A stretch of 64,000 nucleotides of DNA from Lophium mytilinum. Taxonomy: Eukaryota. The first letter of the stretch is position 1; each line of letters opens with the position of its first letter. The stretch lies in NCBI GenBank assembly GCA_010093605.1, contig MU004190.1, positions 434,001-498,000 of the forward strand, written 5' to 3'. The notes under the pieces are model-generated. The model was not told the origin of the DNA. It saw only the letters and a list, made by a program, of their open reading frames with translations, and ran no database searches. Shown one piece after another: positions 1 through 64,000 of the stretch. The translations under genes and the position numbers were made by a program.

Positions 1-1743
1 CCTTCGGACCTCCCGTTTATATACCCCCCAACGAAGTCTCGGGATCATCGTCGGGCCGGAGAAGGAAGACATGTGACACCCGTGGCATCATTCCTCTCAC
101 CGCTTAACTCCGCTCTTCACATGAAGCGACACAGACCCAGCCAGCAGTTAGTGAAAAGTCACAGGACAGCCCGTGACCGCTTCCGTGTCGCCTTCTCCGG
201 CAAGGTATAAAACCTCCTACTCCCACTCTTTTCGAGGAAGCAGAGGAGTCCCAGGTTCTGGCGAGGACTGGAAAAAACGTCTTGTTGAACCTACTATGTG
301 GTAGTTGGGCCGGGGAAGAAGAGCCGAGACCAGTAGTTGCCTGATTGGATGTGTTGCCTCGCACTAGCGGAGGAGAGAATCAAAATAGGCCCCGCCACCA
401 TCCTGATGGTGTCGTGGGTTGGTGGTGGAAAGAGTCAAACCGACATGACTACTGGCTCATGTGGTACTCTGGTTGAAACTCGCTGCGACTGCGCCTCGCA
501 TGGGAGGGTCTCTTGAGTGGACTAGCTTCTCCATCACGTCAGTGCTAGTGATCATCTTAATTCACGGCAGCTGCTCTTCACCATTCCCTCCTATTCCTCA
601 CAGCCATCGCTCTCTACAAGCAGCGAAGATAATCGAGGACACTTTGAGATCTTCATCACCACCATCTCATACTCAGTCCCCGACACACCAGCACACCATG
701 CCTCTCCTCTGCTCTCCCTTTTGAACTCCCCCACATGGGATCGTAGGGTTGTATAAGCTGAACAACAGCTCCATAGGTGGGTGGAGGAGCACAGTTGCAC
801 AACTCCATCCCTAACGCACCACCATTGGGTGCAGCTCCACACTATGTTGATCCTCCATCCCATCGCTCCTCTTCCCAGCTACTCCATAAGAAACTGTCGT
901 CTCCGTTTTCTGATGCTGCAGAGATTCTGCTCCCAGCCATCATGCGCTTCTGCGGAGTCTTTTGATTCCCATTTCCGAAGACCTTCTACTCCCTGGTTTT
1001 GAGAAGAAGCGGAGAAGGACCAGTTTATATACCCCTTGACAGAAGTTTCGGGAAGAGATCGGGCCGGTGCACGTGAGGCACGTGCAAAAGATGATTAACT
1101 CCAATGATCATTCGGCTGGGGATAGCAAAGTTTACTGCTAAGCATATCAGATGGAATAGAAGTGTTCTCTGTAAATAGACAGAGCAAAAGAAGCAGCGCA
1201 GCCCAATATTCGATGAAACAAAGATATTCCCCGACTCGCCTCGCTCTCCCAAACCCGCACCCACCCCAATCCGTCCTAGCCTCTCGCTAAAAGCGGATAT
1301 CGTTCACCCGACGGGATTTCGGCAACAGGGACGCGATCCCGCGAAACCTTCCTCAATCGAAACAACGTGACCCCTCTGCCCTACGACCGACATCACAGCA
1401 TCACTGACATTGCAGATATTTCTTCTGAGATTGATACCTTGGTAAAATATCTCTGCGCTCTCACTACTACATCGGAACCATAGAGTACCCTCCGGCCCCC
1501 ATCATTCCATGATACGGATAAGAAAGACAAAAAACAGGCGATGCGACACATATGTCTCGCTCGCAGAGCTAAAACGCCAGAAAAAGACATGAAGACATCG
1601 AAATGAGGAAAATAAAAAACTGATACTACTCCGTACGCGACAAGCCGCTAGAAATACTTACGCCATCATGAACGCGTCTTAGGATATTTTTCCTTTGCGC
1701 GCTGCACCCACACCTAGTTCCTCGTCGATTATGAGAGACACGC

Positions 1744-2789
1744 TCACTTCGTGATTACGCCTAGGTAGTCCGCCACGATGAGTGTCACCATGCTACAGGT
1801 CGATCAGTGTCATTTCTTGAGATGAGGAAGAGGAGGGAAAAGGAAAGGGAAACTTACGCATGCGGCGCAATCCTAACATAATACGTCCCAAACCCGCGAT
1901 AGAACCTCAACAGGCCCTCCTCCTTCGCCACCTTCTTGAAGCAATCCATCATCCCCCGATACGGCAGCGAGCCATCCGCGCCCCGCGTCTGCTTCTGCAA
2001 CCTCGTCTTCACGAAATCAAACGGCAGACTGAAGAACGACGCAAAGAACCCCGCCACCGCACTCGCCGACAGCGTCTGCTGCGTCGCGCTCAGCGATGTC
2101 CCCTTCAACCGCGTCTTCGCCTCAGAGAAGAACGCCAGCTGCCCGAAATTCAGCGCCATCGCTCTCGCGACGGTTGGATATGCGCCGGCCCACAGCCGCA
2201 TTATGCCCTCCTGCTTCGCTATCCGAGCGAGCGCGTCGACGACGGAGGTGTAGTTTGCGCGGGCAGCAGCGGGCTTGAGGCCGTCGGACTGCATACGGAT
2301 AAGGGCGAGGTCGGCGGGGTTGCCGACGACAGCTGCGAGACCGCCTGCGGCGAGACCGGCACCTGCTCGCTCCTTGAAGCCGATCTTGTTGCCCTTTGCC
2401 TCGGCAGAGGCGGTCATGGACTTCATGAAGGTGTCGAAGAAGCCGATGCGCGCGGTGGTGTAGACGGCTTGACGTAGGAGGCCGGCAGAGAGACCGGTGT
2501 ACAAGTCCATTGCTTTGCCGGAGCGGACGATGTCTCTGACGACGGAGATCGGGGTAGGTTTGGGGCCCGTCTTGACGCCCTCGCCGGCGAGCTGGAGCCG
2601 GACTTTTACCATGTCGATGGGCTGGATTGCTGTGGTAGCCGTCATGCCTGCGAGACCGCCATTGATGAAGGGGAGGGTGGCCCGCATGAAGGGGGTGTGG
2701 AGGAGGTCGGTGGTGGCTTTCTTTGGGTTTTCGGTGGCCGCCGTCATGATGCTTTCGGCGTCGCTGAGGGGGCTTTTGGTGGCGGGCAT
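1744..2789 (-). CDS. Mitochondrial carrier, 2-oxoglutarate/malate (OGC/dicarboxylate) carrier type
   Basis: Three Px[D/E]xx[K/R]xR[L/M]Q-type carrier signatures (PIDMVKVRLQ, PADLALIRMQ, PFDFVKTRLQ) and GLSAGLLRQAVYTTARIG. Intron 1793-1857 (GTAAGT..TAG), then a last exon MVTLIVADYLGVITK*. Confidence 0.93.
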
Positions 2790-5700
2790 AGTGAGGGGTG
2801 GAGGGTGATGGTTGAGGGTTGAGATTGAGGGTTGGGAGATGGAGTCTGGTCAATGGAGACGCAGAGCAGAAAAGAGGAGGAAATCAAAGAGGGTTGAAGC
2901 TGGAGAGAGTGGAGATTTTTGGGCTATGTGGTTTCGAGGTCACTAGCGGTCAGTCAGTCCAGAATCAGCAACAGCATAGCCAACTGGAAGCAGCGATGAG
3001 CAAATGAGCAAAGGGCAGGAGCGATGACGCCCCGGGCGCCGGCGTGCTATAAGGGTCGGGCTCTCCAGCAGCAGCCATCTCTGCTGGAATCGGAGCATGT
3101 TGGGATCTCAGGGCTGCTGGTACAGATGCCCCATTGCTCCAGGACGACATCCGACGGCCGTCCGAGGGTATTGTTTAGGTTGGGATGAGAAGAGCCCTAC
3201 CTGACAAGCAGCACGGCCGGCTTGGCCCCGACGCTGCTGTAGAGCGCGGCCGTGGGCGATATCGGTTACCGCGAGTGGGTCTGTGGCGTGCGGGAGTCTA
3301 TGCTGAGTATGGGGCCCAAAGCAGACTGATATTGAAGCAACGCCTTCCAGCGGCTCATGAGGTGAGGTTCAGACAACAAGACGGCGGGAAAGGCACGATT
3401 GCGAGGCCTCTCCCCGCCTCTGGTGCCTCTGGTCCGCCATCAGCCCGTCTCGTGCTTTGTACCATTGTACACATGCGGGGAAGCTCTCCTCGTTGGCTGC
3501 CCACCACCTCCATCCCCTCTGCCCTCTGACGACTGCTGGGAGGGTTTGCGTTGCAGCCCAATAGCATTGCGCCTTTTACAATAGCACTTTGGTCACCCTA
3601 TGTCACACCAGCTGCATATTCGGCCATGGAACGGAGCGCACCCTCGGCCCGCCGTTCCTGAGGCTGTCCTGAGCTACACATTGCAAACAGCCTCTGTTAC
3701 TGGGCGGCTTTGTTGATCGCAACCAATCTAACGCGTGTCGCAATCCCAGAGGCCCATCCTCAAGCTTGAGGCATGAAGTTGATATCAAAACCACACAGTT
3801 GCATCTCGAAATAACACAACACACAGCATTCACCGTCCAGCGGGGTCCATCCGAACAGCTCCCACTGGCGGGGTCTCTTATCGCCCTTATCGCCGCGGCT
3901 AAACCTGCCTCCCAACGCCACAGGACATGCCTCACCTCAACACCACGGAGCTTAACCCGCTCAACAACATCCCATATGCATCCAAAATCCCATACCTCTC
4001 CCGCCCGGCTCTCCCACCCCCGAGCATCTCACCAGCTCTCACCGCAGCAACGACCTACATTAGCCTCGGGTGCATCCTCCCCAGCACGCGCCCTGCCCTG
4101 CCCCCATCACCGCTTTCCCACGGTCCAACCTCCAGCACAAGCGCATGCATGCAAGCTCGGCAACACCGCCTCCTTACCCAAGGCCCGAGCGCGCTGCTCA
4201 CCCTCAACGCCTGCGCAGGTGGCGCCTGGGACCCCAAAGCCGAAGCTTTTTGCTGTACCTGCGGCCGGCGGCTGGGACGTGTGGCTTGACGATCCACCCG
4301 AAGATGGGTACGGAGGTACATGTCTCGGATACCCGATTTCATTCGCTCCTCAACAACCAGCAAAAATAAAAACGGTTTTCTTTTTCGGACGCACTGTTTC
4401 AGGGCCAATTGAGCCGCGCAAATGCGCGGCGGGAGATTGGAATCTCTGTGCGTGGCGATTGTAGATACCCGACACCGCGTCCGCGGCCGGGAATTGGGGA
4501 CGGTGAGTTCGGGATGGAGTCTCGGGGGATGGGTCGGGGTTAGCCCGGGTGTTGTTGAGGCGCGGGTAAGTTGGGAGGTGGGAAGTTGCTTCTTTGAGGT
4601 GGAGAAGGTGAAAGGTGGGTTGTTTGGCTGCGAGATAGGGATATATGTGATGTTGAGGTTTAATATCTCGAAGGGGCGAACGGTGATGGAAAAGGGGAGA
4701 TCCTCGGGAATTCAATCCTCTCTATCTTTAGACACAGAATATGTACTTGAACATAGTCAATCATTCATAGAGTATGTCTCTCCTCTCAACCATCGCACAA
4801 CCTAACGAAGCTCAATTCACATTTCTATGTTGTAGCACACACGTGATCGGCACCCAATTCATTTTCTTCAAGGCCAAACTTTTCTCCGATCCGCTCAATC
4901 TTTTTTCTGCGAGGAGTATATAAACTCTTCTCTGCTCGTTTCAATGTTCTTCAACAGGATTGCGGTTATGGGTCTATCAACAGGGAAGTACCATGACAAG
5001 TATGGCTTGAGTGTGGGAGCGGCAGCAACCAACCTCGCCATATTTCCTCATGGTGCGGAGCAGGCGTGTCGCTCAACCTGGCTGGTATCAATGATGAAAG
5101 GTGCGTGTCAACTCTAGACACAGTGAGAGTCCATGGTGCGGAGGTGTCGGCATAGTCGTCGGCACCTGGCACGTACATCTTACGATGATGATCTTCACCA
5201 TCTCTCTTTTATATAAGTAGGAGGGCTATCTTCCATCAGCTCTAACGCCAACCTGTTCACGAAGATGCTGCCTGATATTATTGGGGTGAAGTGGTGGGCA
5301 TCATCATGCTACACCGTTGTGCTGATTCCGCCGCACTCCTCTCCTCCAACTCCATGATATGTTGAAGTTAACGTTTTGATACAGGCAGGCCCGCCCATGG
5401 GTCGTCACCCCGCGAATGTTTAAACTCCTTAGGATCCCACGAACTATAGTGCTTGAACAGGACCCGTCCTCCTCCATGAAGGGGAGAGGATAGCAGAAGG
5501 AGGAGGTATTTATACGGGAAGGCAGAAAGGCGCGCAGACATTGCACGTGATACTCATCTCCTTGGTCATGCACCATTGCTGCATCGTTGGTATCAGCAAT
5601 CAATGCGGTAGCAAACTTGGGTCCATTCCTGTATATTAGCTCGTCTTCCGCCTAATATCAGACGCTACGGCCTGCATTCAACAGCTTCAACTCCAGAACA

Positions 5701-6203
5701 ACATCACGCACACATCACACACCCGTCACCCATTCACTCATATTATCATGAAAACAATTCCGTACCACCAATCAGTCATTCATCCCCCTATCAAAGCGCA
5801 CCATAAAGGTGCAATAGTACAACGGAGCTCCGCAACCCAGCTGTACAACAGCCAGACGCATGCGTCCAGAAAAGAAAAGCAACCCAACGCCACAGTAGTA
5901 GTTCATCAAAGTCCCGTAACCAGCCTTCAGCCAGCCAGATACTTCGCTCAGAACCAAAAGCCCACAGTTCATGGTATCAATCACCATACTCCGTTGCTCC
6001 GCCCAACCTCAGAAGTGCCGTACGAAAGCACATATTGCCTCCTCCATAAGAGGATGCACAAGGAAAGGGAAGGTGCAGTTGTAGGAAAGAAACATGCTCG
6101 TGCAAACACGTACCTTGTTACCCAATTCCATTCACATCAGTCCAAGACTATACTCCAAGCCTCAGCAATCATTCGTCCAAGCTAGTCAAGCCCCTTGGCC
6201 AGC

Positions 6204-8883
6204 CTATGCGACTCCATTCCTTGCCAAGTGCTGCTGCAACATGGTCATATCCGTCCTGGCAGCCGGCTCGGCGTCCATAATCGCTCTCAGGCTCCGCATC
6301 TGGATCTCCCCGATATCAGGCTGCTGCAGCATCGTAATCGTAACCGGCGCATCGATGTACGGGCCGAAGATGTCGACAGCGAGACGATTGGCGTGATGGG
6401 GTGGTGGGCCAAAAGACTGCATGGCGGGCGGGTAGGGACTGCCGTAGTTGCCGCCAGGGGGAAAGTTGGCGTTGGCGTTGGGCGGGAATTGAGGGTGAGC
6501 GCCTGGCATCGGGGACATCTGGGGCGGAGCGTTTGGAGCAGCACCCATGGGGTGAGTGTAGGTGCCGTCAGCGATTGGGTGGCCGCCTGGTGTCGCATTT
6601 GGCGACTGCGTGCGCGCGATGAGGGCGAGGAGGAGCAGGTTCTCTGAGCGTGGCGTCTCAATCGTGCAGTATTCGAGCATGTCGAGGAATGGGGGGAGAG
6701 ATCCGCCGCCGGCTGGAACGGGTACAACGTAGAGATCACGCGCGGCTTCGTGGCCAAGCTTGTCGGACGGAACGACACCCCATCGGCCTCGAGAATGGAA
6801 GTACTCGAAGAGGCGGTCGAGACGAGCGCGGCCGTCTGCGTTGACGGGGCTGACAGATAGTACGGCTACATCGCTGGTTGCGCTTCCTCGCATGCCTGCG
6901 ACGTATTCATCTCCTTTTTCGTAGTCGATGCGGCCGGTGATTGTGATGTCAGCAGGGAGCATCTGGGTCCAGGGTATTTTTTGGCCAACGTCAGCGCCAG
7001 CAACCAGACGTGCGACGGCTTGGAAGGGGCCGGCAGCGGGCATGTTGATAGAACCCTGCCAGCAGATGGTGGTATCGCCACTGTATCCAAAAGACTTGAA
7101 GTGAGAATCGTCGTCGTCCTCATCTTTGAGAAGTCGATCGATATCGGCGTCGTCTCCGGGGCCCTGTGGTTGTTGCTGTACTTGCGCAATCGAGCTCTGG
7201 CGGCGGTGCAAGGTCTGCGTTGCCTCATCGGGAGAGCGAGCGTGTTCCCAGATTTTCTTAACGTCGAACGCGGATGACGGGTGGCGTGCAGCTGCACCAG
7301 ACGGGGAGGCTGCTGAGGTATCGACTGCGAGCGGAATGGATCTACCAATGTCCTCCGGCAGCTCCACCTGCATTGGGCTTCCATCCCTAGGAGATTCATC
7401 ACCACCTGCTGTGTGGTCGGTCTGCATGCTTTCCCGGTGGTGCCTCTCTGGAACTGAGAAAGACTCATCGCCTCTGTGGGGACGCTCGTCGTCCTCAATC
7501 AGCTCCTCTCCCTTGTGGGTCTTCCGCACCCTAGGGCCCTTCTCTTCTGTGAGCACCACTTGTTTGTCGTTTTCCTCTCGTAAAGCAGCATATTCCCGCT
7601 GTTTGTCCTCGCTTGCCATCTCCTCAGACGACATAACCGTGAGCTCGTTGGCGGCAAGCGATCCCGACAGCAGGCGGTCTAGCAGCAGCAAGTTCTTGTC
7701 CATATTGAACATGATCGATCGGGTTTTTAGTGTGTATGCAGAGTCGTTGCCTTTCGGGGGTCCATGGTTCGCTACCATGGCATGATCAATATCCATCGCG
7801 AGCCTATTGCCCAAGGTAACTGTCGTGTCGCCGTCAGGGATTCTATATTTGCGTGCTTGGACAGCGTCCCTAATCTTTGGCGCCAGGTATTTGGTAACGA
7901 CCTCAACCATCTGTTTCCTATTTGCTGGAAGCGCTGCTGGGTCGGTAGCTGCTGGTCCAGTGGCGTCCGCAGTCTTGCCCTGCTTGGAGCTTGACTTGCG
8001 CCGCTTGGTGTCCATTCCATCCTTCTCCGACACTGTCTCCCTCCTACGCTTCTCTCCGACTGGTGATTTAGGCTGAGTGGATTGTGTGCCAATTTTTGTG
8101 TCAGGTTTCGACGGTTGCTGTGGTATCCCGTTAGTGAATATTCTATTAAGGGTGTGGGATATGTGCCTTTGCTTCTGCCTTGATCGCCTTTACCGGTAGG
8201 TCGTGGCCGTTGGAGTCCTCCTTTGGCGGTTCAGCACTCGAAGTAGGGGGAGCAGCAGCAACGGCCGTGGGCGCTTGCTGAGAGACTGGGCTGCTGGTAT
8301 CGGCCTTGGAGTCCATTTCCGACCACACATCACTGGGTCGCAGCTTGCCTTTGGCGCCTTTCTTGCGGTTCCAGGGCTTCTCGCCGCGAGCCATGGCCTC
8401 GAGAAGCGCGGCATGAAGCTCGGGCTTGCATTGCTCGCAATAGTAGGTTCGCGACTCCCACTCGGGGCCTTCGCTGAGTCCAAGGCACTTGACATGCTGC
8501 CAGACATCGCACATCTCGCACGCAATCATCTGTCTGCCCTTGATGTCCCTCTGCACCCCACAGACGCACCGGATGACGGCATCATCTTCTTCCTCCTGCT
8601 GTTCGGGAGTTTGTGCGGACACGGAGCGCGCGGGTGTTGATTTGGCTCCAGTCGATTTGGCCTTGGGAGCAGCGGTGGGCTTTGTCTTTGCAGCCGGGGA
8701 CGCCTCGTCGAAATCATCTAGGTTCTTGGTATGATGGCCCTTGTTGGCGCGGCCAGACCGACGTGGTTCGAGATCTATGGAGTGAACATGTTAGCATGAC
8801 CGGTAGGTATGCGGCAGCGTCCGTGGGGTGTGAGACCCCGCCATGGCGCTCCCGTGGTTGAGGTCGTTCTGCTTACCAGCCAT
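6204..8883 (-). CDS. BYE1: Transcription factor Bye1 (PHD finger + TFIIS central domain + SPOC)
   Basis: Spliced N-terminus MADLEPRRSGRANKGHHTK, PHD finger (IRCVCG...MIACEMCDVWQHVKC...YYCEQC), TFIIS-M-like segment (RSIMFNMDKN...MSSEEMAS) and SPOC-like segment (WQGSINM...ITGRID...DLYVVP). Introns at ~8777-8876 and 8118-8193. Confidence 0.9.
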
Positions 8884-9544
8884 AATGATCAGACGTAGGA
8901 AGGGTCTCAGCGGGCGACGGGTGGCGACAGTTCAGTATTCAGATGGTGCAGGGCTTCACGACTCTATCACAGGTTCTGAAGCGCAAACGATATTGCCGTA
9001 CAAAACGGTATGCGGGCCTCAGCAGAAGATAACTAGACAAGCTTCCGAGCTGCAATCAACCTCCACCGTCTCCGCCTGTTGCCGACTGAAGTGGAAAGCT
9101 CAGATGGAACCAGGCCGAATGTCCTTGCCGTCACAACAATTCCTCCGAAGTAGCGCGTTACCTCGGTGAGCGCGAGGAGCGCGAAGATGAGTGGAAGGGT
9201 CGCAGAAGGGCGCAGAAGAGCCTCGCGCTGTGGAGTGAGGTTAGGTGCTGATGAGGCCGTTGCGCGACGTGCTGTGTTGATGAAGAGGTGACTGGAAGAA
9301 TGCAGGTGCGGAGCGAGGTGGGTTTTATAGTGGCTTGGCGCTGCATCACGTGGTCTGCATTGCGGAACTTGCCGATTCCGCAGGGCAGGGGTGAAGAACT
9401 ACGCGCCCCCCCAGTAAGTGCACTGCGTTTCGCCTGGGGTTGTACATCTTCACTCCACGTACTACGCTTCACATCACACACTACGCCTCAAGTACTCTCG
9501 AGCCTTCAAATCACTTATCTTGCGCACTATATCTCTCAGCTCCC

Positions 9545-10309
9545 ATGGCAGACGTTCGATCCCTCCTCCGCCAGGAGCGCGCAGCCCGCCAACAAGCCAC
9601 CAAACCCGCGCGCCCAACACGAACCTCAGCAGCCCCAGCTACGGCGCCTATGGGAAAGAAGCGGAAGGCCGTCGATGATGAACCGGAAACACGCAAACGG
9701 ACGAAGGCAGAAGAGGACACCGGGGTACCATCTGGCTTCTTCGATGGAGGCGCAATAGATGAGGCGCAAGCTGCTTCTCCGACGGAAGAGCGAGACCTAC
9801 GAACAGACGCCAGGGAGCAAACACTCGAACCATCCGAACCCCCAGCGGTACTTGTTGCAGACGAGCCAGCCCCAGTCGTGGACGAGGTGGATGAGGAGCT
9901 ATGGGCCGCCTTCGAGCGAGACGTCGCCACACCACCACCAGAGAGACACAATGTACCGGCACTTGCCGCCGCAGCCACCATCCAGGCAGCGCCTATGTCA
10001 GCGGCTGAATTAGCAGCGCAAGCGAGGGAGGACATGAGTGCGCAGCGAGGCAGAAGGGACGCCGAGATCGAGGCAGAGAAGGAGGATGCTGCTCGACAAC
10101 TGGAGGACGAATTTGATGAGATGGAGAGCTGGGAAGAGAGAGCTAGGAAGCTGAGGGAGAAGCGAGAGGCGTTACGGAAGGCTCGCGATCTATCTGCGCC
10201 CCCGGTACAGGAGATCGTTGCTGAGCCGCCGGAGGCCAGCGAGGATGAGGAGAGTGAGGATGATTTCGAGGAGGATGGGTGGGGTGACTGGGGGGTTAGA
10301 GCTGCATGA
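9545..10309 (+). CDS. ZNF830/CCDC16-like coiled-coil protein
   Basis: MADVRSLLRQER start, VPSGFFD motif, VDEELWAAFERDV, C-terminal coiled coil and acidic tail ending in W-x-x-W. Family recognised from memory. Confidence 0.7.
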   Translation: MADVRSLLRQERAARQQATKPARPTRTSAAPATAPMGKKRKAVDDEPETRKRTKAEEDTGVPSGFFDGGAIDEAQAASPTEERDLRTDAREQTLEPSEPPAVLVADEPAPVVDEVDEELWAAFERDVATPPPERHNVPALAAAATIQAAPMSAAELAAQAREDMSAQRGRRDAEIEAEKEDAARQLEDEFDEMESWEERARKLREKREALRKARDLSAPPVQEIVAEPPEASEDEESEDDFEEDGWGDWGVRAA

Positions 10310-11080
10310 GTTTGAGGACCAGAGAGCTTGGGAGGCAAGTTGGTAGGTCACCCATTGTGGACATCGCCATAGTCCGCTTGTATATTACCCCAAAATACCT
10401 AACCTGTGCATACGTTGCACAGTAAGACAGTCTTAATTTCGCTTGCTTGTTCGCACATGATGAATTAGAAAGACTGCACGTCCTGCGACTCAAAATATGC
10501 ACTTCGTTTATCTAACAGGTTATGAAATGCCTATGATCAAGAGGCTATGCAAGTTGATAGACTGTGACTCCCGTACTAGCGATTGCGGAGATGTTTTCCT
10601 AATGTTTATAGTATAGCACGTGAATAGAAGACGTCGTAGTGGATGGAGGAAACTCGCAGGTGACATCCAATGAACTGCTTTAGCTCACACGTTACCTCTA
10701 GCTTCCGGTTGCATTTTGATGGGCACGTAATCTTTACGTGACTTATCCAAATTCGTCCACTATAGGGTATGAAAGCGCCAGTCTCCGCTTCTAGAGTTTT
10801 TAGTGCGTTCGTCGTGGGTTAAGATTGAAATACCATCTAGGCAGTTCTTTAATATAAAGAAAGCTGTAGTATATATAAAGAAGTTATTAAGAATAATAAA
10901 GGACTTAAAGTGGTGTTGCAAATTACGAGATTACGAATTGATCATCTTGAGCAGCGGCGAGGCGGGGAAGGTTCTCAAGTGAGATCGCAGTGACAGCGAT
11001 TAGATTACCTGTGATCGAGAGATTTTGTGGCCCGAGCACTTTTTAAGGTTATATATGTCATAAAGTTTCTTGCCTTCCTC

Positions 11081-11181
11081 AAATTACAGCGGCTTGCGAT
11101 GTGCTCTAGTGAAGCCAACTAAGAGGGGCTATCTCACCGGGGCCTCCTTCCCTTACCACCCCCGAGGTGGATGTAATTTTT
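11081..11181 (+). ncRNA. Putative Pol III-transcribed ~100-nt structured RNA, copy 1 (family unknown)
   Basis: 11070-11182 is 112/113 identical to 42440-42552. Ends AAATTACA/TGTAATTT are complementary, with three internal hairpins, a T5 run, TATATA at 11050 and a B-box GAGTTCGAATC downstream. Confidence 0.6.
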
Positions 11182-11188
11182 GCCCCCG

Positions 11189-11216
11189 AGCTTGAGTTCG
11201 AATCGCACATGTGCCA
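11189..11216 (+). promoter_or_regulatory. Downstream Pol III B-box / tRNA 3'-half-like remnant
   Basis: AGCTTGAGTTCGAATC (16 nt, identical in copy 2) contains the GTTCRANY B-box core and is followed by TGTGCCA. Confidence 0.6.
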
Positions 11217-12620
11217 ACTTTTCTTTTTTGTGACATCATTCTTTTTGTCTACATGCTCCAGCTCCGTTCTCTTTATCGTTTGCTAGGATTTGGTTTATCT
11301 CTCGGTAAATAGGCGTCGAAACCTGATCTTTGTTACGGCAGCGCATAGTTACGGCTAGAGGCACTTACAAGTATTGGCGAAAAATAGAGAGCAGTGCAAC
11401 AGGATACCTTCTAGCACCGTCCTGATATCCTTTTGGTACTTTGTCACGCATTAGGCCTTCCGACCGCTTTCCTCGGTACGCGTAGAAGTCAATTGTCTCC
11501 AACTTTCCCACCTTAATACTTCCCTAGTCTCCCAAAAATGCGCTATTGTGAACTGGAAAGTTTTCTGCTCTATGAATTATTGCAAGAATCTCTTACCTAT
11601 ATCTCGGTCCAGTACAAGATGTGCTAGTGCAAATTGGGGGAGTAAATCAATGACAAGTATCTAGAGGGTCTTTAGTAGTAGTACCGCCGTTATATTCCTA
11701 CTAAATTAAGCAAATGTGAACTTGAGTATTTAGGATATAACTATCCTTCCTGTCAATGGCTTACTTGTACTGCTTTAGATCGAGCTAGGCTAAAATAGAG
11801 TGAAGAGTGCTGTGTGGGGGACGTGAAAACGTTTCAGGGGGATGTGAATTGTGGCGAAGTCCCAGCATTCCAGCTCGAATCCATTGACTTGATGGAAAAT
11901 TGGCAGCTCTTACGTTACTACTACACATGTAAAGTGTGATGCTCCCAGAGCAGGCTCTATAACAACGACTTCGTAGATAAAGGGGCCCTTTTTTGAACTA
12001 AGTCCGAGAAGCGGAAACCTCGTAATTTTTCGCCTACTTAGCGTTGTTAGACTCTGAGCAAAACTTAAGGTACCTAGAAAAGCGTCTCATACGTGCCATT
12101 GTTTAGAAGAGCATGCTCGCCGGTGAACGCGAGCCCGATGGCAAAGTCGTCCATTCTGGCATCACGGCACAACATCGCGCAAGAGGAGGCTGAGGTTGCT
12201 CCACGCGTACGAATCGCCACAGCACCAAATGTCAGCAGTAGGTACAGTAGTCCGTCGCTCCATTGGCGTGACAAAGTAGTAACTAGTTGTGGTATCTGTT
12301 GGTGAAAGTACAATTACACACAGGGCCTCTGAACCTTATCCACCAGCGGCACTCGAGGATCTATTCTTCGCCTGTTAAAGGTTGCTAGATCTGAGAAAGC
12401 AGACTAGTGATGAGGTTGAATATTTTGCGATTCTTTGCGTAGAGGACGGTGTAGCTGCCGCGCAAGTCCGTCGTGGACAGCGAAACTCAGCCACACCCGC
12501 GTCATCCGAAATGGAACGAACTTCACCAGCCTTCTCCAGCTCACCCCTCCCCCATATTCTACCTAAACACCACCGCTCGCGGCCACCTGCATCCACACAG
12601 CCGCTTTCACAACCTCCACC

Positions 12621-14084
12621 ATGCCTCTGGGACTCAACAACCCGCTCCCGTCTTCCATGCGAAGTGCGTGCTCCTCTTTTCTTAGAGATATCCCAGTATG
12701 ACGTTGACTAACAGCTCCTAGGCGAATGCAGGAAGACAGGAAAGATTCTCGCCTCCTTCGTCGACCCGCGACAAGCCTTTGGCCCGGACAAGATTATACC
12801 GCCCCAGATCCTCGCCAATGCGAAGGTATGCTGCGTATTTCACTATATCCGAAAACTTCCCACTATCATCCCATCCCAACCCCCACCAACGAGGCCAAGC
12901 TCTAATTTCTCAAATCTTCACAGGGCCTCGCCATTCTCACCGTATTCAAAGCCGGCTTCCTCGGCACCGCACGATTCGGCTCTGGCGTCGTCGTTGCACG
13001 CCTATCTGACGGGACCTGGTCCGCTCCCACCGCCATCGGCACCGTAGGCGGTGGTTTCGGAGGTCAGATCGGGTTCGAGCTGACAGATTTCGTCTTCATT
13101 CTTAACGACGCGTCGGCCGTCAAGACATTCGCGCAGGCTGGGTCCCTGACTCTGGGGGGGAATGTCTCCATCGCCGCAGGGCCGGTGGGCCGCAACGCCG
13201 AAGCTGCGGGCGCGGCTAGCTTGAAGAGCGTCGCTGGCATATTCTCATATTCAAAGACGAAGGGACTGTTCGCGGGCGTGTCGCTCGAGGGCTCTGCCAT
13301 AATCGAGCGGCGAGACGCGAACGAGAAGCTATACGGGCGGCGATGGACAGCGCGTGAGCTGCTCAGCGGACAGGTCCCCCCACCGCCAGCATCGGAGCCT
13401 CTCATGCGGGTGCTCAACTCGAGAGTATTCGCCGGTGTAGCTGGGGCTGCGAACGCGGACGCCATGTACAACGACATCCCCGTTTATGACGAAGCACACG
13501 AGGATGTCGTCTGGCAAGGACGAAGAGGCTCCGCGATGGGTGAGGGCGTCCGCTCGAATCGCACTGGCTCCGTAGGCCAGGACGATGAGTACGTCTACCG
13601 TGATAGGCCATCGCGCGCCAGCACATGGGCAGATGATATCTACGACCGATCTCCGCCTTCGCAAGGCGTCAACCGTTCTTTTACGACACGTGCCAATCCC
13701 AACGAGACTTTCGATAGGCTCGATAACCGCGAATCCCGCAATCGAAGCGGTTCTGGGTTCGATGACAATTACACTTTTAGCGACAAGCCAAAGCCCGCCA
13801 GGCCGACAGCGCCAAAGCCAGTTTTCGGTGCGAGGAAGGCGTCAATGGGCCCAGACCAAGCCATTGCGAAATTCACTTTCGAGCCTGATCAAGCTGGCGA
13901 TCTAGGTTTCAAGAAGGGCGAGGTTATCACTATCCTCAAGCGGACAGATAACGAGACTGATTGGTGGACTGGACGGGTCGGAGATCGCGAAGGAATCTTC
14001 CCCAGGTAAGCTCTTGTAAACATTCCACTTGCATGATAACCCACAACTGACCTCTCCTGTAGCAATTACGTCGAAACTGTCTGA
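12621..14084 (+). CDS. YSC84: Ysc84/Lsb3 family actin-patch protein (SYLF domain + SH3)
   Basis: MPLGLNNPLPSSM..., GGGFGGQIGFELTDFVFILN, GPVGRNAEA, YSKTKGLFAGVSLEGS and a C-terminal SH3 (AKFTFEPDQAGDLGF...DWWTG...GIFPSNYV). Introns ~12664-12721, ~12826-12923, ~14006-14062. Confidence 0.93.
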
Positions 14085-15630
14085 TCACCGAGCTCCTACT
14101 GTCTCTACTCTATTGATACCTATCGATCATATATCTCTACAAACTAATTGGATACACACGGCCCCCGACGGCAAGTTTTGAAGAGCGAAGCGCGTTTTAA
14201 ACGTCTCAAATTGGGCATAGCAAGGCGTTTCGGGGGGAAATATACTCCCTTTTCATGTGTCACGTGCAGCTTTGCCCATGGATGTGAGATTTTCGAGTAC
14301 CCCTTAGTAGATACGGCTGGTATAGTGACTGTTATATATGGAATATATACCAAATTCTTGAAAAAGGTGGTACTCCAATCTGCGTTCTGTACATCTGCTT
14401 GTCGCTGCTTGGGGTGCTTCAATGCATTTTTAAAGCTATGGAGTCTTAGCTTTCGGCTATCTGGAAACTAGTTGAAGCACTCCAAGAAGTGGCAGACAAG
14501 TGCAGCAAATGAGTAGCAGTAGGAAATGACAGCCCACAAATCTATAAGGTATACCCACTATTTCTATGCTTGTGTACGCTTGTTTAGCACCGTCGGGGGT
14601 CCTCCAGTGTGCTATTGCTAATCAAGAAACAGCAGCTTTGACGAGCCTGATAGCTCGCCGGGCCACCTCAGACGGTGCCAAACTGTTGTGAGTGTGCCAC
14701 TTCTTAGGTCACGTGCAATGCTTAGGTAAGTTAGATTCTGAGGAGGTATAAATTCTGGGCCTCGACTCTCAGCAATTACCTTTTTTCAAGCTGTGGGCGT
14801 CGTGGAAATGCAAAAAGGGCAACCGCCAATATCAATGGGGTGGGAGCGGAGGATCAATCCCAACTGTAGAAGGCAGCAATGGAGTTGGTAGTGGAGAAGT
14901 CGGCCTGGCTTCCCCACACGGCATAAGTTGGTGATGACTACCGTAAAGGTCTCACGATGCTAAGTTGTTTCTATAACCAGTTTGCTTCTTCACATCGACC
15001 TCGGGAACCCAGCATTCTGATTCGATTATGAGGAGCATCATAAGCTATGATGGTTCCGCGATTCTTTTTTAAAATATTGACGATCACCATCGTCACTTCT
15101 CTGATGCCATCCCTACACTCCAGAAGTGGATGATGCTGGAAGTTTTACAACGCTAATCTACCTCCTCCATTATCTATCGCGTCCCAATTTTGATCTACTG
15201 CAGCTCCCTCTCCACATAGGTTGTAGAGTTGTCTATTGTTGATCTCCGACCACGACTTTTAATTCTGGCGACTCCTGAAAGCCGAGAACGACGCATTTAT
15301 ACCTACCAGCGGGCGAGATGAGAGAAGTCAGGTCATTGTCACGCGCTCATCACTTTCGCACGTGGATGCCGAGCCCGATCAAGGGAAGAAAGAAGAAGCT
15401 GGAGGACATGTGTGTTATAGCGGTCAGGTGGATGTCACCTGCGAGTACCTCCTTCGACTACGGCGTCCTCTCTTACACATGAAGACCCTAATACACGTGC
15501 CCCTCACGTCCGCCCATTCTCGCCTGGCTATAAAACCCCGCCCGCCTGCAGCTTCCTGGACTTTCAACGAAGAAGTCAAGAAGAAGCTGGAAGGGAGGAG
15601 ATCAACATCAGAATCGACACCGATATATGG

Positions 15631-15748
15631 AGTGAATGTATTTCCTGGGGATCAAAAAGGAGGACTGACACCACTGCATGAAGTGGATGCCTTTCCTGGG
15701 GATTGAAAACGGGACTGACACCGCTGCACAAAGTGGATGCCTCTTCCT
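15631..15748. repeat. Degenerate tandem repeat, ~50-51 bp unit, ~2.3 copies
   Basis: AGTGRATGYMTTTCCTGGGGAT...GGACTGACACCRCTGCA recurs at 15631, 15682 and (partial) 15732. Confidence 0.85.
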
Positions 15749-18700
15749 ATGGCTGAGCCACCACATGGTTCAACTTCTCATGGATATCGAAATGAGGTGT
15801 AGAACCGTATGATGGCATCGGGTGGTGGGTAGTGGAGATCGAAAACTGGATCGCGTCGACCAAACGGAAGTGGTGGAGCGAGTGTGGCATTTGATGCCTG
15901 GTGATAGTCAGCATCTGTGATTGAAAGAAGACGTGGTTAGTGAGGCTTGGTATAGCTGGTCATCACCGCATTGAGGAACGGATGGAGGTTCGAGTTCAGG
16001 AGTGCTAGTGGTGAACATCATTCAACTGCTGTATCAGACACGCCACACACTGCCCAACCATGGGCCATCTCTGGGGTGTTTTGATACTCCAACGACAACA
16101 GACTCCGCCCATTCCAGCTCATTCAGCAGCAAGATGATACCACACCCGATCCCAAGGACCACTCGTACGTTCATCTGATTTTCGCTGTTTACACCACAAC
16201 CCCAAGTCCACTCACTATCATTCTCTTCTCACCCCTCCACTCCTCTTATACCCCCTCGAGCGAGCAGAAGAAAGAGACACGTTAGTCATCACCCCACGTG
16301 CACACACCCGCTTGCACTCAGGTGACCTACACCCACCGCCACGCCAATTCCCTTGGCGCACCCCCATCCCGAACCCCCGGGGCCAGACCTCCACTCCATG
16401 ATCACCACCTGGCCAGCGCTAACACAGCTATCCTCGGGATGATCCGCCGAGTTCTCCAGGGTCGGCTTCGGGTTTCTTCCCGCCAGGGGCTGTGCGGGAA
16501 TAGCCTCGAGAGGGGGTGGGTGTGAGGCAAGTGGGTTTGATCTGATTCGGTAGGAGGGGGTTGCCTGACTACTATTGACTAGTGAGATGGAAAGGAGGCT
16601 GTTTGGGGTTAGCATTTGTTGGGGAGATGGGAGGTCGTTAGTTGTTAGTTTTAGTTGTTAGTGTTGGCCGTTAGTTGTGAGTATTAGTTGTAGCTTGGGG
16701 GCGTTTGATGTGTTTGTGCTAGACTCCAGCTTTAGATCTGTCTGACATTGTTGAGTTGGCTTGAGACGTGCTTCTAGGGGTATTGATCTTGGAGACTTCG
16801 AAACGGTGGAAAATCCCCGAGTCTTCGCCTTGGACTGCTCTTATCTGAGTATGTAGGGAAGAGATGTTACGTTCATTTGAGACAAAAAGAACCCAACGTT
16901 GCTGCGAGAAGAGGCATCTTCGAAAGGGCTCTCAAAGGTAGCCCGTTTCACTCACCTCTAGACTCACCTTCTCGACTTTAAAAATAGAAAGCAAAGAATT
17001 GCCGCCCGCTACTCAGGATGTGGTTTGCACTTCCCCGTCTCAAACCAGCATTGCACCACAACGTCCCCACATGCCGCGATGACTGGATGAGCGCCCTATT
17101 CCGTTCCCCCGGTCACCTAGTTTTGCGGCTGTCATCTTGACCCACCCAAGTGGGGTTTGTCTTGCGTTTCGAATTTTCAAAAGCCCCGTACTCGAGGTCG
17201 GTGTGTTGCCAAACTATCGAATTAATCAAACATCAAGCCTCGTTGGGTCTCGTGATTGGCACAAAACACCACAGCACGGTCGTTTAGCAGCGGCCCTTTC
17301 CACCGCGGCGAAGACTTGGCTTGAGGCTCGCCGCACGGACTATCAGCGGCAGCGGCCCACGTGTGGCAGGCGAAGCTGCAGGTGGGAAGACGGCGGATGC
17401 TTCTGTGCAGGGAAGGATGCGGCGGCCGCTTGCGAAGGGGCGGTGAAGGGCCTTCACAACCACGTCGGAGCGATATGGTCGAGCACCACACCAAGCTCCA
17501 GCTATCGGCGGCGCGGCGGCGTGATGAGCTCGCTGCGTAGCGTGACCCGGGCGTGGGCGGCGGCGGTGGGAGCAATTCGTGTGCGCGAGATTTGTTGCAG
17601 CAACGATGCTGCGGAGACGACCGCTGCGTTCTGCTGCGTCAAATACGCATGCTGGTGGAGGGTGGCAGAGATTTTGTGGTGTTGAGCAGGCGGGCTTTTG
17701 TGGAGATGTTGGATTAAGGATTTTGGTGTGGCAGTCTTGACGTCTCACAGCGTCCCCTTGGTCCCAAATCCCGACGCCGAGGGAGCCGAAGCGAGTCGTG
17801 AGACGCGGGCGGGAAGATAATTGTGGTCCCGCTTCGGCCTCGCGCTCTTGGTACGCGGCGTGGCGCATCTCAGGGTGGATCTCTGTCGTGCTTGAGCCCT
17901 GCAACTTGCATAACGCTGCTGCATGCACATTCCAGAAGCAGCCGGTGTGCTGGGGTGAAGCTGGATTGCCCCGATGCGGCAAGCCATTATCAAGCCTATC
18001 GCTCAGAGCCAGGGAGCTCATGAGACGCTGCTGCACGGTGAGATAGCGACAGTGATAACGGCTTTGAGAAAACAGGATCCCGTTGTGAAAGTGTATGTAT
18101 GACCGCCATGGAAACTGGAGCTCGCCGGGAGCACCTGTTGGTTGTGCCATGGGGGGAGTCAAGTGGACCGTCAGATGACGACGCATTGCTCTTTTGCTGA
18201 ACGTTTTGACTCTTTGTCAGCCGCAAGCCTGGCGCAATTGGGGCGTCAATGGCGAGATATTAATATCTCGCCCGGCTGACAAGTTTGCAGAGGAAGGTCA
18301 AGAAAGGCGTCAACATCGAATCCAGTGCAACAGTCCGTCTCGTGGCGCTTGATACACTGATCCGCCAAACGACGACGGCGCGTCCGTGGGTGCATCCCGA
18401 GATAGAGTGGCTTGCGCACAAGCGTGCCTGCATGCATAAGTGCCGATCTGCGACAGGGCCTACGCGCTCGGACTCTGTGAGGGTCCATCAGGTCCCAGAA
18501 GCCATGGTGTTTCTAATCGCAGCGGGCGGAAGCTCCATAATTCATGACAGCTCTGAAGGAAATCGGTCTCCTGCCCAGGAAGCCATCGTGGCGAGAGCCC
18601 CAAGCTCTGCCCGCCTGACTGAGGGGCCCCTTCCTAATTTAAAGCCGCGGTGGCAGGACGTGGAGGTTGCTTTGCTGCCAATATCTTCAATAAACACCAA

Positions 18701-19113
18701 AACCCTGTGAAGACCCTCCTGCTGCATATCTTGACTATCAATTCCCCTCAGAGCCTACATCCCGCCTCTTTAGCTGTCTTCAATTGCTGGATTCGAGCTA
18801 AAGTCCGACGCTCCGGAGCTCTTTCTACCAAGTCCACTCTTCCCACCGTTTAACCCACCCCCATCCCGCCAAACTAGAAAGACCCCTCGATCCCGCAAGG
18901 ACTTTGACCTGCCCTACCTCGACTTCACCGCCCTCGGTCTCGCTTGCTAGCGCAATCCACCGCCGTTGGGGTTTAAAATCTTTTCTGGCCCTTCCTCACT
19001 TCACAACCTCAACAACCTTCCTCCTCATCTACCACAGACCGAGTCTTTGCCTCTCATTCTACAACAACATCTTCCTAATCATCACATAACACCACACACA
19101 CTTCCAAACAACC

Positions 19114-20394
19114 ATGATGTTGTCCCGTACGCTTCCTCGCGTCATGGCTCGCCGTGTTGTTACTCCCGCTATGGGCACTTCCATCCGGCGCTTCACCAAG
19201 GGCCCAGACAACAACGACGTCGGCAGCAAGGCCGAAGGTGATAAACCCAAGGCTGAAAAAACAGTCACTGCTGACGCGATTCCAGTCGTCAGTTTCGAAG
19301 ATGGAAAGCGTGTCGAGAAGGCCATCTCGCACCAGCCGGCCGCCGTCGCACCTGCGCTCGAAGACATCAAGAAGCCCGCGATGCCACTGGACCAGTCATT
19401 GATTGAGCGTCTTACCCCTACAATGCGCAAGTTCCTCCTCGTCGGCAAGACCGTCATTGTCACTGGGTAAGCTTTGAGATGCGAAGAACACAGTTGTCCT
19501 CGTTCTTCACTTGTTGTGTTCCGACTTACAGGAAATCAGTGGAGCTCGCGGACTCGGCTTTAACATGGCTCAAGCTATGGCTGAAGTCGGTGCGAAGGGC
19601 ATCGCCATCATCGACCAGAAGCGAGACATCGGTGTCCCGGCTGCTGAAGAGCTCTCTGCGCAGACAGGCGTGGATGTACGCTTCTACCAGGTCGACATCC
19701 GTGACTCGGCCCAGATCGCTGGTGCCGTCAAGGATATCAAGGAACACTACGGACAGATTGATGTGCTCGTCAACTCTGCCGGTATTGCCGAGTAAGTTCT
19801 TGCTTTTCTTTTTACGCTCGATTTCCGTGGAGTGTTAGTACTGAAAGCCCTAGCTCGAACATCCCCGCCGAGACCTACGAAGACGACATGTGGGAGAAGA
19901 CAATCGACATCAACTTGAACGGTGCCTTCAAGATCGGCCGTGAGGTTGCCCGTGCTATGATCGACAACAAGAATGGAGGCTCCTTCGTCTACGTCGCCTC
20001 AATGTCCGGCTCCATCGTCAACTACCCGCAAGAGCAGTCATGCTACAACGCCTCGAAGGCTGGCGTCATCCATCTCGTTCATTCCCTGGCTGCCGAATGG
20101 GCTAAGTACAACATCCGCGTGAACTCCATCTCCCCTGGGTACATGGACACTGCTCTCAACCGCGTCCCGGCTCTAGACGCCCAGAAGAAGATTTGGATTG
20201 ACCAGACTCCTCAGCGTCGCCTCGGAAATGTTGACGAGCTTAACAACCTTGCGGTCTTCCTTGCGTCGGACGCCTCCTCCTACATGACCGGTAAGCCCCC
20301 AGCCTTTGTTTTCTCTTCATCTGCAACCTTTTCTAACATTTTTCTCTTCTCAGGCGCCAATTGCATCATCGACGGTGGTTACTGTCTCTACTAG
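19114..20394 (+). CDS. Short-chain dehydrogenase/reductase (sorbose reductase/arabinitol dehydrogenase-like) with predicted mitochondrial presequence
   Basis: Spliced TGGARGLG Rossmann motif, VNSAG, ASMSG, YNASK catalytic motif and IRVNSISPGY; Arg-rich N-terminus. Introns ~19467-19539, ~19792-19853, 20291-20353. Confidence 0.92.
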
Positions 20395-21550
20395 TTCGGG
20401 TAAGTGAACTTGAGCGCTTGTTTTACCCCTGCACTTCCCTACACCTTGCACACACGAACGAATTGGCGGTTCTTGCATTTTGTGCGTGGATGGATGGCTA
20501 TGGGAAGACATTGGTTCGACATTGGGACGGAACAAGCGACCTGGATTACACTCGGCAAGGCGTTGGCTACAAAGACGGAACGGAGTTTTGGCGGATCTTT
20601 GCTCGAACACTGGTTGGTTCAAAGGATGGTTTAGATCGAGGGATACTTCTCTTTCGGTGGATACTGGGTTAGGCGGATACTTTCTCGACTGATGCGAGGT
20701 ACGGTGGGAGCTTGGACAAGCGGGTACCTTCATCAGAGATCTGGGTTACGGAGTTCCGGCGAGCGACAAATACCCTTAGAGGTTTACGGCCACGGCGCGA
20801 CAGGATTGTCGTGATAATATGGAAACTTTCCTTCAGACTTCAAAACTGTTGACTTGGCTCCAATTGATTGAAGTGACTTGAATGACGACTGCAAATATTT
20901 GACATCTAGGATTTTGGAAGAAATGTTATATTCAAGGAATCTACCGCGAGGCCTACCTTATCAATTATTGTCTTTTCAACGACTCAAGGGTTACAACGTG
21001 ACAAAGAGACTGAGATGGAATGGAAAATTGGACCTTGCTTTTAGATGTACGTCTGAACAGACAGCAGCCGCAAAATCCTACCTCGAGACTCACCTTAGTG
21101 CGGAGCGCATGACATCCTCACTAAATTCCATCTCATCATCCACCTCAACACCAAGTGAAAGCAGCAACAACCCGCGAGGGAACAATCGAGTACCCAGAGC
21201 AAGCATGATCCCATCAGAAAAAGCCACGATGCAGAAGCAGAAATGAGGGGACGTCGCTCCCCAGACCTCGGGAAAGCCCATCCATGATGGATCCTCAGCC
21301 TTACGTGGCTGTCCAATAAAGAAGCGCTCCACCTTGGCGGCGCGACATCATCCGCAACCTTGACACCTCCGCGTCACCTCAAACTTCTATACGAACGACG
21401 ACCTCACCCACGAATCCTCCATATACCAGCTGCCTACAGCCCAGAAGATACCACACATCACGAATCGAGCGGCGCGCTCTTCCTACTACGAAATCCTAGC
21501 TCTCACGAACTACTGCAACCCCCGATCCCCAACCGCAATTGTAACCCACG

Positions 21551-22068
21551 ATGTCTGACGCCTACGAGCGCGAGCGGTACACCGCCCCCTTCCTTGGAGA
21601 TATCCTGAATTGGTACTCAAGAGAAGTGCTGACGACCGCCCCCTAGGCAAAACAACTCCCGCCTCGACGACCTTGCCTCAAAAGTAACCGCCCTGCGCGG
21701 CGTGACCATCGACATCTACGACAATGCGCGGGACCAAGGCGTTATAGACAGCGCAGTACGCTCCCCCTTCCCAACCCGAACCCCGTCCTTCCCTAGGAGC
21801 CCACCAACCCTACTCACCCCCCCTCACCCCTTCCTCCTTGATGAAATCAGAAGAACAGGGGTGGGGCGTTGGGCTCTCAGACCATCTGCTAACGACGGCG
21901 GTACCGTAGAACGACAACTTCTCCTCCTTCACCACGACGCTGAAAGGCTCCGCGACGCGGCTGGGCCGGATGGCGCAGAGCGGGAATAAGGTTGCGATTT
22001 TCAAGCTCGCGGGGATGATTATTGTGGCTGTGGTGGTGTTGTATTGGATCTGGAGTTTATTCTTCTAA
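21551..22068 (+). CDS. Small Golgi Qc-SNARE, Sft1/Bet1-like
   Basis: Spliced MSDAYERERQNNSRLDDLASKVTALRGVTIDIYDNARDQ...LKGSATRLGRMAQSGNK plus a C-terminal TM (LAGMIIVAVVVLYWIWSLFF*). Two introns (~21577-21646, ~21756-21909). Missed as a whole by the ORF track. Confidence 0.88.
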
Positions 22069-22888
22069 ACACCATGCTAGTGGAAGAAGGGAGGGAGGGG
22101 TGGGATAGGAAGGAGCCTGGTGCTGGAGCAGGGTGGATGAAGAGAGGATACCAGAGCAAGTAGAGGAGAGGATGTGTGGATACGGACGAGGGCAGAGGGT
22201 AAGGTTTGAGTCCGGGTTAGCACGGCATATATAGGCGAGCATGGGATTGGCGTTTTGCTTCAGCGTGGGATGTTTTGACGGCGTTTGAGGCGGCGAGAGG
22301 CTCGCCCTATGTATATTTCGAGAGATATCATATTACCCGTTCTGAGCTCTTGTGATGTTCGCTACATTATGTAGGGAAATTCGGCAGTTTGCGTCTCAGA
22401 ACATCCACTCTGCACTATGGGAGATAGAAGAGGAAATTCTTGGCAAACAGAAAAGTGTTGAACCTAGAGAGCCTGAAGATTAGCCAGTCGCAGATTCGGA
22501 GGTGAAGGTCAGAAAAAGCCAGAGCTCTGATTCAGCGTCGATGGCAAAAGACATGCTATCTAGACCGGACCGGAAACCGCACCCTCATTGCCCATAGGCC
22601 CAGAATCAGGCCTAGATCCATGGCATTCAGCATATGCCTGAGGCGCTTCAGCAAGGTCAACCCATAGCAATCTAACATGAAGAGGAGCCTTGATTCAAAG
22701 TCCTGCCTAGCACGTACACGCAACTCACAGCATTCTTAGGCCATCAGACATGGTATCATCTGCTCGTTTTCGCATGTACATATACACACCAACACCACGC
22801 TCAAGCTAGCCTCCCATACCTCCGCATTTCTCCAAGCTATCCTAGACCCCGCGAGCCAACTGGAACCTACGTATCCAACAAACTCCTT

Positions 22889-24825
22889 CTACTCCCAAAC
22901 ATTCGAGAACAAATCGTCTCCCCCCATCCCACCCAATGGCTTCGCTCCTCCACTCCTCGCCGGCGCCGGCGCAGGCGCCGCACTGCTCCAACCCCCGAAA
23001 TCCTCATCCTGGCTAATTTTTGGCGACACGGGGTTCGCAGACGCGCCCCAACCTGGTGATTTCGGGGCCGTGTGCGCAGGGGCGGTAGTAGTGGTGTTGG
23101 ACGTCGCCCACGCGTCTGTGCTACCCCACGCATCCATGTTGGAGAAGCCGGAGTAGCTTGGCGCAGCGGCAGGTGCGGGTGCGGGTTTGGGTTGAGCAGG
23201 GGCGGAGAGATTGAAGGCGGAGTGCATGTTTGTGCTTGGGGAGACGACGGCAGGTTTCGGGGCGGCGGCCGGGGTCGATGAGGGCATGGAAAGGTCGAAG
23301 AGGTCCCCCATACCTGAGCTCGCGGCTGGTTTATGGGCTGCGGCGGGAGTGGTGCTGGTCATGGAGCTGAAGTCGCCGAAGCCGCCGTCGGAGCTGAAGG
23401 TTCGCTGTTTCTGGAGGGAGGTGGTGGCTGGGGGTGATTTCGGGATGGCGTCGAAGAAGCTCCCGCCTCCGCCGAATGCGGATGAAGTGGTGCTCTGAGG
23501 AGTTGTGCGGTGGCTTGAGAAGCTGGCAAGGTCGGAGAACGCGGATGGCTTGGGCTGTTGCTGAGCGGGCTGAGGGTTGAAGTTCAAGTTGCTAAAGGCA
23601 TCATTCATGCCGCCAAACTGGGATTGTTGGGGTGATTGATGCTGCACTGGTGGCGATTGCATACCGCCCATGCCACCTAGACCGCCAAACGAGTCTGAGT
23701 GTCCATGTTGTACCTGTGTTTGCGGAGGTAGCTTTGGTGCTGACGCATATAGCGAGAGAATCGACTGCTTCAGATCTGGCCGTGATTGTACTGACGAAGT
23801 TGCCTGGGTTGTACTAGATGGTCTTGCGGGAGGTGCACTCTGACTGCCACCGAAGAAGTCAAGTCCCAGTAATGAGTCGGCAGGCCTAGTCTGCTTGGGC
23901 GGTGCTGGCTCAGCTTTTGGGGGTGCAGCTCTACTGATTGGGGGTCCAGTACTGGGTCGAGGAGGGGTTGGATCGTCTCCGAACAAGTCCACGTTTTGGG
24001 CGCGTCGAGTCGGTGGTTGGATAGATTGAGATTGGTTTCCAGCAGAAGCAGCTCGCTGTGAAGACGACCTCTCTAGCTTGGCCTTCTCTTGGACGACGTT
24101 CAATGGCTTCGAGGAGTTTAGTGTTTGGTTGGTTCTAGACGGGACATAGAGTATTTACCACGTCATCATCACCCTCGGTCTCCAATGTTGCTGGATCTGG
24201 CATAGGCCCATCCATCACCCACCGTTTAGAGTCGTACTTCGTGCGTATAAAGTTCTCGATCTTCCTGAGGAACTGTTAGCCGTTGACAGTCTGTCGCGGG
24301 GTATGATATCGGCCTACGATTCGGAAGGCACGTGGCCTGGAGCAAGCTTCGCTTCCCAGTATCTACTCGTTTTAGACATTGTTGCATAGGGTTAACGAGT
24401 GCTTGAACTGACTTGTTTGCCCGCGAATTGCCCCACCGAAGCATACTCTGGAGTTGTTCATCCGTCCACGAGTCCAAGTCCACGGACTTGACCCGACTGA
24501 TATGTGTTCCCATTCCGCGGTGAATACCCGAGCATCTGTTTCCCACTGTTAACTTCTTATTCTCGGTACTGTGTATGTTGCTCGGCGATAAGGGTGCGTA
24601 CCGGATACAAACGAAGATGCCTAAATTCCAGCTTGCCCATCGAGGATCTACATATAGAGACAGGTAAGAATGAATTCAGTAACACAATTTGTGGATATAT
24701 AACTCCCTACGTTTGTTCCTCTTGCAGTCCGCGCAGCTTTTGTTGCCTTCTAACTTGACCAGACTCTTGAGGGTTTGTGTGTTTTGGGCAGCGCGATCCG
24801 CCGCCGGGTTCGGTCGCCTCGACAT
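22889..24825 (-). CDS. ArfGAP (Age2/SMAP-like)
   Basis: Spliced GNKSCADCK...[48 protein letters not shown], clathrin-box-like [16 protein letters not shown] and C-terminal DDLFSNVWE. About five introns. Confidence 0.92.
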
Positions 24826-25359
24826 GGTGGTGGGTGTCCTAGATTCTCTGGGAAGGATGTACAGTGAAGGCTATGTGGCGGTTATGGAAGCGCAAGAGGA
24901 AATCCTGCGCGTGGTTTATGGAGGAGAGTTGAGGCAAGTGGGAGAGCGACGTGGGCGGTCCTCGAGCAATATCCTTGTAAGCCGAAATGACTCTTGGCAT
25001 CGTCAGAGCATTTCTGTGATTGGTCGAGAGCAGCACACATACAGTGCCTTGCTAAAGAAGTCCGTATACTTTCCTAGCACTACACTATTCCAATCTGTTT
25101 ACTCCCTGCTGACGCTGTCCGTTACTAGTTGTCCAAAATGCCGAACTCTTCTTCCATTCAGCCTGCCAAAAACACTATCAAGCTCTTCATGCAGCCGTAA
25201 ACGAGTGTATGGGTTTCTATGATGAGGGGTTGTGTATTAATTTTTGTCATATAGCCCAAAGGATTGTTTCACTATGTAAAGTAGGCTCAAGACGAGGCTT
25301 TTCTGGAGTCTGATAGAATTGTGTTGCCGTCTGAACAAATCTATCAAGTTCTTCTGCCG

Positions 25360-26124
25360 CTACTCAGACCTCGGGAGTAGCTGAACGTTCGCTCCTTGCC
25401 CATTGCCGCGTTCCAAAAACACGTTGTATTGCAAACCATACGGCCACCTATGCCTCTCGGGTTCAAGTACTTCGATAAGGTGAGACGTGAACAGGGAAGT
25501 TACTGAATGCTGTGTGATCTGTCTTTGGGATCCGATAGAAGGACAGTCTTTCAGAGCGCAGCCAGCAATTGAGTCTGCACACGCCCGTAGTAGCACGACC
25601 TTGATGGAAACAATGTCTGCCTGAATGCTGGGATTGTTTAGGCCACGGAGCTTAGCCATTTGTTTCGAGGCTGAAAACCCGTAGTTTGATATCCTCCTGA
25701 GCGCTTCTGGGACATGTCCGCAGATCTCACTGATCGTCATATCATCCGTACTGGGAGCAGGAAGTTCCAGCCGTAGAATATGGACCTGAGGAGACAGTGC
25801 AGGTACATTCGCCCAGAAGAGCACGAGGCATTTCTCCCTGTAAGTGAAGGACACAGTATAGCACAGCCTGTTGTTTCGCCGGAGGAAGTCGATACTCTTT
25901 GTGACCTCCTCGTGTATTCGTCGATTCACAAGAAGAAGGTTCAATGAAGTTGAGCGTAGAGGTCCGCAGTCGACAACGTTGATAAGAGGAACCTGCGCGC
26001 GAGGAAAGACAGTTCGCGAGCACCGACGATAGTTCAGAGCCATGCAGGCGGGTTGTGGTTGGTGGATAGCTCGGAACCATATATCATCTCGGATCTCTTG
26101 TGGAAGATCAAAAAGATCAGGCAT
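25360..26124 (-). CDS. Hypothetical protein with F-box-like N-terminus
   Basis: 254-aa intronless ORF beginning MPDLFDLPQEIRDDIW, with downstream LLLVNRRIHEEV, typical of fungal F-box-like proteins. Confidence 0.7.
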   Translation of the reverse strand: MPDLFDLPQEIRDDIWFRAIHQPQPACMALNYRRCSRTVFPRAQVPLINVVDCGPLRSTSLNLLLVNRRIHEEVTKSIDFLRRNNRLCYTVSFTYREKCLVLFWANVPALSPQVHILRLELPAPSTDDMTISEICGHVPEALRRISNYGFSASKQMAKLRGLNNPSIQADIVSIKVVLLRACADSIAGCALKDCPSIGSQRQITQHSVTSLFTSHLIEVLEPERHRWPYGLQYNVFLERGNGQGANVQLLPRSE

Positions 26125-26591
26125 CCTATTTCATCAGTGTGGATGTAGGTGTTGTGTTGTAGAAGACAGGACTGGTAGCTGGACGCTATTCTAGTGCCTC
26201 CTATTCTGCCGAGTTAGCGGCATAGAAAACCAACCCAGGCCAGGCACGGTACCTCTCATTTGCTTCAATCATATTTATCACGTATTCCCAGTCAACTGCA
26301 CGCGAAACCCTTCCTGTAGATTCATCTTATCCTATTCGACTTCCAAAATTGCTGCGTACCTAGCTTCGTTGACGAGTGTACGTAGCCGCTGTTTCGCCCC
26401 CAAGAGAAATGTAGCTGGAACTTAGAAATATATGCAGGTGGGCAAGGCTGTGAGTCCGCTAACATTTCCTTTTAATCTCTTCTTGTGAACCATCACCTGT
26501 TCATCGTTGTCCGAATGTCTTATTCTCGTCAATTCTGCTTCATCTATACCTTCAGCCTCATAAAAACGTACCTTGGATGATTTCATGAACA

Positions 26592-27000
26592 ATGGATCCC
26601 TTTCGGCCTCGTCGTCGGCGGACTCAAGAATCTAAAGCTTCTTCAAACAGCTACGAACATCGCCATCGATGCTCCCAAATCTGCAACCACAGTGCTACAA
26701 GAAGTAACCGACTTAGTAGTAGCTCTGAGTTCATTGCAAGCATATTTGATGGGTGCGGCTGCCACCACCAATTCCCAGGCAGCGCTTGTGTCATTGGATA
26801 ATATCGTAGTGACGTAGACGGGATGTGTAACATCATACTTCAAGCTCGAGGCTGTTACTGAGAAGTGTTGTTCGCTACCTTCAATAGGGTCCCTCGACCG
26901 AGCGAAGTGGGCCTTCCACGAGTATAAGATTAACAGCATTATCCAACGTCTACAGAGACATAACACATCTATGATAAGGATGTTGCAGATCTTACAAGCG
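26592..27000 (+). pseudogene. Disrupted HeLo-like (fungal STAND N-terminal type) domain gene
   Basis: ATG GAT CCC then a 1-nt frameshift into FGLVVGGLKNLKLLQTATNIAIDAPKSATTVLQEVTDLVVALSSLQAYLMG...IVVT*TGCV...DRAKWAFHEYKINSIIQRLQRHNTSMIRMLQILQ. In-frame TAG at 26815-26817; ends at a GTAAGC donor. Confidence 0.75.
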
Positions 27001-27399
27001 TAAGCTGTACATGACTGCCGTATTATATCATCCAAATCTGTACCAGACATACACAACAAGAGGGTTTGTGTGCTATGTTAATTAGATGATGCCCATCACC
27101 ACAACCTCTCAGATTTCTCGGCACTCTATACGCGCTTTACCATCTCCCGCCATGCCGCCTTCACTCCTCACTTCTCACACTTTACCTCTTCTCACTTCCT
27201 TATGAACGTTCCCTATCAACTTCTTCTCGATTCTAGAAATAATGCTCCCTATCCACTTCCAATTCACACCCACCTATATAAACCCCCCATCCCCCACCCT
27301 CCTTCTCTCCTCCGTCCAACAACCAACCCTCCCGCCTCCACCCTCCATCCTCCACCCTCCACCCTTCCACCACCACCCGCATCCCAACCCGCACCCACT

Positions 27400-28461
27400 A
27401 TGGCCGACAAAGCTCTCAAGGCCAAGGTCTCCGCGGCTGTGGAGGAGATCCTCTCCAACTGGGACTGTACCGTCGATCGCATCCTCCCAAACGACCTCCA
27501 CCCACGCGTCCCAACTGCCGGAGGCAACAAGCGCCTAATCGGCGAGGTTGCTCCCATGCTCCCACCCTCGGACTGGTCCAAGAACTTCGTCTTCCCCCTC
27601 CGCGAAATCTCAAAGCTCACCATCGGCAAGATGCCTATGGGCCTCCAGTTTCTCCAGGTTGCGGTCCTAGAGCGCCAATCCGACACATCCCACAACTATC
27701 GGAAGGTCGGGGAACTGCTGGCATCCGACGTCAAGAGGGCGGTGGAACTGGTGAAAAAAGAGCAGCAGGACGTGAATGCGCTGGCGGACACCCTGGGAAG
27801 TGCTGGGATCGAGAGGAATCCTGCTGGGAAGGGCAAGGAACAGGCTGCTGGTTCCCCGATGGTCCCCGACAGCTCCCATCTTCGCTGCACGGTTAACCCC
27901 AAGATGGCCCGCGAATTCCGGCAGGAAATGGCGAAGAAGGAGGCAGAGCTTGAGGAAGAGGAGGTGGAGCCGCTGGTACTCATTGTGGCTATTGAGGAGA
28001 ATTGGGAGATTGACATCGACGACTGCCTCTCTCGCACCCCCCTGGACGTCCGCCCTTTCATCCACAAGAAGCCGAAAGAGCGCACACAGCGTCAGCCTCA
28101 TCCCCTCTCCCCACCCCCCATTGCGTATGATCCCAACTGGGAGGCCACCTGGCGTGCCTCGGTTCCTGGACCCAATGCCTCCAAAAAGGAAATGAAGACG
28201 TACATGGAGGCCCAGGCGGTGGTTATGGCGGCGGACCCGGAGTGGGACTTCAAGAACCCGATGGATTGGGACCTCCTCCTCCTGCACCTTCTCACAATTC
28301 TCTCAAAAGTCACCAATGGGCAGCATCGCGTGGTACAAATGGCACTTGTTGAGGCGGTCCGCGTGCGCCAAAAGACGAAATATGCCAAGAAGACTGATGA
28401 GCTCCAGCCCGGCGATGTGATTCGGGTCCTGAAAGATGTTCTTGGACAGGTGCTTACCTAG
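27400..28461 (+). CDS. Hypothetical protein with two copies of an unrecognised helical domain
   Basis: 353-aa open frame from ATG 27400 with coding-like codon usage, an upstream TATATAA (~27275) and an internal duplication visible by eye. Confidence 0.8.
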   Translation: MADKALKAKVSAAVEEILSNWDCTVDRILPNDLHPRVPTAGGNKRLIGEVAPMLPPSDWSKNFVFPLREISKLTIGKMPMGLQFLQVAVLERQSDTSHNYRKVGELLASDVKRAVELVKKEQQDVNALADTLGSAGIERNPAGKGKEQAAGSPMVPDSSHLRCTVNPKMAREFRQEMAKKEAELEEEEVEPLVLIVAIEENWEIDIDDCLSRTPLDVRPFIHKKPKERTQRQPHPLSPPPIAYDPNWEATWRASVPGPNASKKEMKTYMEAQAVVMAADPEWDFKNPMDWDLLLLHLLTILSKVTNGQHRVVQMALVEAVRVRQKTKYAKKTDELQPGDVIRVLKDVLGQVLT

Positions 28462-28577
28462 CCCAGGGGTGCTTCGAGGGGGTTTTTGGGGCGGGCAAAA
28501 GCGTTGCTTTCTTGGTCTGATATTTGGAGTTTGGAGTTTGGGATGCCTAGGAGGATTGATACCCATATACTGGCCAG

Positions 28578-28913
28578 ATTGGCCCTACTTAGCGAATGAA
28601 CTGCGACCCTATACACCTTCAAAAGTGCCCCTGGAGTAACTGAAATCGTGAAACTGTGATGTCATGTTCTAGAGACTGTGAATTGGACCTTGTTCGATAG
28701 CGTGCCATTTAAGCCTTGAATTTCTTATGGTTGCGATATTGGCCATGTTTACCTTGTAAATTGCGACCCTATACGCCCTCAAAAGCGCCCCTGGACTAAC
28801 TGAAATTCTGAGGCTGTGATGTCATGTTCTAGACACCATGAATTGGACCTTGTTCGATATCGTGCTAATCGAGTGTCGGATTTCTTACAGCTGCGATATT
28901 GGCCCTACTTAGC
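28578..28913. repeat. Tandem repeat, 160-bp unit, ~2.1 copies
   Basis: TGCGACCCTATAC..CAAAAG.GCCCCTGGA.TAACTGAAAT...GATGTCATGTTCTAGA...GAATTGGACCTTGTTCGATA starts at 28602 and 28762. ATTGGCCCTACTTAGC occurs at 28578 and 28898. Confidence 0.92.
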
Positions 28914-29009
28914 TCTACTCTTGCTCGTTCGACGCTACTGTATGGAGTACCTCAGCTAGTAGTTCCTAGCCCAGTCAAAGGGTAGTCTGGTTTCCACATC
29001 TTTGGCCTT

Positions 29010-30597
29010 TTAAGTCGTACCTGAATGACCCTCTCTAGCCTTAAACCTAACCCACACATCGTACCACTTCACAACAAAAAAGCATTCTTCCCTAAACTCG
29101 GCCCCACACTCCCTCCTCGCATCCGCCTCCTCCAAGACCTCAATTTCAAAATGCAAAAATATCGCCGCCACCGCCTTCGTAAGAGTGACCCACGCCAGAT
29201 AACGACCAGGACAACTCCTACTCGGCCCGCCGAACGCCAAACTATGCGCATCCATCTCATATTTACGCTCCCTGGTCGCCTCGAGATACCGCTCCGGCCG
29301 GAAGTCTTCAGCATCTTCTCCGTATATCCCCTGATCGCGGTGCACGACCCAAGGATTCGCGCCTATTACGGTTCCGGCGGGGATATTGTGACCCTCAACC
29401 ACGGCACCGGAAGTCGGCACAACGCGAGGGAGGCTCACGCCAATGACGGTGGTAAGGCGCATTGCTTCATTCAAGCAGGCGTGCAGATATGGCAGGTTGG
29501 CTACCTGTTCGTAGGCAGGGGAGTCGTCTAGCTGGCCTTCCTTCCTGGCGTTGTCGAGCTCGGCATGCAGTTTTGTCTGACATCCCTGGCTTCGACCGAT
29601 ACGGCCCAGGCAAGCGGAAAGGGTCATGCCCAGCGTGTCAAAGCCGGCTGCAATGATGTGTACGATCGTTGTAGCGGCCCATTGGGGCTTGAAGTTGGGG
29701 TGGGAAGCGGCGAATCGGGCGATGTCGCTCGCGATGTCTGCATGAGTTTCAGAGGTGGTGGTGGCGGATTGGGCGCGGGAGGTGAGTTGGGCGATGTAGA
29801 ACTATGAAGGATTAGCTGAATGTGAAGCAAGAAGCGGGGGAGAGAGCCACCTTGATGACATTCAGATTATGTGTAGTAGGCTCCGACAGTAACGGTAAGC
29901 CAATGTTGCGCAGCTTCTCAGCGGTCCAGGTGTATCTCCGCCACATGTCAGGAACCAAGCCAACCCACTGAACCTTCTGCCAGAAAATATCGATATCTTT
30001 CGCGTTGTCCCGATCATCTCCAGCACTGATGTAATCCATCGACTCCGCAAACGTAATCTCGGTCAATAGATCAAGAGCTAGGATATTCATCCACTTCACC
30101 AGATCCACCGGCTTTCCACCTTCCTCCTTCATCTTCGCGACAAACTTCCCCATGGGCTTATCTAGTAGCCCTTCTCGCCTCTTGACAGCTTCGGTCGTGA
30201 ACGCTGGGCCAATCAGTCTCCGCTGCGCGTGGTACTTCTTCATGTCCGATTCGCCGAGAAGATTCATCCCCTCAGGGTCCTTGGAAGCGATTGTCTCATA
30301 CCAGCGGGATTTCACGAACGGAGAACTGGCGCCGTAGACCAGTTTAATGTTTTTAGGGTCTGAGAGAGACACTTCGTTGGGGGATAGGCGCACGATGGGG
30401 CCGTAGGTTTTGTGAAGGCTGATTTCGAGGTGATGGCGATGTAGTGCACGCGAGTGGTAGACGAGCCATAGTGGAGTGATACTGGCGAGAAATGGGCCAG
30501 GGACTTTAGAGAGGGGATGGAGAAAGCGTTGATAGTAGATATAGGAGAGGAGCGAGAGAAAGGGAGAGCAGTAGAGGAAAGTAAGGAGGTTGGACAT
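29010..30597 (-). CDS. Cytochrome P450 monooxygenase (pisatin demethylase/benzoate hydroxylase-like clan)
   Basis: N-terminal TM plus HPLSKVPGP, YGPIVRLSPNEVS, I-helix AAGFDT, EAMR, FRPERY and heme motif FGGPSRSCPG. One intron at ~29803-29850 restores the frame. Confidence 0.93.
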
Positions 30598-31476
30598 CTT
30601 CGAAGATCTCTATATATGGAAGGAAACGCAGAATAAAATTTGACCTTAAGAGAGCATGAGGGTTATTAGCAGAGGTGCGGCGGCTTTTGAGGAAGAAAGA
30701 GGTATTTTTCAAGCTTTCAAAGCCGAGGACTTCATAACGGAAGGTACAGGATCGCCATGTCCGCGTCAGCATGGGTACGATTCAATTGCTATGAAGGTAG
30801 TAGCTTTAAGAAACTACACAGGGGCATAAATGATGAGTAATGAGGCAGTGTTGCAAGTTTTTGTGACTTCCAAGTCAAACAATGTTGCAGGACGAGTTGG
30901 TCACCGTAAGAGGTTAGAACAGTCTGACGAGTCTTGATGATCTCTGATGTATTTTAGAACGTCCGGCTATTGATTTCGGTGCTACCAGATCTCCAATGCC
31001 AGCCTACCTAGTCCAATATCTTCTACATATAGAGAGTAGCGTTAGAAGCATTCTCTTACTTTAAGGTCTGAGGGTCCTAAGAAGTAGTAGTTTCACTCAA
31101 GAAGCAATCCGTGTACTAATTAGGGCGCACAACATTTTGAGAAGAACCGAGAAAGAAGGAAACCGTACACTGTTTGAGAGATAGCGTCATGGAGAACGTT
31201 TCCAATTAACAAGAGATGAATTAAGCTTCGAGTGAACAGGAGGGGAAGAAGTGGAGGTCGGGAAAATGTATCGCCGTTCGCCGATGGTGGCCCATGCACC
31301 GCCATGTCATAGTTCCCTGGTACTTCACTTGCGCTCTGATTATCGAACTTTTGCATATATTTCTCACGATTTACGACTCACGAATCTCTTCTCCTGCTGG
31401 TCAGACACCACCGCAACTTACCTTTTCCTTAGCTTCCGAACACGCGCAACAAGCTGCAACTCAAAGATACCCCACC

Positions 31477-34225
31477 ATGCCTCCTCGCGCAGGTCACTCG
31501 AGAGTGAAAGCCCTCGACTACGACGACGATGATGTGTATAGCGACGACGACTTGGACGAAGGCGACGGAGATGGTATGCCCTGCGCAAAGCTCACAAACT
31601 CTCTGAGAACTCTCTGCTAACGAATTGTCCTCAGGAATGACTGACGAAGATAAAGGTACAATACCTAACTATCGAGACACCTCATTTGTAACACACGGAA
31701 TTTGTTCTGACACGGATGGGATGATAGAGCAACTGCGACTGGGTACGATAAATGTGAAGTCAGCATTAGGCCCGAGCCTCTCAATACCAGACACGGAAAT
31801 CCAAGAAGCATTATGGCATTACTATTTCGATGTGGCCAAGGCAGTGTCATACTTAAAGAGTAAGAGAGTTTGTGAACCCTTTCGCTCAAGATACGATGCT
31901 TATATTATACCAGACAAGCTCGCCCCAAAACCTGTGGCACAAACGAAAAAGCAGAAGCCGATCTCACGGTTTGACCAAGCAGCTGCGAGCACCTCTGGTG
32001 AGTCTCAATCATTTCTGCCTTCATGTCAAGACACAACCACTGCCCTCGGCCGACCGGACTTGGACTATACCCCTCTCCTAATGCCGATCTACGCCCTAGA
32101 GGCTGCGCGCGAACTTGACTGGTCTGACATCGGTTCAGGCGCAGCATCTATCCACCCGCCTGTGCTGTCACCATACGCCGAACAACATCATCTTATGTCT
32201 GCTGCCCATTTCTTCGAAGACACTCCATGGTTGAACGTTCCAGACCATCGCCGTGGAGACATACTCATCGAACCATTGTCTCCTCGTGGTGGACTCCTCG
32301 GTGGTTCCTCCAAGCTAGCAGCTCTGGCCGCAGCGCGAAAGAAGAAACAAGAAGAAGCGAAAGCCGCATCCACTCTGCAGGCTGCTAGTTCTGCAGATGG
32401 ACAAGAGACGGATCGGGCTGTGTCTCTTCTAGATCGCCTCAATGCCAAAGGAAAGCCCAGGGACGGCCTTCTCCTGGCCAAGCTTCAACCTGCCGAAGAA
32501 TCGAGCGCTGGAAAGCCTGCTCAGATGAGATATTCGGCGAAGAAGAAGAAATCACCAACTCCACCTCCCTTGAAAAGAGAAGAAGAGCCCACCCAGTTCA
32601 AGGCGACCCCCGATCCAATTGTACCAGTACCGGATATCCGAGCTCCTCCTTCAACATTTGCAGCAACCATGATTGGATTCTTCAACCAAGGCATCCAGGC
32701 CCGTTCTCCGGAGGGCAACCTGTTTTCATTGCCGTTCATCCGCACAAAGCAAACCGCTGACCTAGACCCGTTCGCAGGTCCAAGTCCAGATGACATCGTG
32801 ATGAATGCGCAAGCTAAGGGAACTAAGCCAAAAAAGGGTACTTCGAAGCCTGCATCTGGGGACAAAGCCACTAACGACGTCACGAATTCTGTATCTGCTC
32901 TATCGGTAGAAGAAGCCCCAAGAGTAAAGAGTAAGAATTTGGACGTCTTGAAAGAGTTTGAGAAATCTGATATGAAAAGAATGGCGAACTTCGTCGTCAT
33001 TGGTCATGTTGATCATGGCAAGAGTACACTGATGGGCCGCCTACTGTACGATCTCAAGGTCATAGACCAAAGGTCCGTCGACAAATTACGAAAAGAAGCG
33101 GAGACCATTGGAAAGTCTTCCTTCGCACTAGCATGGGTTATGGACCAAACATCCGAAGAAAGAAGTCGAGGTGTGACTGTTGACATTGCTACAAACTTTT
33201 TCGAGACGGAAAAGACAAAGTTCACGATACTCGACGCACCCGGTCACCAAGACTTCATCCCCAACATGATCGCAGGTGCCAGCCAGGCCGACTTCGCAGT
33301 CCTTGTCATCGATGCCGGCATCAACAGCTTCGAATCCGGACTCAAAGGTCAAACAAAAGAGCACGCAATGCTCGTCCGCAGCATGGGTGTCCAACGCCTC
33401 GTTGTGGCAGTCAACAAGATGGACACAGTCCAATGGAGCAAGGAGCGCTTCGACGAAATCTCCCAACAAATGACCGCCTTCCTCGTCTCGGCCTCCTTCG
33501 CCGCCAAAAACCTCACCTTCATCCCCTGCGCCGGCCTCACAGGCGGCAACATCATCCGCCCACCCCCCGCCAAAACATTCCCAGACGAATGGTACACTGG
33601 CCCAACCTTGATCGAAGCCCTCGACGCTTCCGAGCCCGCGAAACGTGCCCTCACACTCCCCCTCCGCCTCACTGTCTCCGACGTCTTCCGCGGCGGTATC
33701 ATGCACCCACTCTCCATCTCCGGCCGCCTCGACGCCGGCTCCTGCCAAGTCGGCGACACCGTCCTCGCCATGCCGGCGGGCGAAGCCGCAACCATCAAAG
33801 GCATCGAGTCCGAAAGCGAGTCCGTCGACTGGGCCGTTGCGGGACAAATTGTCACCCTCCATCTTGCGGACATCGACCCCGTGCATCTCCGCCTCGGCGA
33901 CATCATCTGCACCCCTAATAACCCTATCCAAAACATCAAACGCTTCACAGCGAAGATACTGGCATTCGAGGACGTGTTCCCGATGTCTGTGGACGTGTTC
34001 CGCGGCCGGATGAATGCGCCGGCGAAGGTGGTACGGCTGGTGAGTACGCTGAATAAGGCGAGTGGGGCGGTGGAGAAGAAGAAGCCGCGGATCGTGGCGC
34101 CGGGCGCGCTGGCGAAGGTAGTGGTGGAGTTGGAGAGGGAGATGCCGCTGGAGGTGGGGACAAGGGTGGTGTTGAGGGCGGGTGGGGATACGGTGGCCGC
34201 GGGATTGCTGGAGAGTGTGGAATGA
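31477..34225 (+). CDS. HBS1: HBS1/SKI7 translational GTPase
   Basis: HBS1 N-domain (IQEALWHYYFDVAKAVSYL), GTPase motifs GHVDHGKST, ERSRGVTVD, DAPGH and NKMD, and EF-Tu domains II/III. Introns 31574-31634, 31656-31727, 31860-31913; a further GTGAGT donor at ~31998. Confidence 0.93.
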
Positions 34226-34335
34226 GGTGATAGGATGCTATCGAATGTGTAGAATATGACATGTCGATTTCAAAATTTCGCACCTGCCAGACTGGCTTCA
34301 GAAGTGTACCCATTGTGCCAAAATGCACGTACACC

Positions 34336-34427
34336 TGGTCTAAATCACGGGGTATAGAATGTGACATCTCGGGTTTCACGATTTCAATTAGTCCAGGGGC
34401 GCTTTTGAGGGTGTAAAGGGTCGCAAT
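34336..34427 (-). repeat. Inverted partial copy of the 160-bp repeat at 28.6-28.9 kb
   Basis: Reverse complement reads AATTGCGACCCTTTACACCCTCAAAAGCGCCCCTGGACTAATTGAAATCGTGAAAC...GATGTCACATTCTA, matching ~28759-28850. Confidence 0.9.
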
Positions 34428-35272
34428 TGGGAAGCTGGAGCAGTGATATATCTGTGCACACAAGATCATGATCTAGTACTGTAGCCTATATTCTAGGTGT
34501 TAGACTAGAGTGCACACCCGTTTGCCGCCGTCTGAGGTGGCTCAGCTAGATAATTGGCTGTAGAAAAAGATAAGCTCCCGGTCATTGAAAGGACATTCAG
34601 GTCCCTCAAACAGTGGTAGGGGAACCTACAAAATGCACGCCTGGGAATTATCGTTGCAGAATGCCTCCATCAGCAGAGAAAGCAGCGCTATCATAACACA
34701 GCATCATTACACAACATACACAAGCTTCACACTCACATTCAAAGGCAAGAAAAATCTCAAGCAAAACCCGTATTGGATTGCGCCTCTCTAACTCGCTGCA
34801 TAGACTCCACTCCATGAATCCCTCCTAACTACAGCACACGACGCTCAGCACAGACCGGGGGGTATAGAAAGGCCTGATCCGTCTCCAACGCTCGCTTGCT
34901 AAAGAGCATGGCCGCTGCAAAGTATGACCCAAAATAACAAGAAAAGGGAAAGGTATGGTGAACATGGGGTTTGGTGGGGGATTGGTATGTGTGGAAATCT
35001 GAAAATCGCTCCTTGGTGGATGCTAGACTTTATAGCTGATCTGGGGAGTCGTGCAAATGTGCCATTGTTGCCGAGGACCCTGGAAATTGTTGCGGGATGA
35101 CTGACGTGGGGAAGGGGAAGGTGTGTTGCAGAACGCAGGGGAAGTTCTAGCTCGCAGATTGGGGAATTAGAGTCGCGGCGAGAGATGCCCATGAATCGGA
35201 GATGTGCTCGAAGGCGTCGCGTGATCCGTTCATATTGACAGCACGCGTAGCGTTGACAAGCAAGTTGTGTTC

Positions 35273-36391
35273 TTATTTCGCCTCCTCTGGCTTAGTCTCC
35301 CAACCTTGATGATCGTCCAAGGGGCCCGAGGTCGCTGACATTCCGGGAGCCGGGGTAACAGCCGGGATAGCAGGTAGAGCGGATTCGGCAGTCTTAGTCT
35401 CAGCGGGCGTGTCCGAACTAGTGGCAGGAGCTGGTAGAGCTTCAGCGGGCTCCGCGGCCTCTGCGGCTACCGGAGTAGCAGCAGGGGGCGATGGGGAAGC
35501 CGCTGATTGCAATCGTTAGCCAATGTACTGGCTGAGGAAAGGTGAAATGTGAAGTGTGATAGGGGGAAGGGGGAATAGGAATTGGGAAATTTAAAGGGAT
35601 GGGTATCTTGAAAGGTCGTGAAATCATTGAAGTCGTGTGTTGTTGGCCGTAAGGTCATATTGCCGTGAGAGAGCCATGGATGCTACAGGAGAGGCTGGAT
35701 GTCTCCAGAAGCGGCATCATGAGCTTGCGCTCACTCGTCAATGCACCTGTACCTCCAGCGCGATCCATTGTGGTACTCAGCGGGAGGCAAGTCGGCGTGA
35801 CGGCTGTGATTGGTGGGCCAACTGTAGTTGACGGGGCCCGGAGAAGGAACACGAGGCGGCTTACCGTCAGTAGCTTTCTTGACCTCGGCGAGCGCCTTGA
35901 CCTCTGGAGAGGTTGGGGCACCAGCACCCTCAGCTGGCTTTGGCTCGGCGGGCTTAGCTTCCTCAGCAGTTCTCGCGACCGGCGCACCGGTTTCAGCAGT
36001 CGTCGCGGGCGCGGGAGCAGCCTCAGGAGCGGGAGCTGGCGGCGTGGTCTCGGTGGGCTTGGGGACTTCCGCAGCGGCGGCGGGGGTCTCGGTGGTCGCG
36101 GTGGCAGCGGGCTTGTCTTCTTTCTTTTCCTTCTTCTTCTTGCCGAAGAGGCCCTTGAAGAACTTCTTCGCCGTGTTGACGGTGTCCGGTGCTACACAGG
36201 GCATCGTGTGTTAGAACTGGGTCGCTTGTTGCGCAGGAAGAGCGAGATAGAGGGGAGATGAGCGGAAGCAACGGATGGAGGCCGCGAGGGCAGCACGCGG
36301 GATTTGAAGCTCGACACGGTAAACAGAGGGCACGGGAAGCTGCAGCATGAGGCTGGAGGGGAGGCAGCGGCCACTTACGAACTCCTGGCAT
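35273..36391 (-). CDS. Small Pro/Ala/Glu/Lys-rich disordered protein with basic N-terminal helix
   Basis: Three phase-compatible exons: MPGV (36391-36379), PPDTVNTAKKFFKGLFGKKKK...KKATD (36191-35865) and AASPSPP...SATSGPLDDHQGWETKPEEAK* (35502-35273). Canonical GTAAG donors and CTAAC branch points. Confidence 0.75.
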
Positions 36392-37059
36392 GTTGATTGC
36401 GGTCGAGGTTGCTGAGGCGGACGGGTGTGTGTGGAAGGAGTGCAGCGAAGGCGGGAAGGAGAGATGAGGAAGACGCTCGGAGCTCTCAGGAGTGTTGAGG
36501 CAGCGGTTGTAGGCAGTGGGCAGCTTTTGAGCAGGGTGGTGAGAGCTAGGTAGGAGGCACGGAAGCTGGAGCCGGGCGTGGAGGTTTCGTGGTGGACGAC
36601 GAGGCTCGTTCGAGGTCGCGCCGCACCACGAAGGGCGAAGTCCAAGCTCGGCCCGCCCCAGATTCCGCACGCAATAATCCAGGGTCTACAACGCCGTTTC
36701 GCCCTATTTATAGCCGCATAAATGCTGCACTAATGTCACTGGAGCGAACAATGGCTGCTGTAGTTTCACGACGACGCGCCCCAGCCTCGACACACCTGCA
36801 CCCGCTGTCTGGGGACTGCTCAGCCTTAATCCACGGGGCACATGTGCCTCGCGCCTTCATCATTTGCTGCAGAATCTGTGCTACATACGGTGTAAACAAT
36901 GGCCATGTTCCATCAATTACACGCCCTGTCGCCGTTGCTTGAACCGGCTCGACGCGTCCTGGACCCCACCCTTGATACCGACCCCTGATGACAGTACTCC
37001 GCCGCAATGCAATCCTTCCTGATACATCCCATGCCATTGAACACTGGAAAATCGATAAC

Positions 37060-38604
37060 CTACGCAGGAGGGTTTCTGCCCGCCCACGGGGCTCGTGTCG
37101 TTGGGTTCGCGGCAGCTCCAGGCCTTGCCCAGGGTGCAGTCGTTGCGTTTCCAGAAGCTGGCGGCGGCACTGCTGTAGCAGACACCCATGGCGCCCTAGT
37201 CGGCTGGTTAGGACCATCAGGAACGGGTACCTGAGCGCGTGTCGTCGCCCACGGCGCCGCAGTTCCTGCTGTGGACGGTGTTGGCGCACCAGCCCAAGTA
37301 GCCCGCATGCCCTCTTGCATTGGGTCTCGCAGCGGCGCACTTCTCGACTGTGTTACCGTCGTCTGCCTCGTGGGCTGGCTTGTCGCATGCACCGAAGCCG
37401 TAATTGCTAGCGCTGCAGGGTCCTTCTCCCAAGCAAAGAGCGAGCCGAACGGGAAATGCTGTACGACTGGAAACTTGGAGAGCACTTCGGCATTGTACAT
37501 TTTCAGCATACCCTATACGTTATGTTAGAAGGATTTTCCTGACGTCTCACCACATGTGGCTAACCTTATTGATCTTTGCCCATCCTGCCTTGACTCCCGA
37601 GATATCGAACAGGATGGGGCTGTGCTCCCAGAACGGGCCTCTCTTGACGTCGTAGATGAAGCCAATTGCGTTGAAGTACATGTTGATTTTCCTTTCGCGC
37701 CCAACAACGTCGGCCTTTGCCACGTCAGGAGGATTGGGAGAATTTGGTAGCGAGCCCTCGGCGGGTATATCTGCCGGGGTGCGGATTGCTGGAGACAGCT
37801 GTGCGGAGCCAAAGATGTAAGGAAGAAATGAATGGTCGTCTAAGCCCCATACGCCGTGAGAGCCCGCCGGTTCGAGTGTGTACGTCAAAATTAGGCGACG
37901 GACCAGTTGTAAATAGCTACCGTCATGTCAACGAAATGTCGATCAACCACTAAGGTTGCTTACGGTTCAATGACGCCGAGCACAATGCCTCGCTCCTCCG
38001 CGCTAGACTCGGTCTGAGGAAACGCACCGAGTTTCCACAAGCAGCCAAGAAAGGCAAGAAAGCTAAGTTCGTGGCCAGTGCCATAATCTAGGCGCTGTGA
38101 GCTGCCAAAGCTGCCAAACAGATATGCTTCTAGCTCGGTTTTGGCAGTCGTGCCTTCAGAACCGCTACCTAGAGCCAGGATCTCAGTAGGAAGATGATCA
38201 TCCATCAACGCCGGCAGTCTCTCTTTAACCAAGTCATACCATTTCCTGAAGCTGACATTGCCGAACCTGCGCGGTCCAGTATCTAGGGGCACTTCGTCGA
38301 TAAAGCTGGCTAATTTCTCCAGGAGCTGGCTCAGTTTGAGTGTTACTGGTGACAAGGGAACCCTGGTATCATGCAACTCCCAGGCCTCTACGGTCTGAGA
38401 TGTTGATGTTTGTGTAAGCTTTCTTGGAAACATAGAAGCGTTCAACTGAAACAGAAATGTCATGATATCGCTGTATGCCTTCGTAGTGAGGAAGAATGAG
38501 ACGTCTTCGCCATCATGAATACACTTCGCCGGGATGGCAAATTTGTGCTCCGCCTTGTTGTCTAGCAGCTTCAGAGGCTGGTGTGGTATTCTGGTGTCAG
38601 CCAT
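37060..38604 (-). CDS. RRD1: PP2A phosphotyrosyl phosphatase activator (PTPA, Rrd1-like)
   Basis: [69 protein letters not shown] and [18 protein letters not shown]. Two introns (~37917-37963, ~37514-37564). Confidence 0.93.
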
Positions 38605-38801
38605 AGTGACGCGGTAGTTGGATGAATGAGAGAGCCTTCACGCTATGAGACTAACAGGTTGGATGCCGGAAGCGTGACTTCGCGTTAAGGACATCCCGGT
38701 CGCCGCGCCAACCCAACGACAGCCAGCCTTGTATCCCCGCTCCGAAACAACGACGTTGATTCACTACTTTCTCCCCTCGTCCCCCTCCAAGGTTCGTTGA
38801 A

Positions 38802-41366
38802 ATGGCGAGGTTAAGGTCTGATGGCAAGGTTCAGAATTCCAGTAAGGTCGCGGACGCTTTGCCGGACGGGGCATCACAGTACAGCTACAGCAACGAGAAC
38901 AGCGACGAGGACCGCAATGGCGAGTCCGACCTCGAAGAAGATGGTATGGCCTTCCCTGATACCGCCGTTGTCATGCTCTGACGATTTAGGCGACGACGAT
39001 GCCCAGATACCTGATAGTGAGGACCTGGCGAACAGCCAGCTGATTGCGGAGCACAGTAGGGATGCCGCCCTCTCGGAAGAGGACATTACTGATTCAGTGC
39101 AAGTTGCAGCATTGCACCACGACGCATCGCACAACTTCTCTGAATCAATAGTGGGGAGGCCCCATCGTAGCTCAGCGCAAGCGGCTGCCAACGCCAGCCT
39201 TCTCAACGCTGCTCGCCAAGAGCCAGCATCGAGACGCAACCAACCCGCCCACGACACGTTGCCGATACGGCCGACAAGGAGCTCTCGCAATCTCGAGCCC
39301 GTCCCTCCCACGAAGGCAGGAAAGCTGAAGCGGCCATCTTCAGCTGCGACTAGCTCCTCTAATCCACGAGCGCAACGCCGAAGAGACCCGTACAACCTCC
39401 CAAGCTCCCAATCAGATCCGTCCCCAGCGAACACTGCACCGGATATACAGATTACTCCGCAAAAACAGAGGACTGGAAGGCGTAACAGGGCGGAACCGGA
39501 CGAAGCTGTTCTTGAGCCCACACCGCCTTCGAGGAAAAGTAAAAGGGTTGCTGGGGAAGACGTCTCCGTGGAGCCTGCACCACCAGGCGAGATTGTTGAA
39601 CATGCCGTCCAAAAGCGGCAGGGGATTGCCGAAAAACGACGCCATACTGCGGATGATGACGCAGAGGATCAAGGGCAGACCCCTCCGAAACGACCTCTTT
39701 CCTCCAGAGCTCGGCCAGCCGGAAATCCCAAATCACCAGCACCAGAGGTAGAAAACACAGTCGCACGTGGACGTGGAAGGCCCCGGGGGACCAAGAATCC
39801 ACCCAAACCTCAGCCCGAGAAAAGCGCCAGTTCCCGAATAGATCAGGCTGAGAAAGAGCAGGGCGTCACGAAGGCTACTAAAGCGCTAAATGCTAGCAAT
39901 AAGGCTATTCTACCAGGTGAAGCTAATTCGAAAGCCCAGCAACGGGCATCACGGCGCACGGGATCTCGAAATCAGGCGGGGGTCGAACAACCCGAGGAGA
40001 ACGACCATAGTACCAGTGGCCACCAGGAGCCGTCTGATCCTAAGCCAAGGAAGACTCAAGGAAAGGACGTACAGCCGCAGTCTAGTAGTACTGTACAAGA
40101 CCCGCGGGAAGTCCAGCCAGGCGAACAGCGCGACGGCATCGAAGATGAAGAATACACAGACGTGGAACAGTCGGACAGCGAAGAAGAACGCGGTGATTTT
40201 CTCGGCGAAGCACCTGAATTGCAAAAGGTCTTCTCGTTCGAGCGTCGGAAAATTCCCCTGGAAACTGACACAGGGAAAGAAATTCGCGAAAGCTATCTAA
40301 TTGCGCAGTCACTCTTCCGAACCCCCGAGACTGATCATGGGGACGAGCTCAATCTTCTTTTCGAAGAACGGGATGCGGAATTACTCAACCTTCGCAACCT
40401 GCTCACAACTGTAGAGCGCGACGAATTCCCAGAAGCCAAGGGCGAAATCATCCAAGATCTATACGCTCGGGTTCTACCTTCGCTAGCTCTCCTACTAGAA
40501 GACATTTGGGACTGCTGTGTCCCTAAAGAGACCGAAGGAGTGCTCCCTGAAAAGTGCCTCAGCCTAGTGATTCCTTACATCCGTATGATTCTCAGTCTGC
40601 ACAGCGCCCTCCAAACCTGGAAGGAAAAGCCGGACACAAAGTTAGCCATTGTGAAGCCAGTGCAAAGTCAAATCATCGCCCCGCTCAAAAAAGTGCTGAA
40701 CATATTAGAGAAAGAGAAACGGAAACGGCAAGATGCCGAAGCCCAGCTCGAGCAGAAACGCGCCACGGCAGCTGCCTTAGAGGAACGCGAGGAACTCGAC
40801 TCCCGGCTCGAGGAAGAGCGAAGAGAGCGCACGGCGCTCAAACGGAAATGGATCGATCTCCATCTCACCCGCATGGCTTGCGAGCCGGACGCCAGGCTCG
40901 CCCACCGTCTTCGCGCGAAGACTCGCGTCGTTCTTCCCATCGACCACGAGCCCAAGATCGAGCAGGACGCTGATGGCAACCCGTTCGAGCGCGTGGATGG
41001 CCTGGGTGCGCCGAGGACCTCGCGGCCGCCCACTGCTGGGGCGAAGATTGCGCTTCAGTGGACGAAGGAAGAGCGCTCGGCGCTCGATGAGGCGCTGGAG
41101 AAATACGCAGGTAAGCTTCGTGCTGCCTCTGCTGCTCCATTGTTCGTGACTAACCCTGTAAAGGTAAACGCGTTTACCAAAACGTCTTTAAAAAGCACTG
41201 CGGGCGAGGCGGCTTGCTGCGGAAATACACCGTGCCCGAGATCGTGGAGCAGGCGATGTACATGCGAAGCCAGTACATCGATTGGGCCTTGGAGCAAGGC
41301 GGCCAGCCCGAGGAGTGGATTGAGAGTATCCCTGTTTTCCACTGGGTCGAGGAGAAGGCGGTGTAG
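38802..41366 (+). CDS. Hypothetical nuclear protein: disordered N-half with AT-hook, helical/coiled-coil middle, C-terminal Myb/SANT-like segment
   Basis: Model ATG 38802, introns 38944-38989 and 41111-41163. RGRGRPRG AT-hook; WTKEERSALDEALEKYAG...VFKKHC...LLRKYTVPEIVEQA at the C-terminus. Confidence 0.75.
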
Positions 41367-42450
41367 TGATCGATCGCGACGCTTGAACGCTACTTTTCAT
41401 GATATCAGGACGTTACGTACTATCTTCGGGGTGATGGAGTATGGGTTAGCAGCTATGGGGTTATTGGAGTACATTGTTACGGAATTTGATACCCATACAA
41501 TTTGTTTGAGGCTTCAGCTTGTAGTAAACTGGTAGTTCATTGGTGACTACAGGGAATCGGTACCTATTTCTGATATACCTGATCTAGACATCATGGATTA
41601 GACTCTCTATACACCTCCTCAAGCATGACCTAGCGACAAGATCACATCGTGTTCGACTGGGCGCCTAACATTACCACTTTAAAACGGCTCCCCGAGCACA
41701 TGTGTAACAACATCGATCATCGAATGTACCGGAGTGGACATGCCAGCCCAGCCGTACTAAGTAAGACTCTTGATTTACGGTGCGCAGTGCAGTACATCCC
41801 TGAATTCAGAACTCCTACTCTCAGATGGGCCTTTGCTGCCCTATCAACTATTCCCAAGCGCGTAAACACCGAGTGTGATTCTAAAGGTGTAGACGGCGCG
41901 GGTTACGGTCTTTAAACTTGTACATTTTAGCATCGCAAGTTCGTATCCTCTAGTGCGATGTTGAGGTTATGTCGACTGTCGCAGAATGGCGAAGCATCTA
42001 GTCTAATCTCTAAACTGTGATAATGGAGATTGGCGGCCTGGTTCTCTGTGTGTAGGTAGAAGGCGGCATCGTGCGATTACGGTCAAGGGTTGGAGGCATA
42101 TCACGTGATCTATGATGTGCAGGACAATGTATCTTGAAGTCATTTCCTTCAATGCTCCCATAAGCCTTTAATGATGTGACAGTCGCTCCAGAGTCATTAA
42201 GCACCTAGCACGTGTGGTGAAACATCCTATTACTGGCGATGGAGGTGGCTTGCCCGATCGCGGTAATTTGCGCGGGTGGTGAAGCTGAAAGAATAAACAC
42301 GTGAGACGATGGACACGTTGCGGAAATGCGAGGGAGAGCACCTTGCTGGACTGCGTGCGCTGTGCGGGTGGTGACGTTGGTGTAACTAAACTTAAGTGGG
42401 GCTGATCGTGTGCCATGTGTATATTTCTCAATATATTCTTTGCCTTCCTC

Positions 42451-42551
42451 AAATTACAGCGGCTTGCGATGTGCTCTAGTGAAGCCAACTAAGAAGGGCT
42501 ATCTCACCGGGGCCTCCTTCCCTTACCACCCCCGAGGTGGATGTAATTTTT
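42451..42551 (+). ncRNA. Putative Pol III-transcribed ~100-nt structured RNA, copy 2 (family unknown)
   Basis: One substitution (42495 A vs 11125 G) relative to copy 1. TATATT at 42420 (-31), T5 then T7 runs, B-box at 42565-42580. Confidence 0.6.
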
Positions 42552-42564
42552 GTCTTTTTTTGCT

Positions 42565-42592
42565 AGCTTGAGTTCGAATCTCGCGTGTGCCA
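42565..42592 (+). promoter_or_regulatory. Downstream Pol III B-box / tRNA T-arm plus acceptor-strand-like remnant
   Basis: AGCTTGAG-TTCGAAT-CTCGC-GTGTGCC-A has the spacing of a tRNA T-arm plus 3' acceptor strand; no matching 5' tRNA half found. Confidence 0.6.
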
Positions 42593-43383
42593 CCTTGCTT
42601 TTTTCTTTTGTTTGAACGGTTTATCCTTTTTGCCCGCCGGCTATGTCGTAATCCTCTGTTGCTAGCAGACTTTCTTTTGTTTTCCATCTCTTGATACGTA
42701 GGCGTTCCTTGTAGACTTCTTAAAGGACCAGTATATAATAGCTAGGATTGGAGGAAAAAGGAGAGTCTCGGGACTTACAGCTAGATGCGATGCATTCCAG
42801 GCACACGAAGAAAGCACGTTACACTTTCTATTTTACTAAAATTGCTCTGGATGAGTAAGGTTCTCGACAGATGTAGTGTTCTCAAGGGATTGAAAATCCT
42901 GCCCGACGGTCATAAGGAGATAAACTTGGGCGGCTTGCAACAGCTTTTGTTTTGTCGAGGGCTTTTAGGACTGAAGTATGCTTCTAGCATAAAAAATGCT
43001 CACCTCTATATCCTCCACTGTAGAGATAACCTACCTACCTAGATAGCTGAAGAGAGTGAAGGAGTTGGGATAGAGTTAGGCCAAGGCCTCGCTTCGGTAT
43101 CCTGGTGGAGAGGTGACGTCTCAGCTTACGAGGCCCACATCATTCCACCATTCAGCTGGACTAGGTAGCCTTTCCATCCTCTAACCACCTGCGCAATCGG
43201 TACTACTTTACGAGGAATACGATAGACTTCCTAAGGCCGGCGTCAGGCATCAGCGACGGATCTTGATGCTTGAAAAGGCTTGATATCTGCTAATTCCTAA
43301 CTCTTACTTTCTACGAAACCACCACAGCAGCCGCACAGAATTCCTACTTGCACCGATTTTCATATAACATCCTTTCATCAATC

Positions 43384-44541
43384 ATGTCTGAAGGCTCCAG
43401 CATCCCTAACGCCAAGTACTCCACCATCACCAATCACACCGTAACCCCGCCAGGATGGTCATCGCACCCGCGAATCGACAGATCAACCCTCACAAACTGC
43501 ACCCTCGCCGGTCTCTCTGAGAAGACCGTATTCGACCGCTCTCGCCTCACAGACACCACAGTCACCTCGGCAGCTTCCGCAGGCCCCCCGTCATCCGTAT
43601 CAATCGCACGAAATGGTAAATCGCACTTCGACCGCAGCGTCCTCGAGCGCGCCCACGTGACAGACTCGTATCTCAACCGCTCCACCATCAAAGACAGCAC
43701 GATGAACCTCGCGCACGCGGACCGAAGCACCGTCTCTGGCACTCAGTGTGTCATTAGCAGTAGTCGGCTGGACCGGTCTACGGTGTCCGATAGCTTTATC
43801 AGCGGCGACAGCGTCGCTGAACGCAGCGATGTTAAAGAGGGCTCCGAGGTTAGCGGGAAGAGCAACCTCTCACGGTCAAGGGTGACCGCTTCGCGAGTTA
43901 GAGACGCGACGAGGCTGGATCGGAGCACTCTCAAGAACTGTAGTGTTGAAAACAGTCGCGCGGAGAGAAGCACTTTGGAGGATTGCGAGGTTGTGAATTG
44001 TAAGCTTGAGCGGACGAAATTCACGGGAATGCGGTTGGCGAATGGGCGGTGGGAAAGGGGGAATCTAGTAGGGAGGATAGGGGAGGGAGAGGTGATCTGT
44101 GAGAAGATCGAGCAGGCGAAGGTTGACGAGAAGGGAGAGCGTGCGGAGACGGCGAGGGTACAGGAGCCATTGAGGCCGCTAGATGCTGCAGAAGTAATTG
44201 CTCTACGGGATGGGTTCCTGCCCGATGAGAAAAAACTGGTAGGTTGTTTTTCTTTGCACTATAATGCCATTTGCGGCGGCCACTTCGAGGGACATTTCTC
44301 TAACACCTGCCAGCAACCTGACGCCCCTGACTCACTTCGTATAAACATCGAGCATTCTTCCGACATTTCTAGAGATCCAGATGCTAAGTACGAACACGTC
44401 ATGAGCCCAATTTCTGAGGCTGGCACAGCAAGCTCAGGGGTGGGCTGGTCGACGGGTCTTCCGGACGAAGAAACAGCGCTTGAGCTTGAGACCTACGACG
44501 GGCCAAGGACGTACACGCCTCCTCCGCCCTATGATGGCTGA
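43384..44541 (+). CDS. Pentapeptide-repeat beta-solenoid protein with C-terminal PPxY motif
   Basis: ATG 43384; about 12 repeats of hydrophobic-[D/E/N/S]-R-[S/T/G], mostly spaced 15-17 aa apart. Likely in-frame intron 44239-44313; ends YTPPPPYDG*. Confidence 0.85.
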   Translation: MSEGSSIPNAKYSTITNHTVTPPGWSSHPRIDRSTLTNCTLAGLSEKTVFDRSRLTDTTVTSAASAGPPSSVSIARNGKSHFDRSVLERAHVTDSYLNRSTIKDSTMNLAHADRSTVSGTQCVISSSRLDRSTVSDSFISGDSVAERSDVKEGSEVSGKSNLSRSRVTASRVRDATRLDRSTLKNCSVENSRAERSTLEDCEVVNCKLERTKFTGMRLANGRWERGNLVGRIGEGEVICEKIEQAKVDEKGERAETARVQEPLRPLDAAEVIALRDGFLPDEKKLVGCFSLHYNAICGGHFEGHFSNTCQQPDAPDSLRINIEHSSDISRDPDAKYEHVMSPISEAGTASSGVGWSTGLPDEETALELETYDGPRTYTPPPPYDG

Positions 44542-44965
44542 GATTATATAGATGTCAAACTTCACGCTGCGTGGTATTGATTTACTCTTGACAGATTATT
44601 CTTCTAGCAACGGGGGTCCTCCTGACAGTGGCGTCTAGCTTCCAAAGTGGCTTTCAAGCAGTGGTAATTTCGAGAGCCTAGATTTACGGCCTAATTTCGT
44701 ACTTATACATCGCGCCTGGATCTTTGAAAGCCTATAGAGGATCCCGAAGCAGCGGTAAGCAGGCGTACACAGAACTACTGTTGCCCTGTCATTACACATA
44801 CCACTGGTATAGCCTTGGTTGATTAAACGAGCATCCTCAATAGCGAATAGGTGGCAGGTAGAATCTCAGTGTGCTAATCAGTATATGTCAACCCTGTCTC
44901 CTAACGCCGCCAATATGCGAAAGACATGCCACGATAGTTTGCATGCATCTAGATCTGCAGGCACC

Positions 44966-46556
44966 CTACTTCTCCACCAACTCTCTCAAGCTATCTAGCC
45001 CACCCTCATGATGCTCAATATCGTACTCCTCAGGGTATGTCTCAAGAATACCAAGTAATTCCGTGACCTGGCTCTTTTGCTCCTCTGTGACATTCTCCCA
45101 CACATCTGTGAAGCCATACTTCAGCGCTGGCTTCATCTCCTTCTCAGCCTGCGCAAAAGCGCCTAGAACGTCTTTCCTCAGCTTCCGACGCAGCTCCCCT
45201 TCCTTGTCTTCGTCCCATAATTCGCGGCCTTCTAGCCACTTTCGTAGCCGGGTAAGCGGATTGTCGCGGCGTTTCCAGTCCTCGACTTCGACGCGTCCGC
45301 GGTACGCAAAGCTATCGTCGGAGGTGCTGTGATGGCCAACGCGGTACGCCATCATCTCGACGAGGATAGGTTTCCCGCCATCCTCGAGGGCTTTCTGGCG
45401 CGCCTCCTTGATGGATTCACGAACGGCGAAGATGTCGTTACCGTCGACACGGATGGTTTCTATGCCGTAACCTGCACCTCGACTGGCGATGCCGTCGCCT
45501 CGGTACTGGTCTTTGGTTGGAGTTGAGATAGCGAAGCCGTTGTTCCGGCAGAGGAAAATTACAGGGCTGCCGCGGGTTGCGGCAATGTTCATGGCTCCGT
45601 GGAAGTCGCCCTCGCTGGCAGCGCCCTCGCCGAAGAAGGTGAGGGCGATTCTAGGAGGCAGGTCCGGCCGTTGAGCATTTTGCATCTTCAAAGCATAGGC
45701 TGCGCCAGCGGCGTGAGGAATTTGAGTTGCGAGGGTGGAAGAGACGGTATGCTGAATACAGTTGTTAGCGGGGACAATCGATACATGCTTTGAGTTGTAC
45801 TCACGATGTTCAATTCTCGGCTTCCGTAGTGGACAGGCATGTTCCTGCCGTGGCCTACGTCCTTGTGGTTGGAAAACATCTGATCCATGAACTGTTCTAG
45901 AGTAAAGCCCCGTTCTAGAAAGACGCCGGTCTCACGGTACTGGCAAAAGACGACGTCGCTGGGGTCAAGGGCGCTGGATGCTCCAATGGTGATAGCTTCT
46001 TCGCCGGCAGAAGCCTATCAGATCGTTAGCATCATCTTGATTAGAACCTCTGAACTGTCTTACCATATAGAAACTTAAGCGGCCTTGTCTCTGAGCTTCG
46101 AACATGATGGTGTCCATAATGCTTACTGCCACACGTCAGTCTCCATTCTTTTGGTTCTGTCCTCCATCGGGCACTGACACAGCACCATCTTGGTGTATAA
46201 TGTGACCGCCTCCTCATCCGTAGTACCAACACCCCTCTCCTTGTTGATCACCACTCCATCCTGGTCCATAACCCGGAACGTAGGAATGGCCTCCATGGTC
46301 GAAGGCGACGTAAATTCGAGGTCATTGGTAAGCTTGCTATTCAGGGCTCCTGGAAACAGTACCCTATCACAATAATCAGCATGAAAGTCCTCTCAAAATA
46401 TCTCGAAGAAGTTTACCGTTCGGAAGCCGGAGAGACCGCCGAGCTCCATCGTTGCCAGGAACGCGATGTTGAGGGTGTTATGGAGGGTTGAGTGCGTGTC
46501 GAAGCTTGGAATATTCTCCGGACGGGTATCCTGCGTATTCCATAGCGGAGAGACAT
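44966..46556 (-). CDS. Branched-chain alpha-keto acid dehydrogenase E1 alpha subunit, mitochondrial
   Basis: Presequence MSLRYGIRR, EAQRQGRLSFYM, GRNMPVHYG, TPP motif GEGAASEGDFH...CRNNGFAIST and YRVGHHSTSDDS. Four introns. Confidence 0.95.
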
Positions 46557-47090
46557 GGTGTGTATGCTACATGGTGCGTTCATGGGAAGTGTGGGGATAT
46601 AAGATCTGGGGAAACTGAATCAGAGCTCCCGAGGGGACCGGCAAGCGTCGGTTTAGACGTGTGTCACGTGGACTGGAGTTATCCTCCGGAAAAACAGTGC
46701 TTGGCTAAGAATTGCCGGAGTGAAATCTCCGGTGAATAACATATTGTAATTTGAAGAAATTCAAAGCTGTTCCTGCAAGTTACCTGTGTGCCATTTCTGC
46801 GAACGAGAATTTGTGAGAGCTCCCTAATCTTGAGAGTGGTGGGAAGGAGCGTTTTTTCCCGCCGGCGCTTCCCATGCTTGAGGCTTGCCAAATGATCTTT
46901 CTAGGATCGTAAATGAACGACTCACTCTCTTTCTTGACGATAGTTTCACAGAGCTAGAGCACCATTGGGCGTACTGCATTGGTTACGCACTATTTACAAG
47001 TTTCTCATTGGAGGGAGATGCCAAGACTATATGCTAGTGGGCTAGGTAGGTAAACGTCGAGCATCGTGAACCTTGCTCATCAACGACATC

Positions 47091-48106
47091 ATGAACGTCT
47101 CAACAACAAAACTCCTCGGAAGGAGGCAATTGCTGCTATCGACACGAGCAACTATCAGGAGAGAGCCATACCGGTGTTTTTCCTGCTCAATACGCCATGC
47201 ACAGCAAACAACACCTCCCCCGGGAGAGCCTGGCAATCGAACCACCCATTTCGGATTCGAGACAGTAGCAGAAGCAATGAAAGAGAAGAAAGGTACCCAC
47301 ATCCTCCATCCAGCCCTACCAACCCTCAATCTCACACACCGTTAGTCGCCACCGTCTTCTCCTCCGTCGCCTCCTCCTACGACACAATGAACGACCTCAT
47401 GTCGCTCGGCATCCACCGCCTCTGGAAAGACCACTTCGTGCGCAACCTCAACCCCGGCTCCAACCCGCTCACCTCGCGCTCCCCCACCGCCTCCGGCTGG
47501 AACATCCTCGACATCGCCGGCGGCACCGGCGACATCGCCTTCCGCATGCTCGACCACGCCTCCACCCTCAACCACGACGCCCACACCCGCGTCACGGTCG
47601 CCGACATAAACCCAGACATGCTCGCCGAGGGCCGCAAGCGCGCGCTCAACACTCCCTACGCACGTACCCCGCGGCTGGACTTCGTGGAAGCGAACGCGGA
47701 GCATTTGGATATGATACCAGACGCCAGCATCGATTTGTACACTGTGGCGTTCGGCATCCGCAATTTCACGGACAAGGACGCAGCGCTGCGAGAGGCGTTT
47801 AGGGTGCTGAAGCCCGGCGGGGTGTTTGCGTGTCTGGAGTTTAGTAAAGTGAACAGCTCGCTGTTTGATGCGGTGTATAAGCGGTGGAGTTTCGGGGCGA
47901 TACCGCTGATTGGGCAGCTGGTGGCGGGGGATCGGGATAGCTATCAGTATCTGGTGGAGAGTATTGAGAAGTTCCCGAGCCAGACGGAGTTTAGGGATAT
48001 GATTCAAAGGGCTGGGTTCTTAGTCCCAGGGCAGGGGTGGGAGGATTTGACGGGGGGAATTGCGGCGATTCATAAGGGGGTGAAGCCGGTTGAGGGGAAG
48101 AGTTGA
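47091..48106 (+). CDS. COQ5: Ubiquinone biosynthesis C-methyltransferase Coq5 (UbiE family)
   Basis: TTHFGFETV, intron 47293-47345, VFSSVASSYDTMNDLMSLGIHRLWKD, LDIAGGTGDIA, AFGIRN and SYQYLVESI. Confidence 0.96.
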
Positions 48107-51100
48107 GGACTTTGGCGAAGAGGTCTGTATGATTAGGTGGGTGGTGGTGTTGTACTGATATAGAAGGCGTAACTGTACATACACTCGATCTGCGCACCGC
48201 TAGAATTAAGGGCTCTTGCCACAGCTCACACGCCACCATTTGATGTGCTTCATGGTATCATAGGAATCATGGTGTGCTATTAATTACATAGAGCTTTGAA
48301 GCAATAGAAGTTTGACACGCTTGTCGTTGACTTGTGGGCTACGTGGCCACTACTTGGAGTGCTTCAACACAGCATCAAAAATCCAACGGAAATACCGAAG
48401 AAGGCATGCTCATGCTCGTGCTCTGCTATCACTATAATCTAACAAGCCATTCCTGAAGTCACTAGCATCTATCACACAGGTGGTCGGCGTCGCCAGCAAA
48501 GCCACCACACCATCTCGCATCACACAGCAACTCCTCACAGCACAGCCATCGCAAGCAAAGTCACAGCATCAAAGCCATCAAACATAGATGTGAACAAGAT
48601 ATAATTAGGAGGAAACCCTTCTCGGGTCAAAACCTCCTCTGCTCTCCATCCCACTGACGATCCATTTATCCGCCTAAGTATCTATTGAACACGCTGCCCC
48701 GAAGGAGTGACAAAAAGTTGGGAATACATAGCCGGGGAAGGGTCGAGATGACATAGTCTACAAGGGCCGGGTTTGTGCCCTACATCTACAAAGAAATGGT
48801 GATACAAGATGCAGTGGTTTGAAGATTTTCCTTGCGGGGATGAATGAGGGGATGCCCGAAGGCGAAGAAGAGAAGAGGGACGGGGGCGGAGGGGGGTTTT
48901 GTAGGAGCGGTGGAGGTGGGCTGACTCAGCGGGGTTTTGCGTGATAGGTTCGTTGATGGGGGAAAGGCTACGTGGCTTGTGACGAGGCTGTCGAATTTGG
49001 AAGATGCAACTATGGTTCAGTGTCTGAATAGAATTGACTCTTGATACATGTTACATAATGAACTTTGGGAGAGATAAAAAGACCATGGATCGAGACCGTC
49101 GCGCCCTGAGAGGCCAGCTGGATGACTGGGCACGTAATATGGGAAACACGGTTGTCGTTCTAGGATACTGTGTCATTAATTGAGGATTATGGAAGAGTTT
49201 CTGAGGCAAGCACGTGACAGTTGACCAAAAGCGCCAATAGAATCACCTGTCGTACAACCATAGTCGAGAGGTTCTAGCCGACGACCAATCTGTCCCTACC
49301 ATTGTGAAGGCCATATATGACGACATAGTTCGTTGTTGCATTCACAGCTGATTCGCATCGTAAGTCCGGGTAGTGTCAATAGTAGTCCTCAGAGCCAGTG
49401 AAGGTGAGGTGGGAAGTTGAGTGATTTTAGAAGACATGTCCAATCCAGGTTGAAATGAGGAGCGCGGATGCCTAAGAGATGAAGAGGAGAAGTGTCATTT
49501 CAGTAGCGCTTGCTGCCTGTTGTGATGCAGTGCTGCTCCCAGCTGCTTCCAACTGGTCTGCCTAGTCAAATGCAGCCTCGGTGTGGTTGGCCAGGTGTTT
49601 GTATACGTGGGAACCAGGGGAACATTTCGGCCCACGTAGTACAGGTACTCGCGGGTGACGTAGACTCTTAACTAAACAGGAAATTTAGGAAGTGATGCTG
49701 TAAAAGGAAAAAAGAATACCTGGGCATTGCATTCAAGTTCTTGGATGTACCAGTGTTCGTCTGCCATTTTTGCTGAGGCAGAAACCGGAAAGTCTCTCTA
49801 TCACTAGTGAGGATTGATGCACGAATATTGGACTCTCGTCTCCGATTAGAGCAAATGCCCACCCGCTGCGCCCTCGAGACGTTCGGTTGCGGGGCGAGGA
49901 AACAACTCCAATCGGAACGCCGATTGAACTTCCCCTCAATCGCAGCAGGCTGCCAATATAATGATAAGAAATGCTCGAGGGGTGCACAAAGAGGGTGTTG
50001 GCAAGGCAGCCGCGGGATGCAGCGTGGCGCGATGCTGCCCTGTTGACAGCCCAGCGCCTGGCCAATGACGGGGGCGAGCCAGCCGAGTGCTCTGGACGTT
50101 ATGCAGTGCAACGATGCTCCGATCATCGAGGGCCTGACCGGTCCAATGCGTTGAAACTTGATGGGGAGGGTGATGGCGACGACTTGGACACCGGAAGGCA
50201 GAGGCTCAGCCTGATGGCGCTGTTCTCAGGCTGTTGGCCCGCAGAGTCTCTTCGGCCCGTTGGCCCAGACGTGTATTTGAAGGAGTAGACAGAAGAACGG
50301 TACCTGCACTGAGCCTTGCAGCCAGGTTTCGTGATGGCTGGGGCTGGTCACGTGTCGTGTGTATGGGCGGGGAAGGGCTGCCGGAGCCGCCATCGAGGAT
50401 AAGCTTGACGCTGAGGAGAGGCTAAGGGCTGTCCATTATTCGTGAAATGGAGATGCAGCAGAGAGTGGCAGCCTTCAGGTGTCTGCATCTGCATCTGGTC
50501 GACCAAGGGGCCCATCCATGGCCACGCCCTTTGCAGGTTGAATGGTGCGATTCCGCTCACCCTGCAGCAGCAGAAGGCACCATCGCACTAGCCTGCACCG
50601 GCTTCCCGGCCGTGCGCAAGCCCCAGCTTTCGCCTTGACGTGCCCAGCTGCAACAAGAGGACGAGCTCAAGCCTCACCCTTCAACGAGCCATCTCTCGCC
50701 CACCGCCTCCCACAGTGCTGCGAAAATATCTGTGACTCCTTCGCCATCATTATCCATTCCCTCCCATCTTTTTTTCGCACTTCCTCCGCTGCCCACGGCA
50801 CCTGTTCGGCCCTGTCACTTGCTATCGGTCATACCGTCATTTGACGAGTCACATGGGACCTTCACCGTCGAACTGACCTCCGCCCTCAGTTCCCATACAC
50901 TGTCCGTCACCTCCAGAGCCATCTTGAGCTCTCTCTCCAGCACTGCCCGCCCCTGGCATCCCATCAGCTACCCTCACGGCCATTCACCACCCTCTCCGGC
51001 CATCGCCAACCTTATCGCCGGGCCTGAGCCTCTCTCCAACCACAATCGACTAGCTTTCTGCATACGTCCATCATGGCTGCCTGAGCTTTGGCTCATCAAC

Positions 51101-51344
51101 GAGCTGCTCCCGTGTACCCGTCTGGTGAATCTTCTATCTGACGTCCGCGCCGCTCCTTATTGGACTCTCGCATGCGACTTCGAAGCTACCCGCGGCCCAC
51201 TGTGCTCGTGATGGAGACCATCAGTACCCGTCCAGTCCACTCCCAACAACCGTAACTGCACCCTTCACACCTGATATTGGTCACTACCAAGTCTTCCTCT
51301 TCGCCGCACGACTGCCTGAGATTCCTCAGCCTTCACCCACTGCG

Positions 51345-54231
51345 ATGTATCAACACCCACGCCCGTCCCCCAGGATGGCCTCCGCAGCCAACTCCCTACA
51401 AACAAACCCCACACGAACTAACAACGCCCGGGATCGAACGCATTCCCCTTATTCAGATTCAATACCATACAGTGACAGAGGAGGAGACGAAGAGGGCGAA
51501 ATGGTTGATCGCGTAGACCAGAGGTCCGAGGTGGAGCAGAAGAACTACCAGAAAATAAACCAGATCATACAAGTACGCTCCCCAAAATGGATCCGCTGAA
51601 TCTTCCGAGAAAGACTGACAGTCTGCTGCAGCAATTCTTCATCAAGGCTACCCTCACTATCGTTTCTGCGCGGACCGTGCTCCCACATGCTTTCAACAAA
51701 GCTGGCGAACTGAAGCAGAATAAATGGGTATGTCAATTCACGCTCCTGTATTACATGTTTCGTTGCTAATATGACCCTAGTTCAACGTTGTACTCGATGA
51801 CACAGATGAGTTTGCCGAAGATATAATGGAATGGAGGACCATGGACGCAGTTCAGGACAAGCCGCCTCCACTGTGCATAGAAGTGTACCTGGACCTGAAA
51901 GATCTTACAAACAGCCAAACTCTAGTCATTATCGATGAGAATGGGAAGAGATGGGATGTTGCCGAGGCGCTCAATCCCCCGGCCGAATCCACGGCGCGAC
52001 CTCCGAGTCGTATGGGAATGTCTACTCAGGTTGTGCTCGAGCGGTGGAGAGTTGAGATTGGTGATAAGAACTCTGTTGCACCGTCTGAACTTAGAGATGC
52101 GCTGCCAAACGTCTACAAAAAGGCCGTCGTGCTATTTCGATCGCTGTTCGCAACCGTTCGGTTTACTCCAGCATGGAAGTACTATCGACGTATGGCAAAA
52201 CAGCCAGCGAACCACCCCTCGTTGAAGATAAAGTACCGCATCTACAATGACGAGTTCAAAAGCCCTCGCCGAGACACCCTGGCCGTACCATTGTACCCTT
52301 CACCGGACGCTGTTACGGAGAAAAACGTTTTCTTCCCGTCGAACTCGCCCATCGGTCCTCTCTGCATTTCAACTGTGTATCGATCGAACTGTGATTTCCG
52401 AGTAGACGATTCTGAATCATTGCTGAGCTCTCACTTCATGGGCATGGACGACCACTACTTCCAGCCTTCACTTGGTCGACAGCACGACACTCGACAGCAA
52501 GAAGTTGGCCTAGTACCTGGATCTCTTCCTGTTGGCAAAATACAGTCCCAAGACGTGCCCGACCGTGGCCAAGCATATGGAAGTCTGTCGACTTTTCACC
52601 AAGTCGGCCCGGCCACCGGAACGAGCCCAATATCGGCACTCCGAGCTGCCCGAGATATGCCCATGCAATCACCATCAGACTCACCTCCCCAGAAGCTCCC
52701 ACCCAATCACCGGACTGCTATGGGCTCCAAGTCGTCACTGCGTTCAGCTGAGGGGCAGCCTTCTTACCAAAGACGGACTTCTGTATCCTTCCAGCCCTTC
52801 AAAGCAGGCTCTCTGTCTTCGTCTCCTGCACTAGGGAACCAGATCCCACAATCGCCGTCTGGCTCACTGAGCAGGGCCAATAGTACAAATAATCCGCTGC
52901 TGCAAGCACGTAATAGGACATCTCTAAACGCATTACCTCAAGCTGCCCTACGAGCTCCCTCGCTACCGAATGAGACGGCGATCGCATCATCTGCTTCGAG
53001 CTCGCCTAAGCCTGCTCCAATAAGCCGCTATAGCAGTAGTTTTGGACATCGGCGGAGTAGATTCTCTTCCGGTGGGGGGAGTAAAACCGAGGACGATAAC
53101 CTGAGTAGCGGCAAAGGAAGTCTCGCCTCTTCGGCTCAGCCTGGTTCAGACATATTGAACGAGGGAGAAGGAGCTAGTTCTGGATCAATAAAAACGGACG
53201 ACGAGAACATCTCAGACTTCCTAAAACTTCTCGAGCAGAAGAAGGATCTAAAGAGTTTTAACCGAAGCGACAATGCGTCACGTGATGCGACAATGAGACG
53301 AACCACAGCTCAACTCACGAAGTACCAACGCATGCGCGACTCCAACGCACAGCTCTCCGACTCTCTGTCATCATCTCTCTTGCTGCACAGATCTTCTTCA
53401 TCCTCTAGCCGCCAGCTTTCCAGTGTCCCTCCTATGATCGCCGGGACCTCTGCCTCTACATCATCATCTCCAGGAAAGCCCATATCGCCACATACGCCAC
53501 ATACTCCAGCAATTCCATCTCGCCTAAGTGCGAATAGTATCATAGAATACGAACCCCGTCGGAGCAGGAGTCGTCCTCGACATTCGCCCCAACCTGAGCA
53601 GGACACAGCCCAGGCACGTGAAATGCTCCGAGCCGCAAGTCGAAGGGAGCAAGGAACAACAGCAATTGATATCCCGACGTCTCCGAGGCCGTGGAATTAC
53701 CCCCGGAGGTCTAGTTCAGCGGCCCAGAACAGGACCATTGATGATGAGCCTGACTTGTTTGGGCTGCGAAGTGCGAGCGTGCCAGCGGAAGACACTGATC
53801 GCGAGAATCCAGACTTCCAGCGTGAAGCAGTTGACGTCACCTCTAGCGGGCTTTTCCAGAATCGCGAGCTACTCGCCGGTGAACTTGACAGTGAGCCCGT
53901 TGATCAGGCAACAGACTCAATACCGAGTCGCCCAGACTCTCGCGAAGACGTCGGTCGTCCTTCGTCCGCATCCGAAGTCCCTACTTCTCGAAATCGCTTT
54001 AGCGCCCGAGGCCGCGGCCTCTCCTCTGCTCATGGATCTTCAACCAGCCTCAATACGCATAACTCTCGCTTCAGCTTCAACTCTTCCCGCACAGCTGCTG
54101 TAGACGATGACGAACCTCTGCTATTCCAGATGAGTGAGCTACATGTCAACCGACGCAGTATCGAAGAAGGCCGAGGCGGCTCAAGTGCTAGTAGTGGAGA
54201 CCGAAGGCGCGGTGGCTCGCATTGGCAATAA
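51345..54231 (+). CDS. ATG13: Autophagy-related protein 13 (HORMA domain + disordered Ser-rich tail)
   Basis: MYQHPR start, KINQIIQ|QFFIKA, KQNKW|FNV, VVLERW, LPNVYKKAVVLFRSL, CDFRVDDSESLLSS, ISDFLKLL and DDEPLLFQMSE. Introns 51573-51631 and 51728-51780. Confidence 0.92.
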
Positions 54232-57060
54232 GTGGCTCAGCCTCGCTGCCGTGCACTGAATACCTACAATATCTGCTGAATCGAACTATCGATCCATTGT
54301 TATACCTCTTGGAGTAAAGGCGGCCCTGGATCACAGAACGATGATGAGGGTTGGCTTACACACGCAATATCGTCCACAAACCTATTCCTCCTTCAATTCC
54401 CCGCATACCAGTATCTTAAAACAACCTATATCCTCGTTTATTTGGCGTTTATAATCTCGGCATCTGGCGTGGCTTTTCTTTTCAATCCGTAATTCATTCA
54501 TACTTCATTTTTATGTGTGAGCGGTTCGCATCGCATCACACAGTCGGTCATAGATTCGAGCAGGCGCGTATATGTTGAGTTTCGTTTTGGTTGATCCATC
54601 GATCCGGTCTTGTCTGCTCTTTGCTTCTTGCTTTGGTATTCTATATCCTATGCTGCGGGTGTGCTCTTTGGCGACGGCGAAGTCGAGTCTTGGGACTGGG
54701 CCGGAGTGAACTGGGCCGGAGCTTGGGTACTCGGCTTGTTGGTAGGGCTTGGTCGCGGATGTACGGGATTCGAGCTGCGTATGCGTATGCAGACTCTGGA
54801 TGAGTGCGGTTTCATTGTCATGGTTGTGGGTTGTGAATAGATTGGATATTAGGAGTCTCAAGGCTTCAATTGGGGGTGGGGGGGAGGATTGGAATATAGG
54901 TTCGTAGCTATTTTGAATGAGTATCGTAAACGTTATTGTAAGGTTTCTTTGCGTTCGTGAAAGCTACAGGTTACAAGTTACGATGCTATCTACTCAGAGG
55001 CTCGTTGCTCAACCATTTGCTCCACGCGATTCATCAACCAGGCGCTCCTCACGCCCTTCGAACAATCCCTCCAAATCGCTCAATGCTCTGCCATCGCCGA
55101 CTTCGCTCCCACTACTTGTCCAGCTTCCTGAAGCATAGCTAGGCACATCCAACCCCAGCGCCAAGTGAAACGCATCCCCTAAGAACTATCACAGACCACC
55201 TTCGCCGTAGCCCATCCCTAGCAACAACCATCACAGACCACGTAAGCTCAGGCCCAGGCTGACATGACGTCTCCATCCCAGCAGGGCCCTAGTCCGGAAT
55301 CCCTATCCGGCACCCAAATCCTGCCGACGCGCATGAGCAGGATCGCGATTCACCGGAATGGTGGCTCGTGATGCACGTACATGTACACAACGCTAGAACA
55401 CTCCCCACATACTAAACCAAACCTGCACCGACTGCGCAAATGTGGCACTGAAGGATCACGGCCAGCGGTCGCAGTAAGAGGCGGAGGAGGAGCTGCAAGG
55501 CTACGCCCGGCTTCCTGTTCTAGCATCGCGGCGGCGAGGCTGAGATGCGCTATCCGTCGCCATCCCCACAGCCCCCCGACGCTTCCCTGGTTAGCAGGCG
55601 GAGTGGGACGGGAGGTGGAGATGTGGTGGGTTGGTGAGGTGGAGGCATCGCGGCGCTAGAAGGTTTGGAAGGTTCGTTGCAGCTGCCTGTTTGGGCGTAG
55701 ATGGGGTAGGGGACGTGCTTTTGTATGCAGCTCGTCGAATGGGTCGTTTGTTGTGCGGGGGGGCCTCGAGGCTGAGGAATATGGGGCTCGTTACATTTAC
55801 TACTGAGTTGACCTACATGCATAGAAAATGTTACGCTGTATGATCCCTGGCCGAGCTGAGTATACGTCGATATAGTTGATATGCTGCACGAGAATATGTC
55901 GTTTGGGGGTGAAATGCGATAGAGGTTAGACTTCGGTGCGAAAGGGACCTCGTTGTTTTTGGTTTAGCTACTGCGGAGCACTAGGACCATTATACCCAAC
56001 GTGGCATCAAGTCCGTACGCGGAATGCTCCTCGGAGCATTCGTCAACGGGTGGGAGAATGCGGAGGCGCTCATCAGGATCAGCGAGTGGGTCACGCTAGA
56101 AACTTGGAAGCTTCGACTGGACTTCGGTGCATGGGATGAGCTGTTGGTGCTCTTGGTTCCTAGCCGAGCTTGAATGTTGGATGAGGTGCCTAGGCTTTGT
56201 AGACTGGATGGGCGTGGAGGTAGGCGAAGTTGGGTATGGGATATCATGACTCGTAAGGCAGACCTCAGCCTTCCCTCCACCATCTCAGCGAGACATGGGG
56301 AGATACTGCATTAGTGATGAGAACAGATGGATAGTGCGTTACAAGTCCCGAGGCGCCCCACAGGATACTGTGATGAAGTGGAGTCTTTCGCTATGTCCTG
56401 CGTTCCTCCAAGCTCCAATCGTCACCTTACGCTTCCTGTAGATGAGCTCATCCTTCACGAAGCCGCTAGAACATCCTTCCCGCCTCCACACAAGCGAACA
56501 CGACGGCGGCCAGGCTTAGAGGCTCCATCATGAAGTCTCGCGAACGAGTCAAGCACGTACTACACTCAGCCGCATGCGTCTCCAGACACAGGATGCTCAC
56601 ACAACCACAGAACCTATGCGTTCCAGAAGGTGCCTAGGATACCTTCCGGCTTATACCGGCATCAAATTCGTATTGGAGGATATAGGTACACGTGCCTTGG
56701 AAATCAGCTAAAACCTGGGACCCAAGCCACCAAGCCGCCACGCCCAGCACCGAGCGCCCTAGCAACGATCTGCCTGCAAGGAAAGAGAACAATGGTCTGG
56801 TAAGGGTATAGAAGGAAAGACAGGGTAGAGAGTGAGACAAGACGGGCATGTAATCCACCCACCCATGGATAGTGTAGATAGTGTACAATGAAAAGTGGAA
56901 CTGCCTGTCTACCGTAATCGACATATATCTATGCCGATGACTTGAGCAGCTGGTCCATGGAGGATGCCGTCGTAACATGAAAGCATTATGAGCGTGACCG
57001 TCTGCAGGGTGTAGCACTTTTGGGAATGTTTCATTCAGGTCGTTGCTGTTCGCGGAACGG

Positions 57061-59491
57061 CTAGGTGAGAGCGCTCATGAAGCCGTCCTTGAGCAAGGTT
57101 CTCGGATCGTAATCTTGGGTATTCGAAGTCTGAAGCTGTTGCTGCGCAGCTGCAGCAGTAGCCTGCGCGGCTGCTGCCTCGCTTGCCGCGGCAACGGCGG
57201 CCGCAATGTCGCCCTTGGTTTCAGTCGATGCAGCATTGCCACCACTGCTCACCGGACGAGCCCCTGGTTCTGTACCCTCGCGCTCGCCCACGGCCGCAGC
57301 TGCAAGGTGTTGGAGACCTGCCATGTTTGGCTGCACGCTTGATCCTGATCTTGACCCTGGCTGCTCGTTGGGGAGTTTTGAGCGTAGCAGGTCGCGGATT
57401 GATGAGTCCCAGCCTGATCCTTCGGAACTTCGGTGCACGATTTGGCCGTTTGATATGGCCTCGTCCATCTCCGCAATCGCGATAGTCGCTTCGTTCTGAG
57501 TCTCTGAGCGGATGGATATCTCCACTAGGGAGGTTGCGACCAGACTTGCAAATATGTGATTGAGAGGGGAGATCGGGCCATGAGTGAGGTTGTTGAGTAG
57601 CTCTCGAGTGAGTGCCAGGACATCGCCAGGAGCGGTAGATGAAGACATACGAGCAACAATCAGGCGGAGATACTGAAATGCTAGCTGCGGAGGCGAGTTG
57701 ATCGACAAGTTTGTCGCATCTAGTGACTCCTCCAACCTGTCCAACTGACCTTCGAGAAACAATAGTTCGGGCGAAGTAGGAGTCAAGGTTGGGAATGTAT
57801 CAGGTGCCTCCAGGTCATCGTTTGGAATGCTAGTTAACCGGATGCTGTACGCGACCTGGCCGATCACGTTGGAGGTCCCTACGTAGGAATTAGCACAGTA
57901 CATTCCTGTCGAAGAAAGTTCAGCTTACTGGCAAGGTGATATGCAACCTCTCCCAAAGCCTGATGATCATTCTTGGAAATCTTTCCACGGCGTAGCGGCA
58001 TGAAGAGATCTGTTGACATGCTTGATGCGTGAAAACGGTCCAAAATGAAAGTCACCCAAAAGAGTCGTCGAGCAGTATTGAAGGAGTCTGGATCCTGTTC
58101 CCGAAGAGAGTGGAGAACCTTGGCATCGTTGAGGCCAACAAATGAGACTCGACCAACAACTCGTGCGATAAGTTCAGCTGTGTTGCTCATTGCAGAAGGG
58201 CCTGACTTGTCAGACGCGAATGCGAGCAGCAGCAGAGACTGAATGTACACAAGGTTGTTATAAAATTGGCGGACGCTGTCATCGTCACCTAGAGTTGTCT
58301 CGGCCTTTCCAAGAAGTCCCTGAGCAGTTTGGATCAGCTGGGGAACCCCAGCTTCATTCCGCGGAAGACTTGAAGGAGATAGGGCTTGAATGGCACACTC
58401 TAGAGCTAGGTGAAAGGCATTCCGTAGGCTGAGGGGACATGATGATATGCGTGTTAGGTGTGCGGGGTCCAATGGTAATATAGGAAGCGTAGGATGAACC
58501 AGAATATAGTATCTAGGTTCAGTCAGCAATATGCTTAGAATAGAGCGGTACGAGGAAACCATACGCTTTGAGTACTGCCTCACTCGAGTCGTGTGGAAAG
58601 TTGATCCCTTGAGCGCCGTTCACCGAGTACTGATCACGCTGCGTAGAGGTTTCCTGGGCTGACCAGCCCATGTTAGGACGATGTGATGGACCGTAGGAGT
58701 CTTGTAAGCCCTCGGACATGGAATGCGTTCGTTTCCGTCCATACTGCGTCGGTGTCTGGATGTCTGCTAAAGCGTTGATTTGCTCTCCTAGGCCGTATGG
58801 GATATCGTAGCTTGATTGTGGAGTACCTGAAGGGTTCCCGCCAATCTGGCTCTCCAGAGTGTTCAGACGATCGGCAAGCTCCTTGATATAACTGCTTTTG
58901 TCAGGTTTAGACCAACTGCGAAGAATGAGTACTCATACCCTTTACTCGGACCTCGCTTCATTGGCTGGCGACTGAATTGGCAACGCGCACCCGTACGCTT
59001 GCAGCTGGAGCAGGCTTCGGGGCCGTTTTCGCTGGTGGCATCGCATCGAATCTATGATCTGTCAGTAAGGAAGGGTCGACACAGCTATTCCCAGGCCGAG
59101 GTACCTTCTTGCGCCGGCATTCGTCGCAGGCGCGAGACACCTTGGACCGCTTCCGCGAACCCGACCCGTCGTCGATGTAGTGCCCCTGGTCCTCGAGGCT
59201 CATCAGGCCGTTCTGCGCCATCTGCTGTGGGGAGTGTGTCGGCCGGATTGGGGTGTGGACCTGGTGGTGCGGCGGGTTCAAGGAATGCTCCTGTGGCGGC
59301 GCGCTCGCGATATGTCGACCGAGGTGCTGCTGTAGGTTCTCCTGCAGCTGCAGCTCAGGGTCGGTCGGGCCATGCTGCTGCTGCTGTTGGTGTTGCGCGG
59401 GCGACATGGCACCGTTCTGGTGGACGTAGAGGCCGCCAGAGTGGCTCATCTGGGTGTCGCTGGGATCCGGGTAAGAACCACCGGTAGCCAT
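57061..59491 (-). CDS. Zn(II)2Cys6 transcription factor, Rgt1-like (glucose transport regulator family)
   Basis: Spliced RKRSKVSRACDECRRKK|IRCDA...CSSCKRTGARCQFSRQPMKRGPSKG|YIKEL and a fungal TF middle region (YYILVHPTLPIL, RRLFWVTFILDR). Four introns. Confidence 0.9.
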
Positions 59492-62144
59492 GGCGGAGAA
59501 ATCGGCAAAGGATCGCGGGTGACGCGCGACGACGAGATGGAGCGCACCGGGACTTGCGATTGCGGGGTTGGTTGATGGTGGACGCCGGAGGAGAGTGGAC
59601 GGAGGGTGAGAGGTGCCCGTCTATGAGTTCTCGGCGATGAGGCGCGCTTAACGCCATTGGTGCTAGCCCGCCGGTCGCAATGGCTGGTGAATACACGGCG
59701 GGCCCAGAGAAGCGCGCTGCAAATTGCATCTTCTCGGTTGGACGTATGCTTGCTTTCACGGCGTGAGGTGGCCGCTGGCTTTTTTTCTGTGTCCAGATGA
59801 AGTTCTTCCCGGCTTGAAACGGACCGCTTCGGATTCAAAGATGGTCCGTAAGAACCACCAACCCCAACAGCAAACCGGACGACGACAGTCCCGCACCGCC
59901 AAGCTTGCGTCAACAGGTTAACACAGAACAAACGCGTATTTCTTATGTCCGATGTTATTGCTTTCAAGCACTCAGAATACAGTCTCTCATACTAGTAGCG
60001 ATGAGTAGAGCCACCGAACCGCTGCAACACCAGTGTTGGCTGTCGCTGGTCTCACATGGAAAGTGCACCGAGTATTGCTAGGCTTACAGTACCTCGTCAT
60101 ACGCCTTTTCACTCTCCTTTTTCTCGACTTACAGTGCTTCAGGGCCCAATGAAGGGCTTGAGCGAGATAAAATTCATCTAGAGTTATCGGTGAACTTCCC
60201 AGACCACATGAGGTGTGCGGAGAATACACAGAGTACCTATCAAGCTGTCTCGGCATCTGCCACTAGATTGAAGCACTACAAGCAGGTAAAGGACTGCACA
60301 TGTCAATGACAGGCAACATAGGTGCTCTACGCAACGCGATCCTTTCTATTTGAGCATATTGTAATAATCAATCCAACTTATTTCTTATCTACTCTCGGGA
60401 CCTCCCAAGCGCTTGACAAACCACAAGCGGAATCTGCTCCTTTAGCACATGTGCTACTGCCACCATCCTCCTCTCTACTTCCAACGTCTTGTGATGCGAT
60501 GGATCCAAGAGGCGGGGACATCCTCGGCATCTATTGTGTCCAACTCTGCAGAGGTACTCACAGGCATCGTCGCCGCGCGGAACCATTGCCCATCTTCAGA
60601 CAGTGCCACCGCCAGCTCTGCCCTGCATGGCGAGAAAGCTCGCGGCACGGCTCCGTCGTTGGGTTCCCAGTGTTGCATGTAACCGCTGGCCTCGCCAGGA
60701 TAGGCTGTAGAGCGGCACGCGGCATGCAGATTGACATCCAAGTTGACAGCTTCCTCAGGATACAGGTCGACGTGTACCCGACTGTTTCAGAAGCTCAGCG
60801 CCGAGCAGCGAAGATCGTGGGTCCGGTGTCGGGGGGAGGAGCTGCAGCGCGGTGCCGCAAGCTGGCCGGATGTCCCAGACGCACAGCCATTCTGGCTATA
60901 CATGCACCAGCGTCTCACGGGCCCTGTTGGAGGTCTGCATGTGGCACTCGGCGGGCATACAGAGCATACCAAACCAGCACCAGGTTCCTGAAAGTAGTGG
61001 CACGGGCATATTCAGGGGAGCGGCCGCGGCACGATGGCGATTCGCTGGGGGTTGAGGCCCCTGGATGGATCCTCGGCTTGGCAACAGTCGGCGATCGATA
61101 GCGTCACCGGCGAGGGAATGTTCCATGGTGCAGTCAGCGTGGGTGAGCGGCAGGGCTGTGGGAAGTGTGGGAGAGCGGCGGCCAAGGCGCATCGGGAGCC
61201 GTCCAGTCAACGACAACGAGATTCGGGGACGCGGTCGCTTCGGGCCCGCTGCTGGAGGCCGACGTCGCGTGATGCTCGCCGGCACTTCTCGAGGCGCGCA
61301 CAAAGAGCAGCGTCGTAGCGTGGAGTGGAGGGCGTCGGTGGAGCTGCGTCTGCGCTGCATCTGCGCTGGGGGTCCGGCGTCAAGGACTGGCGAGCGAGTG
61401 TTGGCATGCAAGTCATCGAGCTGCTGCCGGCGACACAACAACGGTGCAAACAAAAGCGCCATCAGAGTGCCACACGGCGAGTGCGTTGAGCTGGGCCATC
61501 CCAGACTCCAGGCACGGACGGGAAGCCGGCCATGTTGCAGTGGGCGCCAGGTCGCGCTGCCAGCCCCGGCCCGTGGAGCATTCATTCGTACCGTTAGCGA
61601 CGAGCGGGTCGAGCGCAATCCAAAAAGAAAAAGAGTCGGCATGCAGAATGTGCTGGGGGCTAAGTTGCTTCGGTTCCAAGACCATCTTTCGCCGCTAAAA
61701 CCTGAGCCCTTCCGCCGCTCTGCCTCACTCCCTGACTCTCTCATCCACCACCAACCACCATTACACCCACACACAGCTTGTCGTTTTGGTCGCTCCAAAG
61801 CGTCAGAGGTCCCACGCGTTTCGGCCAGCGCCTTTAGGTGCACGGCTCGGCCAGTTCTCTCTTCCTCTCCGCCTCTCCTCCGCCTCTCCTCCTCTACCTC
61901 TACCGCCTCTCCACTCTCCACTCTGGACTTCCCCTTGACGGTCGCGGCGTTTGACGGACTCGGCGTTTCTCCATTAGCATAGATACCCTCCTGTTTCGTT
62001 TGCCTGCTTGTTTCGACACTTGTCGCATTCCAATCCGCCTTCGACAGCCCGTCGTCGTCGACTTTTATCCTTAGCCTTACCGACCGCTCGCGCAAACCGC
62101 CTTGCGCTGTGCCTCGTCCACCGCCTGTGCTCCGCCGCTACACA

Positions 62145-63876
62145 ATGCCTACCTTTGAGGGCGAGAAATGGGCGTGTGCCTCTTGCATCAAGGGCCACCG
62201 CGTCAGCGGCTGCACGCATACTGGTATATCTCTCGGTCATCTTGCTCACCTTGCGCGAAGCAGTCCCATTAGAACATAGGCTGAACTTGTACCTCTTAGA
62301 TCGAGAGCTCCATCATATCAACCCCAAGGGTCGTCCAGTCAAGCAATGCGAGCATTGTCGTGGTGCTCGCAAGTCCAAGTCGCACCACGCCAAGTGCGAC
62401 TGCGGTGACAAGAAGGACAAGCCCAAGGACAAGGGCGACTTGAAGGGTGAGCTTCTCGCTGGCGTCAGCGTCGAGGGCATCTCTAATCATTCTGCAGTCG
62501 GAGGTCACCACTGCGGCTGCCACAGCGGCGCAGCGTGCACCTGCGGCATCGTGAAGAAAGAGAGCCTCGACCTGAAGCTGGACACGGGCACTCTCAAGCT
62601 TGCGCAGCACCCGGCCAAGCCAAAGCCTAGACTTACCGCAACACAGTCGGAGAGCACTTTGACTGTCTTCGCCAATGGCCACCACAAGCCCTGCCACAGG
62701 TTGAACAACGCCGCCCACGTCTCCGGTGCCCCGTACAAGATCCCACGCCCGCACACATTGCACGACCCGCTCGGCCACTATTCCCACGACAATCTCAAGC
62801 GCATCTACGAGCAGCCTAACAACCAAGCACAGCGGTCGCTCGATACGCTCTCTCTGTCCAACAGCAGCTTTTACAGCGTCTTCAGCTCCCCAGCTCAGCG
62901 TTCCGTCGATAGTCTGCCATTGACATCGTCAAGCGGCATGTTCAATGGTACCTACGCACCTTTCGACCCTCAAAAGCCAATGTTCGCAAAGGCACCCGAG
63001 AACGGGCTTCCCCATGTTCCTCATGACGGAAGCTCGCCTGACAGCCAGCTCAGCGACACAATACCGTCACAAACACCCTGGGCGTGGACTCCGACAACGG
63101 CGTCTGGAAACGGGACATTTGGTCTGGACAGTCTATCAACGTCCCCGTCCCAGGAGTACTTGCCAGCTCTGGAAAACGACTGGGCCATCCCTTCAGCTGG
63201 GATCAATCCTTCTTGGTCCGCCAAAGATCTTCCATTGGTCCCCAATCGATCGGCAAACGCTTTTCCAATTTCCCAAAGTGGAGAATCTAATAAACAAAGC
63301 GTTCCAAACCTCACCCCGTCGTCTTCTGGAGCACAGTCCGAGATTGGCGATCCTAACATGTTCGAGAACTTAGAATATGCGGCTCCGCAATCGGTCATGA
63401 GCGAATCTCTTCCCTGGGACGAGAGTGCCCAGTTCCGTGACCCACCTGCCTACCGCATGCGAGCAGCCACTGGCGGTTCAGATTTCCGCCAAGCTCCAAC
63501 ATCTGCGCCAGGTAACGACGCTCGCCGTTCACTTGATATAGACTTCAACAAACGTTTCAACGAAAGCCTACTCGAACAGGGTGTAAACTCGAACTTCATG
63601 CCTTTCCAGTCCCCCAATATTGAGGCTTCAAAGGGCATGTCGGCTGCTCCTACTTACGCCTCCACAAGTGCCCCGGTCGACGCAAACTCACTTTATTCGA
63701 CAGACGAGTACGCACCTCGCTCCATTATGATCCCAAACAGCATCGAAGACATTCCAACGTCGAACCCATGGTTAGGCTTTGACGACGTCACCAATTTTGG
63801 GCTCACTTCTTTCGACACACCTCTCGACATGAGCGTCGATGTGTCGAATTACTCTGCTAGCGGCCCTTGGATTTGA
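62145..63876 (+). CDS. Copper-fist transcription factor (Ace1/Cup2/AceA-Haa1 family)
   Basis: Spliced MPTFEGEKWACASCIKGHRVSGCTHT|DRELHHINPKGRPVKQCEHCR...KCDC, then CGCHSGAACTC and LTVFANGHHKP. Introns 62224-62299 and 62447-62497. Confidence 0.92.
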
Positions 63877-64000
63877 CAACTCATACAAGCAGCCAGCTCG
63901 GACTGTAATCGAGCAAGGCGCCGTACTTGATCATCTCTATCACCCTATCTCTTTCATGAGACATGACTTATGACCCCCCGTTGGGCCAGATGCCAACACC

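Follow-up and report, generated by a model that had tools for sequence, protein, structure and literature searches.

Two near-identical intergenic loci in an ascomycete fungus point to a small family of putative Pol III genes with a U6-like layout

The analysed window, a stretch of 64 kb, belongs to an ascomycete fungus, and its long open reading frames (ORFs) feature HBS1, ATG13, Ysc84/SH3 and TFIIS-SPOC domains, with ascomycete clusters as the closest ones to its ATG13 feature. Two intergenic loci within this window carry an almost identical core in the same orientation, at positions 11070-11182 (copy 1) and 42440-42552 (copy 2). Searches with blastn and nhmmer and a count of the individual positions agree that 112 of the 113 nt are identical, exactly as an earlier note on this DNA had claimed, and the sole difference is a G in copy 1 and an A in copy 2 at 11125. 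No third copy is detected by either program within the 64 kb, which holds just these two. A coding reading via short ORFs was rejected, none being credible at either copy: no ATG-started ORF of at least 40 aa runs across the copy 1 core, and the 54-aa minus-strand ORF at 42523-42687, which clips the end of copy 2, appears fortuitous. Directly downstream of copy 2, a 385-aa ORF (43384-44541, plus strand) displays a sub-threshold match to Pentapeptide_4 (E = 2e-8, 34.6 bits vs a cut-off of 38); a pentapeptide-repeat domain would be unusual for a fungal protein. Elsewhere in the window, a 160-nt unit is tandemly duplicated at 28566-28885 with 79% identity, and its first ~55 nt recur in inverted orientation ~5.6 kb away (34373-34428) with 89-91% complementarity; these sequences look like repeat or transposon pieces. 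In addition, a ~50-nt unit occurs three times in tandem, with 77-90% identity, in intergenic DNA of lower GC content at 15616-15742.

The similarity between the two loci reaches beyond the core in a discontinuous manner. The repeat search aligns 11050-11182 with 42420-42552 at 93% identity and, as a second block, 11189-11228 with 42565-42604 at 83% identity. Core identity breaks directly 3' of TTTTTG and is followed by a linker that is twice as long in copy 2 (12 nt) as in copy 1 (6 nt), with 2/6 positions identical, after which an island at 11189-11204 is identical at all 16 positions and gives way to a stretch with 17/24 identical positions. This course, described previously as an interruption after TTTTTG and a resumption in a 16-nt block with a B box, was fully reproduced. 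Strong divergence of the flanks had been noted as well and is evident from 26/59 identical positions upstream and 47/102 and 38/69 downstream (44-55%). Small islands apart, the faint downstream similarity that was reported alongside is near the level that an optimised alignment yields for unrelated DNA (46%). Amid the otherwise unalignable flanks, ~115-155 nt downstream of the cores, the stretches 11299-11318 and 42686-42705 (ATCTCTYGRTA..TAGGCGT) share 16/20 positions by hand count from the alignment, which may represent chance or another conserved element. The earlier conclusion that the core is under selection is only partly supported, and gene conversion between paralogs could account for its near-identity as well as constraint or function.

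Further copies of the element were recognised by comparing contigs of three public sequencing runs (X1, X2 and X3) over 10600-11700. Besides the arrangement of the window itself, these contigs display three left junctions at 11067, 11070 (the position of copy 2) and 11074, and the upstream letters at the four left junctions are mutually different. Four distinct 5' junctions with unlike upstream letters indicate that the genome contains at least four copies. The two additional copies are diverged: one has 7 other letters over 11067-11139, and the other has 5 over 11074-11121, followed by a changed middle that can be re-aligned. In the DNA runs X1 and X2, each displayed contig over 11120-11139 (five contig pieces left out) has exactly one other letter, which would also fit an A at 11125 in copy 1. 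Tentatively, both cores may therefore be fully identical in that strain, in which case the G of the window could reflect variation between strains, or gene conversion could have homogenised the cores.

A TATA box is found at a fixed distance from the core in all four copies. The heptamer TATATAT starts at 11050 in copy 1 (11050-11056, plus strand) and TATATTT starts at 42420 in copy 2 (42420-42426, plus strand), each exactly 31 nt before AAATTACA, the predicted start of the RNA at 11081 and 42451, respectively. This spacing had been claimed for both copies and extends to the two further ones, where counting back by hand from the junctions in 30-letter loose ends of contigs places a heptamer of the same class at the equivalent of 11051 in the third copy (TATATAT) and of 11050 in the fourth copy (TATATAA). 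The spacers between TATA box and core are otherwise dissimilar among the four copies. The class TATAT(A/T)(A/T) occurs at 17 of the 64,000 positions of the window and, provided that the flanks are independent, the chance that three further flanks share the offset within 1 nt is ~5e-10. The maintenance of the TATA box at one offset in four unrelated flanks implies selection on expression at each locus, and this shared box may be viewed as the strongest sign that each copy is a promoter-driven gene of its own and not a passive repeat. Directly upstream of the predicted start lies a pyrimidine-rich proximal segment, TTGCCTTCCTC (11070-11080, plus strand), with the start context C|AAA, which is identical in copies 1 and 2; homology to the other copies begins at 11067, 11070 and 11074.

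The TATA-box spacing and the position of a T run delimit a predicted RNA of ~101 nt, which would extend from AAATTACA to the end of T5 in copy 1 (11081-11181, plus strand) and over 42451-42551 (plus strand) in copy 2, where T5 occupies 42547-42551. The T5 run of copy 1 (11177-11181, plus strand, +97 to +101) is the proposed Pol III terminator. In both copies T5 comes directly after the terminal stem of the predicted RNA, and more T runs follow within 50 nt, namely T4CT6 at 11219-11229 in copy 1 and, 3 nt past T5-G of copy 2, a T7 run (42555-42561, plus strand) that would provide a strong back-up terminator. Against this assignment, a run of just five T is by itself a weak stop signal in some yeasts. 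The dissimilarity of the linker after T5-G, in both length and sequence, is what one would anticipate for an RNA with its end at the T run. Within the predicted RNA, the block TGCTCTAGTGA at +22 to +32 (11102-11112, plus strand) resembles the A-box consensus TRGCNNAGTGG, and this match, read from the sequence, is weak because it needs one inserted base and a final G>A change.

Past the T runs, a B box with the sequence GAGTTCGAATC is located at 11194-11204 in copy 1 and 42570-42580 in copy 2, for which the consensus is GGTTCGANTCC. It begins at +114 and +120, respectively, and thus 12-18 nt past the terminator. Its tRNA B-box 9-mer, GTTCGAATC, occurs at just two sites in the 64 kb (11196-11204 and 42572-42580), both within the island of 16 identical positions; shuffled sequences are expected to contain 0.57 such sites, and 12 of 100 shuffles reach two. 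With the T7 run in place, a Pol III transcript of copy 2 is very unlikely to reach the B box, which would consequently be extragenic. The earlier assignment of the downstream block as a B box is upheld by the exact 9-mer and is too narrow in extent, as the block continues into a likeness to the last third of a tRNA gene. In copy 1 (11189-11228, plus strand), repeat, motif and alignment comparisons reveal GAGTTCGAATC as B box and T loop, an acceptor-like ...TGTGCC-A and the T4CT6 run. In copy 2 (42565-42604, plus strand), the B box is followed by T6 at 42599-42604, and ARAGORN, when run at a lowered threshold, uses this block as T arm and acceptor strand. The block can thus be read as a T arm, whose T loop is TTCGAAT, followed by 7 nt of 3' acceptor strand, the discriminator A and, spaced as is usual for tRNA genes, a T-run terminator. 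Moreover, the sequence GGCTTGC at 11091-11097, ~10 nt past the predicted start, is placed where the mature 5' end of a tRNA would fall, and hand analysis allows it to pair with the acceptor-like strand, 6 of 7 positions matching in copy 2 and 5 of 7 in copy 1. Given the positional freedom, the chance of such pairing is ~1 in 10, and it is only suggestive as a sign of tRNA origin. Overall, the extragenic B box looks as if it belonged to what is left of a tRNA gene, namely its T arm, acceptor strand and terminator, and the resemblance of the downstream block to a tRNA 3' end is the reason why a descent of the family from a tRNA gene, which the earlier note had left out of account, is proposed. 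A long-range helix between 11091-11104 and the acceptor-like 11205-11215, which appears in a fold of copy 1 and is compatible with two A>G changes in copy 2, was rejected as a part of the RNA because T5 and T7 separate its strands in copy 2.

Secondary structure prediction for 11081-11182 yields an MFE of -27.3 kcal/mol, and an 8-bp terminal stem and a CCACC/GGUGG hairpin are present in both copies. In the terminal stem, the 5' arm AAAUUACA (11081-11088, plus strand) pairs with the 3' arm UGUAAUUU (11172-11179, plus strand) in the MFE and the centroid structure, with pair probabilities of 0.55-1.0; by our own arithmetic, a perfect 8-bp helix joining the predicted RNA ends has a chance of ~1.5e-5 per register. 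The hairpin CCACC-CCCGA-GGUGG (hairpin 3; 11156-11170, plus strand) is formed with pair probabilities of 0.96-0.98 in both copies, and these two predicted elements are robust. They are also what remains of the four-way junction of three hairpins that the earlier note had put forward. By folding energy, the junction as a whole is not favoured: at -22.8 (copy 1) and -23.1 kcal/mol (copy 2) it exceeds the MFE by 4.5 and 4.0 kcal/mol, and the pair probabilities for its hairpins 1 and 2 amount to 0.00-0.42. As a particular secondary structure, it is only partly supported. For the middle of the predicted RNA, competing folds are obtained. The folding energy is no better than that of dinucleotide shuffles, neither for 11081-11182 (z = 0.14) nor for longer stretches (z = 0.71, -0.06 and 0.86).

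The copies themselves provide some information on hairpin 2 (GAGGG.GCU / GGC..CCUUC; 11123-11150, plus strand). The single difference between copies 1 and 2 is located in this hairpin and exchanges G-U for A-U. In the fourth copy, a hand alignment of 30 contig letters indicates a double compensatory change of the pair 11123-11150 from G-C to C-G and compatible changes from G-U to A-U at 11125-11148 and from U-G to U-A at 11130-11141, along with one change with an inserted base that breaks 11126-11147 and one more change in the loop. This variation speaks slightly for the outer part of hairpin 2, and the evidence is thin because the diverged copies may be pseudogenes. In the third copy, G>A at 11109 with an unchanged partner contradicts the competing MFE helix.

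Comparison with known RNA families agrees with the earlier description of the RNA as an unrecognised one. Against the 4,227 families of Rfam, no match at the gathering score is obtained across the 64-kb window, and the RNA alone (11066-11190) has no match at E<=10. For the extended region 10950-11350, the sole match up to E = 10 is Vault (15.2 bits vs a gathering score of 34, E = 1.6), which leans on the downstream B box. ARAGORN predicts 0 tRNA genes in the window and none with introns allowed or with -ps; at ps70-80, cloverleaves appear that differ between the copies. Several candidate classes were rejected on these and related grounds. For a tRNA gene, the cloverleaf is lacking, and the B box, instead of residing inside the transcript, comes after T5 (copy 1) or after both T5 and T7 (copy 2); a tRNA with a long intron is rejected by ARAGORN with introns allowed. 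The U6 snRNA carries the motifs AGC and ACAGAGA, the latter of which is absent from the core, where ACAGCGG is found, and no U6 match is present in Rfam at E<=10. For an Sm-class snRNA, the Sm-like AAUUUUUG is largely paired, the sequence 3' of the U run is unconserved and an Rfam snRNA match is lacking. Vault scores below the Rfam gathering threshold and Y RNA has no Rfam match, with nothing on the RNA alone. A SINE or MITE is opposed by the low number of ~4 copies, the lack of a target-site duplication and of an A tail, and homology whose limit is 7-14 nt away from the inverted repeat AAATTACA/TGTAATTT, on its outer side; since homology runs beyond this 8-bp inverted repeat, its reading as a MITE was dismissed.

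Searches for relatives, confined to metagenomes and bacterial and archaeal genomes, yielded none. A 23-mer conserved between two paralogs has 0 matches in the metagenome scan, a 20-mer has 2 chance matches with no similarity past the pattern, and the scan of bacterial and archaeal genomes yields 1 chance match, in a GC-rich coding region of a MAG. In open-access full text, neither an 18-nt literal string of the core nor a description of such an RNA was found.

Possible signs of transcription in the region come from the contigs of the three runs, which show neither ends nor strand and whose depths give neither expression nor copy number. Contigs of X3 skip 46 nt at 11323-11368, where X1 and X2 (DNA) are continuous. 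No run is recorded as RNA, and X3 probably is, because this spliced 46-nt intron is seen in X3 alone. On the minus strand, the skipped segment reads GTAAGT...CAG with a TAAC branch-like site, and the corresponding spliced minus-strand transcript, with no long ORF nearby, adjoins the downstream flank of copy 1. X3 contigs also connect the core with the downstream flank at copy 1, and the upstream flank with the core at copy 2. Longer transcripts thus overlap both loci, so that presence in X3 says nothing about a discrete small RNA. Directly upstream of copy 1, 10896-11043 is covered by X1 and X2 and has no cover in X3, which is no evidence for a start site.

Taken together, these features are best explained, with somewhat better than even confidence, by a family of few Pol III genes that encode an RNA of ~100 nt. 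In each of them, the TATA box would lie at -31, a weak A-box-like block would follow at +22 and T5 would act as terminator, with the B box a short distance past it within a tRNA-like relic. At the level of sequence, the U6-like Pol III layout that had been proposed earlier is well supported by the TATA box at -31, T5 at the terminal stem and the conserved extragenic B box, and the assignment as a new small-RNA gene family using a known but rare promoter design is credible. For transcription of these genes, TFIIIC would bind the B box GAGTTCGAATC and perhaps also the weak A-box-like block at +22, and TFIIIB/TBP would sit at the TATA box (-31). Initiation by Pol III would fall on the A of C|AAATTACA (11081 / 42451), and the enzyme would stop in T5 or, failing that, in T4CT6 or T7. 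The transcript would bear a 5'-triphosphate, and its initial 8 nt would be paired to those 8 that end within the U tail, resulting in a closed, La-type 3'-oligo(U) RNA with a stable CCACC/GGUGG hairpin and a pyrimidine-rich stretch. Concerning the origin of the family, a tRNA gene was probably remodelled and gained an internal terminator, which would have stranded its B box downstream and generated a split promoter like that of yeast SNR6.

Several known systems share parts of this design. In yeast U6, the B box is located beyond the terminator according to an excerpt of PMC1796607, and the SNR6 gene of S. cerevisiae, as characterised in excerpts of two reports, resembles the loci described here in its TATA box at ~-30, T-run terminator and downstream B box, and its intragenic A-box-like block at ~+21 would have a weak counterpart in the block at +22 (PMC1796607, PMC9136082). 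In contrast to SNR6, the RNA is not U6, the B box follows the terminator by 12-18 nt instead of about 120 nt, and it resides within a relic that resembles a tRNA 3' end. Rodent 4.5SH and 4.5SI genes possess A and B boxes and a required TATA-like box at -31/-24, as stated in an excerpt of PMC10137851. These genes and those of the BC1 type, which encode lineage-specific Pol III RNAs derived from tRNA or 7SL genes, likewise form small multicopy families with products of ~100 nt, A- and B-box elements and a TATA-like box (the same excerpt, PMC10137851), and an origin from a tRNA gene is plausible here too. Unlike the present family, they keep both boxes inside the transcript, whereas the B box is extragenic here; there is also no sequence relationship, and the lineage is fungal. 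In Neurospora, Pol III loci for milRNAs (milR) contain TATA-like elements, putative A and B boxes and poly-T, one of them being linked to a tRNA, as outlined in an excerpt of PMC3547838. They are thereby alike in being non-classical Pol III units of a filamentous ascomycete with these elements (PMC3547838, same excerpt), and they differ in that no long Dicer-type hairpin is evident here, the comparison being one with the description of the milR loci and not with their sequence. Y and vault RNAs, finally, correspond to the predicted RNA in their size of ~100 nt, 5'-3' terminal stem, U tail and pyrimidine-rich internal stretch, but no Rfam Y_RNA match is found and Vault stays at 15.2 bits vs 34.

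Among the alternative explanations, a decaying tRNA-derived repeat, either a pseudo-tRNA or a SINE-like element that may retain pieces of a Pol III promoter and whose RNA has no function of its own, is unlikely. It would account for the resemblance of the downstream block to a T arm, acceptor strand and terminator, for the pairing of GGCTTGC (~+11) with the acceptor-like strand at 6/7 or 5/7 positions and for the presence of several genomic copies, two of them diverged. Nevertheless, only ~4 copies are seen, an A-rich tail and a target-site duplication are absent, and homology starts ~10 nt before the predicted start and not at the end of an element; ARAGORN reports no cloverleaf even with introns allowed, and its lowered-threshold solutions differ between the copies. 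A TATA box at one exact offset in four unrelated flanks is likewise difficult to reconcile with decay. The same box could instead belong to a Pol II snRNA-type promoter, with AAUUUUUG as an Sm site followed by a 3' stem-loop, which we regard as quite improbable. The Sm consensus is R-A-U4-6-G-R, which AAUUUUUG fits, a precise TATA box near -30 is typical of fungal snRNA genes and agrees with the position observed, and CGAGC/GUUCG can form a small hairpin after the Sm-like site in copy 1. That hairpin is weakened in copy 2 (hand analysis), however, the Sm-like site is mostly buried in the predicted terminal stem, and the sequence after the U run is conserved neither in length nor in letters, with the exact tRNA B-box 9-mer as the next conserved island; no snRNA family is matched at E<=10.

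The remaining two readings concern what the loci might produce or do. A Pol III-transcribed precursor of microRNA-like small RNAs would have precedents in Neurospora milR-1 to -4, which are Pol III-dependent and have similar promoter elements as described in an excerpt of PMC3547838, and the MFE fold does contain an irregular hairpin of ~19 pairs at 11096-11147. The longest uninterrupted helix is 8 bp, though, the long hairpin competes with other folds, and it is contradicted by a diverged copy in which 11109 is altered from G to A and the partner is unchanged; this precursor is considered very improbable. The loci might also act at the DNA level without a stable RNA, be it as an extra-TFIIIC site, a chromatin boundary or a promoter piece of neighbouring Pol II genes. 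A conserved B box and two intergenic loci that are overlapped by longer transcripts in X3 contigs are compatible with such a role, but an invariant 113-nt core, a TATA box positioned at -31 and an 8-bp stem that joins both ends and precedes a T run are all dispensable for a boundary, and this possibility is given hardly any credence.

If the Pol III gene family is accepted as the preferred reading, a function as a stable RNP scaffold or regulatory RNA, and neither as a guide nor as a Dicer substrate, can be offered as a guess. A more far-reaching and rather doubtful proposal is that the loci encode a Pol III RNA of filamentous ascomycetes that is stably expressed and has escaped description so far, a counterpart of the Y, vault and 4.5S-type RNP RNAs that would have been born by an internal terminator in a tRNA gene. 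Should the RNA be unstable or species-restricted, the finding would shrink to a tRNA-derived curiosity. On the practical side, the loci may be of use as short, clearly bounded cassettes with a Pol III promoter and terminator, e.g. for guide-RNA expression in that fungus. To our knowledge, the set of fungal Pol III transcripts is regarded as small and as essentially complete, comprising tRNAs, 5S, U6, SRP and RNase P RNAs and few others, and the layout of TATA box, A box and downstream B box is known in fungi for U6 only. With a second, unrelated RNA family that uses the U6 layout, a major fungal group would gain a further Pol III product and, if the reading is true, there would be a natural example of an extragenic B box arising from a tRNA gene. 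The gain of a terminator in a tRNA gene would then represent an evolutionary route to the odd SNR6-type split promoter, taken in a second, unrelated family.
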